Shown here one piece after another: positions 1 through 64,000 of a stretch of DNA of 64,000 bases. The stretch is taken from assembly GCA_000165345.1 (NCBI GenBank), contig CM000436.1, positions 608,001 to 672,000 of the forward strand, given 5' to 3'. The notes under the pieces are model-generated. The model did no database searches. It was not told the DNA's origin and saw only the letters and a program-made list of their open reading frames with translations. The position numbers were made by a program, and so were the translations under genes. The first letter of the stretch is position 1, and each line of letters opens with the position of its first letter.

Positions 1-1
1 C

Positions 2-502
2 AAAAATATTTCAAGTTTTAATGATAAAGAACAATATAATGATGATATTATATTAAACAATGTTGATATTGAGGATGAATCAGAATTTGCATTAGATATA
101 GGAAAGAAAGAAGAAAATAGCGAGTTTATTGATAAAATAAATAAAAATTTACCAAGTGTTAACGATACAATAAGAATGATTGATAATTTAGAGAAACAGA
201 TATTACTATTAAATGTTGAGAAAGTTCAACTTGAAGCAGAATTATCAACTTTGCCAAAAGATAATTGGTCAAAGAATGAAAAAGAGAAAAAAAATAAGGA
301 TAATATAGAGAGGAGAATATTGGAAATTGAAAATAGTATAATAAAAGCAAGTTCTAATATTAAACATCTCAAAGATAATAAACATAAAAAAAACGATAAT
401 ACAAATAACAGTCACAAAGATCATCACCATCATCATCATCATCATCATCAACAACAACAACAACAACAAAAACAAAAACATGAAAATAATATAAACAATT
501 AA
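2..502 (+). CDS. 3' end of a coiled-coil protein (5'-partial, continues upstream of the window) ending in a His9-Gln7 tract
   Basis: The frame is open from base 2 with no stop until 500-502. It is heptad-like and K/E/L-rich (LEKQILLLNVEKVQLEAELSTL). The listed ORF 176..502 is only its Met-initiated tail. Confidence 0.5.
   Translation, partial: KNISSFNDKEQYNDDIILNNVDIEDESEFALDIGKKEENSEFIDKINKNLPSVNDTIRMIDNLEKQILLLNVEKVQLEAELSTLPKDNWSKNEKEKKNKDNIERRILEIENSIIKASSNIKHLKDNKHKKNDNTNNSHKDHHHHHHHHHQQQQQQQKQKHENNINN
421..470 (+). repeat. (CAT)9(CAA)7 trinucleotide tract encoding His9-Gln7
   Basis: Seen directly in the sequence, within the coding 3' end of the first gene. Confidence 0.9.
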
Positions 503-551
503 TTATATTGAAATATTTCATAAAATAACTTTATTCGGATTTGGTATATGA

Positions 552-1415
552 TCAGTAAATATTGTTATATTTTTGAATAAATTTCTGATATTCTTTAGAT
601 TCTTTATCAAGCTGTTCATTATAAGCACTTGCTATTGAGGCAAAATAGCATCCAAATAGTGGCAATAAAATGGAAGTTAGAAAAGCAAGAATAGCAAGTG
701 AATATCCCCAAAAGAATTGAATATCAGATACAGATGGTGATTTAAATGTAAATTGAGGATATCCAAAATGTACCAAACTAAAAAATGAATTAATAGCAAT
801 CCAAGATCCTCCAGCATTTACATAATATATTGGTAAAGTAATCATTGCAATAAGATTTGAGCACCCAAATAAGGTGGTATAAGCATAGGTGAGTGGAATA
901 GATAAATTCTTATAAGAAAGGATGAATGTAATAAATCCAAAGATTACACATACAAGACAGCCAATAATTCCCGCTATCATTGTTAATGATCCAATATTAA
1001 GCATTCTAAAGTTATAACACGCATTTTGAGCATTTGGAAATTGGTATTTATCAATGGAACATACAGCAGCACTAGCTTCTCCAAAAGTTTTACCATTAAA
1101 ATAGTTAAATCGACTGCATACAAACTCTTCTAGACTAATTGGTGAAATGAAATTTTTTGATCCGTTATTTCGAGAATATTGATCCATAGCTGGTGACCAC
1201 ATATAATTAGTTCTATTACATCTTGATTTAATAGTAAACCCTCTAAGAGAAAGGTTAAAACTAATATATCCCATATTTTTAGTTTCATATACATAATTTT
1301 GCCAATTAGCACTAAAAAGTGATGATATCCATAGAGCTACAACAAGAAAAGTGGCAGTTGCCAAATAATATTTGCTAAATCCTCCAAATGGGTGTTTAGG
1401 TTTTTGGTAGTACAT
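552..1415 (-). CDS. Four-TM membrane protein with a large Cys-containing first extracellular loop (claudin/PMP22-like topology); hypothetical
   Basis: 287-aa ORF with one N-proximal hydrophobic helix, a ~100-aa loop with 6 Cys and N-glycosylation sequons, then three C-terminal helices. Codon usage matches its neighbours. Confidence 0.6.
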   Translation of the reverse strand: MYYQKPKHPFGGFSKYYLATATFLVVALWISSLFSANWQNYVYETKNMGYISFNLSLRGFTIKSRCNRTNYMWSPAMDQYSRNNGSKNFISPISLEEFVCSRFNYFNGKTFGEASAAVCSIDKYQFPNAQNACYNFRMLNIGSLTMIAGIIGCLVCVIFGFITFILSYKNLSIPLTYAYTTLFGCSNLIAMITLPIYYVNAGGSWIAINSFFSLVHFGYPQFTFKSPSVSDIQFFWGYSLAILAFLTSILLPLFGCYFASIASAYNEQLDKESKEYQKFIQKYNNIY

Positions 1416-1874
1416 TTATAAGGTGGGTATGCTAATTAAAATATGTTTATATAATTTGCATTTAATTATATTTATATATTTGTGTATATAAATATATATA
1501 TATTTATATATATTATAAATATATAAGAGTTTATTTATTTTCTTTTCAAAGCTTTGAATAAATCATATAATGATTTTTTTTTAATACTGATTTTGGGATT
1601 TGAACTTAGAATAACAGTATCTCCAAAATTAGAAATAGACTTGAAGAAAATTAAAAATAACTTAAGGGCTTGAAGGATATTAAACTTTTAGTATAAAGTC
1701 TTTGACCTGGAAGATTGAAAATCAATATATTTTCACTTAAGTTTTAAATTTCTAAATTAATAATTTCTTTTTTTTTTCTTGTAACGTTGATATTAATTTC
1801 AATTTTACTAGTTTGACTTTAATATTACATTTTTTTTATATCCATTAGAGGTATAATATGATAAAAAAAGTTAG

Positions 1875-1892
1875 TTGGCGCCTTGGCGCCAA
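1875..1892. promoter_or_regulatory. Tandem E2F-like TTGGCGCC-TTGGCGCCAA element in a divergent promoter
   Basis: Exact doublet between divergently oriented genes (552-1415 minus, 2167-2958 plus). TGGCGCCA is the E2F-like upstream motif reported for Cryptosporidium. Confidence 0.55.
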
Positions 1893-2166
1893 CAAAATAT
1901 GATTATTTGTAGTTGCATGCATTGAAAAAATTTGCCACGTAATGTAAATGCAAGTAGAGTTTGCATGCAAACAACGGTGTGAATAAAAAAAAAAATCAAT
2001 TAGTTTTTTTTTAAAAAGTGGGAATAATTTAATATATAGAGATTCAGAAGAAAAAATAAATTGTGGATTATTGTTTTTTCTTCTTTTTAAAGAAAACCAA
2101 GATATAAATGATTGTTTTTAAAGAGGAATTTTTTTAAGAGCAAAATAGAATAAAAGGAAAGTCAAA

Positions 2167-2958
2167 ATGGTTGAAGTTGAAGAATTTGGAATTAAGTGTA
2201 GCAATATGGAATGTAACCTAATTCAGTTTTTACCATTTGAGTGTTTCAAATGTAGAAAAAAATTCTGTATAGAACATGTAAATTCTGGAAAGCATATGTG
2301 CGAAAGTAAAGGCAATGATTTAGAACTAGATAATGGTTTTAAGGGAGGATTTGAGGAAAGAGAAAAAGCTTCGGTAAATTGCTCAATGAACGGTTGTTCA
2401 AATGTAGGGATAATATGTAGAAAGTGCAATAAAATGTTATGCTCGGAGCACATTTATGAATCTGAGCACGAATGTATGGGAAAGAATAGAGTTATAATTA
2501 GTAAAACCGCACTTGATTTGAAAAGAAGGTATTCAGGAGGAGAAATGTTAAGAGGATCAAAGCTTCCTGATGAAAATAAATCAAGTAAAATGTTGAGGAA
2601 AATAATGATAAAATCAAAAAGTATTGGAGATTCAAGTATTCCAGCTAGGAATAGAATTGCAGTAGCTTTATATGTAAGTAGTGGTGTGGAATGCTTAAAA
2701 TTTGTAAATAAGGACTTACCAATATGTATTTGGTTAAATGGGGAGAAGACAGTTGGATGGAACTTGGACTACATTTCAGAGAAATTAAGAGTATTACATG
2801 GGAATAATAAGGCAAAGTTTTTAGGATTGGTTTTATTTAAAAATAAGGATATTCAAGGGAATGAAATTCCAGAAAAGAAGATTCTAGAGATGAGCGTAGA
2901 ATTGAGAAAATGCGTTTCAGATGGGGAGTCTTTGCTACTTGATTATGGGCTTGCTTAA
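2167..2958 (+). CDS. Protein with two AN1-type zinc fingers (ZFAND1/Cuz1-like)
   Basis: Two copies of C-x4-C-x9-12-C-x2-C-x4-C-x2-H-x5-H-x-C (CSNMEC...CFKC...CIEH...HMC and CSMNGC...CRKC...CSEH...HEC) followed by a ~150-aa C-terminal domain. Confidence 0.65.
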   Translation: MVEVEEFGIKCSNMECNLIQFLPFECFKCRKKFCIEHVNSGKHMCESKGNDLELDNGFKGGFEEREKASVNCSMNGCSNVGIICRKCNKMLCSEHIYESEHECMGKNRVIISKTALDLKRRYSGGEMLRGSKLPDENKSSKMLRKIMIKSKSIGDSSIPARNRIAVALYVSSGVECLKFVNKDLPICIWLNGEKTVGWNLDYISEKLRVLHGNNKAKFLGLVLFKNKDIQGNEIPEKKILEMSVELRKCVSDGESLLLDYGLA

Positions 2959-3201
2959 TTGTGGGTAATTAACACAATATTTGTATTTGAATCATATTAT
3001 CTAACCAACAAATTTCTATTCCAATAAAAATTGAGCTATCACTTCTTCTAAATATAACTCAACTTTTGAATGATAATTCAAAGTAAAGTTTATCCAAGTT
3101 CAAAATTTGAGATTATATTATTTTTATTGCTCCCCCCTCATTCACAAACTCATTTGCCCCTTTTACAAGAAATTAACATGCAAATAATGAAAGTAAAGAC
3201 A

Positions 3202-3217
3202 TGGCGCTATGGCGCCA
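3202..3217. promoter_or_regulatory. Tandem TGGCGCTA-TGGCGCCA E2F-like doublet ~100 bp upstream of the SNF2 ATPase gene
   Basis: Seen directly in the sequence. Confidence 0.5.
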
Positions 3218-3319
3218 CTAATGAAGGAGGAGAACCCGCCAGGGCAATAGATTAGGAAAACAAAAAGTGTAATAGTAAGGGGAAGAAAAAAAAAAAATCC
3301 TCTGGATGAATCGGAAAAG

Positions 3320-6300
3320 TTGATGAGTGAAGGAAGTAATAGGATTATGAATAATGAAATTTATGGAATAGGTTCACAGAATCCTCCATTGGGTGGTGGT
3401 CATTTGATTCAATCGGGGGTAAGTGGAGGGATGATTGCAAGTCAAAAGGAGGGTACCGTTAATAGTGGGGCGATGATAGGAGGAGGAGGAAGTGATAGCA
3501 CTAGAGGAGCAGGTGGAGTGGGAGTAGGAATGGGAGCGAACGGGGCTGGGTATATGCCAAAACCATCTATGGATGTCATAAAGGATGCAACCAGTGGAAA
3601 ACAGAGTTGTTTAAGTGGAAATACGACATTTACTCATGCATGGTATCCAGAAATTTCTAAAATATTATATGATGTAAGTAAATCCAATTTATCTATTCAA
3701 GATAAAAGAGTACGAATTTTGTTATTAATTTTCCAATGGATAAAGAAGCAACAATGTGAGTTAGTAGACCCAAGTGTATTGTTTTCAGATAATAATATTG
3801 AGATTCTTGAAAATCAATTAAAAGCTTATAAGCATTTTTTAACAAGTGATGTACCTTTAAGTGAAAATATATTGGAGAAGAGTCTTGGCGTTAATATAGC
3901 TACTGGAAATAAGAGACAAAGGCTTGAAGGCCAAGAAGGAGGATCATCTATACAGAATACTCAACAAAATTCTTTTAAAGAAGAAAATAATATGGGAAAT
4001 AATACTAGTAACGTTGAAATAGAAGGATTTCAACCAGACTGGAACTTTATTAATTCTGTTATTAGAGATACTAATTCATTTAACTATAAAGTTCCAATAT
4101 CAAGACAAGGTTCTTCTATTATTGCTAGAAATCCAAATCAATGGATTGATTATAATAGAAAAGTTGAACAGAATAGAATGGCTCTTTTAATGAATAGGAA
4201 TATTGGTATGAATGGTAATATTAACACTCAAGGTTCAAATCCTGTAACTTCATCTAGCTCAGGAGGGGAAAATGCTAAAAAAGAAACGGAATCTTTGGCA
4301 AATAATTCCAAAATGGTCATTGATGATCATCCAACTAAGTCAGAGACAATAAGAAGTGAAGGTAAAACTGATTCCAGAGCCGAATCTAGAATGGAAGATA
4401 AAAATGTTGATAAAAACCTTGCGAATCAAAATCAAGATCAAGATGAGAGTATTCATAATAATGCAAATGAACATGATCAAACAGGAGTCAATAAGCCATC
4501 ATCATGTACAGATTCGAAACCTGAGGAACAAGATGAAGATTTGCTCTTAATACATAGAATTTCAAAGCTACTTAATTTCCAACATTTTATTAGAAATCAA
4601 ATAATAGTCTCCAGATATATTGAAGAAATGGATCCACCTCTCCCACAATTAAAATTTGTGACAGCAAGGGATGCTAGAAAGAATAAAGCTCTTTACCAAG
4701 CCAGAATTGATGGTTTAAAACATATCAAGGTCGTGGATGACATTAAAAGGCAAAGAAGGCAATTTATTTCAGAAATTTTAAAACATTCAAAAAGATTTCA
4801 AGATGTCCATCGTGAAAACCAGAGAAGTATTCGAAGAGTATGCTCTCATGTATTGAGACATTCCACTAATAAAGAAAGAAGGGATCAAAATTTGGAACAA
4901 CAAATGCAAAGAGCAAGATTGAATGCTTTAAAAGCTCAGGATGAAGAAGCATATTTAAGACTTTTGCATGAAGCTAAGAATGAAAGACTTTTGGAATTAG
5001 TTCATCAAACTGAAGATTATATGAATAAACTTGGGGCTTTAGTTATGGAACATAGAAAACAAGCAGGTTCAGCTGTAGACTTTGATGAACTTTACTTGGA
5101 AGAGAATCAGAAAGAGGGTGAAGAAGAAGAAGAGGATGAGGAGGTTGAAACTGGAGAGAATAATCAAAATCAAGAAGGGAAAGATCTTGGATATAAAGGA
5201 GATAAACATATATGTAATAAATGTGGCTGCTCAGGGAAACCACCTGATGAGAATCATCGAGAGGCTACCAAATTAGGATCTGCACAAGGAGATTCAGAAA
5301 AAACAATTGAGTCTAATGAAATTAAAATAATTGAAGATCAAAAAAATGGAGTTTCTTGTAGTTGTAACTCTCCAAATTGTACGTGCTCTTTATCTATTTC
5401 TACTTGTGATTGCAAATCTGAAACATGTTGTTCAAAGAACAAAAAGAAGAAACGATCTGCGCCTTTAATAAGAGCAAAAGAGAGATATTTCCAAGTTACC
5501 CATATGATACAAGAACATATAACAAAACAACCTGAATGTTTGAAAGGAGGTCAATTAAGAGAATATCAAATGAAAGGATTGGAGTGGTTAGTTTCTTTAT
5601 ATAACAATAATTTAAATGGAATTTTGGCTGATGCTATGGGATTGGGAAAGACTGTTCAAACTGTAAGTGTATTAGCACATATTTATGAGAATAAGGGAAA
5701 TAGAGGGCCTCATTTAATTATTGCTCCTTTATCTACTTTACATGGTAATTGGGAAAATGAATTTAACAGATGGTTACCAGATTTTGTCAAAGTTATTTAT
5801 GAAGGAAATAAAGAAATTAGAAAACAAATACGCTCTAAATATATGACAGGAGAGGCAAAGTTCCATGTTTTATTGACAACTGATGCATTCATAATGAAAG
5901 ATAAGCACTATTTACGAAAGTTTGATTGGGAATACATTATAGTAGATGAAGCTCATCGTTTAAAAAATCCAAAGAGTAAACTTGTACAAATCTTAAATAA
6001 TGGTTTTAGAGCAAAACATAGGCTTGCTTTAACCGGTACCCCACTTCAAAATGATTTACAAGAAGTTTGGGCATTATTAAATTACTTAATGCCAAGTATT
6101 TTCAACTCTTCTGAAACTTTTCAACAATGGTTTAATGAGCCTTTATCTTCTATAAAATCTTCAGGAAAAACAGGAGGAGGTTCGGATAATGGAATTGTTC
6201 CATTAGATATTAGTGAAGAGGAACAACTTTTAATTGTTGATAGATTGCATAAAGTTTTGAGACCTTTTCTATTAAGAAGAGAAAAAATCCAAGTTGCTAA

Positions 6301-8344
6301 TGAAGTACCTCCTAAATTAGAAGAAATACTTTGGTGTCCTTTAAGTGGTTTACAACAATATCTATATAAAGAACTTGAAAGTAATGAGAATTCTGGACCA
6401 AATGTATTAATGCAATTAAGAAAAGTATGTAATCATCCATTTTTATTTTCAACTGAGATACAATATCCATCAGATGAGAGTATTGTCAGAGTTTGTGGTA
6501 AATTTGTTATGTTAGATAGTATCTTACCAAAGTTAAGAGCAGCAGGACATAGAGTATTGATATTTAGTCAAATGACTAAATTATTAACACTTTTAGAGGT
6601 ATTTTTATCATTAAGAAATATGCCATTTTTAAGATTGGATGGAACAACTTTATCTGAAGATAGACAAGAAAGTCTCAAATTATTTAATGCTGAAAATAGT
6701 CCATACTTTGTTTTTCTATTGTCCACAAAAGCTGGTGGATTTGGTATTAATCTTCAATCGGCAGACACAGTAATATTATTTGATTCAGATTGGAATCCTC
6801 AGAATGATGAACAAGCACAAAGTAGAGCACATAGAATTGGCCAAAAGAAAGAGGTTTTGACTTTACGTTTTGTAACACCTGATACAGTGGAGGAGAGAAT
6901 TATGACAACAGCAGGAATAAAATTGGATAAGGATGCCTTAATTATAAAATCTGGAATGTATCATGATCTTTATGATGGTGATGATTTGGAACAAAAGAGA
7001 AAAGAAAAGATTCAAGAAATTTTGAGGAAACAAAGACAAAAAGAAGTAGTTAACTGCTATTATGACTCTGATCGTTTAAATAGAATTTTAGCAAGGTCAG
7101 ATCGTGATTTGGAAATCTTTGAGAGGGTTGATAGAATGAGAAAGATGTGTCATATTCCAGGACTTATTATGGATCCTACTTTACCTCCTTGTTTATTTGA
7201 ATGGAAGAAACAAGCTAAGATATCTAGAGTAACTATAGAAAATCCTCAAAAAGCTGAGGAGCTTTGGAAGCTTTGTTATACATTTGGCGATCCTTGGGTT
7301 GTACATCCAAAAAATAAGAGTTGGAGAAGAATACAAATTTTGGGGAATTCTGGTCAGAATAGTAATGAAATTGATAAAAAAGGTGTTGTCAGTAATTCTG
7401 AGGGAATATATAATGCTGGAAGAAGTACAAGATCTTCTATTAATACTATAAGTAATAGAAGATCATTGAATACAGAAGAATCCAATGAAGATGTTGAAAT
7501 GAAGGATGAGGAGTTAGAAGAAATGGATTCTATTGTAAGTTTAGGAGAAAGATCAGATTTAGAATTTGCAAGAAATAGGAAATCAATGTTTGAAGTTACT
7601 AGTAATATGAAAGCAATTAATGTTTCTAAAGATACAACAGGTGATGGCTCTCAAATAGGGAAAGAACTTGAAATTGGTACTATAAGTTCAACATTGGGTA
7701 CCGGGAATGAATTGGAAGATTTAAATGAAGAACAAATCACTCCAGAGGAAATAGAATATAGAAGGGAATCATTAAATGATGCTATTTTACAAGCTTGTGA
7801 CATGGCTATGAAGATTCCAGAATATGAGGCTTATATATCCCTTCCATCACAGACTATTTTCCCAGACTATTACCAGATTATTTCAAAACCTGTTTGCTTG
7901 CAACATATTCGACAGTTTGCAAAAAAGAGAGAATTCACCTCCTTACACAAATTGGAAAAGTATTTAGAACGACTTGCATCAAATGCTAAGACTTATAATG
8001 GAGTTAGCCATTTTCTATATTATTCAGCTCTTCATTTAACAAATACTATTATGATGGAGGTTAGAAAGAGAGTTGCTGTTGCATTCTATACATATAAACT
8101 TCCTGAAGGTCATATTAGGGATCACGAAGCTAAGCAACTTTTGGATGGTCTAAATTCCGTCTCAGAAACAGATTTGAATAGAAAACATATGTTGGTTCCA
8201 GATGTTGGCGACGAAGAGGAAGAAGAAGAGGAGGAAGAAAATGATGATGAGGAAGAAGAGGAAGATGAGGAAGAAAACGATGATGATGATGATGACGATA
8301 ATAATAAGAATAATCGAGTTGAAAAGAAAACTGGGAAAAAATAA
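3320..8344 (+). CDS. SNF2-family chromatin-remodelling ATPase with C-terminal bromodomain (Snf2/Brahma/Sth1-like)
   Basis: LREYQMKGLEWLVSLYNNNLNGILADAMGLGKTVQT (SNF2_N), DEAHRLKN, the helicase-C motifs (LLSTKAGGFGINLQSADTVILFDSDWNPQNDEQAQSRAHRIGQ), and a bromodomain (PDYYQIISKPVCLQHI...YN). The C-terminus is a poly-acidic tail. Confidence 0.9.
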   Translation: MMSEGSNRIMNNEIYGIGSQNPPLGGGHLIQSGVSGGMIASQKEGTVNSGAMIGGGGSDSTRGAGGVGVGMGANGAGYMPKPSMDVIKDATSGKQSCLSGNTTFTHAWYPEISKILYDVSKSNLSIQDKRVRILLLIFQWIKKQQCELVDPSVLFSDNNIEILENQLKAYKHFLTSDVPLSENILEKSLGVNIATGNKRQRLEGQEGGSSIQNTQQNSFKEENNMGNNTSNVEIEGFQPDWNFINSVIRDTNSFNYKVPISRQGSSIIARNPNQWIDYNRKVEQNRMALLMNRNIGMNGNINTQGSNPVTSSSSGGENAKKETESLANNSKMVIDDHPTKSETIRSEGKTDSRAESRMEDKNVDKNLANQNQDQDESIHNNANEHDQTGVNKPSSCTDSKPEEQDEDLLLIHRISKLLNFQHFIRNQIIVSRYIEEMDPPLPQLKFVTARDARKNKALYQARIDGLKHIKVVDDIKRQRRQFISEILKHSKRFQDVHRENQRSIRRVCSHVLRHSTNKERRDQNLEQQMQRARLNALKAQDEEAYLRLLHEAKNERLLELVHQTEDYMNKLGALVMEHRKQAGSAVDFDELYLEENQKEGEEEEEDEEVETGENNQNQEGKDLGYKGDKHICNKCGCSGKPPDENHREATKLGSAQGDSEKTIESNEIKIIEDQKNGVSCSCNSPNCTCSLSISTCDCKSETCCSKNKKKKRSAPLIRAKERYFQVTHMIQEHITKQPECLKGGQLREYQMKGLEWLVSLYNNNLNGILADAMGLGKTVQTVSVLAHIYENKGNRGPHLIIAPLSTLHGNWENEFNRWLPDFVKVIYEGNKEIRKQIRSKYMTGEAKFHVLLTTDAFIMKDKHYLRKFDWEYIIVDEAHRLKNPKSKLVQILNNGFRAKHRLALTGTPLQNDLQEVWALLNYLMPSIFNSSETFQQWFNEPLSSIKSSGKTGGGSDNGIVPLDISEEEQLLIVDRLHKVLRPFLLRREKIQVANEVPPKLEEILWCPLSGLQQYLYKELESNENSGPNVLMQLRKVCNHPFLFSTEIQYPSDESIVRVCGKFVMLDSILPKLRAAGHRVLIFSQMTKLLTLLEVFLSLRNMPFLRLDGTTLSEDRQESLKLFNAENSPYFVFLLSTKAGGFGINLQSADTVILFDSDWNPQNDEQAQSRAHRIGQKKEVLTLRFVTPDTVEERIMTTAGIKLDKDALIIKSGMYHDLYDGDDLEQKRKEKIQEILRKQRQKEVVNCYYDSDRLNRILARSDRDLEIFERVDRMRKMCHIPGLIMDPTLPPCLFEWKKQAKISRVTIENPQKAEELWKLCYTFGDPWVVHPKNKSWRRIQILGNSGQNSNEIDKKGVVSNSEGIYNAGRSTRSSINTISNRRSLNTEESNEDVEMKDEELEEMDSIVSLGERSDLEFARNRKSMFEVTSNMKAINVSKDTTGDGSQIGKELEIGTISSTLGTGNELEDLNEEQITPEEIEYRRESLNDAILQACDMAMKIPEYEAYISLPSQTIFPDYYQIISKPVCLQHIRQFAKKREFTSLHKLEKYLERLASNAKTYNGVSHFLYYSALHLTNTIMMEVRKRVAVAFYTYKLPEGHIRDHEAKQLLDGLNSVSETDLNRKHMLVPDVGDEEEEEEEEENDDEEEEEDEEENDDDDDDDNNKNNRVEKKTGKK

Positions 8345-8973
8345 ATATTCAAAGATATTAACACATGAAGTTGTATCTCTTTCATTTTCTCATGGTACTT
8401 TTTTATGTGAATTTAAGATCCACATAATATTTCAAGTATTATTTGTATTACTCAAAATAACTATATATTGAAACTTTGGCGCTTACTTTAGATAGTTTAT
8501 GTATGCACTTAATGGCTTACATGTACGGGCGCCAACAAATTGGAGTGGTTTGACCCAAATTCGTGATTTTTTTTTTTTAAATTAATTAATTAAGAGAAAA
8601 AGCAAACCTACACGTTAGGGATAGGACAACTAATGAAAAGTAGAAAAAATGGTATAAAGTTGATATTTTTAGAGCATATGATTAAGTTAATAAAAAAGTG
8701 AAAAGTATATGTATATATACATATATATTATTTAGTGAGATAGGAGTGGGATAGGGTACAAATTGCAAGAAATATTTCTCAATTCTCCTATTTCCCTTAA
8801 ATTAGGAATGATTAATAAGGTTAAGAATTAATTTACTAATTCTTTTTTTCTTTTTTAATTTAAATTAAAAAAAAAAAAGAGAAGATAAAGTGATTTATTA
8901 TTTAGTATTTAGGTTATAGGATTTAGACTCTACTCATTCTGTAATAAGAAAAGTTAAAGAAAAGAGATCAAAA

Positions 8974-9810
8974 ATGTTTGAAACAGTTGTATTGGTGGCA
9001 ATATTTACAATAGTTTTTACTGGACTAATTATGGCAGGTTATATTCAATATTATGAGAATGCACCTATAGAAGATATTAGAAAGCTTCTTAAAGAATCCT
9101 ATATAATTTTAGCCTTAATGGAATTATTATTTGGATTATTTGGAATTATTAGCTTTAAAGTAGAAATAGTTTTGCAATTTTTAGATTGGTGGTTATTTTA
9201 TCAAGCAAGTAATAAATATCCATATATATTTAGTATGGATTCATTTTTTCCAGTAAAAGTGATTATAGTTACATTAATTAAAGCAATAATAAGTATAAGA
9301 ACCTCCTTCAATATTCCTTTTAGGTCTCTCATATTTCCATATATAATGTCCACAGTCTGTATATTGCCATTACTATTTGCTTTTTCATATCCATATGAAG
9401 ACTCAGTAAGTTTTAAATAATGGTTAATTTAATTATGTAATAATAACTTAAACAAAATACATTAGAAATTAGCTCATATAGTTTGGGACAAAAGTAATGA
9501 TGAAGACATTTTAACCCGCTTCATTAAGATAGTTATGTCGGAAAGAAGTCGAAATGACTATTTGGTTCATTTGAAGATCCAAATTCAGAGGTAAGTTTTA
9601 ATAATTTCTTGAAAAACAATCAACCCAAGTTGATTGATAATTATCAAGACCAAAAAAAGAAGAAACTAATTTTATTTAATCAAATTTACTCCATTCAGAA
9701 ATATTGCAAGCTTATATAGGCAAAATAAGTATATTCGGTCTATAGTTTCAAAGTCTCCATTATATGTCAAAAACTTTATCGTTTCAAGGGCTAGTATTGA
9801 AGAAATCTAA
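8974..9810 (+). CDS. Candidate 3-exon gene join(8974..9405,9466..9590,9699..9810): multi-TM N-terminus plus ~80-aa soluble tail; hypothetical
   Basis: The listed ORF 8974..9420 runs straight into GTAAGT at 9406. An open exon follows AG at 9464-65 and ends at a second GTAAGT at 9591. A third exon after AG at 9697-98 is phase-consistent and open for 38 codons to TAA at 9808-9810. Confidence 0.4.
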
Positions 9811-10088
9811 CAAATCCTCTATTACTTCACAGAGACAATTTATCACATATTTCGATACTTAATTTTATCTCAAATTTAAATCTAATTCATTTTTTAATTA
9901 ATTTTCCCACATTTATTTCACACGTAATTTTCTTTTTTCTATAACGGTTTTCCATGCATTTTAACACTTGGCGCCTAAATTTTTGTGTGTGTACAAAATA
10001 ATTTAAATAATTAAATAAATTAAAAGTGCAATTGAAAAAATATTATAAGGAAAGTTAGAAAGCCAGAATTCAATTAAAATAGAAGAAT

Positions 10089-10891
<803 letters not shown>

Positions 10892-11279
10892 TTTACATTA
10901 TCTAGATCATTTTATTAGCATTTACTTGTAATATTGTCAAATTAAGATTTCTGAGTTGCCGCGCGCGCCCAAAACTTTGTCTAAAATTCTATTTTGTGAT
11001 TTTGACCCCGGAAAAAATAGTATTAATAAAAGTAGAATAAAGAATAAATAAATGGGCAATTTGATTGAACAATGTTCACAAAAAAGGAAGCTTTAGAGGG
11101 CCTTTTGAATTAAAGTACTAGTTTAAGTTTTATTTTAATAATTTTGACGGAAATTAACGCTCCAAAAAGATTATAAATCAAATTATTACGCTTACACAAC
11201 AACCTATAATGCATAAACTCATTATGGTTTTATTAATAATGCAAATATAATAATAAATCGAAATTTTAAATAAATAATA

Positions 11280-13469
11280 ATGACAATTAGTAAGAGGGAG
11301 TTGAGATCATTCTTTGGGAGCTTGCACCCTCTAAATGTGGGGTTAGTTTTCAAAGTATATAAAGAACTCAACTATAATGATATTCAGTTTGATAAGTTAT
11401 CCGTAAGAAGGAATAAGTATACAACAAAGAGTACAGGTTTGGTCAATAATTATACTAAAAGCCAAAAAAGTAATAAAATTCGAGTTAAATATTCCGAATT
11501 TATTAAATATTTGGCAGAAAACCTCTTTGAAATGAATATTAAAGATCTTGGATATCTTCAGAGCTTAGAACTATTGGAAATTTTTCAATATATTAAGGAA
11601 AATGAGCCATCGATTAATAAAATGCATAACTCACATAAGCTAGAAAAATTAATATTTTCAATATTGAAGATTCATATTATATATATTTTGGAATTATCCA
11701 TTTTGCTATCTGAAATGAGTGAAATAAAGGCTATAATTGAAGATTTTTCAAAGTTACTGTTATGCTTTGAGATAAACGTTGAAGATCTTTTTTATAATAT
11801 TAGTGATAATGAACTTATTCAAATATTTAATTTAATTTGTTATTTCTTAGATTTGAAAGAAGAAATTATTTTAGATAAGAATCAGGATAATATCCTTATT
11901 AAAATTTTGAATATTTCTATGAACAAAATAAAAAAGCACTTTAATATTCTCTTACAACATCCATTAAAAATGAGTGAAATAATTAATCAGCCAAATAAAT
12001 CCAAATGGATTAGTTTACTCGATTCTAAAGATATTGTGATTTCAAATGAAGACTTGGTATTATACTTTATATTAAAGAATTTTAATGGTTATTGCGATAA
12101 CTTAATACAAGTTATGGAAATTATCCGTTTCAATTTCCTCTCAGATTCTGCTAAAAATGTGTATAATAGAGTCCAGAGCCCCGTTTTAAACTCAACAAAC
12201 ATAACCAGGAATGAATACTTTGTAAATAATGCATTAAGCTTTCCAAATTCTACAATTAAACCTAAATTTATGATTTTAAACAACTTATCGGATTGGTCTC
12301 AAATTCCCGTTATTAATAAACACTTTGTTATAGAAAATAACCTTAATACTGATGGTTGTTTTTCATATGAGGTACAGATTATGAATCAAGGTAAATTCAG
12401 ATTTCCTGGAAATTTCAATGATTTAGTCAAAACCTGGCATCTTTTCCTAGGAATTTCTATCAAAGTTAATGAAGAATTTCAGCCTTTTATATTTAATCTA
12501 TTTTCACTACTTTGTGAAAACTCTAACAAAAATCACACAGACAAATTTTTCCGTTGCAGTTCGATCTTAAAGTCATCCAAATATGACTTTAAAACAGGAA
12601 ATATATCAAAGAATATAATGGCGCCGGCGCCGACTGCTCTTTATAAAGAAAAGAATTACATGCAAAATGAAGTGGTTATACAAGAGGATGGATTAGTATT
12701 GGCAGATAGCAGTGGAAATGAAATTTGGAGGGATGAAAACAAAGTGATCTTTGTAGTAAATTTGAGGGAGAAGTTTATTTTAGTTGAGATTGGAGGACTA
12801 TTTTCTGTTTATATTGAAATTCTTGATAGTTTGTTTGAATATAGTGGATTACAAACAAAAAACAATCTCATTTTTCCATTAATAAGCTACAATCATGAAT
12901 ATTTTAATATAGAATTGAATTATTATTCTTGTAATTTGAGTATGAAGGAGGAACTGACAAACCTGAAGAAAATACAAAATCAAGAATACAAGAATAGATT
13001 AATTGGGTCCAAAACTAGAAGAAAATTACTCCTTGAGGTTAGTAAGAAACAGTCAGGAGCGCCAAAGAGAGTAACCAGACTTAGACCATCTGGGTCTACT
13101 AATGTTGTGATTCCTTTTTCTATGGATTCTTTAAATTCTCCTTTATTTTCTGTTACTCCTCCAACAGGTAGGAGAGGAAGACCAAAGAAAAATACCAACC
13201 AAGCATACATTAGAGAGTTGGCATATATGAATAACATGAAGGAATACTGTTCTTCATCGTTAGCAAAGGCTTCAAAGAAGAATGGAAGTAGGCAAATTCC
13301 AGAATCTACTGAAGTTCGAGATCCGGGCTCACTTGTAATAAAAAAGATCAAAAAGAAAGTAAAAGCCTCTACTACTAATAATCATCGTTATTTTAATTCC
13401 TTTTTAGGGAAACTTTTTACTAAAAGCCTCGAAAAGCTACTTGGTTTCTTTCGTGGCCGTCTGCTATAG
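11280..13469 (+). CDS. Hypothetical 729-aa protein with a C-terminal AT-hook-like GRRGRPKK
   Basis: Long uninterrupted ORF. It has a basic C-terminal region (PTGRRGRPKKN) and no recognisable catalytic motifs. Confidence 0.6.
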   Translation: MTISKRELRSFFGSLHPLNVGLVFKVYKELNYNDIQFDKLSVRRNKYTTKSTGLVNNYTKSQKSNKIRVKYSEFIKYLAENLFEMNIKDLGYLQSLELLEIFQYIKENEPSINKMHNSHKLEKLIFSILKIHIIYILELSILLSEMSEIKAIIEDFSKLLLCFEINVEDLFYNISDNELIQIFNLICYFLDLKEEIILDKNQDNILIKILNISMNKIKKHFNILLQHPLKMSEIINQPNKSKWISLLDSKDIVISNEDLVLYFILKNFNGYCDNLIQVMEIIRFNFLSDSAKNVYNRVQSPVLNSTNITRNEYFVNNALSFPNSTIKPKFMILNNLSDWSQIPVINKHFVIENNLNTDGCFSYEVQIMNQGKFRFPGNFNDLVKTWHLFLGISIKVNEEFQPFIFNLFSLLCENSNKNHTDKFFRCSSILKSSKYDFKTGNISKNIMAPAPTALYKEKNYMQNEVVIQEDGLVLADSSGNEIWRDENKVIFVVNLREKFILVEIGGLFSVYIEILDSLFEYSGLQTKNNLIFPLISYNHEYFNIELNYYSCNLSMKEELTNLKKIQNQEYKNRLIGSKTRRKLLLEVSKKQSGAPKRVTRLRPSGSTNVVIPFSMDSLNSPLFSVTPPTGRRGRPKKNTNQAYIRELAYMNNMKEYCSSSLAKASKKNGSRQIPESTEVRDPGSLVIKKIKKKVKASTTNNHRYFNSFLGKLFTKSLEKLLGFFRGRLL

Positions 13470-13690
13470 CTTCTCCAATTCATATAAAATTATAATAATT
13501 TAATTGTCTTTACCATTTGACTCTTTTTTCTACACTATTATTTAAATCCAGCTACTTCTACTACTACTACTACTACAAGCTTTCACTTTTCTAACGCATA
13601 ACACTAACTCGCTTTTATTGTTACTCTCAGCATCTAATGCATAATCCTATTTCAAGCTCTACAAATACTCATCCACCAATGCTACAATTC

Positions 13691-13711
13691 TTTGCGCATG
13701 CACGCATGCAA
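13691..13711. promoter_or_regulatory. GCATGC-type motif pair (TTGCGCATGCACGCATGCAAT) upstream of the transhydrogenase gene, with CACGTG at 13814-13819
   Basis: Similar GCATGC clusters occur at 1917-1970, 27006-27018, 46305-46314 and 61716-61734, all intergenic. Confidence 0.4.
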
Positions 13712-14152
13712 TCTTGCCCAGATTCTACCCGCCAAAATCGCTTTACTTTTTTTACTATGCCTTATATAATTTTTTCATGCAAAATGCAAACCCGCTCAAT
13801 GTTGCCGCCCGACACGTGTCAAAAGTCTCGCCGGTATATGCATAAATAATATTTTTTATTGCAATGTGAACATTGCAATTGCATGTTTGAAAAAGGTAGA
13901 GATTAAGATAAAAAAGAAGAAAATAACTCGAGCCAAAGTTTAAATTTGTTTATACAAAAAATTTATTTATATATTTATATTAAATAAGAGGTTTAATAGG
14001 CTGAGAAACTTGGAGTATACCCCTAAATATAAATATATAATAAATTAGAGAAAGTCGTGATAACCGATAAAGCTAAAAATTGAGTGTATACAGGCTTGCG
14101 TTGTATCTTTTAAAGAAAAAGGAGAGTATTTACCACTCCAAAGGAGTGAATA

Positions 14153-17100
14153 ATGTGTAAAGGAAGAAATGCGTGGATGTTGAAAAGTTCGACTTCACTC
14201 ATATTGGCGATATGTTTGGTATTATTCCTAGTTCTGGAAAATGTTAGTTGTGAAGACGTCCCAATAAGACTGAAGACTTCGAATAATTTAAGAGGTGGGC
14301 CTAGTACTAATAGAGAGTCAAATATACTCGTCCCAGCATTTGAGCCAAGTAAAGAGTACGTTGATAAATACTTTTCCTATGTTGAATCTTTTCTCAAAAA
14401 TGTCAATTATTTATCAACTTTGAGTGTTTCTCTTGAGGTATTTAGCTCCATATGCTTTGTATTATGTCTGAGAGGGTTATCCACTCAAGAAACTGCGAAA
14501 AGAGGAAATTCTTTGGGAATCGTTGGGATAATATGTGCAATAGCAGCAACTTTCTTAGCACCGACTTTTACAATGAATTGGATTATGTTCATTGTACCAT
14601 TTGCTCTAGCAATTATCATTGGAATTCCTATATCTCATTGCGTTTCAATGGTTAATATACCTCAATTAGTTGCCTTATTTCACTCATTTGTGGGTTTGGC
14701 AGCAATGTTGATATCTTTTGCAAATTTATGGACACCATTCCAGTCATCTGAGGAAGAATTCTCAGCTGTTCATGCAATTGAGATGTTTATTGGAGAGGCT
14801 ATCTCAGCGATTACTTTTACTGGTAGTATTGTTGCAGCAGGAAAGTTACATGAAATATTCCCTTCAGGAGCTCTTAAGTTGCCTGGGCGTCATTTCTTAA
14901 ATGCGCTAATGGTAGCTGGTCTAATAGCTTTGGGGTCAGTCTTCATTATTATCACAGACTATGCAAATAGAACTTACTTAATGTATGGAAACAGTCTGCT
15001 CTCAATGTTATTGGGAATACATTTGGTGGCTTCTATTGGAGGAGCTGATATGCCTGTAGCAATATCTATGCTCAATTCTTATTCAGGATGGGCCACTTCA
15101 TTCACAGGATTCCTCATCAACTCAAAGATGCTCATTATTTGTGGAGCTCTAATTGGTTCATCTGGTGCAATCCTTTCTCATATTATGTGTTTGGGAATGA
15201 ATAGATCACTACTCAATGTAATGCTTGGAGGATGGGAATCTAATGGAGACTCTAATGAAGCTCAAGCTCTTGGAGATCAATCGGATGTTAATAAAACAAA
15301 TGCAATGAAGGTAGCTAGAGACCTTTTGTCTGCAAAAAAGGTACTTATAGTCCCTGGTTATGGTATGGCCGTTTCAAGATCCCAACAAGATGTAGCTTCT
15401 ATAGTAAATGCTCTTAGACTGAGAGATATTTACGTAGAATTTGCTATACATCCTGTTGCTGGCAGAATGCCAGGTCATATGAATGTATTACTTGCAGAGG
15501 CTGATGTTCCCTACTCTATTGTCAAGGAAATGGAGGATGTAAATCCTCATATGGAAAGTTTTGATGTTGTATTGGTCATTGGAGCAAATGATACAGTAAA
15601 TCCACTTGCACTTGAAAAAGATTCCAAAATTAATGGAATGCCAGTTATAGAAGTTTGGAGAGCTTCTAAGGTTATTGTTTCAAAGAGAAGTCTAGGGAAA
15701 GGATATGCAGCTATTGACAATCCACTCTTCTTTATGAAAAACGTAGAAATGATCTTCGGAAATGCTAAGGATTCTATGATTAACATCTTACAAAATATTA
15801 TTTCCATATCTCCGGAACAAAAGAAAGCCAATTTGAATGATGATCAAGAAACTATTGACGGTACAACAGCATCTCAAGAAGATAATGAAGAGTATCCTAC
15901 CCCTACTATGACTATTGGAGTCTTAAAAGAAGATCTCCCTAGTGAAAAGCTAGTTGCTATTGCTCCAAATTTTGTCAAAAAGCTCCGTAAGCTTGGATTT
16001 AGAGTCCTTGTAGAAAGTGGAGCTGGAACAAAAAGTCAATTTGATGATCAAAAGTACGAAAACGCATCTTGCACAATTATGGCTACTCGTCAAGACGTTG
16101 TAAGTCGATCTGACGTTATTGTTAAGGTACAGAAACCAACTGATGAAGAAATCTCGCAGATGAAATCTGGCCAAACTTTGGTTAGCTACATATGGCCAGC
16201 ACAAAATCCATCGCTGCTTGAATCTTTAGCTAAAAAGGGAGTTACTACTATAGCTTTGGATGAGGTTCCAAGAACTACAAGAGCACAAAAGCTTGATATT
16301 AGAAGCAGTATGAGTAATTTAGCAGGTTATAGAGCTGTAATTGAAGCCTTTGTTCAGCTTCCTAAATTATCAAAGTCTTCTATTACTGCTGCTGGAAGAG
16401 TGGATGCTGCTAGAGTATTTGTAATTGGAGCTGGTGTGGCTGGATTACAGGCTATTGCTACTGCAAAGAACCTTGGGGCTGATGTATATGCAAGCGACAC
16501 AAGAACTGCAACTAGAGAAGAAGTTGAGAGTTTAGGAGCTAAGTTTGTTACTGTTGATATTAAGGAAGATGGCGATTCTGGGTCAGGATATGCCAAAGTA
16601 ATGAGTCCAGAGTACTTAAAAGCACAAAGTAAGCTCTATTCTAAAATGATAAGGAGCTGCGATGTTGTAATTACTACAGCATTAATTCCAGGAAAGCCTT
16701 CACCAAAGATTATCACCAGAGAAATGGTCAATTCTATGAAACCTGGAAGTGTTATTGTCGATATGGCAGCAGAAATGGCTGACACAGCTTCTGGATGGGG
16801 CGGAAATTGCGAAATTACCAAGAAAGATCAAATCTATCTGGATGAAAAGAGTGGTGTTACTATTATTGGACTTACAAATCTACCATCAACTATGCCATCT
16901 CAAGCTTCTGAATTATTTAGTATGAATGTTGTACATATGCTAGAAGAACTTGGAGGAGCAGAGCACTTTTCTGTTGATATGAAAGATGATCTATTGAAGG
17001 AAATGGTTGTTACAATTAACGAAAAAGTTACATATGTACCAGTTGATAAAAGACCTCCCCCACCAAAGAGTGAAAGTTCTAATTCCTCCTCTTCTTCATC

Positions 17101-17584
17101 TTCCAGTTCTTCATCAACAGAAACATCCCATAGATCATTCTCATCAATTATGGAGAGAGTTATCTATTCCAATGTCTCCTTTGGATTCTTCGTATTCATT
17201 TCTGTTCTTGTTTCTATTGGACTTGGTTATATCATTGATCATGATACATTGGGTAATATTCTTGTATTTTCACTCTCTGTTATTGTTGGTTATTACTGTA
17301 TATGGAATGTTACTCCTTCTTTGCATACTCCATTAATGTCTGTAACCAATGCGTTATCTGGGATTATCATTATAGGAGCAATGCTGGAATGTGGCCCAGT
17401 CATTTTATTCACTGATTTCCAAGTCTATTCTTTCCTCTTGTTCTTGGCTATGTTACTCAGCTCCATTAACATAATTGGAGGATTTTATGTTACTACCAGA
17501 ATGTTGTATATGTTCACCGATAACCAAGTTGGATCTTGTACAGGAGAAGAAGCTCAGGGTACAAAGCACACTACAATCATATAA
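14153..17584 (+). CDS. NNT: Proton-translocating NAD(P) transhydrogenase, single polypeptide in beta(dII-dIII)-alpha(dI-dII) order
   Basis: An N-terminal multi-TM region is followed by the PntB dIII motif (KKVLIVPGYGMAVSRSQQ...VLVIGANDTVNP). Then comes a PntA dI alanine-dehydrogenase-like Rossmann motif (VFVIGAGVAGLQAIATAKNLGA) and C-terminal TM helices. Confidence 0.9.
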   Translation: MCKGRNAWMLKSSTSLILAICLVLFLVLENVSCEDVPIRLKTSNNLRGGPSTNRESNILVPAFEPSKEYVDKYFSYVESFLKNVNYLSTLSVSLEVFSSICFVLCLRGLSTQETAKRGNSLGIVGIICAIAATFLAPTFTMNWIMFIVPFALAIIIGIPISHCVSMVNIPQLVALFHSFVGLAAMLISFANLWTPFQSSEEEFSAVHAIEMFIGEAISAITFTGSIVAAGKLHEIFPSGALKLPGRHFLNALMVAGLIALGSVFIIITDYANRTYLMYGNSLLSMLLGIHLVASIGGADMPVAISMLNSYSGWATSFTGFLINSKMLIICGALIGSSGAILSHIMCLGMNRSLLNVMLGGWESNGDSNEAQALGDQSDVNKTNAMKVARDLLSAKKVLIVPGYGMAVSRSQQDVASIVNALRLRDIYVEFAIHPVAGRMPGHMNVLLAEADVPYSIVKEMEDVNPHMESFDVVLVIGANDTVNPLALEKDSKINGMPVIEVWRASKVIVSKRSLGKGYAAIDNPLFFMKNVEMIFGNAKDSMINILQNIISISPEQKKANLNDDQETIDGTTASQEDNEEYPTPTMTIGVLKEDLPSEKLVAIAPNFVKKLRKLGFRVLVESGAGTKSQFDDQKYENASCTIMATRQDVVSRSDVIVKVQKPTDEEISQMKSGQTLVSYIWPAQNPSLLESLAKKGVTTIALDEVPRTTRAQKLDIRSSMSNLAGYRAVIEAFVQLPKLSKSSITAAGRVDAARVFVIGAGVAGLQAIATAKNLGADVYASDTRTATREEVESLGAKFVTVDIKEDGDSGSGYAKVMSPEYLKAQSKLYSKMIRSCDVVITTALIPGKPSPKIITREMVNSMKPGSVIVDMAAEMADTASGWGGNCEITKKDQIYLDEKSGVTIIGLTNLPSTMPSQASELFSMNVVHMLEELGGAEHFSVDMKDDLLKEMVVTINEKVTYVPVDKRPPPPKSESSNSSSSSSSSSSSTETSHRSFSSIMERVIYSNVSFGFFVFISVLVSIGLGYIIDHDTLGNILVFSLSVIVGYYCIWNVTPSLHTPLMSVTNALSGIIIIGAMLECGPVILFTDFQVYSFLLFLAMLLSSINIIGGFYVTTRMLYMFTDNQVGSCTGEEAQGTKHTTII

Positions 17585-18361
17585 TATTTCAAGATTATCC
17601 AGTTTAACTCTTGAAATTCATTGAGAGTTATTATCTACTGATTTATATGTATTAATCCTTTTTTTTTTCAAGATCTTACCATATTAAGTCGATTTACCAA
17701 TGTATATTATTCATTATAGTTATCGGAAATAACATAATCTATCAACCATTTATGCTCCAGTAAAGCTTAAGGCTCGTTTATTACAAAGGTGTTTAGTATT
17801 AGAACCCAAGATCTTTCTCAAATTAAACAAGAAACAAAAACTAAATGAATACTTTATACAGATATAACAAACAATATCTGGCTTTGAGATGATATCACAA
17901 TAAACATTGGTTTAGTTTGGTAAAATTTCAAATTTAAGGCTATTTCATTACTAAGATAGAATTAGTTGACGGAAACTTCTATTATTAGTACCACTATCAT
18001 CCTAGAGATTTTGTTATAATGTGAATAAACGACTACTTTTTTTCCTCGTCTCGTTTAACTCTAGACGCTTTTATTCATCAAAATTAGAACTTTCAATGTT
18101 AAACTAACACAATAGAAATTTCAATTATTAAGTAATAAAGAAAATACTTAAATTCAGCAAACGAATTCCAAGTTTTACAAAGAAAATTAATTTAGTAGAC
18201 AGAATATTAATTCTTAGTACTAAAGTAATTTAGTAATTGTTGAATGAAAATCTCCAGCGAGCAAAATGAGAAAAGTCATGTCTTAAAGAATAGTGATGTT
18301 GCTTCTAGAAATAAATACTTTGTAGACTTGTAATTCTAATAGGCCTTTTAACTGAAGTAAT

Positions 18362-18745
18362 TCAGTGAGCAACTGGCTGTGACTGAGTTGAAACTGGTTG
18401 TTGCTGGGATTGTGGCTGAGATTGATTCTGATTCTGGTAGAATCCACGGCCTCTACCTCCACGGCCACGTCCTCTCATTCCTCTACCTCTTCCTCTGCCT
18501 CTACCTCTGCGTCTATCACCCTTAACTGGGGCACCATTTGGACCAGAGACATTGACAGCCTTACGACGGCCCTTGTCATCAGTTTCAATTTCATATTCTA
18601 CTCTCTCATCTTGTGCCAAGGATCTGAATCCTTCAACCTTAATATTCTGCTGGTGCACAAAGATATCCTCAGATCCGTCGTCGGGGGTAATGAATCCGAA
18701 CCCCTTAGTCGAATCAAACCACTTGCAAACTCCAGATAAAGGCAT
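18362..18745 (-). CDS. Cold-shock-domain (Y-box-like) protein with an RG/RGG repeat tail
   Basis: [28 protein letters not shown] contains the RNP1-like CSD motif, followed by (RGRG)n and a Q-rich C-terminus. Confidence 0.9.
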
Positions 18746-19984
18746 TTTAACAAGTTTTATAGGTTTCTCTTAAAATCGTTTAAATCCAAAGAATTTACGT
18801 TGTCTAATGGGGTCTAAGAGAAGCTACACTAGTGTAAAATGTGAAATATACTTTACCGCGCAAAGTCTTTTATTAATAATAAAATAAAAAGTGAATATAT
18901 TATATAATCAACTTGAATATATAATATTTAAATATATATATACATATATGTTTATTTATTTATATATATTGAATGGGCAATCCACTTTTCTAAATTTGTT
19001 AACTTTTAATCAACTTGACAAATCGTATTCATAATTACTAATAAAACTAATTGATATATTAACTAATCTTAATATTTATACTAATCAACTTTGCCTTATA
19101 CATCAAATACAGATATATATAATATATTGGAGACGCGTGAGACACGACATTTAGTACCGGCGTACATAGGCGGGTAATTCAGCGCGAAGGGTGGGGAATT
19201 GTCTCAGAACCAATCAATTCTTTATAAGGCAGAGGGTATAAAGCCAAGTTGCAATTTTAAAAGATATACGAAAGAGCTGAATTTAAAAAGAAGTAATGCG
19301 GGTAATAGACATTTCGGGAGCAAAAATTGCTATAAGTGGATCCTAGAGGAGATATATTTGGCGGGAAGCCCACAGGTAAATACCAATGTGTGGGTACTTC
19401 AGCGCCTGGGAGGTTTATTAGTTAGAATGAAAAAAATTGAGGTTGAGTAGACCTAACGGCATTTATGATTTCACTTCTCCTATTGGTAGGTATTCAGATT
19501 CGTATTGCCGGACATGTAATGTAAAAATTAATATTGAGTGCCTGAATCCATGTGGCGCCAAAATTGTATTTTGTGTTGTATGGGCGAGTAATGCAGTAGT
19601 AAGATAATGTTGGTAATAGTAATTTCAGTATAGTAGCGGTAATATTATTGTTAGCAGTAGTAGTATTTATAATAGCAAAGCAGAAGTTGGCTTTAGAGAT
19701 GAGTAACTGCTCTCTATGTCTTTAGGAATTTTACTTGAAGAATTAGACTAAATTTTTAGCATAAAAGACAATGATTTGGCGCGCTGCTAAAAATTTACAT
19801 GATTAAAAATGTCAGACGAAAATGAATTCAGAATAATGAATATACACAAGTGCATATTCATATAGTCAGGATCAGTATATTCTTTAGATAAATTTACATC
19901 GAAGAAATGAGGGGGTTTTGTGTTGTTGGTCAATTAATTAGGTTCAATAAAAAATTGAGCTAATAGTTAATTCTGGATCTCTTT

Positions 19985-21109
19985 CTATATTGAGTTAATT
20001 TTTGATCCTGTTTTGAGCGTATTTTCTGATAAACAAAATCTTTCCAGTAACTAGAAACAGATTGTGAAAAATCAACATGTATTCTGAAATAATGAGTTAA
20101 TTTAGTTGATGGAAAAATATAAGTTACGATGAATTATCACAAAAATAAGATAAAGTTCAGGGAGAAGAAGAAAAGGGAAAGATCGTAGTTAGAAGTCAAC
20201 TTACCTTCTATCGTCAATTACAGCGTTCTGCATTTTCAAAAATGCCATTTCACACTGTTGTTTAGTTTCAAACTCAATGAATGCATATTGAAGAGAGTCT
20301 CCAGTCTTGTAGTCTCTAATAATGTTACAAGATTTTACTTCGCCAAATCTCGAGAATATAAGCTCTAAGTCATCGTCTTGAGTAACTGGATTGAGCTTAC
20401 AAACAAAAAGGACATTTTCTGGAGGTTTCATATCAGCATCAGGAATATCTCCAAGAATCTCTAAGGTTATAGCTCTAGATTTAGCTTCTCTTTCACTAAT
20501 AGAATTTAGAGCTTTAACTTCATCCTGATCATACGTTTGAACCAATGGATCAGTTTCTTCTGGAGGTGAATTAGGTGGAATGATTTCTAGAAGCTGTGGA
20601 GAGTCTTCAAAAGGATCATCCAATATATACGTATGTAGAATCATAACTTTTTGTAAAGGTATAGAATTTTCATCTGTAATAACTTGGTTGAGTTTAGACA
20701 AAATAGGAATCCCTTCCTCAACTTGAGCAAAAATTACATGATTACCATCCAAATGACTTAATTCATCTTTCAGTGTAAAATAAAACTCTGAACCCAAAGA
20801 ATTCTTGGAAATATGATTGACCATTCCTAGAACCCCCATTCTTTTATGCTTAAGTTTTGGTGTAGTTTCAAGTTCCAAAGATATATTATCCTTTTTCTGA
20901 TTACTTAATAACTGATAAAGTGAGGAATTCCCATATTGCTTAGATCTGCCAGTTCTGGCAATGAAATCTTTCTCTATCTTATAAAATTCACAATTATTAT
21001 AGAATTTAAGCTTACAGAGCTTTAGAAAGTTTTCACACGTCTTTGGACAAAGATCCACATTTAAATCAATCACCAAGTCCCCTAAAGTAGTTTCAATTAA
21101 CACAGACAT
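19985..21109 (-). CDS. PPIL4: Cyclophilin-type PPIase plus RRM protein (PPIL4-like), two exons join(20205..21109,19985..20084) on the minus strand
   Basis: It has a PPIase-like domain, then RRM motifs (LFVCKLNP, QYAFIEFE). The apparent stop in ...VIDDRR-TAA is AG|GTAAGT. Splicing to the acceptor ...TTATTTCAG at 20085-86 gives ...DDRR-IHVDFSQSVSSYWKG, the conserved RRM-terminal IHVDFSQSV motif of PPIL4. Confidence 0.8.
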
Positions 21110-21620
21110 GTAAGAATCAAGTTCTTCTTATTGAACTAATCCAAAAATCAATAATCTAAATCTTCATGTTATCAAGTTAATCTCAAATGTATTCCTTTGA
21201 ACTTTAACCTCTAATTTGATTAGACACTTTTTATTAATTATTATGGTTGCTTCTTTATATCTTTAGGCGGGTAATTCCTCACTAAGTGTTACCGGTATGC
21301 ATTTTTTTTATTTCTTAAAAGACTATATTTACCGTCATTTTTTTCATGTGGACAACAAAAAATTAAAAATTGTTAAAAAATATTACATGCTCGTATTTTA
21401 GTAGTAAAAGGAAAGGGAAAGAGAAAACTACAAAATAGGAGAATTTGTAACAGACAATAAACTTCGTAGAATATTACTAATTTATGAGAAAATAATAAAG
21501 TTCAATATTGAATCAAGAAGGGTAGAACAAAAATATTTAAGAATTATTGAGAACTCTTTTCTTTATTTCCTTTGGATTTGCTACTTTAACTGGCTTGAAT
21601 TAATCTGACCATTTCAAAAT

Positions 21621-22748
21621 ATGAGCAAAAAGAATGATGCTCGACCTTGCTCTAAAAGGTTTTTAAAATTTCCAAAAATGGGCAGTTCACTAAAAATATA
21701 CACACAAGGTATGAAAATAATAGTCGATAGTTTTTACTGTTAAGCCAAAAGCCCTCTAGTATTAAATTCTTTTAATATTTATATTGGAATGCAGTAAGAA
21801 CCATAGAAAACGGATAAGCTACTTTTGTCTCAGTAATCTTCATGTATGATTTTGTTTTGATCATCAAAGATCAAGAGATGATCTGCTAAAGAGAGACTTT
21901 GATGGCATAAGTTAGCTTTAATTAACGCTAAAATTTGAATTCCACTAACTATAATACCCCTTTTACAAATTGTATTTTTTTTTTTTTTTTAGAAGAATCT
22001 GAACCTGAAAAATTTCAAGTAAGAAAAAATAGTGCACTTGATAACTTACTTGAGTTATCGTTTCCACCAGTGAGGTCTTTTGATGGAGAAAAAAGGTAAA
22101 GTTAAAAATAATAGCATTTTGCTTGATTTGATTTAGTTTAATTCAAACGATTCTTAATATATATTATACATCAACTATTAATACACTTTTTAGATCATAT
22201 GAATTTCGATACCCAAATAGCAAAAGGTCACTATTCCCATTTGAACTAACACCTAGAACGCTCTGTTGTATAGATAATATTAAAATGGGAGTGAAAACGG
22301 TAAGTATGATAGCCTCAATTTTTCTGGTATCAATCTTATTATTACCTAATTTAATATATCTATTTCTCCCATATTTTCATAGGGAGCTATAATTGGATCT
22401 ATCTTTGGCGGAATCAATGGTGCATACCATGCACTAAAATACAGGAATTATATGGCAATTCCAGTCTTTGCTGTAAGTCAAAAACTAATTCAGAGTCAAA
22501 TTTCGTTAATAATCTTATCCCTTTATTAGATTGGTGGAGCCATTAGTTTTGGATTCTTTCTTGGGTGTGGGATGATAGTTAGATGCCAACCCTCAGAATT
22601 TACCAATTATAAATTTCATAATAAATGTAGTCAGGTCATTTTTCCAATATACTTTAATAAGATTGAAAGAGTTTCCCGCCAAGACTTCAAAATACATGAT
22701 AATTTGAACAATTTCTACAAATTCCAAAATGATAAAATATCAAAATAA
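21621..22748 (+). CDS. ROMO1/Mgr2-family (Tim17 superfamily) small membrane protein, multi-exon join(21621..21708,21993..22095,22194..22299,22383..22472,22530..22748)
   Basis: The spliced product ...CCIDNIKMGVKTGAIIGSIFGGINGAYHALKYRNYMAIPVFAIGGAISFGFFLGCGMIVRC aligns with ROMO1 (SCFDRVKMG...GGTFGTFMAIGMGIRC). Donors are GTATGA, GTAAAG, GTAAGT and GTAAGT; acceptors are T-rich tracts ending in AG. All exons are phase-consistent. Exons 3-5 are confident; exons 1-2 (the N-terminal extension) are less certain. Confidence 0.5.
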
Positions 22749-23114
22749 CCAATCAAGTACAAAACAAATTATTAATTTTCAATTTTATTGATATTTAAAA
22801 ACCTATTAATTTTATCATTAATACTATGTATCTACGCGTTATGATTTCTGTATAAATTTTCCACAAGACCTATATCAACTATTTTAAGCCATGCAATTTT
22901 CCCTATACCGGCATTTACTTGCATACATGCGCAAAAGGCGGCAACTCTCTGCATGTATATACTTTAAGTGGGAATCATTAAGATATTTTGATTCTTTTTT
23001 TTCTTAAATTTTTAAAAGGGAAAAAGAGGCAAAAAAATTAACAAATCTAGTCGATATATCCACTATTTACTTGGATAAATAATAACTTTCAATCTATAGA
23101 TTTTTAATATTGAT

Positions 23115-24287
23115 TTGGAAGAAATGAGGGGAAAGAAAATATTTGGAATGTGCAACCCGATCTTGGATATAGTGTTAAAGGCATCTCCTGATAGAATAAA
23201 GGATTTAGGGCTTAAGATAGGGTCAACGACTCTTGGAAATGATGAGGAAGTTTTCAAGCTAATTGGTGATATAATTTCAAACAATGAAGATGCTAATTTT
23301 GTAGCAGGAGGATCTCTTTTAAATGCATTTCGAGTCTGTAAGGAGCTGTCAAATAAGGACGAAAAAAATAAAGATGATTCAATTTCAGTATTTTTTTCAG
23401 GAGGAATTAGCGATGACTCTGGGGGAATTTTACTTCAGGAATTGCTCACGGAAATTGGAATTGAATTTGAATTCCATATTACTAACAAGGCGAATCTGGA
23501 AACAGCAAAATGCGTAGTTTTTGTAACTGAAGAAGAGAGAACGCTTCTCGCAGGATTAGGAGCTGCTAAGGAATATTCGATTACCACTTTTGAGTCAGAA
23601 AATATTCAACATGCTTTAAAGACCGCAAATATATTCGCAACAAGTGGATTCTTTGTTGAAGTTTGTTTCCAGGCAATTCTTAAATCTGCTCAATATATTC
23701 ATCAATTTAGATCTAACGAATGTTCATTTGTATTTGGACTTTCAGCTACTTATATTCCAGAAAAGTATATGAATGAGTTATTCCAACTTCTACCAATGAT
23801 TGATTATATCATTGGAAACCAAGAAGAATTTGTCTCTTTATATAAAAGTATCAACAATATCCTTCAAATTGAAGACGATGACCAACTATTACTTTCGCAG
23901 GATAATATAAATCAACCAGAAAACGATGCTTTAGAAAGAATTCTCACAGAAATTCATAAGCATCTTAAACCCACATGTATTATACTATGCACAAGAGCCC
24001 ATTTACCCGTTATTTCATTCAACCCTAAAGATCCTAATAGTTGTATAAAATATCATGAATGTATTCACGTCCCTAAAGAAAGGCTCATTGATGTTAATGG
24101 CTGTGGGGATGCATTTAAGGGTGGGCTTATTTACGGTATTTCAAACTCTTATCCTTTAGATGCAAGCATATATATGGGGCATTATGCTGCCTCTAATGTT
24201 GCTCAAAATGTTGGCTGTGATTTTGATTTCTCAAATAAACCAACTCTTAGTGAAATTATACAACTAACTTCATCTAAAAATAATTAA
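23115..24287 (+). CDS. Adenosine kinase (pfkB carbohydrate kinase family)
   Basis: N-terminal GMCNPILDI (matches ADK GMGNPLLD), a GG dipeptide, and the C-terminal pfkB signature DVNGCGDAFKGGLIYG. Confidence 0.8.
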   Translation: MEEMRGKKIFGMCNPILDIVLKASPDRIKDLGLKIGSTTLGNDEEVFKLIGDIISNNEDANFVAGGSLLNAFRVCKELSNKDEKNKDDSISVFFSGGISDDSGGILLQELLTEIGIEFEFHITNKANLETAKCVVFVTEEERTLLAGLGAAKEYSITTFESENIQHALKTANIFATSGFFVEVCFQAILKSAQYIHQFRSNECSFVFGLSATYIPEKYMNELFQLLPMIDYIIGNQEEFVSLYKSINNILQIEDDDQLLLSQDNINQPENDALERILTEIHKHLKPTCIILCTRAHLPVISFNPKDPNSCIKYHECIHVPKERLIDVNGCGDAFKGGLIYGISNSYPLDASIYMGHYAASNVAQNVGCDFDFSNKPTLSEIIQLTSSKNN

Positions 24288-24422
24288 TTTCCGCAAATAT
24301 CTAATTTTAGGTTTAATACATTCCCAATATTATTAATAATACTAATTTTGCCATTATTTATTTTTTTCACCACGTAATACAATTTTTATACCTGCATGTA
24401 ATTTTTACTATTCATTTCCATC

Positions 24423-24433
24423 TTGGCGCCAAT
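24423..24433. promoter_or_regulatory. E2F-like TTGGCGCCAAT ~300 bp upstream of CDC45
   Basis: Palindromic GGCGCC core. CDC45 is a canonical E2F target in other eukaryotes. Confidence 0.55.
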
Positions 24434-24733
24434 CCTACACATTTATTATTAAATAAAATAAAAAAAATTTGTGTTAAATAAATAATATGCGAGTAGGGTT
24501 GTTTAATTTTTTTTTCTTTCGTACCAAGAAATAATTTCAAAATAGATTGAATTCAATTAAGAGAAGAATAACAATTAATTACATGGGTTTTTGATTTATG
24601 TGTGTTCATGAGCTTGCAAGGCTTTGTGGCGAATTTATCAAAGGTCTTTTTTTTTTATTGAAAATTACCCCTAGTTATAAGCATAAGTAATTAAAAAGAT
24701 AATTGAATAAGATAATACTTAGATTTTGAGAGG

Positions 24734-26854
24734 ATGCCGGCTATTCCAGCAGTGGATTTTGTTTCACAATATTACCTCCCATTTGTTGAAAAGATCCAAA
24801 TCAGTAATAGAGAGGATTCTAATAAAGTCTTTCCAAAAGTTTGGATATTCTCTTCAAATGATGTGGATTCTCTTTGTACTAGCACTATACTTATTAATCA
24901 ATTCTTTAAGCATGATGAGATACAGTGTATGCTAAATTGTGTTACCCACTATAACGAGATTTCTAAGATTCTACAAGAATACAAAAATTACTCAAAACAA
25001 AGAGAGCTTGTGAATATATGTATATTGATCAATTTAGGAGCCATGGTAAATATTCTACACTCACTTAGGCTTTGGCTTGGAGAAGATTTGGAAATTTGGA
25101 TTTTCGATTTTCATAGGCCTGCCATTGATGAGTTAATGCTTACAATTGGAGGAAATTATAACAATAACAATGTATTGATCCTTTCTATTCAAGAATACAA
25201 TTTCTTGGTAAATAGTAAATCTGGTAGAAAGAAATCACGTAAGAATAGCTCAAATCCAAGTGATGGACAAACTAACGAATCTAGTTCAACATTTTCTTCA
25301 AATAATCCTTTTGCTTCATTATCTCAGACTATTGATGATTTGGATATACTAATGGGTACTTCAAATGGAGAATCCCAAAGCTATAATGAGCAAATTGAGG
25401 ATGAGACAGATGAACTTTTTGGAGAGTATTGTGGGGATCCAAGTAGTCTTGTGATTGTCCAAACATTAGATAATTCAATAACTTCAGAAAGAATAGATGG
25501 AAATGTATTATGGTACTCTTCAATCGGAATTAGCTGGTGTTATATTAATAGGTATATTGAACTACTAGATTATGAAATGTATTTTGACTTACTCAATGGA
25601 ATCCTTTCAAAATACACAGGTGATATGAGCAATATAAATTCAAAAAAAACTAGTAATAAAAAATATTGGCCAAAGTACATAAAGAATGACCTTTCAATCC
25701 CGCTTTATCGTCATTGGAATCTAATGGATTCAGTATATCATAGTGAATATCTATATTCAACAATGGGTTTATGGAAGACAGAAAATAGCAGGGATACAAT
25801 AATGAATAGAAGAGTGGCCTCTGGGATTTCATTGAAAGATTTTACAACCAAATTTTATCTTCTTGAAAAAGAAGTATCGAAAAAAGTTGTTCAGGACTTT
25901 CCAAAAGGATTTTCAGGGTTTGAGAGTGGATCAGAAACTGCATCACAGTCTCTACAAATCCCAGTATTTCTGAAGTATTTACCATCTATAGTATTAGACT
26001 CAGAGTTACATCCACACTTATCATCTCTTGATATGGCCCAAATCCTTCATACTCTGTTGACAAACGACTGTAGACTAGCAGATAGCGGAGAAAGCTTCAT
26101 GGATGCAATAGTTTCGTCAGGAGCTCTAAATAGAATGGAACTAAAACATAATACAATGTCAGAAAGATTACTGAATGAGGAGAAAAATAACGAAAATGAT
26201 AGTTCTAAACTTAACCAAATTCTTGGTAAAGACCAAAAAATACAGCTTCTATTCAGGGATTGTTTTAGGGTAGGGCTACAACTCCTAGATCTATCGGGAG
26301 CTGATTTTAACCAAATTAATGTATTTCAAGACCATTCCTGGAAACAGCTAAAATGCTACATTGAAGAAGCAAAGCTTCTGCTTTCACTAAAATTAAAATA
26401 TGTAAAAATGCTGCTATCGTCATCTATAAATGGAGGAACTTTGATAAAACACAACTATTTCACTCTTGCTGAGCTTAATGATATAGAAATTTCACACCCT
26501 TTAAATCTAAGAATTGTTGGTTACTCTATTATCGACATAATATCAAGAAATCGTGATCTCCAAGATAAGCTTGTGATAATCTCAAAAAATAGTACCAACA
26601 AGGTTGCCACAATAGTTGGAATTACTCCGGGCTACGATAGCAATTCTCCAAATTTATTTGGAGCAATTTTCTCTAAAGTAATAGACATTATTCTAGAGGA
26701 AGGCCAAGGCCTTCTAGGAGAGGAGCACTTCTTTGTTCAAGATGAGTTTGATTTTTCTATTCTAAGAATTCATGCAAATTTCCTTGAACAATTTACTTCA
26801 AATCTTTTCAAATATATTGAAAGCAGCAAACATATATTGACTAATTCAATATAA
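24734..26854 (+). CDS. CDC45: CDC45 replication initiation factor
   Basis: A 706-aa DHH-like N-terminus (SNDVDSLCTSTILINQFFKHDEIQ) with Cdc45-type architecture, an acidic/Ser-rich insert and a conserved C-terminal domain. An E2F-like TTGGCGCCAAT lies 300 bp upstream. Confidence 0.8.
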   Translation: MPAIPAVDFVSQYYLPFVEKIQISNREDSNKVFPKVWIFSSNDVDSLCTSTILINQFFKHDEIQCMLNCVTHYNEISKILQEYKNYSKQRELVNICILINLGAMVNILHSLRLWLGEDLEIWIFDFHRPAIDELMLTIGGNYNNNNVLILSIQEYNFLVNSKSGRKKSRKNSSNPSDGQTNESSSTFSSNNPFASLSQTIDDLDILMGTSNGESQSYNEQIEDETDELFGEYCGDPSSLVIVQTLDNSITSERIDGNVLWYSSIGISWCYINRYIELLDYEMYFDLLNGILSKYTGDMSNINSKKTSNKKYWPKYIKNDLSIPLYRHWNLMDSVYHSEYLYSTMGLWKTENSRDTIMNRRVASGISLKDFTTKFYLLEKEVSKKVVQDFPKGFSGFESGSETASQSLQIPVFLKYLPSIVLDSELHPHLSSLDMAQILHTLLTNDCRLADSGESFMDAIVSSGALNRMELKHNTMSERLLNEEKNNENDSSKLNQILGKDQKIQLLFRDCFRVGLQLLDLSGADFNQINVFQDHSWKQLKCYIEEAKLLLSLKLKYVKMLLSSSINGGTLIKHNYFTLAELNDIEISHPLNLRIVGYSIIDIISRNRDLQDKLVIISKNSTNKVATIVGITPGYDSNSPNLFGAIFSKVIDIILEEGQGLLGEEHFFVQDEFDFSILRIHANFLEQFTSNLFKYIESSKHILTNSI

Positions 26855-27457
26855 TAGAGTAGATATTCATCTTAGGATCTTTTACTAGTATTAATCTTTA
26901 AATATTATAAGAAAGTATATATTATGTTTAAAATATAATGATAAAAATAAATATTATCATTTTTTTTGTCCACATTAAATTTTGTTACCGTTGTTTACTG
27001 CCATTTGCATGCATGCATTCAAATTACAATTTAATTACGTCATTTTAAAATTTAATTCCCGCCTAGTTTGTGGAGCAAATCATGCATCTTGTAATTTGTT
27101 AAATAAATGAAAGTTAGAAAATAAAATCAAAGGCATAAAAGGCGAAATAAGGAAGATTTATTGGTTTAGTTTTTAAAGATTTGATAATAAGAAGAGTTGT
27201 TGGTTGTTTGACTGATAACGAGAGCTATTTAAATTTTCCAATTAATTATTAGGTAAAGATTGTGAATTAGACAGCAATTAGCAATTTGACAGTATTACTT
27301 GGGATCTTCTTCCGAAATCAAGAAATTAACATTTATAAGGAGTACATCTTAAGACTGAAGGTAAAGATTTTGAAAACTATTTAGAAAAAAAGTAAATCAT
27401 AAATAATTTCAAGAAATTTAGTATGTAAGTTAATTTAAAAAAAAAATAGTTATTGAA

Positions 27458-29308
27458 ATGGAAAAGGAGCAATCTAAAGGTAAATTAAATCAAAACTCAA
27501 AGAATGAAAATAGTATTGTTCAGAATGAAACCGATAAATGTGAACTTTGCGGTGAAAATACAAATATTTCGAATTTCAGAGAGTATATTGGAAACCCCTT
27601 AGCATTTATTTATTTATTTTATAACAAGCTAAGTGGAGGAAACATTGAAACATACTTTACAAAAAATCTTAAAGAAATAGTTTTAGATGTTGATGGTATA
27701 GTTACACATATGAATTTTGTGGATATGATCTCAGATTTTGAGTCAGGAATAAATCAGGTCAAGAATTCATTAAAAATTACAAATAAAGATATTTGCATTA
27801 TTGGAATTGGGGGGGATGGGAGTTTTAGTACACTGGTGAATAAATTCTTGGAAAGCATTCCAGAAAACAAAAATCGCCTTATTTTTGCTGTTTTACCTTT
27901 TGGAACTGGGAATGACTGGGCAAAAAGTTTTGGATGGAGTAGCTATGGGAATATGAAGTTTATGAAGGATGATTTCTCTCCTTTAATAGATCTTGCGAGA
28001 GGAATTTTTACCTCAAATTTAATCAACTTTGATACTTGGATGATTGAGGTTGAAATTTTTGATAGTGAGGATTCCAGCTTTCAAAGAGTTAATCCAATTT
28101 CTCAAGAGCTTGAGAGGGTTAATAATAATGATGATGAAGGTAAAAAGCTACTCTTATTGAAGAGAAGATGTATTAACTACTTCAGTTTTGGAGAGGAGTC
28201 TAGGGTTGGAATCACCTTTGATACTTATAGAAAGAGGAATGTTCTTTTAAATAGAGCATTATATGGTTTAGCAGGTTCCATGTTTACTGTCAATATGAAT
28301 AATAAGCATCAAAGTAATACTCCTCTTTCTCATAGTACAAGAAAAATTTATTTAGAAGACCCCGAACATCCAAATAAGGAGACTAATAATCTAGAATGTG
28401 CTTTATGTCCAAATGGTACAGTTCATTCTTCTGAAGATTCTCAAGAAAATTCTACTTGTCCAACTTTACTTAGCAGTGTTTCACTGGTTTTCCTCAATAT
28501 TGAAACTTTTGGAGGAGGCGTCAAATTATGGAAGAACTCAAAGAATGTAGGACCATCCATTTCCAAAACATCGTCCAATCTTAATTTTGGTGAAATGGTT
28601 GGCAATCTTAGTTCTTTTTTGGTTAATCCTATTTCCTTGGATTTTGATACTTTTAAACAAATAAAAAATCCTAAATCAGGAGATGATGCCGAATCAAGCT
28701 CAAGATCTGAATCTGACTCAAATTATGATTTAGAGTCAGAGTCTGATATCAATCTTGATTCTGATAAATCTATTCTAGATCTAAAGGAGTCTGATATTAA
28801 CAGACTAAATGAAGAGCAAAACGACCAGGATATTGACTCATTAAAAGAGGATCAATTAAACAATACTGCTAAGGATAATATTTTAAATATTGTACCAGAT
28901 TCTTGTGATAAAAAGCTTGAAATTATGAGCTTTTCAGGATTAATAGATTTTAGCTCTATATTTGTACCATATATGAGTACAGCAAAAAGAGTGGGACAAT
29001 TTTCGCCTTTTCAAACTGATTCACAACCTCATTTTGAAGAGGAATTATCTTCAAAAATAAGTGAATTAGAAATCCAAAATTCAGAAAATAATTCCAAAAG
29101 TTATAAAAAATTAGGAAACACTCTAAAGATGGACTTCTTCAATAAAGACAACTCTGAATGTAACTCTGATTTTATTGAAGTTTATTTCCAAATCGATGGA
29201 GAATACTACTTGGCAAAAGAACCAAAGCAATGCTCTGTTAAATATGACCAACAAATTAAAGTTCTAAGATGTATTATTCCATATAGCCCATTCAAAAATA
29301 TCCATTAA
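27458..29308 (+). CDS. Diacylglycerol kinase-like lipid kinase (DAGK catalytic plus accessory domains)
   Basis: PLAFIYLFYNKLSGGN and ICIIGIGGDGSF are followed by VLPFGTGNDWAKSFGW (the DAGK_cat signature) and then NYFSFGEESRVGITFD (accessory domain). Confidence 0.7.
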   Translation: MEKEQSKGKLNQNSKNENSIVQNETDKCELCGENTNISNFREYIGNPLAFIYLFYNKLSGGNIETYFTKNLKEIVLDVDGIVTHMNFVDMISDFESGINQVKNSLKITNKDICIIGIGGDGSFSTLVNKFLESIPENKNRLIFAVLPFGTGNDWAKSFGWSSYGNMKFMKDDFSPLIDLARGIFTSNLINFDTWMIEVEIFDSEDSSFQRVNPISQELERVNNNDDEGKKLLLLKRRCINYFSFGEESRVGITFDTYRKRNVLLNRALYGLAGSMFTVNMNNKHQSNTPLSHSTRKIYLEDPEHPNKETNNLECALCPNGTVHSSEDSQENSTCPTLLSSVSLVFLNIETFGGGVKLWKNSKNVGPSISKTSSNLNFGEMVGNLSSFLVNPISLDFDTFKQIKNPKSGDDAESSSRSESDSNYDLESESDINLDSDKSILDLKESDINRLNEEQNDQDIDSLKEDQLNNTAKDNILNIVPDSCDKKLEIMSFSGLIDFSSIFVPYMSTAKRVGQFSPFQTDSQPHFEEELSSKISELEIQNSENNSKSYKKLGNTLKMDFFNKDNSECNSDFIEVYFQIDGEYYLAKEPKQCSVKYDQQIKVLRCIIPYSPFKNIH

Positions 29309-29827
29309 ATACAAAATTATTCTAATTGATCTATTCTACTCAAATTAATATATTTCTATTCTTTATCCAATTCAAATTATTTCAAAGTATTAATCAATCT
29401 AAAAATCTCTAATTCTTATCATCTACGTTTATATATTTTCAAAATTTCTTATTCTTCTAGCCATTCTTTCTATTTCGGTACCACAATATTTTTTCTATAT
29501 TCTGCATGCATACAAGGCGGGTGACTTCCCCACAAAACTATGACCGGTTTGGCGCCAATGCACTCACAAATTTGTATAAAATAAAGTAGTAAAAATAGAT
29601 TGGGAGGAAAAATTGGGAGAAGATTGGAATAGTGTGGCTAGAAATTAAAAGGAAAAAAATTTTATAAGAAGCCAAAAGTGTCTATGGAAAAAGGAAAATC
29701 AAGCTTATAGCAAAGATTTTTTTTAATTGCTTGGGTGAATATACTAATACCTATTAATTTGAGATAATAAGACTGAATTTTGCATGTTGTCAATAAAACT
29801 AAAGTTTCATTAAGAAAATGAAATAAA

Positions 29828-30577
29828 ATGTTTAATATTTTTATATGTTGTACCCATGGCAATTTAAATAATTCTTCAACCGAAGATAAAGAAGAATTAA
29901 TTTTTGAACTTGATAAAGAAAAGGATTCCCAAGGAAAAAGTTTAAGTGAGACCTTTCAAAACTCTATTAGAGAGTTAAAGAAAGCAGAAACAGAGGCTCT
30001 AAAAATTGTTGAGAAGGCAAAGAAGAATAAAAAGGATTATTTACTTCAAGCAGAGGCTGCAGCTGAAGAAATTGTTAAGCCTTACTATGAACTTGCAAAT
30101 CAGGAGTATAAAGAAATTGAAGATTCACTAAACAAAGAGTTCCACATCAAGTCTTTAGAAAATATCTTGGAAATACAAGAAAGTTCTGATAATATTGAAG
30201 AAATTGATCTAAAGGAGAGAAAGAAGCAGACTATAGAGTATATATATTCCAAAATTTCAGATGTGAAGCTTATTTTAGAAAATCCAAAGTATGTAAAAAG
30301 CCAGTTAGAGAAGCACAAAGTTAGTAAAGTTCATCAAAAGAGACATCTAATTAGGAGTAGATTTTTGTCTTGGAGAAGTAAAGATTACACAGAAAAGGAG
30401 AAAGAGTCACAAAAGAAGCATAAACAAACCAATAAAGAAAAAACGATATCTTTCTCTGTTGAAAAGAAGGATTCATCAATGTCAACCATTGAATTAGATG
30501 AAGATTACTCGAGGATAGATAATTTATACGGAGCATCTCGAGTTGTTAATTCTTTCAATACAATACATTTGAATTAG
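29828..30577 (+). CDS. Hypothetical K/E-rich coiled-coil protein (weak resemblance to V-ATPase subunit G in the N-terminal helix)
   Basis: 249-aa ORF with an N-terminal CC dipeptide. The helix IRELKKAETEALKIVEKAKKNKKDYLLQAEAAAEEI has a pattern like subunit G. Confidence 0.5.
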   Translation: MFNIFICCTHGNLNNSSTEDKEELIFELDKEKDSQGKSLSETFQNSIRELKKAETEALKIVEKAKKNKKDYLLQAEAAAEEIVKPYYELANQEYKEIEDSLNKEFHIKSLENILEIQESSDNIEEIDLKERKKQTIEYIYSKISDVKLILENPKYVKSQLEKHKVSKVHQKRHLIRSRFLSWRSKDYTEKEKESQKKHKQTNKEKTISFSVEKKDSSMSTIELDEDYSRIDNLYGASRVVNSFNTIHLN

Positions 30578-30638
30578 AATTTCTATTTTAATTTTAAAAA
30601 AAAATGCACATAGGATTTTATTACTTTAAAACTTGTAT

Positions 30639-33113
30639 CTATTTCCTATTATCTAAAGAGCTATGGATTGCTCCAGAAATATAATGTAAGATTTTGGTAG
30701 AAATAATGACAAATTGCTGTGAGTAATTGCAAAATGAGGAGAAGTTACCAGTTAAATATGAGTATATAAATGAAGCAAGAAGCAAAAGTAGGGTAACTAG
30801 GACTGGAGATGTTAATACATAAGTAATCTCATCGAATCCCAAGATAATTATTAGCAAATAAATCCACCAGGGAATGTTTTGTGGTTGTCTTCCTGTTGAT
30901 TGTATTAGCTGAGCTTTTGAAAATATACTTGTAATTTCTTGTGATGCTTTAGATTCAATTTCTTTAAGATTACTTTCCGATATCAAAGGTACCGAATCTA
31001 AAAATTTACCATTTCCATGATCTTTATTCAATGCAATTATTCCTGAAAGATCCTCAGAATTTTCGATAATCTTATCAAACAGATTGGAGGATCTACCAGA
31101 AAATGGAATTAGTTGGTCTTTTCTTGGGTAGAAAACATTAGTAATCTGAAGAGAGTTATTTTTAGCTTTAATGAAGAGTTCCTTCATTATCTTAGCATCC
31201 TCTCCTATCCATTGTCTGGGTACTCCATCCTGATCAAGCTCAAATTCGCTTTTAAATCTATCTACAATATTAATATGGAAATACTTTGACTGTTGTTGGA
31301 TTAATTGTATGAACTTTAATACAAGTTGAAGAGCAATTTCTTCTTCTAAACCAGAAGAAGTGAATTCATTCATATTAGAATTCTTAAATAGAGTAATCCA
31401 TTGTTGTTCATATTTGGAAACAAGAAGTCTATGGATATTGACTATAGAGGAACCAGTTAGCTCCCAAAAATCATCTAATTTGAGTTTTGGATCAGAAAGA
31501 AAATGATCGCCAAGAAGAGGAGAGATCTCTTTCAAAATATCCTTAATTAAACTCTCAAAGAACTCTTCAACAAGCTTTTCATAAATCTTCTTGGAGTGGA
31601 TCTCTAAAGTCTCACTTAGTAACTTTCTTTGTTCTTGAGTATTATAAGTAGCTAAGAAAACTTCTTTTCCTTGAGAGTTTAGAGAGATTTCATTCAGAAT
31701 ATCAGGAATACATTTTTCTTTAATAGGAGAGATAAGATGCTGCCTAGATATCACACTTGGGAATTCAGTTTTCCATTTTAAAGATAAGGAGTCAAATTTA
31801 AGAAGTTCTTTATTTACCCAAGAAGATGAATCAAAGGACACATAGTGGCTTTCTTCATTGCTTTCTTTATCATATTGTACTTGATGGTCTTCAATTCCTT
31901 TCTTATAGTAATCAAGAATGTTAGTATATTGTCTCAGATCTTGTCTCTCCAGAGACATCCTAGAATTGACAGCATTTTGGAATTCATGGAATATAAATAC
32001 CAACAATGAGATGGAAGTATTAGTGGACATTTCATGGTCATATTTAGAAGCAACTTCAAAGTATGCTGCTAATGAATTTTCAAGTACTAATAAAGTGCAA
32101 TCAGAGAATTCATTGAATCCAAATTCTCGTTTCTCCATCTTTTTCTGTAAGTCCTTAATAGACTTCTTATACTCATCTAAGATATCATCTTTTGCTTGTT
32201 CACATCTAAATCTTGAAACAAGCTTGATTTGAGACGGTATATTTAGCTCTTGGCAATCCACAATACACTTCCAGACAGTTTTACAATACATCTCAAGCCC
32301 TTCTAAGGGAATACGTCTGGTATAATCCTTTGGTAGAATGGATGTAGTTAGATCATACCTGATTGTAGCAACAACTTGCTTAAATCCATCATAATCATTT
32401 GGTAAAGATGGGATTCCATATACTTTGACTTCAAATATATCAGAGAAGGAAGCAGGAATTTGATTTCCAAGAGAATTCTGTGACTCAGCAACTTGTCTCC
32501 AAAGTAAATCCAGAATCTGAACAACTTTCCTTCCAAGCATTTCATCGTTATCATTAATAGTAATATCTCTAACGGCAAATAGTAAGGTAGTCTTTCTGAT
32601 ATTTCCTCTAGTTATTCCATTTTGGTCAAGTTTAAGACTAAACCAAGAATTTAAGATAGTTTTTAAAAGACCAAAGTTAGAAGAACTATAGGTAGTTAAA
32701 TTCATCAATGGGATATTTAAGATCATACAGTCAGAAACTGCGAGAGAAAATAGGGCAGCTCTATTTTCAAAAGTAGCTCTGTCTTCACCCCTCTCTAAAC
32801 TATCAGTACCTTCAACATCCCAAATTAAAATAGGAGAGTTAAAACTCTCTGTTCCACATCCAAGCCATAAACCTTTAGTTGTCTGGCAGTATCCAGATGT
32901 AAGTTTATCTAGAACCTTAAAATGAGTGCCAAAGAGAGTATTCAGTAAAGTACTCTTCCCAGTACTTTGACATCCCAAAATACTAATCACATTAAATCCC
33001 AGTGTATTTTGACTAGTTGATATATCTTTAAGAACTTCTCCCACTTCTTCTTTGAAGTTGCAGTCGTAGTCAATAATTTGTCTCATAATTTTTTTTTCTT
33101 TTTTTAAAGTCAA
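30639..33113 (-). CDS. SEY1: Sey1/RHD3 (root hair defective 3) dynamin-like ER-fusion GTPase
   Basis: FNVISILGCQSTGKSTLLNTLFGTHF (P-loop) and DVEGTD, with an ~800-aa length and two C-terminal TM helices (WWIYLLIIILGF...LVTLLLLLASFIY). Confidence 0.9.
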   Translation of the reverse strand: MTLKKEKKIMRQIIDYDCNFKEEVGEVLKDISTSQNTLGFNVISILGCQSTGKSTLLNTLFGTHFKVLDKLTSGYCQTTKGLWLGCGTESFNSPILIWDVEGTDSLERGEDRATFENRAALFSLAVSDCMILNIPLMNLTTYSSSNFGLLKTILNSWFSLKLDQNGITRGNIRKTTLLFAVRDITINDNDEMLGRKVVQILDLLWRQVAESQNSLGNQIPASFSDIFEVKVYGIPSLPNDYDGFKQVVATIRYDLTTSILPKDYTRRIPLEGLEMYCKTVWKCIVDCQELNIPSQIKLVSRFRCEQAKDDILDEYKKSIKDLQKKMEKREFGFNEFSDCTLLVLENSLAAYFEVASKYDHEMSTNTSISLLVFIFHEFQNAVNSRMSLERQDLRQYTNILDYYKKGIEDHQVQYDKESNEESHYVSFDSSSWVNKELLKFDSLSLKWKTEFPSVISRQHLISPIKEKCIPDILNEISLNSQGKEVFLATYNTQEQRKLLSETLEIHSKKIYEKLVEEFFESLIKDILKEISPLLGDHFLSDPKLKLDDFWELTGSSIVNIHRLLVSKYEQQWITLFKNSNMNEFTSSGLEEEIALQLVLKFIQLIQQQSKYFHINIVDRFKSEFELDQDGVPRQWIGEDAKIMKELFIKAKNNSLQITNVFYPRKDQLIPFSGRSSNLFDKIIENSEDLSGIIALNKDHGNGKFLDSVPLISESNLKEIESKASQEITSIFSKAQLIQSTGRQPQNIPWWIYLLIIILGFDEITYVLTSPVLVTLLLLLASFIYSYLTGNFSSFCNYSQQFVIISTKILHYISGAIHSSLDNRK

Positions 33114-34494
33114 AGACCCTTTTAATATGTAATTTAGCTTAAAAGGTTTTGTATTGGAATAAATATTATAAAGCTATTTGGAAGAAGTAATGATTAATTA
33201 TCTAGTGTCTCCTTGTAGCAAGAAACACAAATTTAAATCTTCCAAAGACTTTGCAAAACCAAACAACAATTTAGTTGTGGAGATTTTCTTTTAATTGTTT
33301 TGTTTATAACTTTATTTATCACCCTCACTGTTTTGGCGCGTGAACCTGGCTTCAATTCAAAGTTCAAATGATTTTTGACTTAAAAATGATCAGGCTATTA
33401 TCACAGGTAAAAGCTAAATATAAGCTCTATATGAGAAAACAATCATTTAAATTCTTTCTTGATTTTATGAACCTTTGTTGATCTTTCTTTGAAATGTATT
33501 TTTTTCCCACCCAATTAACATTGAAAATGCATGCAAGTTTTACCGCCAAATGTTTGAACAAAAAGAATTATTGCTTGTATTTGATGGTGAAATAGACTGA
33601 ATTTGAATTAAATAAATGGGTAAATACAGATAAAATTTAGGATTTTCTTAAGATTTTCTAGAAATTAGAATAGATGATCGCTTAATATTTGTTCTGAGGT
33701 AAATGGCATTGAGAGAGATTGATCAAGAGTGAAGTTTAGTTTATCGGCTGTTTATCTGAAAGCAGGTTGGTAATACACGAAATTGAATGCTAAATGGGAA
33801 CAAATGCGTTAATTTTTCAACTTATGGCTAATAAATAACTAATGGAGTTTCAGAAATTTTAATAGATATTGTGAATTGCACGGTTTTGTTGTTTTCCATT
33901 TCCAAATTAAAAACTAATAATTAAATAAAGTAGAAACTATGGATGAAAATTGATTGCCATTGTTTAGTTTTAATGGCGACATTAGATAGGGAGAAAAAAA
34001 AAAATCATTTTTTTTTAGGGGAAGAGGGGATAATAATAGTTTTATTTCATTTCTTTAAAGCCAACAAAGTCATTCACAAACGGAAAAAAAACTCCAGAAT
34101 TATCACAAAATCATATTTTATCTTTTAAATTAATTTACGCATTGTGCCAAATATTGCATGCAAGAATATGACAATCTTTTTTTCATGTCTACTATTGCTC
34201 TCCTTACTGACTCTATCTCTATCTTTTCTTGTTATCCACTCCTCTTTCATACAATCTATCAATAAGGTTTATATTTAACTGCTATAGTTTTAAAAAAATA
34301 TATATTAATAAATTATTAAGGCACACGGTTTTGGCGGTAAGTTGATATATTTTCTAATTTTTATGACAAACCAATAGAAATAAATAATACAAGATTCGAA
34401 AACTTGGAGTGATAGAATTTATTCATTTTATAAATAAAATAGGTTAATATCCAAGTTTTGTATCTTAATTGGTCCATACAGGAATTAGAAGAAA

Positions 34495-35419
34495 ATGGAG
34501 TTATCACTATGTTTCGAGAACCAAATGATTATTAAGGTAAGTAATTATATATAAGGATTAATAATAGAATAACTGAATACTAAATGATTAGCTACCTTCT
34601 TCAGTAATGGAGAAACTTAGAGAGAGAAAACATGGAGAAGTAGTTGGCTCTCTTAAATATGATGAAGATGGAAAGGTATGTTACTTTTTATATATGAGAA
34701 AAAACTGTAACAATTGTTAATTTTGTCTTATATCCTTGAAATTACTCTAATATCTATAGAGGGAGTGGGAAATTCTAAACTCAAAATTTTCAGAAACTAA
34801 AACAGGTAATACAGAAACTGATTCATTAAATCAAAATGAAAAAAGTGGATATTTGTTTATGAATACACCAGATAAACCAGATAAAATTTCAATGTACCCT
34901 TCCAAAATTCATACATTAGTTAGAAAAGGGAACTTTGTAACCGATGATATTAGACGTAGAATTAAAGAGAAAACTAAGAAGTCATCCACCATTGAGGATA
35001 CTAAGAGAATCGTTGGAGCAATGTACGAATCAAACTCTCAACCATTCATTTATTATGATATTAAGTCTGACCAGATGTCAGACGAGCCCAGAAATAGCTC
35101 GCTTAGCTCAATATATAAGAAGAAGCCGGCCACATCAAGTAGTCAATCTTCTGCTAATATAGAAGGTAATAATTATTCTTCAGGATTAAGCTCGAGTGCA
35201 AACAATTTAAATAGTAGTTCATTAGAAAGCTTAAAGGAGAATATTTTCAAAATATTCGAAGAAAAAGGAAGCGAAGGAGTTTCACTCAAGGAAATTGAGG
35301 ATAAAACAATGAAGCCCAAACATATTCTCAAGAAAATTGTTGAAGAAATTGCAGTTCAAGCAGGTAGAGGCGGAAGAAGGCATATATGGTATTTGAAACC
35401 ACAATTTATTGGTAAATAA
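34495..35419 (+). CDS. TFIIF beta subunit (RAP30/Tfg2-like) with C-terminal winged helix, three exons join(34495..34536,34623..34673,34793..35419)
   Basis: The C-terminal LKEIEDKTMKPKHILKKIVEEIAVQAGRGGRRHIWYLKPQF matches RAP30 (LKEILKEIGVQNVKGIHKNTWELKPEY). Upstream exons give MELSLCFENQMIIK|RKHGEVVGSLKYDEDGK| (compare RAP30 GRGEVGKLRI). Donors are GTAAGT at 34537 and GTATGT at 34674; the acceptors are AG at 34621-22 and CAG at 34790-92. The ORF track only finds a TTG-initiated fragment. Confidence 0.55.
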
Positions 35420-35807
35420 TTCAAAAAAATTTTGTTTTATCATCACTTTTAAAAAATTTCTATTTTTAAAAATAGTATTTCTATTCCTAAACATTTTTTC
35501 CTGCATGCGATGTTTTTTCATTGGTGTTTGGCGCCATGTGTGGGGAAATTGAACACCTATGCAAATTTGCGTTGTCAGAATGCAAAATTGCAAATTTACC
35601 GGCGCACATAGGAAATAAATTATCGGGTTTTATTAAATATAAATAAAAAAAGTTAATTGTTTCAAAATTTCGGAATACTTGACCAAAATTTATTTCCTTA
35701 CAAAATGTTTAGAAGATGGCTGTTTTAAAAAAAGTATAATAAACAAAAGAATTAATTATTGCAACAAATTCTTCATAGTGAAAAACTGAATGGTGATGTA
35801 ATTTTCA

Positions 35808-37799
35808 TTGGTTTCACTGATGAGAAGAGTATTTGGATTTTTACAAGCCTACTTTAATGGTTTTTTTGATCTAATAAAGGATGATTTTGGAACAAATGAG
35901 ATAAATCACAATAATTTTAATAGTGCAATTAATTGGGTAGGTAATAAAACAATATTAGAGGCAGAAATTGAAGAATTAGAAGAAGAAAAGGAAGAGGAAG
36001 GTGAAGAAGGATCGCCTAATGAGAATGTTTTCCTTTATTCAAATTGTGATGCCTATGCAGGAGAGTTTCAAATGTCCAAAAGAAATGGTTGGGGTGTTTA
36101 CTTGAAATATACAGGCCAAAAATTCGAGGGACTATGGAAAGATAATGTAAGGAATGGATTTGGAATGCAAACAATTGGAAATTCAATCAAATTTGTTGGA
36201 CAATTTAAAAATAATGAATGTGACGGACAAGGAATAATATTTCATCAAAGTGGATTAATGTATTCAAGTAACTGGTCAAAGGGAGAGTTAGTTAACAGAA
36301 AATTATTATTTGAGAATTGGAAGGATGAACTATTGGAGTTATTCCCTGAAAACTCAAAAGAAGAGGTAAATGAAAAGTCTGCTCAAGTTACTTCAAATAA
36401 TATTGTGGATGATAGTAATGGAATATTAAGGAAAAAAATTAAGGATGAACTTGAAAATCTGCAAAATAAAAGTAACTTCAGGCCATATAATTTAGAGGAG
36501 AAGTCAGAAGTTACTGCAAAATCTGTAAACAATGTTAATTTTACTGAAAATATTATTGGAGAAGAAGGTCGTATTCAAACTATAAGTTCAAAAATTAATA
36601 ACTACAATGCAATAAAAACTTTATCTAATGAAATTGAAAGTAAAACATTAAGTTTTTATAATACAGATAATTCTGCAGAATGCTGTTTAAGCTGGAATAT
36701 GTACCAAGTTGCATATTTTGTTAAATGTATTGGATTGTCAAAATACGTTAAAAACTTTATTTTGAATGAAATTGATGGTTGTACATTACCTTATATTGGA
36801 TTTGAAGAATTAAAAGAAATGGGAATTACAGAAATCACTCATATAAAGTACATTCGTATGTCACTTTCTTTGTTACTAAAGCTAAGACTTAAATGCATTA
36901 GAAAACAGACTTTCACTCCACAGAAATTGATTGATGATGAATATCTTAAAAGTTTTGAAATTCCTGCAAATGAACTTAATTTAAAGTGTAGGATTGGGGA
37001 AGGAGGATATGGAAAAGTATACAAAGCAATTTGGACAACTAGAGGAATCACAGTTGCAGTAAAAGCGTTTAGAAGAAGAGATAAGCATGCTTTGGCTAGG
37101 GAGTTTTACTCGGAGTTAACAATAATTTCTAGGATTAGGCATCCAAATGTGACTTTATTTTTAGGGGTCGTAATGTCCCCACTGTATTGCTTAGTTACAG
37201 AATTGGTTCCTAATGGATCATTATTTGACCTACTCCACACAAAGAATTCATATTTGACATCCACCCAATTATTGAAAATATCTAGGGATATTTGCTGTGG
37301 TATGGCATATTTACATGAAAATGGAGTCTTACATTGCGATCTAAAGAGCAGCAATATACTTTTATCTGGGAACTTTAATGTAAAGATTGGTGATTTTGGT
37401 TTATCTACTCTTATGGAGTCACCTTTAGAAACAAGAAAAATGTTGGGATGTATCGGAACGCATCACTGGATGGCTCCAGAAATTTTAAGAGGTGAAGGAT
37501 TTACCAAGTATGCTGATGTATATAGCTTTGGAATCATTCTTTGGGAGATGATTACAAAGAAAATTCCTCATGAAGATCTTAATATAAATCACATTGTTGC
37601 GTCTGTGGGATATGGCCACAAGGAATTAATTATCCCAGAGAACATTCCATCGACAATAAAGACTGTAATAAAGAAGACATGGAGCAGGAACGTAAGAAAT
37701 AGGCCAAATTTCAAGCAATTAACAAATATATTTGATCAGCTTTATCAGAGTAGTATTTTGGATATTGAAGAAAATCTATTAGCATTTTTTGGCCAGTAG
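35808..37799 (+). CDS. MORN-repeat plus SAM-domain plus TKL-type protein kinase
   Basis: Repeated YxGxxxxGxxxGxG MORN units, then a SAM domain (WNMYQVAYFVKCIGLSKYVKNFILNEIDG). The kinase has GEGGYGKVYKA, VAVK, HCDLKSSNILL, DFGLS and WMAPE. Confidence 0.85.
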   Translation: MVSLMRRVFGFLQAYFNGFFDLIKDDFGTNEINHNNFNSAINWVGNKTILEAEIEELEEEKEEEGEEGSPNENVFLYSNCDAYAGEFQMSKRNGWGVYLKYTGQKFEGLWKDNVRNGFGMQTIGNSIKFVGQFKNNECDGQGIIFHQSGLMYSSNWSKGELVNRKLLFENWKDELLELFPENSKEEVNEKSAQVTSNNIVDDSNGILRKKIKDELENLQNKSNFRPYNLEEKSEVTAKSVNNVNFTENIIGEEGRIQTISSKINNYNAIKTLSNEIESKTLSFYNTDNSAECCLSWNMYQVAYFVKCIGLSKYVKNFILNEIDGCTLPYIGFEELKEMGITEITHIKYIRMSLSLLLKLRLKCIRKQTFTPQKLIDDEYLKSFEIPANELNLKCRIGEGGYGKVYKAIWTTRGITVAVKAFRRRDKHALAREFYSELTIISRIRHPNVTLFLGVVMSPLYCLVTELVPNGSLFDLLHTKNSYLTSTQLLKISRDICCGMAYLHENGVLHCDLKSSNILLSGNFNVKIGDFGLSTLMESPLETRKMLGCIGTHHWMAPEILRGEGFTKYADVYSFGIILWEMITKKIPHEDLNINHIVASVGYGHKELIIPENIPSTIKTVIKKTWSRNVRNRPNFKQLTNIFDQLYQSSILDIEENLLAFFGQ

Positions 37800-37890
37800 G
37801 CCTTTTTATATTAACATTTATATGGTAGAAAATAATTAGTAGTCAATAATTGTTGTTATAATTGAGAAAGTTTTAACAGTAAAACTCATT

Positions 37891-40635
37891 TTACTCAAAT
37901 TCCTTCCAAAAATCATCACTGTCTAAGTCTAATTTAGTAGATAACTTTTTCCCAGGCATTTTTTCTACTTTTGAATTCTTGCTAGTAGAAAATTGATCAG
38001 TAATTAATGGCAGATTGTCCATTATTTCCTTCTTTCTATCATTATTGGCACTATAACTTGGCAAGTTAGTGACGCCGGTAGGTTCACTCTGGTACAAAAT
38101 ATTATTCCGAGAATTACTACCCAAATTTAATGATCCAAAGTTAGATTTCACTCTAGAATTGTCACTCTCAATTATATTAGGATTAGAAGAAACTGACTTA
38201 TTGCCATTATTATGATCACTTGAAATACTAAAATCAAATAAATCGCTTTCAAAGTCATTCCAATCTACATCTTTCTTATCATTAGAGTTCCCGCCGGCTG
38301 CCGATATTCCAATTCCCATACCGGTGTTGTAAGCAGATTTTGATTGCAAGTTTTGTGCATGCGCATGCATTTTGTTATTGGCTGACATGCAATTATTATT
38401 AATGGCGGGAGTTTCTTTAGTTTTTGGCAAGTTATTTTTTTCAAGAGTAAAGTTAGAGTTGGAAATATGTTTATTTTGAAGGTTAGCAGATTGTTGATCA
38501 AATACATTGCTTGATGACTGGGTAATATTATTATTATTATTATTATTATTGCTATTAATTCCAGTATTTGGTTTTGGTTCTTTTTGGGATGCTAGTTTCT
38601 CTTCTTCTAGTCTAATTCTATCTTGCTCCTGTTTAAGCTTGATTTGTTCTTCAATGTATGGAGCTAAAATATTGGTCACATTTTTAATCAGAGTCAAAGA
38701 TATTTCCATAATTTCGGGTTGGCCTTCCATAAAGCCATTAGCAGAAACACTTGGGAGAATTTGTTGAGTAATTATAGTTGGAGAGTAAAAGTGAATGGTA
38801 GATAGAAGAGCCTGAATGGCAGCCTTTCTGCAAATGGGGAAAGGGTCCTTAATCGTTGAAAGGTATACCTTATTTAAAATTGTCGCATGGTATTGCTCTG
38901 GTAAGACATTCATTAATTTAGCAAAGCAAATAACAGTGTTGCTTCTAATAATGACTTCGGGGTCTTTTGAAAGAACAAACATTGCACACACAAGCTTATC
39001 AACAGCTATTTGAGATCCACTATTCCCTCCAAAAGCATTTAATAGGGCAGCACTATTCTTTTTCCAACCCTCCTTTATGGAGTACATAAAATCATTGGAT
39101 GTATTTGACTTGGAGTTTTGGTTTTTCAAGGTTTGGCCATCATCCTCAATAGAACAGCTTTTCTCAGTATCTTCCTTAAGAAGAATAGGAATAATTACAA
39201 TCATGCTTTGAAGAGTTGTTTCTCTTATCACATTAGTGGTATCTTGAAACCCAACTAAGATGGACTCAATGCAGCTCTGGAAAATCTCTTTCAAAAGAAA
39301 CCTTTCATATTTTGAAATATTCTTAAGTAAAGTATATCTAATGGATCTATCATTTTGACAGAGAAGAAATTTTGTTACTGTGTAGAATGACCTCAAAATA
39401 AATTTCGGGCATGTTGTAACATCTTTAAAAGGCTCCATCAAGGTTAATACTAAAGGGAATACGCTCGGGGTGCACTGACTAAAGTTTATTAAAAGCTTTT
39501 CAAGAATCCTTTGGATAATAATAATGTTGGTAGAGCTATCTCCATGCACTTTAATACTAGTAAGTAAATGTGGAAGGTACTGAGTACAAAAAATTTGTTT
39601 GTCTTCTGGAGACTTCAACATAAAATCATTTAATTGGTTCATAAGCTCTACAAAAGGTGAGTTATTATTAATTAAACTTAGACCATTTTCTATATCAATT
39701 TCTCTATTTGTATTCATACAAGTTAACAATTCACTTAACCAGTCATGAAGCCAACGTGGAATCAAATCGTTTTCAATAGTAAGAACATCTCCATTCATAT
39801 AAGGTAACTTCAATGACTCAATAAAACCTTTTCTTTGCATGATTTTTGATTGGTTAGCAATATTACTGTATATATCTGATGGGTTCAAATTGGAAGATAC
39901 TTGATATGACCAATAAATCAGGCATCCAAGATTCCAAAGATCAAGACTCTTAGGGTTTCTCGATACTCTAGCAAATTTCCATCCCATTATATTATAAGCA
40001 GTACTTTGTTTTGAAATATCATCCATATAATAACTACTTGTATCACTCAGAGATATAGCGTTTTCAAATCCACCAAGTTTCCAAGAACCCTCAAAATTTA
40101 AATAAATTGTCAAAGGACTAATATTCCCATGCAAAAGTTTTCCATCATTGTGCAAGAACTTTAGCCCTTTAATGATCTCATATAATCCTGAAATACAGTC
40201 CTTTGGAAAACCTATTTCATATTCTGATTCCTTTGAATTATCATCATATGTAACAAAAGAATGATTAATATTTACTGAAAGGTTATAAAGCGACACACAT
40301 GGTTCAGTTATAATATAATAAGAGTTTGGAACTTCTAAAGTGTCATATACCTTCAAAATACAGGGATGTATTAGGCTCTTGCATTTTTGAAATTGGTTTT
40401 TTGCAAGCTTTTTTGCTGTTTCAAATGGAATAAACCCAAGTACATTTTCATTACCAGAATTTTGAGTTTTGTCAAAAACAAAAACACTACAAGTTTGCTC
40501 TGGTTTATTCTTCCTGCAGCCTCTATAATGGGTCCAAATACTATAGTCCTCCCCTTTTACTTTCTCGCCTATAGTATAACCAAAGTTACTTGGCAAATCG
40601 TTAAATAGCTTTGAAATCAAAGAAGAAAACATCAA
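37891..40635 (-). CDS. SCY1-like pseudokinase with HEAT/ARM repeats (SCYL1/NTKL-like)
   Basis: The N-terminal kinase-like fold lacks canonical catalytic residues (LHNDGKLLHGNISPLTIY). A long helical-repeat region follows, then a C-terminal coiled coil (EEQIKLKQEQDRIRLEEEKL) and a poly-N tract. Confidence 0.8.
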   Translation of the reverse strand: MMFSSLISKLFNDLPSNFGYTIGEKVKGEDYSIWTHYRGCRKNKPEQTCSVFVFDKTQNSGNENVLGFIPFETAKKLAKNQFQKCKSLIHPCILKVYDTLEVPNSYYIITEPCVSLYNLSVNINHSFVTYDDNSKESEYEIGFPKDCISGLYEIIKGLKFLHNDGKLLHGNISPLTIYLNFEGSWKLGGFENAISLSDTSSYYMDDISKQSTAYNIMGWKFARVSRNPKSLDLWNLGCLIYWSYQVSSNLNPSDIYSNIANQSKIMQRKGFIESLKLPYMNGDVLTIENDLIPRWLHDWLSELLTCMNTNREIDIENGLSLINNNSPFVELMNQLNDFMLKSPEDKQIFCTQYLPHLLTSIKVHGDSSTNIIIIQRILEKLLINFSQCTPSVFPLVLTLMEPFKDVTTCPKFILRSFYTVTKFLLCQNDRSIRYTLLKNISKYERFLLKEIFQSCIESILVGFQDTTNVIRETTLQSMIVIIPILLKEDTEKSCSIEDDGQTLKNQNSKSNTSNDFMYSIKEGWKKNSAALLNAFGGNSGSQIAVDKLVCAMFVLSKDPEVIIRSNTVICFAKLMNVLPEQYHATILNKVYLSTIKDPFPICRKAAIQALLSTIHFYSPTIITQQILPSVSANGFMEGQPEIMEISLTLIKNVTNILAPYIEEQIKLKQEQDRIRLEEEKLASQKEPKPNTGINSNNNNNNNNITQSSSNVFDQQSANLQNKHISNSNFTLEKNNLPKTKETPAINNNCMSANNKMHAHAQNLQSKSAYNTGMGIGISAAGGNSNDKKDVDWNDFESDLFDFSISSDHNNGNKSVSSNPNIIESDNSRVKSNFGSLNLGSNSRNNILYQSEPTGVTNLPSYSANNDRKKEIMDNLPLITDQFSTSKNSKVEKMPGKKLSTKLDLDSDDFWKEFE

Positions 40636-40912
40636 TATTTACATCTAACAGAAGCACTTGTTATTGGATAATCGGAAAATCTTGAAGGTAATTAACTGGC
40701 TCTTTTTAATTATTTATTTTACTCACTAAATTAATTAATTACTTGGAGTTATTTAATCAAAGTTACTTTGAAAGTTAAAAAACACAAAATTTAAAGTTTA
40801 CCGATCTCAGAAGCTAATCAAACCAATTAATACCCAAAACAACCATTGCTCAATTATTCCTGCCTTTTTGTTCTTTTGTAATATATTTACTGTATTAAAA
40901 AATGTAATAAAA

Positions 40913-40925
40913 TTGGGCGGGAAAA
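40913..40925. promoter_or_regulatory. E2F-like TTGGGCGGGAAAA in the divergent SCY1-like/formin promoter
   Basis: Seen directly in the sequence. Confidence 0.45.
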
Positions 40926-41272
40926 ATAGAGATCTAAAAGCAATTTAATTAATTTTTTTTTTTTTTTAATGACGATACTACCTATACCGGTATTTTATAA
41001 TTATAAAGAAATAATTTCAAAAGAAAACAAATCGAATCAAAAATTTATTATTTGAAGATTAATCATCTTTTTGAGATTTGTGAAGTTAAGTAAATAATAT
41101 TTCTTATTAATATTTAATTCAGTTATATGGTTACAGAGATTAAAAGCCGATAGCAATATTTTAAGAGTATTTAATATAATGCAAAATAAATAGAATCTGA
41201 GAGAATTTGGTCTGAAAATAAATACAGAAGTGAATTAGCAAATAATAGCTTCTGGATTCACAAGAACGAACG

Positions 41273-44200
41273 ATGATTACAAGCTTGGTGAGCAGAATAC
41301 TTGGAGGTTCTGGAAATGGATCGAGCTCTGGAATTACTACTGGAGATGATTCGTCTTTGAAAATTTCTGAAGAACACTCAATATACTGTGCAGCATCTTT
41401 AACAACTTTCTATAGGCCAAAAAGGCTGAAGATTGCTATATTAGACCATATTCCATGCGATTTAGATAGTTTAAGTATCGAGTTCTTTACGATTCAAAAG
41501 TCAGGAAATTTCAAAGAATTTATCATGTCACACATTCATGACACTAAAAAAATTAAAATTCCTCGGCAAACTTTGATAATGAATGGATATTCATTTTACA
41601 GCGTAATATCATCCTCGAAAACTGAAAATTGTCAAGAATGTGGTAATAATGTTTGTTCGTCTTTGGTTGTGGATTTTACTCGAAATGCAGATAATGGTGA
41701 ATCTACTTATTTGATTTTTCAAGGTGAGATCATTTTAAGGATTTATGATAGAAAGAATCGGCTCAATATTTATTCACTTGCAAGAGGAGGAAATATTGAT
41801 GACGTTATTCATATTACTAAGGATGATATTATACTTTCAATCCCTAGTTCATTTGTTCCATCTCAGTGTTTTAAGCTGGATCTTATCATGTATTCAGCTA
41901 TTGGTTGGGCTAGGCATGGTGAAATAAATCAAAACCATTCTACAAATACTGATTACTCTTCAACAAAGAAAGAAAATGTCATTTTAAATAAACAATTTTC
42001 TGTATCATTATCTCAAAATTTATCTATTTGTAATAATGAAGAAAGCCCGAAAAGAAATTCTAGCATAAGCAAAGAAGTGAACTCTAACGTTGGGAAGCCC
42101 TTGGACTTTGCTGTTTCAACAGAAATTGATTCTGATACAAATAAGGCAAGTAGCAATAAAGAAAGCAAAATTCATCCAATTGCCAAAGCTCTGAGCTCTT
42201 TAAAATCTGCAGAAATTAATGAGCAGGATGATTCCAACAATAAACCTGCGTCTATAGAAGAACCGGATTCTGCAAATGAGAAAACGTCAGATTCTAAACC
42301 AGAGATTTCTCCACTTGCTGCATTGCTAAGAGCAAAGGCTCCTCCATTACCATTACATATGAAATCTGGAATGAAGTCAAAGTCATGCCCTTTCAAGGGA
42401 ATTGGGAAGGATTCACAAGGTAAATCTATTGGTGACAAAAAGAAGGTTCTTCCATTAGGCAGAAGAATTCACTGGAAACCATTAACTGAAGAGATGGCTC
42501 AGAAAACAATATTTCGTGAAATCTTATATACCTCTCTAAGTTCTCATCCCCAGTCCCCTCCAGTATCCCCTTCAGACTCCAGTAATTTGAGTTCTCCATT
42601 AACTTCATCTGTTGAAGATTTTTACCCAGGTTTTGTAGATGATTCAAAGACAGGAACTACTTCTCCTATGTCAGATTCTGTTTCGCCAATTGCAATAACA
42701 GATATTCATATGGCAAATACTTTAGTTCATATGGAAACTTTATCTAGAGTATTTACAAAGCCTGGAAGTACCATGGGAGGTAAGGGAAAAGCTTTGGAAA
42801 ATTTAAATTCTAGAGAATCTAGTGGTGAGCCTAATAAAATTACAGCAAAAGGAAGCTCGGATGATCCAAATTCATTGAATCATAATCAATGTTTGACCTC
42901 TTCTGAACAAATCAATGGATCTTGCGGGAATAATGGTAATAGTGCCAAATTACCAAAGGATGACCAAAATAACCAATCCAATAATTCTTCATCTCAAAAA
43001 CAGCTACCTCTGACATTTTTATCACAAAAGAGAGCACAAAATATGGCGATAGTTTTAGCCAGATTGTCTGTGCCTACTGACTATATTATAGAGATATTAA
43101 ACTCTTTCAATATTTCAAGCCTAACTCTCGAAGATTATGAAAGGATCGAACAAGTTTTGCCAACAGAGATGGAATTAGAGAAAATTAACAGTAATCCAAA
43201 GAAAGAACTTCATCAATTGGAACAATTTCTAAGCAGGTTCTCTCATATTTCAAATCCAATGACGAGACTTCGTTTCCTTAAGTTTGAGCATATTCTTGAT
43301 GCATCGGAATTTGATATTCAAAGGAACTTAAATACTCTTTATTCAGCTTCAGTTCAAATTAGAAATTCTAACAAATTGAGATTAATTCTAAAAGCCTTCT
43401 TGTTACTGGGAAATTACGTAAATCATGGAATCAACTTTTCTACAATGAGTAATATATCTTCAATTTCCCACGTTGCTAATAATGGTTCTATTAACTGGTC
43501 TCTACTTGAAACCAAAGGGTTCTCACTATCATCACTATTAAGATTGGTTGAATTTAAGACAACTATTGATCCTTCATTTACTGCTCTTCATTATATCATA
43601 GCCAATTTATCTCTAACAAATCCAAATCTTAATTTAAACCAGTTTCCTTCAGACCTTCATGCAGTTTCAGAAGCATCCAAGATTTCAGTTGAAGCTTTAT
43701 TCACTTGTATTAATGATATGAGAAAAGAGCTTGCTATTTTGGAAGTAGAGAAGCAAAAATTTACCAATGACAGAGTTGAGAATCTTTTTGAATCATATTC
43801 AAGGCGTCTAGATGCTTTTGTTGAAGGATATCATAGAATTGTTGAAAAAGTCGTTGATACTGCATTATATTTTGGTCAGAACTTACCAGAAGGAAACAGA
43901 GCATCCATAATTCAACCATTTTTTGAAACCATGAATATTTTTATCTTACAATTTTCATCATGTTGCAAAGAAATCCGAGAAAAGCCATCAAGATTCTCTC
44001 CTTTGCTTGTTGATTCTTCTTTGGTTTTCCCAAATGATAAGAGTTTAAGCTCTTCAACCTCAAGTTTAATGTGTGTCCCATCAAAGATGAATTCCACAAG
44101 TACTAATTCAACATCATCCACAAATTTGGCTGAAAACTCTCCAAACACATCATTGATCAAAATCCCAGATATCCCCGATTCAAATTCCCTGGAGAAATTA

Positions 44201-44437
44201 GATAATGATGCCTTAGATAAAAGAGAAATTCAGCCTCAATTAGAGTTAGTTTCAAAGAACTACCAATCTAAAGAACCATTCTCTTCTAACATTATGAATA
44301 ATAAAAAGAAAAAGGAAACTGGCGGTCTTATTTTTATCCAATCCTCAAGAAATAATAATGCTATAAAACTACCTACTAGGCTTCCACCACCTCCACCACC
44401 TCCTATATCCCCGTCGCCTCCTACCTCTAAGGATTAA
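41273..44437 (+). CDS. Formin (FH2 domain protein)
   Basis: The FH2 core is ...RRIHWKPLTEEMAQKTIF... and ...LRLILKAFLLLGNYVNHG. There are short Pro-rich motifs before FH2 (KAPPLPLH) and a terminal PPPPPPPPISPSPP. Confidence 0.75.
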   Translation: MITSLVSRILGGSGNGSSSGITTGDDSSLKISEEHSIYCAASLTTFYRPKRLKIAILDHIPCDLDSLSIEFFTIQKSGNFKEFIMSHIHDTKKIKIPRQTLIMNGYSFYSVISSSKTENCQECGNNVCSSLVVDFTRNADNGESTYLIFQGEIILRIYDRKNRLNIYSLARGGNIDDVIHITKDDIILSIPSSFVPSQCFKLDLIMYSAIGWARHGEINQNHSTNTDYSSTKKENVILNKQFSVSLSQNLSICNNEESPKRNSSISKEVNSNVGKPLDFAVSTEIDSDTNKASSNKESKIHPIAKALSSLKSAEINEQDDSNNKPASIEEPDSANEKTSDSKPEISPLAALLRAKAPPLPLHMKSGMKSKSCPFKGIGKDSQGKSIGDKKKVLPLGRRIHWKPLTEEMAQKTIFREILYTSLSSHPQSPPVSPSDSSNLSSPLTSSVEDFYPGFVDDSKTGTTSPMSDSVSPIAITDIHMANTLVHMETLSRVFTKPGSTMGGKGKALENLNSRESSGEPNKITAKGSSDDPNSLNHNQCLTSSEQINGSCGNNGNSAKLPKDDQNNQSNNSSSQKQLPLTFLSQKRAQNMAIVLARLSVPTDYIIEILNSFNISSLTLEDYERIEQVLPTEMELEKINSNPKKELHQLEQFLSRFSHISNPMTRLRFLKFEHILDASEFDIQRNLNTLYSASVQIRNSNKLRLILKAFLLLGNYVNHGINFSTMSNISSISHVANNGSINWSLLETKGFSLSSLLRLVEFKTTIDPSFTALHYIIANLSLTNPNLNLNQFPSDLHAVSEASKISVEALFTCINDMRKELAILEVEKQKFTNDRVENLFESYSRRLDAFVEGYHRIVEKVVDTALYFGQNLPEGNRASIIQPFFETMNIFILQFSSCCKEIREKPSRFSPLLVDSSLVFPNDKSLSSSTSSLMCVPSKMNSTSTNSTSSTNLAENSPNTSLIKIPDIPDSNSLEKLDNDALDKREIQPQLELVSKNYQSKEPFSSNIMNNKKKKETGGLIFIQSSRNNNAIKLPTRLPPPPPPPISPSPPTSKD

Positions 44438-44790
44438 AATGTAAACAAGTTATTTTTAACATTTACTAACTACCATGAATTGAACTAAAACAATAAAGAT
44501 CAGAGGAAGAGGGGAATAGAAGAAACCGATCAGGTTTTAGAACCCCATATCTTCTTATTCTCAAGTCTTTTTTGGCACTATCAAGGTCTTAGCTTGTCCA
44601 AAGCTGATTTTTCCTTTTAAAAGGTTTCCTTATTTTATAAGTTAGCTAATTTTACCTAGTAGAATTCAATGAAATTCCTTAATACTTATTATAAATAATT
44701 ATTTTTTTCACTTAACTTTTTCTCTAAACTACACATATAATTAATAAAATACAATTTTAAAAATAAATTTAAAGTTGAAAAAAAACATGT

Positions 44791-44802
44791 TTTGGCGGGA
44801 AA
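44791..44802. promoter_or_regulatory. Canonical E2F site TTTGGCGGGAAA ~50 bp upstream of the SAP-domain gene
   Basis: Exact match to the TTTSSCGC-type E2F consensus. Confidence 0.55.
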
Positions 44803-44853
44803 TCCCACTGAATGTTAATAAACTGAATGAATGAAATAATTAAGTAGGTAGAG

Positions 44854-46083
44854 ATGAACGGAAATTACCATCAAGAAAGGAGTCGTTTGATTCAACAACA
44901 TAAGGAGGAGATTAAGTCAATAGAGAAGGAAATTAAATCAAAGAGAGGGACTTTAAAGGAGCAATACCAAAGACAGTTAGAGGAGGCACAGAAAAGACAT
45001 GAGGATGAAATGAAAGAATTTGAATCAAAATATGGTAACAGTGAAGAAAAGACAAAAAAGGGAGCCAAACCAGCTTCTTCGTCATTTTCTTTAGGGGGAG
45101 AAGAGAAATGCAATTCTGAAAAAACAGTCCTATATGAGGAAAGACAATGGAACAGTTTAAGTAAGTCAGAGCTAGAGGCAGAATGTAAGCTGAGGGGCTT
45201 GAATTCAAAAGGTAGTAAGGAGGATTTGGTGACTAGACTTTTCATATTTACTGCAGATCAGAAATCAAAGCTAAGCAAGATATCTCAAAATGATCAAGAT
45301 AGTATTAAATTGGTTGAATCTAGAGGGAAAACAAGTGGTCAATTGGAGTCATCTTCAATAAAGAAATTCACAATGGTCTCAAGTACAAACAAATTTACTC
45401 CACCTGAAATTAACTACTCAGAGGCAGGAGGAACTGGCAGAAGAAAGGGAAGATCTCAGAACAGAAAGGTTGATCATAGAAAGAATGCAAAACCAGGACA
45501 AAATTCTTGGGCAGCTTTCTGTGCCAGAAATGATATACCAAGAAAGAAGAATGCTGATTTGAACATTCATGAAAATTCTAATTCTGAGAGTTCTGATGAC
45601 GAGGAGAATGAGAAAGAAAAACAATCTTCTTCGGAAGGAAGTCATTCTGAAGGCGAAAGTTCTGTTGAAAACAGTGAAAGTGGATCATCGGAATCAGACT
45701 CTGATTCTGAAGATATTGATGAGGAGGAGCTTGCAAAAAGAAATAAAAGAAGAGCAGTTATGGTTAAGGTACTAGAGAAGATGTTTTCAAGCATCACAAT
45801 TAATGAGAAGAAAAATGGCTTAAAACTTTCAGAAATACAAGGACAATTAACTAGACTTAATGTTAAGAATTTTAAGCCAGAGCTTCTTGGATATAAATCT
45901 GTGGAAGATTGGGTGTCTTCTCAACCTAAGACTGTTTTAACTTATGATGAAGGCAACCAGCTTATTTTCCCTCCTGGATACAAAATTCCGGCTTCAAGTA
46001 AAAGCAAGAAAGAAGACCCGTACTATGTAGATTCCTTAAGTGAAAAAGAGGAAGAAAAAAGTGATGATGATTTCTTCATGTAG
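44854..46083 (+). CDS. SAP-domain nuclear protein, acidic/Ser-rich
   Basis: A SAP motif (LSKSELEAECKLRGLNSKGSKEDLVTRL) after an N-terminal coiled coil, with an Asp/Glu/Ser-rich centre. Confidence 0.65.
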   Translation: MNGNYHQERSRLIQQHKEEIKSIEKEIKSKRGTLKEQYQRQLEEAQKRHEDEMKEFESKYGNSEEKTKKGAKPASSSFSLGGEEKCNSEKTVLYEERQWNSLSKSELEAECKLRGLNSKGSKEDLVTRLFIFTADQKSKLSKISQNDQDSIKLVESRGKTSGQLESSSIKKFTMVSSTNKFTPPEINYSEAGGTGRRKGRSQNRKVDHRKNAKPGQNSWAAFCARNDIPRKKNADLNIHENSNSESSDDEENEKEKQSSSEGSHSEGESSVENSESGSSESDSDSEDIDEEELAKRNKRRAVMVKVLEKMFSSITINEKKNGLKLSEIQGQLTRLNVKNFKPELLGYKSVEDWVSSQPKTVLTYDEGNQLIFPPGYKIPASSKSKKEDPYYVDSLSEKEEEKSDDDFFM

Positions 46084-46615
46084 TTTAGTTTAAGACACTG
46101 ATTAGAAGTCTTGCTTACTCATTGTAGGCATTTATTTATATTTAATTTCCTTCTCATTTATATATAAATAATTCTCTAAAAATATATTTATTGTTCCATC
46201 AAGCCCTTTAATTGAAAAAAGAAAAATTTTGGGAAGAAATCTCCAAACAATTTTGCAATCAAATTAATCGCCAAAAGAGGAAATATTTTCGGAATTTATT
46301 TGCATGCAAAATGTTTGCATTCCGGTATGGAAAAATTAAAATTATGAAAACCTGCTAAATTCCAGGTCGTTAGGAATTTGGCGCGCAATTTGCCCACAAA
46401 AAACTGTAAAAAAAAAATATGTAATTAAAAAGATTGGGAAAAAGTAGAAAATTTGGTTTTTTTTTTCGTAGAAATTGCAAATAATTAGGGTTTCAGGGAA
46501 ACTTAAAAGTATTTTTTGAGGAGTTGGAATAAGAAGGGTATGTTTCAGTTTCCCGGGTTCATTTCAAGGTTTAAGTGGAATAAAGGAAACGAGGCCAGAA
46601 AATAAGAAACTAAAT

Positions 46616-48403
46616 TTGATGTTTCTTTCAACAATTAACAGGCTAAGGGAGGAGCAGGAAAAAAGCAATTCTTTAAGAACTTATAGTAGAGCTGATGCGG
46701 CAAAATTGACACTACTTAATATTGGAGAGGAAGAAGAGGGAGGAAGAAGTAGCGATGAGAGAGGTAGTAAGCGTGTGATTAGATCTTCAAAAAAGTCAGA
46801 TAGAGGAAAGAATAGGTTTTCTAGTTCTAATAATGACGAACAAAATTTCTCAGATATTCCTAAAAGTAAAGGTCCAAATAAAGTTGTAAGCGATGGTAAA
46901 AAGATTTCATCCTTTCAACAAATTCTAAATATTGCAATGACTTCCAATAACGTCTTAAAGAGTTCAAATCGGAAGAAAACAGTAAATAGAGAAATCCATT
47001 CAAATAAGCTCATTCCTCCAAGTTCTTACTATGATTCCATTGAGAGTTCTCCAAATTCCAGTTATAATAGTGACGAACAGAGAAGCCAAGAAGGAAGTCA
47101 AGAGACTTGTGAAGATACTGAAGATGAGAAAAACTCTCCTAAGATTAATTTTGTTCGAGTAATTTGTAACGGGAAAGTGAGTGATAATAATAAAAGTACC
47201 ATAAGTAGAACAACCTCCAGTATGGAGAAAAATGAGAAGAAGAAAGAGAAGGAAAATAGCAGAATGAGTTCTAAACCAAATAGAAGATCAAAAAGAAGTG
47301 ATTTAGATAATGTTACAAATTTAGAATCTGCCTCCAAGCCTTCTAAGATCAAGAAGATTACTAAGAAGGATATTGGACAGTCGCTGAAAGAATCTGAGCA
47401 AGTATTGGATAATAACGAGGAAAGTAAGAGTAAAGATAAAAGCAAAACTGAGGAAAGTCTTGGAAAAAGAAAGACGATTGATTCTAAGATTAAGAAGACA
47501 GTAGCTAATACCCCTAAACATGTAAAGAAACGTGAGAAGGTAGATACAAATCCAGGAGCTGCTATTCAGAACTCAGGAGAGAAGCCTGAAACTTACAAAC
47601 AAAATATTTTGACTTTAAAAGCCAAAAATAACTTAATTAAAAAGAGATTTAAGGAACAAATTGATGATGACTTCTTTAGTAATATTCTGGTTTTAACACC
47701 CAGTAGCTCAAGCTCTAGAAAGCCTAGAAAGAGCTTGAACTTTGAGCAGAGTCCCAGTCTAACTATTTTTAGTCCTGATATTTTGGATGCTAGGCTATTA
47801 AAGACAGGCCTTACCCCTGTGAATAATAAGGAATTATCTAGCTCTGGAATGGCCAATAATAAAGTTTCCAAACGCAAAGAACTCGCAAAGAAAGGTTTAG
47901 AATCATTGCACTTATCACCTTTAAGTTCATGTTTAAAGGAAATTGCAAGTGGAGAAGACACAAATCGAAACTCATCATATTCAAAGAGCTCTGCATCAAA
48001 GTCAATTGGCGATATACTCGGCGGTTTAGAAAGTACGACTGGATCCAAAGCTGGAAGACTTGGAAGGCTTTGTTGTGAGAAACAAAACAAATTTGTAATG
48101 CAAATACACGAGAAACTAACGTGCGGAAACTTCGGTGATGAAAATAAATCAGAGCAGAATCCCTCTTTACAAAGCAAGAAGAGTAGAACAAGTACTGATA
48201 AGTTCAAAGCACCCAAAGGTTCTTTGGATCTAAAAATGAATCTTGACTCTGTATTGGATCAAGAAATGGAAAATAACACTAGAATTGCTGATCAAGAAAA
48301 GCAGCAGGAACTTTTGTGGAGTATTACAGAAGATTCTTCTATTCAAAATGAAGACAGAAACCTTCTTGTGGAAGAACTGATTGCTCATACCAGCAATCAA
48401 TAA
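46616..48403 (+). CDS. Hypothetical Lys/Ser-rich low-complexity protein (595 aa)
   Basis: Long ORF with basic, Ser-rich, compositionally biased sequence, an E2F-like motif upstream, and no recognisable domain. Confidence 0.55.
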   Translation: MMFLSTINRLREEQEKSNSLRTYSRADAAKLTLLNIGEEEEGGRSSDERGSKRVIRSSKKSDRGKNRFSSSNNDEQNFSDIPKSKGPNKVVSDGKKISSFQQILNIAMTSNNVLKSSNRKKTVNREIHSNKLIPPSSYYDSIESSPNSSYNSDEQRSQEGSQETCEDTEDEKNSPKINFVRVICNGKVSDNNKSTISRTTSSMEKNEKKKEKENSRMSSKPNRRSKRSDLDNVTNLESASKPSKIKKITKKDIGQSLKESEQVLDNNEESKSKDKSKTEESLGKRKTIDSKIKKTVANTPKHVKKREKVDTNPGAAIQNSGEKPETYKQNILTLKAKNNLIKKRFKEQIDDDFFSNILVLTPSSSSSRKPRKSLNFEQSPSLTIFSPDILDARLLKTGLTPVNNKELSSSGMANNKVSKRKELAKKGLESLHLSPLSSCLKEIASGEDTNRNSSYSKSSASKSIGDILGGLESTTGSKAGRLGRLCCEKQNKFVMQIHEKLTCGNFGDENKSEQNPSLQSKKSRTSTDKFKAPKGSLDLKMNLDSVLDQEMENNTRIADQEKQQELLWSITEDSSIQNEDRNLLVEELIAHTSNQ

Positions 48404-48592
48404 AAATAGTTATTAGTTCGTCCAAGTTAGTGGCTAAAAAGAAAGCCAGTTTAAAATTCACTTTTTTGTTACTTTCCATAATCTGAACATTCCAGATGTT
48501 CATTTTGATTAAAAAAAACAGAAATAATCATAAAAGAATTTATGATACTATTTATATATCATTTTAAATTAAATAGATTTATTTGAAATAAA

Positions 48593-49351
48593 TTAGACTA
48601 GAGACTTAATCTCATTATTATTACTGACATTGTTGTCTGTAGAGTTCCCTCCTATAGATTTGGAGCTAGATCCCAACGTAACAGGTTTCTCGTTTGATGC
48701 AGAATTCTTGCTTCCAGAAAGCTTGTATCCTTCGCCTCCAAATGGAACAAATCCTCCAGAAGAGCCAATGTTCGATCCAGTGAATGGATTTGACATGCTT
48801 GCTCTATCGTTTGTCATCTCAATTGGTCCATTATTCATATTTGAGTGGCTTGAAGGACCATTATTTGCATTAGACGTTGCTGTACCAAATATATAAGCTC
48901 CTGTAGTACCAGTAATAAGTGGAGAGCATAACATAAGTTCTTTAAATAATTGCCAAGAAATTCGAGTGCAAGCTGCTAGAACCAAAGCATTGACTGCAAA
49001 AAGAGTACAAGCTGCTATACTTAAAGGTGACCCAGCAATAGAAAGTGAAACTGCAAAGTAAATAGTACAGAAAAGAGTTCCTAAAGCCGATATAAATATA
49101 TACATTTGCAATATTGGAGGTCTATATGCATTAGCATCCTTAACTGAAATATATGCCAAAATTATAGAGAAAACCTGTAATAAAACCCAGACTGTTCCAC
49201 CGGTTGGGACCAAAACAAACAATATTATAAGGGTCATAAACTCAATTATCAATAGGAACTTGAGCTGCCTTGCATATTTTCGACATTTCTCGGAAGGAGG
49301 AACTGAATATAAACCCGACGATCCAAAACTACACATTTGTTCAATATTCAC
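48593..49351 (-). CDS. Four-TM small membrane protein (Yip/PRA1/SFT2-like topology) with a Gly/Ser/Asn-rich C-terminal tail
   Basis: Four evenly spaced hydrophobic helices after a ~30-aa N-terminus, then a disordered tail. Confidence 0.6.
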   Translation of the reverse strand: MNIEQMCSFGSSGLYSVPPSEKCRKYARQLKFLLIIEFMTLIILFVLVPTGGTVWVLLQVFSIILAYISVKDANAYRPPILQMYIFISALGTLFCTIYFAVSLSIAGSPLSIAACTLFAVNALVLAACTRISWQLFKELMLCSPLITGTTGAYIFGTATSNANNGPSSHSNMNNGPIEMTNDRASMSNPFTGSNIGSSGGFVPFGGEGYKLSGSKNSASNEKPVTLGSSSKSIGGNSTDNNVSNNNEIKSLV

Positions 49352-50429
49352 TGTATAATGTGCTCAACAAAATTCTTTTCTTAAAGTTTAGTATAATGCT
49401 GACAGAAGAAATATACGAGAATTAATATTATTGAAAATGATTTGAATTTATTTTAAAAGCACTTTAAACTTAACGGAGTTAAATATTCAAAATTACAATA
49501 TTTTTCTCAAATTTAGAACAGCTCTTCAAAAATGTTGGTTCACTTTCCCCGTTTTTGAAAATATACTGGATGATTTTCAATAAGACTTTAACTATATTTC
49601 CTCGTCCAAAAAAAAATTACTCAAAGGAAATGAGCTTGAAATGAAAATATGTCAAAAAAATGTACCTTTTATGCCACAGTTTGCTCAAATAATCTGCAGT
49701 TATATTCGCTAATGTCCTATTAGAATTGTATTGTTGACATACTAATTCCAATTATTTTTGATTCCATTCACATATTGTGCTAAAGTATTATTAATCCATT
49801 AAATATTAGGTAAAGCCCGCTCAACGTAATTGGCGGGAACCATATGAATTAATTATATTTTTAATATAATAAATAACCAAGTAAATGCATTAATAGTTAA
49901 GTCGATATCGTTTGATAAAAATAAAATGATTTTTATGACAACATGAATAAATACATATATTCTTATGATCGCATGAACAATTAGAATGCATAGGGGGGAG
50001 GGAAGTAGTTAGATGAAAGTTTCTTAGAAACGCGTTGAATTTCAGCAGTATACTTGATGGAAATTATGAAATAAACTTAGCAAACTATTTATGAAATCCA
50101 CTTGTGTAGAAAAGAGTTGTGGGAAGATGAATATTGTAGCTAAATGAATTCTAGAGTGAAATTTGGAGAGCTAGGAGTGTTAATATTACTAATCAGGAAT
50201 AAGGAACACAATAAAAAAAAAAAGCATTCCATACTTTGGCATTTAATAGCTTCTATTCATCATTTGAATATTATGCTTATTATCCAAGGATAACTCTTCA
50301 AATTCCTTGTTAGTTAACAAAATTATTTATTCATTAATTTGAAATCAAAACAATTAAATATTTATTTAAGGGTTAGTTATAGGAGCAATAACTCTTCATT
50401 ATAAATATCTAATTTGAATCAATATTGCC

Positions 50430-52169
50430 TTAATCAGCAGCTCCAACAGTTTGAATACCACTCTTACCACTTTCTTTAATAGCAATATACCTACTACCTT
50501 TACTTTCTAGCCTATCATCTCCGGATGCTTCAGATTCTTCAGTTTCTTCATCATCATCAAAAATTAATTTACCTTCTTGAGAGTTGCTCGAGGTAATACC
50601 TTTTAAAGACTTTCTTTCTTTGAAAGGTACTTTTGATTCAACTTTAGCAGTGAATTTTAGAGTATCAAATTCAGTAGTAGGTAAATGCTCTGATTCATAT
50701 TCAGTATTTTGAGTAATAAAAACCTCGCTAGGACCTTGTGTTTCAGTTGAAGTAATAGAAGGCTCAATATTTGTTTCAACAACAGTAGAATTCACTAGTC
50801 TCTGGGTTGCCTTTGATAACTTTTCTAGATTGCTCTTTTCAATTACAAATTGGCCATAAACTTGAGGAATTCCTTGCCATCTAATGAAGTAATAATAAAC
50901 AGCGGCAATAACATAGTCCATTTCGTTCCACTTTCTTGTATTATACTTGATATTTGTTAAAGTACAGTATCTGGTTTTTTCAACAGAATGAACCCAAGTC
51001 TTTAAAGGAGATTTCTTCCAAAGTGAGTCTGGATACTGCTTCCATGCTGCTCTAGTCATTGGTTTCTTCTTTTTTTCTCCTCCATATGTTTGTTTCCCAA
51101 AATCTAGAAAACGGAAGATTTTCTGCTTTAAATCTCTAAACCATTTCTTAATACCATTTTCCTTGTAATTTGATCTTTCTACATTACCAAGAAGATATTG
51201 TAATTGCCTTTCATAGAGAATTACTGAGAGACCAAAAAGTCCTTCAGGAGAAAGTAATAAATTGGGTGAAAGTTTCTCTAGAGCTTCAGATGAAAGCTCA
51301 TACTTTTGTAACTCAATATGTTCATAAATATTTCCAAGATACTCAATTGAAGAAGGAATTCTCTCCAGATTTACAGCATTCTCATTATTGCCTTCCTCTG
51401 GTGGTAAAGTCGTACTTTCGGAATGTATTTTCCATCCAGGTTCACAGTAAACAACATTGGGATTTCCAATACCTTTACATCTTTCTTTAGAAAAGCATCT
51501 TCCTTGAAAGAAGTCTCTCAAAAATGGCTTAATTTCACAATTTGGACAGTAATACTTCTTCTGAAAAGCTGATAAGGTATTTTTTCCACTATAACCTTTA
51601 CGTTTTCCTCTAAACTCGATATATTTTCTAATAACAGCCAATGGATATAAATCATATAATGCAACTTTATCCAATGGAATATTTAGCACTTTACTTTCCT
51701 GTCTTGTGATCCAAGATCTTATTTGAGAAACTGTTACTACAGGATGTTGATATGAATATAGTGGACCCCAAGGAAATAATGGCTGGCTATCCAGATCTTT
51801 TGGTTGTCCATTAAAGTTTCTCATACTAGACAAAGAGAAGAAATAAAGCATGATTGAAGTCATTGTAATTGTCTCTCCATCTGCTCCTGTTAAATCTATG
51901 CTAGTACTTGTTGGCACTCCATTTGTATAGTTTGGATCCTCTGGATTAAGTGGGTAAAACAAGCTTGATAATACTTGTGGTACAGTTCCTCTCTTCATTG
52001 TTGTCATGGAGAGATAAATATTCTCTCCAATAGTACCTGCTAAGCTTCCAAACAATGTCACACCTGCTCCAGCAATGAGTGCAACATCCACTGATCCTAA
52101 TGATCCACCAGATACTAACACAGCTAATAGCCCAATTACAAAGCACAATAAAATTACTTTTCCTTTCAT
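50430..52169 (-). CDS. Secreted protein, paralogue 1 of a tandem three-member lineage-specific family
   Basis: A signal peptide, then a Gly/Ala-rich segment, then blocks shared with the next two genes (YLSMTTMKRGTVPQVLSS, MLYFFSL, PLFPWGP, ILYERQLQY, AAWKQYPDSLWKKSP, AAVYYYF, GIPQVYGQFV). The C-terminus is acidic. Confidence 0.7.
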   Translation of the reverse strand: MKGKVILLCFVIGLLAVLVSGGSLGSVDVALIAGAGVTLFGSLAGTIGENIYLSMTTMKRGTVPQVLSSLFYPLNPEDPNYTNGVPTSTSIDLTGADGETITMTSIMLYFFSLSSMRNFNGQPKDLDSQPLFPWGPLYSYQHPVVTVSQIRSWITRQESKVLNIPLDKVALYDLYPLAVIRKYIEFRGKRKGYSGKNTLSAFQKKYYCPNCEIKPFLRDFFQGRCFSKERCKGIGNPNVVYCEPGWKIHSESTTLPPEEGNNENAVNLERIPSSIEYLGNIYEHIELQKYELSSEALEKLSPNLLLSPEGLFGLSVILYERQLQYLLGNVERSNYKENGIKKWFRDLKQKIFRFLDFGKQTYGGEKKKKPMTRAAWKQYPDSLWKKSPLKTWVHSVEKTRYCTLTNIKYNTRKWNEMDYVIAAVYYYFIRWQGIPQVYGQFVIEKSNLEKLSKATQRLVNSTVVETNIEPSITSTETQGPSEVFITQNTEYESEHLPTTEFDTLKFTAKVESKVPFKERKSLKGITSSNSQEGKLIFDDDEETEESEASGDDRLESKGSRYIAIKESGKSGIQTVGAAD

Positions 52170-52822
52170 TCTAATATTTCCTTATAACTCAAGTTGTACT
52201 TTCTTTTTACAAAATTACTTATATTTTAATATTGCTCTTTTAGAAGTTCCTTTGTAATCAATCTATGCTTTAAATATATGTATATGCATAAATACAAATA
52301 TTAACTTTAATTTGTGTAAGCAATAAAATGCAGCTTCTAGTGTAAACCCCACTAATTTCTTTCTTAATTCCTTTCAAAAATTTTATTCTAATGTCTCCAT
52401 TAATATTCGCTCGTTATCATCTATTATATAATTTTTACTATTTATTGTCTATTTAATACATTGCATTTATGCATTTTTTTAATTCGATACCTATTAATTA
52501 ATTTAACAGGTTTATCTACCCCTCCTTTCTTTGTTATACTTAATTTCAACGCATTTATTTATTTTGCACATAATAACTTACATTAGCTATAAGCTTGACA
52601 AAATTTATGTCAAGTCTATTGTTAATTTTAGATTAAAACTTCATTCTTATTCAAATATAATTAACAGTCATTTCTTTAATTCATTAACTCGAAATAATTA
52701 AATGGGACTAACCGCCTATTTTCCCGCCTAATGTAATTTCTGTTAGAAGTGCATGTAATGGGGGGAGGGGAAGGAGTATGTTAATACTTTGAATTATTAA
52801 TATTATATCTCATGATTAAAAA

Positions 52823-54472
52823 TCAATTGTTTTTTTTATTTTTTGCAAGTTTCTTTTTTTTATTCTTTCCTTTGTCTTCGCCCTTTTTCTCGTCCAACTT
52901 TCTTTTTTTGCCTTTGTTCTTTTTTTTGTCATCATTTTGTTCTAATTCTAATTGTTCGGATGATTCTTTCGTCTTTTCACCATCGTCCTTAATGCTGGTC
53001 TTGTTTACATCAGATTCAGAATTTGATTGGACAGCCTCTTCAGCAGTTTCTGTATTATCTATAGCTTTAGACTCTTTTTTAGAGCCCTTCTTGTTTTCAA
53101 CAAAAGATCCGTCTTCTTGTGAATACTTTTTGATTTTTAGAGGGTTGAAACTGTACAATTTGCTAAATTTGGAAACTTTCTCCTGGTATTGTCCAAATAC
53201 TACAGGAACTCCGAGATCTCTTGAAAATGTGTTAAGTACTACTCCGATTGAATAGTCATACACATTCCAATTAAGTGAATTATACTTACTTTTCTTAATT
53301 TCATCAGAATATACTGCATAAACAACTCTTTCAAATGATTGGAATGGACTGTGTTTCCACATAGAGTCTGGAATCATTTTCCAAGGTGCAATTCTAATTC
53401 CATTGCGTTTTCCATGGCCTAAGGAAGCAATATCAGTAACTGCTGCATAAGATCTCTCAAATACTCCAAGAGACTTTCTGAATTTACTTGCATCATAGTT
53501 AATTGGATCAATTGATGAAATATCATATTGCCTTTCTCTCCAGTAAAGTATTAAAGCAAGAGCAAGTTGTTCTATCTTCCTATTTTTGTATGTAACATTT
53601 TCTTTTGAGACTACATACTTATTTTCCATTACTCTCTCCAAGTAATCATATATAGCAGTAAGCTCCCCCCATGATGTGTCATCTGATGGAGTCCAAGGAG
53701 TTTCTTCATAATGAACTTTATTGCTGTCTTTTTTTGCATGTACTGGAGATCTTGATGAAATCGCCCTACGATGTGACACACTAGTCATATCAGAAAGACC
53801 CCCTTCAATGGTATTTTTTTTTTTCTCTTTCACTTTCTCCTTCTCCTCCTCTTCCTTTGGTTCTTTTTGCTTTTTTTTATCCTTCTTCGAACTTCCTACT
53901 GCATTTGATGCTTTGTTGATTGTATTGGAAATGGATTCTTCCACAACATTAATAGTCTTATCTCTATTTTCTGAAATGAATCTTGCTACTCCAATTGGAT
54001 AAATATTCCAAGAATCAGCCTCTGTTATGTTTAAGCGTATAAACCCTCCGCCTATCGATGTTAGATAGTCCCTGATTTTCTCAACTTCTTTAATTGGATT
54101 ATTTTCTATTTTGAAAGAACCCCATGGAAGCATTGAAGCTTCAACATTAGAATTTGGAGCTTTAGATGCAAACTCTGAAACAAGCAATGAGTAAAAGTAC
54201 ATTAACCCAGCAACTGTAGTTCTTGTTTCTCCATCCCAATTATTTGCATCAATATATAATAGTCTTTCATCCGTTCCATTTTCTAGTACAGGACACCTTT
54301 TACTTGCTAAAATTTGTCCAAGAGTTCCTCTATCTGTTTGGGTAAGCATGTAATATACAGCTGTTCCTCCTAAAAGTCCTAATGTTGTGGAAACAGTAAC
54401 CGAGGCAAAACCATTGGAAAAAGAAAACCATCCAAATAGAATTTGTAATATTAATAAGGCCTGCAACTTCAT
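52823..54472 (-). CDS. Secreted protein, paralogue 2, with a K/E-rich insert and polybasic C-terminal tail
   Basis: Signal peptide, then the shared blocks (YYMLTQTDRGTLGQILAS, MYFYSLL, MLPWGS, ILYWRERQYDI, APWKMIPDSMWKHSP, GVPVVFGQYQEKVS). The tail is KKKNKGKKRKLDEKKGEDKGKNKKKKLAKNKKNN. Confidence 0.7.
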   Translation of the reverse strand: MKLQALLILQILFGWFSFSNGFASVTVSTTLGLLGGTAVYYMLTQTDRGTLGQILASKRCPVLENGTDERLLYIDANNWDGETRTTVAGLMYFYSLLVSEFASKAPNSNVEASMLPWGSFKIENNPIKEVEKIRDYLTSIGGGFIRLNITEADSWNIYPIGVARFISENRDKTINVVEESISNTINKASNAVGSSKKDKKKQKEPKEEEEKEKVKEKKKNTIEGGLSDMTSVSHRRAISSRSPVHAKKDSNKVHYEETPWTPSDDTSWGELTAIYDYLERVMENKYVVSKENVTYKNRKIEQLALALILYWRERQYDISSIDPINYDASKFRKSLGVFERSYAAVTDIASLGHGKRNGIRIAPWKMIPDSMWKHSPFQSFERVVYAVYSDEIKKSKYNSLNWNVYDYSIGVVLNTFSRDLGVPVVFGQYQEKVSKFSKLYSFNPLKIKKYSQEDGSFVENKKGSKKESKAIDNTETAEEAVQSNSESDVNKTSIKDDGEKTKESSEQLELEQNDDKKKNKGKKRKLDEKKGEDKGKNKKKKLAKNKKNN

Positions 54473-55015
54473 GGTGTCACTAATTTAAAAGAAAATTAAA
54501 ATATTACAACTATTTATATTTTTAGTATCCAATTTTTTTCGAGCAAAATTGCAAACAAGAGACGTTACCATGTCAGTATATGCCAGGCAAATTACATAGC
54601 TATTCAACTAATTATTAGAAATTTAATTTTTAATCAACTTATCACTAATTATTCAATTTACAATAAAAATTCTACACATTGTATGCTAATTATTTCATTC
54701 TTTGCTTTTCCTTCTTCATAATACAATAAAAATTTTCTTCAGTGCAATTACCGTTATCCAGGGTTGCATACATGCAAGATATTTATTAAAGAAATTTTAA
54801 TTCCCGCCCAACACATAGCAATAAAATAAATAAATTTATTGCAATAATACATACATTAGAGTTATTCAAAGCAATAAGATTATCATCAATGGATTAGTAG
54901 AACAGGTTACAAATTAAATTAAATTTAAAAATTAAACGAGGGTAAAGATTTAAAAAACAAAATTATCAGATATTTGCTAGTAATAGGATGTTAGGAATTA
55001 GCATAAACTAAACTA

Positions 55016-64000: not shown

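What the first reader, a model, noticed from the sequence alone, without database searches (positions are those of the whole stretch)
19985..20204. The stop codon of the cyclophilin-RRM gene overlaps a GTAAGT donor; a second exon restores the conserved PPIL4 RRM terminus
The ORF ends ...VIDDRR-TAA, but the sequence is GAT AGA AG|GTAAGT. A 120-nt AT-rich intron ends at TTATTTCAG (20085-86). The next exon continues in phase with IHVDFSQSVSSYWKGFCLSENTLKTGSKINSI-stop. The residues 'DDRRIHVDFSQSV' form the highly conserved C-terminal strand of the PPIL4 RRM, so the single-exon model truncates the RRM.
Basis: partly seen in the sequence, partly recalled or inferred. Interest (0 to 1): 0.6.

Follow-up and report, generated by a model that had tools for sequence, protein, structure and literature searches.

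The report
Known intron in Cryptosporidium cyclophilin-RRM gene
The apparent stop codon of this Cryptosporidium parvum cyclophilin-RRM gene (cgd8_2350) lies inside a real 121-base intron, and a short second exon completes the RNA-binding domain, but newer public annotations already carry this two-exon model, so this is a correct but ordinary annotation fix.

Summary
The window is Cryptosporidium parvum chromosome 8. The gene is cgd8_2350, a PPIL4-like cyclophilin-RRM gene on the minus strand.

The 302-aa ORF ends ...VIDDRR-TAA, and that TAA is bases 2-4 of a G|GTAAGT donor.
- Exon 1: 21109..20205.
- Intron: 20204..20084, 121 nt, phase 2, ending TTATTTCAG.
- Exon 2: 20083..19960.
- Spliced product: 342 aa, ...DDRRIHVDFSQSVSSYWKDFVYQKIRSKQDQKLTQYRKRSRINY*.

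The tail after SSYWK is a frame slip, so the real stop is at 19960-19962, not about 19985. The intron is 121 nt, not 120. The acceptor AG is at 20085-20084.

Evidence for splicing:
- Human PPIL4 aligns without a break across the junction.
- Pfam RRM_1 becomes complete (70/70 positions).
- In the AlphaFold model, RRM strand beta-4 (residues 304-307) lies in exon 2.
- The same phase-2 GTAAGT intron and the I[HR]VDF[SC]QSV exon occur in all eight Cryptosporidium species I checked, and at the same codon in Vitrella.

The exact 342-aa product is already deposited (QOY39991.1 and others). A 2009 paper already suspected a missing exon. The truncated 302-aa model persists in RefSeq and UniProt, in a 2024 review and in several sister-species annotations.

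Verdict: real, correctly interpreted in essence, already known, low interest.

The parts
20205..21109 (-). Exon 1 of cgd8_2350 (ATG at 21109..21107). It encodes residues 1-301 and the first two bases (AG) of codon 302. It contains the cyclophilin-like domain (residues 3-160) and RRM beta1-alpha1-beta2-beta3-alpha2 (residues 233-293).
   Evidence: Pfam PF00160 E = 2.8e-38; PF00076 starts at residue 234.
20201..20203 (-). In-frame TAA that ends the 302-aa single-exon ORF. It is bases 2-4 of the intron (G-TAA-GT).
   Evidence: The same TAA-in-donor arrangement occurs in all 8 Cryptosporidium species examined.
20199..20204 (-). 5' splice site GTAAGT, preceded by exon bases AG (20206..20205).
   Evidence: The donor is GTAAGT in all 8 species. 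The same donor type occurs in two reconstructed introns of the neighbouring Romo1 gene.
20084..20204 (-). Spliceosomal intron: 121 nt, phase 2, 29% G+C, with no internal AG apart from the one in the donor.
   Evidence: Intron length varies from 70 to 144 nt across species and is not constrained to multiples of 3. Nucleotide identity to C. parvum is 29-60%, against 68-93% for the adjacent exon 1 end.
20096..20100 (-). Branch-point-like TTAAC; the candidate branch A is at 20097, 13 nt upstream of the last intron base. This is an inference.
   Evidence: YTRAY scan. Similar TTAACTCA / TCAACTCA / TACTAAC motifs lie near the 3' end of the orthologous introns. Not tested experimentally.
20084..20092 (-). 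3' splice site TTATTTCAG (AG at 20085..20084).
   Evidence: There is a YAG acceptor in all 8 species.
19960..20083 (-). Exon 2 (124 nt). Its first base completes codon 302 (AGA = R). It then encodes IHVDFSQSVSSYWKDFVYQKIRSKQDQKLTQYRKRSRINY and the stop TAG (19962..19960).
   Evidence: The product is identical to deposited QOY39991.1, KAL5366969.1, WKS79488.1 and WRK33988.1. The gene span of 1150 nt matches three annotated assemblies.
20068..20079 (-). Codons for H304-V305-D306-F307, the beta-4 strand of the RRM.
   Evidence: AlphaFold2 model secondary structure, E304-307. Alignment to human PPIL4 and to the solved RRM 9dwv_C. Invariant columns.

Best explanation
This is an ordinary GT-AG spliceosomal intron in the Cryptosporidium parvum gene cgd8_2350, the parasite's PPIL4/CYP59/Rct1-type cyclophilin-RRM protein.

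The intron is 121 nt, phase 2, at window 20204..20084 on the minus strand. It sits after the second base of codon 302 and begins GTAAGT. The unspliced sequence therefore reads AGG TAA, which looks like a natural ORF end. That is why the ORF-based 2004 annotation of this intron-poor genome called a 302-aa protein.

Splicing joins AG to A (AGA, still Arg) and continues into a 124-nt exon. This exon supplies RRM strand beta-4 (HVDF), the conserved SQSV...W motif and a roughly 30-residue basic helical tail, giving a 342-aa protein.

Shown here:
- the sequence signals;
- unbroken homology across the junction;
- completion of the RRM;
- conservation of the intron's position, phase and signals in 8 Cryptosporidium species and in Vitrella;
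- identity of the product to deposited gene models.

Inferred:
- Actual removal of the intron in vivo. This rests on the published statements that the re-annotated introns are RNA-seq supported.
- The protein's role. By analogy with human PPIL4, the RRM and linker would bind the intron downstream of the branch site in the activated spliceosome.
For: 1. Sequence: AG|GTAAGT...TTATTTCAG|A, phase 2, with no internal AG.
2. Homology across the junction:
- phmmer against PDB gives human PPIL4 (7qtt_V) at E = 2e-99, aligned over residues 1-317 with 'iddrrihvdfsqsv' identical.
- The PPIL4 RRM structure 9dwv_C aligns to residues 231-310.
- The two tblastn HSPs from Arabidopsis CYP59 and fish PPIL4 abut at one query residue, in different frames, 119 nt apart.
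3. Domain completion: RRM_1 1-70/70 when spliced against 1-67/70 unspliced. AF2 places beta-4 at residues 304-307, in exon 2. Exon-2 residues are invariant across 30 orthologues.
4. Comparative DNA:
- All eight Cryptosporidium loci have [AG]|GTAAGT at the same codon, a YAG acceptor and an exon encoding I[HR]VDF[SC]QSV.
- Intron lengths are 70, 75, 101, 108, 114, 121, 129 and 144 nt.
- Predicted spliced lengths reproduce the annotated lengths for C. muris (419), C. felis (349) and C. canis (341).
- Exon 2 is more conserved than the intron and the 3' flank.
- Vitrella brassicaformis has an 81-nt phase-2 intron in the same Arg codon.
5. Public models:
- The exact 342-aa sequence is deposited as QOY39991.1 (CPATCC_004059) and three others.
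- Three assemblies annotate a 1150-nt gene with DNA identical to the window.
6. Literature:
- The 2015 RNA-seq re-annotation added 451 introns (PMC4637869).
- That paper's supplement lists cgd8_2350/CHUDEA8_2350 identity as 0.982. This equals 336/342, not 298/302 = 0.987.
- Krücken et al. 2009 already proposed 'a missing exon in ChCyp34.5' (PMC2713222).
Against: - No RNA-level data could be examined here. The RNA-seq support is a general statement in the papers, not a junction count for this gene.
- In the protein collection, the exact 342-aa ORF is found only on annotated genomic contigs over 1 Mb. No short, transcript-like contig carries it. The 302-aa ORF occurs on 32 blocks of mostly genomic Logan contigs. 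There is therefore no independent assembled spliced transcript in hand.
- The donor motif alone is not statistically unusual.
- AF2 confidence in the exon-2 region is moderate (block means 71, 63, 56, 47).
Confidence: 0.95

Rival explanations
1. The single-exon 302-aa protein ending at DDRR is the true and only product. The downstream 'exon' is then untranslated 3' sequence that merely resembles PPIL4.
For: - The 302-aa model is the RefSeq/UniProt entry (XP_001388428.1, A3FPY7, K9ME21).
- It is mirrored by annotated orthologues ending at DDRR or DDRK in C. hominis TU502, C. ubiquitum, C. bovis, C. xiaoi, C. ryanae and chipmunk genotype I.
- It is still used in a 2024 review as CpCyP34 (PMC11357558).
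Against: - It would leave the RRM without beta-4.
- The downstream ORF is conserved as protein, in the right phase, behind conserved GTAAGT...YAG signals in all 8 species. The intervening sequence meanwhile drifts in length and sequence.
- The four DDRR/DDRK-ending loci I fetched (C. ubiquitum, C. bovis, C. ryanae, chipmunk genotype I) contain the same exon.
- Newer evidence-based annotations use the 2-exon model.
Confidence: 0.03
2. Both forms exist. Regulated intron retention yields an mRNA that terminates at the TAA inside the donor, producing a beta-4-less, presumably non-functional protein or an unstable transcript. This would act as a way of tuning the level of this spliceosome-associated factor.
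For: - The in-frame TAA at intron bases 2-4 is present in all 8 Cryptosporidium species.
- The intron has been kept in a genome where only about 11% of genes have introns (PMC4637869).
- It sits at the same codon as in Vitrella.
- The human orthologue acts in the spliceosome (PMC10208982), and splicing factors are often autoregulated by unproductive splicing (general knowledge).
Against: - The TAA follows automatically from a consensus GTAAGT donor in phase 2, so its conservation needs no extra selection.
- Vitrella's donor, GTATAC, gives no immediate stop.
- No expression data were examined.
- The intron sequence itself is poorly conserved (29-60% identity), which argues against embedded regulatory elements.
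Confidence: 0.08
3. A different 3' splice site or a further downstream exon is used, so the true C-terminus differs from the 342-aa model. For example, a longer SR/RS-rich tail as in other PPIL4/CYP59 proteins.
For: - Other family members carry long charged C-terminal domains. Krücken et al. expected that an SR domain might be found once the model was fixed.
- A 1.2-kb spacer follows the stop.
Against: - The intron has no alternative AG.
- Exon 2 ends in a stop after 30-46 residues in all 8 species, with similar short basic tails.
- No ORF with K/R/S-rich coding potential is listed between 18746 and 19960.
- Deposited evidence-based models end at the same TAG.
Confidence: 0.02

Closest known systems
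C. parvum cgd8_2350 two-exon model (QOY39991.1 / CPATCC_004059; also KAL5366969.1, WKS79488.1, WRK33988.1), with the 342-aa orthologues of C. hominis (CUV07783.1), C. tyzzeri (TRY49723.1) and C. meleagridis (POM84934.1)
   Same: Identical protein (exact-sequence look-up) and identical 1150-nt gene span and DNA. This is the same feature, already annotated.
   Different: Nothing. The only difference is from the older 302-aa records for the same locus (XP_001388428.1/EAZ51468.1, A3FPY7, K9ME21), which stop at the TAA inside the donor.
Human PPIL4 (spliceosomal cyclophilin-RRM; PDB 7qtt_V, RRM 9dwv_C), Arabidopsis CYP59, S. pombe Rct1/Cyp6
   Same: - Same domain order: N-terminal cyclophilin-like domain, helical linker, RRM.
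- About 50% identity over more than 300 residues.
- Identical IDDRRIHVDFSQSV segment.
- In human B^AQR spliceosomes, the RRM and linker bind the intron downstream of the branch site as part of the PRP2 'brake' (PMC10208982).
   Different: - The Cryptosporidium protein has only a roughly 30-residue basic tail in place of the long Lys/Arg/Ser-rich C-terminal domain, and no zinc knuckle (PF00098) as in plant CYP59.
- Its cyclophilin loop 'TGRSKQYGNSS' replaces the conserved 'TGDPTGTGRGGES'.
- Arabidopsis and fish orthologues have no intron at this codon.
Vitrella brassicaformis PPIL4-like gene (P0014; locus L014)
   Same: It has an intron at exactly the same place and phase: after the second base of the Arg codon preceding IHVDF (CG|gtatac...gtcag|C, 81 nt).
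   Different: - The donor is GTATAC, so there is no in-frame stop at the exon end.
- The gene has at least three further introns and a long RD/RS-rich tail.

Membership tests
PPIL4 / CYP59 / Rct1-type cyclophilin-RRM proteins | N-terminal cyclophilin-like (PPIase-fold) domain | tested here: met
   Pfam PF00160, residues 3-160, E = 2.8e-38. Aligned to the human PPIL4 PPIase domain.
PPIL4 / CYP59 / Rct1-type cyclophilin-RRM proteins | Complete RRM C-terminal to the cyclophilin domain, including beta-4 and the conserved DDRRIHVDFSQSV segment | tested here: met
   Met only by the spliced product. RRM_1 covers 1-70/70. The motif is identical to human PPIL4. AF2 gives the beta1-alpha1-beta2-beta3-alpha2-beta4 order, with beta-4 at residues 304-307. 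The unspliced model stops at RRM_1 position 67.
PPIL4 / CYP59 / Rct1-type cyclophilin-RRM proteins | Closest solved or annotated relatives are PPIL4/CYP59, not other cyclophilin subfamilies | tested here: met
   PPIL4 scores E = 2e-99. The next cyclophilin scores E = 1.8e-22. Database hits outside Cryptosporidium are named PPIL4 or CYP59.
PPIL4 / CYP59 / Rct1-type cyclophilin-RRM proteins | Long charged (SR/RS/Lys-Arg-rich) C-terminal domain | tested here: not met
   Exon 2 adds only about 30 residues after the RRM, 9 of them K/R, with no SR repeats. Tails are short in all 8 Cryptosporidium species. This feature is common but variable in the family, so it does not exclude orthology.
PPIL4 / CYP59 / Rct1-type cyclophilin-RRM proteins | Association with the spliceosome or Pol II CTD, and RNA binding by the RRM | not testable with these tools
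   Known for human PPIL4 (PMC10208982). Inferred here by homology only.
Canonical U2-type GT-AG spliceosomal intron | GT donor matching the local consensus, and an AG acceptor after a pyrimidine-rich stretch | tested here: met
   AG|GTAAGT ... TTATTTCAG. Reconstructed introns of the neighbouring Romo1 gene use GTAAGT/GTAAAG/GTATGA donors and TAG acceptors. The length of 121 nt compares with a published mean of 99 nt (PMC4637869).
Canonical U2-type GT-AG spliceosomal intron | Removal restores an uninterrupted, homologous reading frame | tested here: met
Canonical U2-type GT-AG spliceosomal intron | Position, phase and signals conserved in orthologous genes while the intron sequence and length drift | tested here: met
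   8 Cryptosporidium species plus Vitrella.
Canonical U2-type GT-AG spliceosomal intron | Spliced junction observed in RNA | not testable with these tools
   Only indirect evidence: the re-annotation papers say their introns are RNA-seq supported. No transcript contig carrying the spliced ORF was found in the collections.

The most novel reading that the evidence does not exclude
The intron could be an ancestral one, shared in position and phase with the chromerid Vitrella. It may have been kept in the otherwise intron-poor Cryptosporidium genome because retaining it terminates translation immediately at the TAA inside the donor and removes RRM strand beta-4. That would give this spliceosome-associated factor a splicing-dependent on/off or autoregulatory switch.
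Probability: 0.06. Interest if true: 0.4.

Novelty: already known. Interest (0 to 1): 0.1.

Why it matters
There is little biological novelty. The corrected two-exon model is already in GenBank and CryptoDB-derived sets for C. parvum, C. hominis, C. tyzzeri, C. meleagridis, C. canis, C. felis and C. muris.

The practical value is as curation:
- The truncated 302-aa model, which lacks RRM strand beta-4, is still the RefSeq/UniProt entry (XP_001388428.1, A3FPY7, K9ME21).
- It is still cited as 'CpCyP34' in a 2024 review.
- It is replicated in the GenBank annotations of C. ubiquitum, C. bovis, C. ryanae and chipmunk genotype I, and probably C. xiaoi. The DNA of the four I fetched shows the same intron and exon.

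Anyone expressing, modelling or drug-targeting this cyclophilin from the old record would be working with a broken RNA-binding domain. The case also shows a general trap: a phase-2 GTAAGT donor always creates an in-frame TAA that mimics a genuine ORF end.

Tried and rejected
1. Donor motif statistics. AGGTAAGT occurs 4 times against 1.7 expected, so the motif alone is not evidence. I dropped it in favour of homology and comparative tests.
2. Rfam and tRNA scans of the whole window found nothing. No structured RNA explains the region.
3. Independent spliced transcripts. I looked for them through the exact-protein index. The 342-aa ORF occurs only on annotated chromosomes over 1 Mb. The 302-aa ORF occurs on many Logan contigs that are mostly genomic-sized. 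The one contig under 2 kb could not be retrieved, so there is no RNA-level test.
4. Supplementary files. Those of the 2022 re-annotation paper are not held. The 2015 supplement gives only an identity value for cgd8_2350, which I used indirectly.
5. Ancient pan-eukaryotic intron position. This was rejected: Arabidopsis CYP59 and a fish PPIL4 have no intron at this codon. Only Vitrella shares it.
6. Alternative acceptors or further exons. These were rejected: there is no other AG in the intron, and no coding-like ORF lies in 18746..19960.
7. The first k-mer and tblastn exon maps used filters that were too strict and were redone.

Full report
**What is in the sequence**

The finding concerns a minus-strand gene. 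The ORF 21109..20201 encodes 302 aa and ends ...MQNAVIDDRR-TAA. On the coding strand the end reads GAT AGA AGG TAA GTT. The stop TAA (20203..20201) is therefore bases 2-4 of a GTAAGT hexamer (20204..20199) preceded by AG.

Reading on, the sequence reaches TTATTTCAG (20092..20084). It then reads A ATA CAT GTT GAT TTT TCA CAA TCT GTT....

Joining 20205 to 20083 gives codon AG+A = Arg302, followed by IHVDFSQSVSSYWKDFVYQKIRSKQDQKLTQYRKRSRINY and TAG (19962..19960). The product is 342 aa. The intron is 121 nt, phase 2 and 29% G+C. It has no AG except in the donor and at its end. A TTAAC branch-like motif lies 13 nt from the 3' end (inference).

- The intron is 121 nt, not 120.
- The acceptor AG is at 20085-20084.
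- The tail after SSYWK ('GFCLSENTLKTGSKINSI') is a slip into the adjacent reading frame. This places the stop about 25 nt too early.

**Is it more than chance?**

The donor octamer alone is not: AGGTAAGT occurs 4 times in the window against 1.7 expected. The homology is.
- Against solved structures, the spliced protein matches human PPIL4 (7qtt_V) at E = 2e-99 over residues 1-317, with 'iddrrihvdfsqsv' identical across the junction.
- It matches the isolated PPIL4 RRM (9dwv_C) over residues 231-310.
- tblastn of Arabidopsis CYP59 and a fish PPIL4 against the window gives one HSP ending at window 20204 (frame -1). A second begins at 20085 (frame -2) at the very same query residue. That second HSP alone has E = 6e-4 for CYP59.
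- Pfam RRM_1 coverage goes from 1-67/70 (unspliced) to 1-70/70 (spliced).
- In a 30-sequence alignment, D299, D300, R302, I303, F307, Q309, S310, V311 and W315 are invariant.
- An AlphaFold2 model (mean pLDDT 75) shows the RRM as beta1 233-239, alpha1 245-255, beta2 258-265, beta3 274-280, alpha2 283-293 and beta4 304-307, followed by a helix at 308-339.

Beta-4 and everything after it are encoded by exon 2. The single-exon protein would therefore lack one strand of the four-stranded RRM sheet.

**Where the window comes from, and what is already on record**

The best database hits are Cryptosporidium proteins. Exact-sequence look-up finds both versions deposited for C. parvum:
- The 302-aa form is XP_001388428.1/EAZ51468.1 (Iowa II), UniProt A3FPY7 and K9ME21.
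- The 342-aa form is QOY39991.1 (CPATCC_004059), KAL5366969.1, WKS79488.1 and WRK33988.1.
- There are 342-aa orthologues in C. hominis, C. tyzzeri and C. meleagridis.

Three annotated C. parvum chromosome-8 assemblies call a 1150-nt gene for the 342-aa product. Their DNA is identical to window 21109..19960 (905 + 121 + 124 = 1150).

The gene is cgd8_2350, listed as 'CpCyP34' with the old accession in a 2024 review (PMC11357558). In 2009 Krücken et al. described the C. hominis orthologue ChCyp34.5 (302 aa). They wrote that it was probably not predicted accurately, 'e.g. a missing exon in ChCyp34.5' (PMC2713222).

The 2015 RNA-seq re-annotation added 451 introns to C. parvum Iowa (PMC4637869). 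Its supplement lists cgd8_2350 against CHUDEA8_2350 at identity 0.982. This equals 336/342 and not 298/302 = 0.987, so the two-exon model was apparently already in use then (inference).

**Comparative test**

I fetched the orthologous loci of C. ubiquitum, C. bovis, chipmunk genotype I, C. muris, C. felis, C. ryanae and C. canis. Every one has the following:
- an ORF ending DDR[RK]-TAA, with the TAA inside [AG]|GTAAGT;
- a YAG acceptor 70-144 nt downstream;
- a following exon that reads, in phase 2, I[HR]VDF[SC]QSV... for 30-46 residues.

The spliced lengths I predict reproduce the annotated lengths where a two-exon model exists (C. muris 419, C. felis 349, C. canis 341). Four species whose GenBank proteins stop at DDRR or DDRK (C. 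ubiquitum, C. bovis, C. ryanae, chipmunk genotype I) contain the same exon. Those entries repeat the artefact and do not refute the intron.

Nucleotide identity to C. parvum:

| Region | Identity |
|---|---|
| Last 122 nt of exon 1 | 68-93% |
| Intron | 29-60% |
| Exon 2 | 46-78% |
| 120 nt after the stop | 32-68% |

Intron lengths are not constrained to multiples of three.

**Age of the intron**

Outside the genus, Vitrella brassicaformis has an 81-nt phase-2 intron in exactly the same Arg codon (CG|gtatac...gtcag|C). Arabidopsis CYP59 and a fish PPIL4 have none there. The position is thus shared within the apicomplexan-chromerid lineage, or gained twice. It is not pan-eukaryotic.

**Mechanism**

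The simplest account is a constitutive U2-type intron. A phase-2 intron that begins GTAAGT necessarily produces xxG TAA in the unspliced frame. An ORF-based caller working on a genome where only about 4% of genes were originally thought to have introns therefore closed the gene there.

The mature protein is a PPIL4-type cyclophilin-RRM. In the human B^AQR spliceosome, the PPIL4 RRM and linker bind the intron downstream of the branch site and help stop PRP2 translocation (PMC10208982). The same role in Cryptosporidium is inferred from about 50% identity and the identical RRM end. It is not shown.

The Cryptosporidium protein differs in two ways. It has only a short basic tail instead of a long SR/KR-rich domain. 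Its cyclophilin loop is degenerate: TGRSKQYGNSS replaces TGDPTGTGRGGES.

**Rivals**
- The 302-aa protein is the real product (about 3%). It is contradicted by the conserved downstream exon and the incomplete RRM.
- Regulated intron retention occurs alongside normal splicing (about 8%). It is not excluded, because I could examine no RNA. However, the conserved TAA is an automatic by-product of the donor consensus, and the intron interior is poorly conserved.
- A different acceptor or a further exon is used (about 2%). It is contradicted by the absence of any other AG in the intron and of any coding-like ORF in the 1.2-kb spacer.

**Verdict**

The tail sequence, the stop coordinate and one-base details needed correction.

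It is already known. It was suspected in print in 2009, and fixed in evidence-based annotations from 2015 and 2022 and in several deposited assemblies.

The residual value is curatorial. The truncated model persists in RefSeq and UniProt, in a 2024 review, and in at least four sister-species annotations whose DNA I show to contain the same intron.

Interest is low.

Noticed in passing
L014 1626..1706 (Vitrella brassicaformis CDMY01000878.1), compared with window 20204..20084: Vitrella's PPIL4-like gene has an 81-nt phase-2 intron in exactly the same Arg codon before IHVDF (CG|gtatac...gtcag|C). Arabidopsis CYP59 (L015) and a fish PPIL4 (L016) have no intron there. The Cryptosporidium intron may be an ancestral apicomplexan/chromerid intron that survived genome reduction.
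   Followed up: partly
L001, L002, L003, L006 (C. ubiquitum, C. bovis, chipmunk genotype I, C. ryanae); proteins P0002, P0004, P0009, P0011, and P0010 (C. xiaoi, DNA not checked): The GenBank gene models for this orthologue in several other Cryptosporidium species stop at DDRR or DDRK (302-304 aa). Their DNA nevertheless contains the same GTAAGT intron and an IHVDFSQSV exon. Predicted corrected lengths are 342, 333, 341 and 334 aa.
   Followed up: yes
window 21621..22748 (+): The divergently transcribed neighbour is a Romo1-domain gene. A 201-aa product over the annotated 1128-nt span can be reconstructed with four introns:
- 21709-21992, GTATGA donor;
- 22096-22193, GTAAAG donor;
- 22300-22382, GTAAGT donor;
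- 22473-22529, GTAAGT donor.
One C. parvum assembly (L009) annotates only a 63-aa fragment here, while two others call the 201-aa protein, so annotations disagree. Four introns is a lot for this genome.
   Followed up: partly
window 19169..19180 and 21266..21277 (+): The exact 12-mer GGCGGGTAATTC (preceded by TAG in both copies) occurs twice, against 0.02 matches expected by chance. One copy is about 160 nt upstream of the cyclophilin-RRM ATG. The other is in the spacer upstream of the cold-shock-domain gene. It may be a shared promoter element of the GGCGGG / E2F-like kind.
   Followed up: partly
window 18746..19959: A 1.2-kb stretch with no called gene lies between the cyclophilin-RRM stop and the cold-shock-domain gene. 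This is about twice the published mean intergenic length (552-589 bp). It has relatively G+C-rich patches (about 19120-19560) and a TGGCGCCA palindrome near 19552. A spacer of similar length is present in the other species' loci. Rfam finds nothing here.
   Followed up: no
window 18362..18745 (-): A 127-aa cold-shock-domain protein with an RGG/RGR-rich tail and a Gln-rich C-terminus (Pfam CSD in the orthologous loci). It is syntenic next to the cyclophilin-RRM gene in all Cryptosporidium species fetched.
   Followed up: no
window about 20950..20905 (-), residues 53-67 of the protein: The cyclophilin domain lacks the conserved 'GDPTGTGRGGES' loop of PPIL4 and reads 'GRSKQYGNSS' instead. The PPIase/cyclosporin-binding site may be degenerate. 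Krücken et al. 2009 also remarked that this Cyp domain is less conserved.
   Followed up: no

Follow-up and report, generated by a model that had tools for sequence, protein, structure and literature searches.

A spliced Romo1/Mgr2 gene of Cryptosporidium parvum and its likely place in the mitosomal TIM23 translocase

Results

Locus and gene model

We analysed 64,000 nucleotides of the Cryptosporidium parvum genome (GenBank assembly GCA_000165345.1, contig CM000436.1, positions 608,001 to 672,000, forward strand). This whole stretch is called the window, and coordinates refer to it. Between a cyclophilin-RRM gene and an adenosine kinase gene, no uninterrupted open reading frame (ORF) of at least 80 amino acids was found on either strand from 21109 to 23115, so a plain ORF track leaves this gap empty. 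The gap holds a five-exon gene, and the features are as follows.

21621..21708, + strand: exon 1, 88 nt; ATG at 21621-21623; encodes MSKKNDARPCSKRFLKFPKMGSSLKIYTQ and the first base of the next codon
21709..21992, + strand: intron 1, 284 nt, phase 1; donor GTATGA; acceptor AG preceded by a T16 run
21993..22095, + strand: exon 2, 103 nt; encodes ..EESEPEKFQVRKNSALDNLLELSFPPVRSFDGEK
22096..22193, + strand: intron 2, 98 nt, phase 2; donor GTAAAG; acceptor ..ctttttag
22194..22299, + strand: exon 3, 106 nt; encodes RSYEFRYPNSKRSLFPFELTPRTLCCIDNIKMGVKT, which completes the N-terminal extension and opens the Romo1 domain (Cys89, KMG)
22300..22382, + strand: intron 3, 83 nt, phase 0; donor GTAAGT
22383..22472, + strand: exon 4, 90 nt; encodes GAIIGSIFGGINGAYHALKYRNYMAIPVFA, the first glycine-zipper helix and the loop
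22473..22529, + strand: intron 4, 57 nt, phase 0; donor GTAAGT
22530..22748, + strand: exon 5, 219 nt; the second glycine-zipper helix IGGAISFGFFLGCGMIVRC and a 53-amino-acid tail; stop codon TAA at 22746-22748
22267..22586, + strand: stretch that encodes the Romo1/Mgr2 domain (residues 89-148), split by introns 3 and 4
22632..22748, + strand: non-conserved tail, residues 164-201 (the last 38); includes a cryptic donor CAG/GT at 22635
23124-24287, + strand: adenosine kinase ORF; its exact protein was found on C. parvum chromosome records

The original prediction, made from the letters alone, was of five phase-consistent exons at these coordinates, between T-rich acceptors and GTAAGT-type donors, in a gap of the ORF track. 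All of this was borne out: the ORF scan at the 80-amino-acid cut-off agrees, the five exons join in phase, an identical protein is publicly annotated at the same coordinates, and the peptide strings given with the prediction are exact. The phases after exons 1 to 4 are 1, 2, 0 and 0, and the joined coding sequence has 606 nt, or 201 codons plus TAA. All four acceptors are T-rich tracts ending in AG, and the donors are those listed above. The gene region is AT-rich (about 30% G+C), and the introns have 19-28% G+C. An example of a peptide that spans a junction of the spliced 201-amino-acid protein is TGAIIGSIFGGINGAYHALK. The introns of the CPATCC annotation, to which one of the public models of this gene belongs, are stated to be 100% RNA-seq-supported, as a general statement that is not specific to this gene (PMC8744675).

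The acceptor of exon 2 is a tandem site, TAG/AAG (21990-21995). Use of the proximal AG gives the 201-amino-acid models, and use of the distal AG drops one glutamate and gives the 200-amino-acid model of C. hominis UdeA01 (CUV07784.1). Both forms could occur as isoforms.

Intron 1 is 3-5 times as long as each of the other three introns. Around the Romo1 gene, intron 1 included, Rfam gave only one match, to a family of bacterial sRNAs, and this was below threshold and at chance level. The possibility that the long intron 1 or its surroundings hold an RNA gene was rejected, as no credible Rfam match was found. In the 64 kb, no Rfam family reached its threshold and no tRNA was found.

The neighbouring cyclophilin-RRM gene (19960-21109, - strand) is annotated in C. 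parvum as 342 amino acids with an intron; its plain ORF has only 302 amino acids (20201-21109). A divergent intergenic region of 511 nt lies between this gene and the Romo1 gene. Two tandem repeats were seen elsewhere in the window. One (62543-62949; 30-nt period, 13.6 copies, 84% matches) lies inside a 283-amino-acid ORF at 62269-63120 (- strand), which may encode a repeat-containing protein. The other, an 18-nt repeat (GAAGACGATGATGAGGAA, 4.5 copies) at 8219-8299, encodes an acidic Asp/Glu tract in a 1674-amino-acid ORF at 3320-8344.

Public records of the gene

Positions 19124-28287 of the window are identical to the C. parvum records CP141125.1 and CP029787.1 at 9164 of 9164 positions. CP141125.1 carries an annotated 201-amino-acid gene with a PF10247 match, whose locus positions 2498-3625 correspond to 21621-22748 of the window. 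The exact protein is in GenBank as QOY39992.1 (CPATCC_004060), WRK33989.1 and KAL5366970.1, named 'Romo1/Mgr2 [Cryptosporidium parvum]'; these records represent the same gene, identical over 201 residues. Orthologues are present in C. hominis (PPS97987.1, 201 amino acids), C. tyzzeri (TRY49722.1, 201 amino acids) and C. meleagridis (163 amino acids). The gene is thus the C. parvum Romo1/Mgr2 orthologue, already annotated and named in GenBank, and is no discovery. The first C. parvum annotation probably missed it, since there is no Iowa II accession among the records of the exact protein.

Several public models of this locus differ from the one above. The Romo1 gene is absent from the gene table of CP029787.1, where the gap holds only a 63-amino-acid out-of-frame ORF (22355-22546; locus 3232-3423) across exon 4 and intron 4. 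The public C. felis model (locus 1501-2284) is mis-spliced: its last intron is read through, and it has a frameshifted end, ..LVEQSALDSSWVAE. C. canis OIY81_64 is mis-spliced as well, with introns 3 and 4 retained. The conserved second helix is missing from both.

In C. hominis OLQ19302.1 (559 amino acids), Romo1 is fused after ..KCSQ to adenosine kinase. The route of the fusion is from the cryptic donor CAG/GT at 22635 to an acceptor at 23099, just upstream of the kinase ATG. The paper on the CPATCC annotation warns that read-through RNA-seq yields false gene fusions in this compact genome (PMC8744675), and this fusion is probably an artefact of read-through transcripts. A homologue search with the C. 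parvum protein did not recover that protein itself. In protein clustering at 90%, C. parvum Romo1 falls in a chimeric cluster whose representative is adenosine kinase; the fused model most likely bridges both. A sixth exon reached through the donor at 22635 was rejected: the donor is used in the fused model only, and C. meleagridis and C. canis have stop codons near it.

Family membership

The spliced protein matched the Pfam profile Romo1 (PF10247) with 51.5 bits (E=1.3e-13), residues 89-148 aligning with profile positions 2-66 of 66. The gathering threshold of this profile is 27.6 bits, so the search that the original prediction had proposed as a check was passed. We asked how far the choice of splice sites might inflate this score. 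There are 733 GT..AG pairs within the gene, and at most about 5e5 splice combinations have to be considered because the domain needs a choice of only two introns among these pairs. After this correction the match remains at around 1e-7. The Romo1 match is therefore far above chance and robust to any reasonable splice-choice correction.

The motifs around the two helices also fit the family: C89-I-D-N-I-K-M-G96 before helix 1 and ..MIVRC148 at the end of helix 2. Human ROMO1 has a conserved Cys before KMG and a terminal ..IRC. In an alignment of 17 relatives, C89, G96, G100, G104, G108, G112, the segment GGA.SFGFFLGCGM and C148 were invariant, and R147 was kept in at least 90%. When a profile of these 17 relatives was searched against the PDB, the sole match was yeast Mgr2 (9j9b_D, E=4.9e-4). 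With the single sequence, the match to yeast Mgr2 was weak (E=0.89) and ranked under two chance enolase matches.

Yeast Mgr2 (9j9b chain D) has the same glycine-zipper hairpin, in which KMG precedes helix 1 and helix 2 closes with a motif of the G..G.IIR type, but shares only about 24% identity with the C. parvum protein. Its 113 amino acids include about 15 residues ahead of the domain and an extension at the C-terminus, whereas the C. parvum protein has an N-terminal extension of 88 amino acids. Human ROMO1 belongs to the same Pfam family (PF10247); with 79 amino acids it is essentially the bare domain, and the C. parvum protein is 2.5 times longer. The ROMO1/Mgr2-like identity given in the original prediction thus agrees with the Pfam match above threshold, with the profile and fold matches to yeast Mgr2, and with the GenBank name.

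The same prediction had placed the gene in the Tim17 superfamily. This stands in the broad sense of the literature, in which Mgr2/Romo1 is placed in the Tim17 family (PMC7762337), but not at the level of the Pfam profile: the Tim17/Tim22/Tim23 profile PF02466 gave no match to the 201-amino-acid protein at E up to 10. Glycine-zipper transmembrane helices are common to this family and the C. parvum protein. Tim17, Tim22 and Tim23 have four transmembrane helices, as their profile does, whereas the core of the C. parvum protein has two predicted helices only, which makes it a superfamily-level relative only.

Predicted fold

Hydropathy peaks were found at about residues 93-117 and 120-150. Overlapping G/A/S-xxx-G/A/S-xxx-G/A/S repeats lie at 96-113 and 129-141, and the loop between the helices has a net charge of +2. 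AlphaFold2 placed helices at 84-119 and 124-148 with pLDDT above 90, in agreement with the hydropathy peaks and with the two glycine-zipper transmembrane helices of the original prediction. Residues 84-148 are thus confidently predicted to form a two-helix glycine-zipper hairpin. Confidence was low for the N-terminal extension (pLDDT below 50) and for the 53-amino-acid tail.

When the predicted core was searched with Foldseek, Mgr2 of the substrate-engaged yeast TIM23 complex (9j9b_D) ranked second, with a probability of 0.98. The core superimposed on it with a target-normalised TM-score of 0.77 and an rmsd of 1.3 A over 62 columns. The Foldseek E-value for this match (0.97) is not significant, and all Foldseek E-values were near 1, because a hairpin of 62 residues is a simple shape. 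Tim17, Tim23 and Tim22 chains were weaker matches.

Conservation in the genus

We compared C. parvum with C. meleagridis, C. canis, C. felis, C. xiaoi and C. ryanae, threading the annotated proteins onto their own DNA. The order cyclophilin-RRM (-), Romo1 (+) and adenosine kinase (+) was the same in the six species. The position of intron 3 (after VKT or its equivalent) was shared by 5 of the 5 other species, and that of intron 4 (before IGGAIS) by C. meleagridis, C. canis, C. xiaoi and C. ryanae but not by the C. felis model. A phase-2 intron at the position of intron 2 (GEK/R) was also present in C. meleagridis, C. canis and C. felis. The exons of C. meleagridis are 88, 103, 106, 90 and 105 nt long and differ in length from those of C. 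parvum in the last only; the counterpart of exon 1 has the same length and phase.

Exons and introns diverged differently. Against C. meleagridis, the exons showed 91-96% identity and no indels (exon 2, for example, 95.1% without gaps), whereas the introns showed 84-90% identity, with indels in three of the four (intron 1, 87% with 10 gap columns). Against C. canis, identity was 72-78% in exons 2-4 and 33-66% in the introns. Substitutions relative to C. meleagridis fell on codon positions 1, 2 and 3 in numbers of 5, 6 and 15. There were 5 synonymous and 2 non-synonymous codon differences in the domain core, and 6 synonymous and 7 non-synonymous ones in the N-terminal extension. The substitution pattern is that of a coding sequence under purifying selection.

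N-terminal extension and C-terminal tail

The original prediction had an N-terminal extension of about 95 amino acids encoded by exons 1-2. An extension exists, but it has 88 amino acids before Cys89, and exons 1, 2 and most of exon 3 encode it. Its net charge is +7; the peptide encoded by exon 1 itself has a net charge of +7 over 29 amino acids. In homologues from Plasmodium, Babesia, Eimeria and Symbiodiniaceae, the domain lies at the C-terminus or close to it and is preceded by an extension of about 80-140 amino acids. The proteins of Plasmodium malariae, Babesia bovis, B. duncani, Eimeria maxima and Symbiodiniaceae are thus like the C. parvum protein in having a long N-terminal extension. 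The Cryptosporidium block SFDGEK..Y aligns with a block ESDG..Y in the extensions of these homologues; their proline-rich segment F[ST]xPP is absent in the same form from Cryptosporidium. The sequence of the second transmembrane helix, GGA.SFGFFLGCGM, is invariant from Cryptosporidium to dinoflagellates. Judged from these alignments, the basic N-terminal extension is a trait common to Apicomplexa and dinoflagellates and is not specific to Cryptosporidium.

A C-terminal tail of about 50 amino acids had also been predicted, and 53 amino acids were found after Cys148. Plasmodium and Babesia proteins end in ..RC or ..KC, whereas Cryptosporidium has this extra tail. Within the genus, loose conservation reaches only about 15 residues beyond Cys148. 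C. meleagridis has a TAA in place of codon 164, and another in-frame stop follows six codons on. The DNA from 22632 to 22748 shows an intron-like 87% identity to C. meleagridis with 2 gap columns, and the differences are distributed over the codon positions as 5, 3 and 5, with no third-position bias. This pattern suggests that residues 164-201 are probably an unconstrained extension, which a shift of the stop codon would have produced in the lineage of parvum, hominis and tyzzeri.

Discussion

The gene described here is a Romo1/Mgr2 orthologue, and we consider it likely, with good confidence, that its product would serve as a Tim17-associated lateral-gate subunit of the mitosomal TIM23 complex. 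In a broader wording, association with Tim17 as a gate or as a stabilising subunit of TIM23 is probably its role, and of the roles considered it is the most likely one. From yeast Mgr2 and human ROMO1, the hairpin would be expected to insert into the inner membrane of the mitosome and to bind Tim17. There it could close the translocation cavity of Tim17, in the TIM23 presequence translocase, on the lateral side that faces the lipid. It would thereby help to stabilise TIM23 and would control whether precursors go on to the matrix or leave laterally into the membrane. Yeast Mgr2 is likewise a lateral gatekeeper beside Tim17.

To our knowledge, C. parvum is without respiratory complexes III and IV. 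The part of Mgr2 function that concerns Tim21 and coupling to the respiratory chain in yeast is unlikely here because of this absence, and it probably does not apply in C. parvum. Truncated respiratory chains have been described for Cryptosporidium species (PMC9490983). Yeast Mgr2 is a TIM23 subunit that couples Tim21 to the core (PMC7762337; PMC5455965); through it, both Tim21 and the respiratory chain are connected with TIM23 (PMC7762337), and C. parvum does not offer this context. The partner complex itself seems to be in place: C. parvum is reported to keep Tim17, Tim23, Tim22, Tim50, Tim44, Pam16, mtHsp70 and Mge1 (PMC5747110). Because Tim17, Tim23, Tim50, Tim44 and Pam16 are kept, a further TIM23 subunit would fit. 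For the same reason, the view that such a gene is notable in an organism with a reduced organelle was overstated: the TIM23 core is reported as retained (PMC5747110), and the gene was already annotated.

A genuine Romo1-family protein might act outside TIM23, as an inner-membrane cation channel, as a modulator of reactive oxygen species, or as a factor for a few substrates. Human ROMO1 has elsewhere been proposed to act in the inner membrane, either as an oligomeric non-selective cation channel or by modulating reactive oxygen species. Family assignment alone cannot pick among the roles proposed for the family, glycine-zipper helices could also support homo-oligomers, and part of what yeast Mgr2 does was defined in the context of complexes III and IV, which is missing in C. 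parvum. Nevertheless, we regard a role outside TIM23 as unlikely. Solved structures put Mgr2 inside the TIM23 complex (9j9b), and the core of that complex is reported to be retained in C. parvum (PMC5747110); moreover, an organelle without complex III would have little obvious need for a modulator of complex III radicals.

That the gene is a decaying relic, transcribed and annotated with no functional protein being made, is very improbable. The reduction of the organelle, the variable length of the tail between sister species, and the nearly equal numbers of non-synonymous and synonymous differences in the N-terminal extension (7 versus 6) could be taken in its favour. However, in all Cryptosporidium species recovered, the annotated orthologues have an intact frame and canonical splice sites. 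The indels relative to C. meleagridis are in introns and none are in exons, the core shows third-position bias (5 synonymous versus 2 non-synonymous differences), and the second transmembrane helix is invariant as far as the dinoflagellates.

A chance assembly of unrelated glycine-rich exons, or of exons from other transcripts such as that of the downstream adenosine kinase, for which the joining of these exons to the kinase in OLQ19302.1 and the warning about false fusions from read-through RNA-seq (PMC8744675) might speak, is refuted for practical purposes: the Pfam E-value of 1e-13 survives the splice-choice correction, several independent annotations give a stand-alone 201-amino-acid protein, the fused model itself has all five exons with the same joins, and orthologues elsewhere stop at their own codon before the kinase gene.

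The gene, then, probably encodes an Mgr2-type subunit of the mitosomal TIM23, and it holds nothing biologically new for the databases, where the identical protein already carries the Romo1/Mgr2 name. The case illustrates that a sequence-only reading can recover a small intron-rich gene overlooked by ORF scans. What interest remains lies in a gap in the literature and in the lineage-conserved N-terminal extension. In the searchable literature, Cryptosporidium and Romo1/Mgr2 were found together in incidental co-mentions only, and Mgr2 is absent from the summary of C. parvum import components in PMC5747110. The gene is apparently annotated yet not discussed. Published inventories of the mitosomal import machinery may therefore miss Mgr2, and the TIM23 complex may be more complete than summarised.

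As for the N-terminal extension, we tentatively suggest, as a speculative reading, that it could be a lineage-specific TIM23 module, perhaps an intermembrane-space arm replacing the contact or receptor roles of Tim21. If this were true, the fact that a mitosome without complexes III and IV retains the extension would suggest a role in import that is independent of the respiratory chain.
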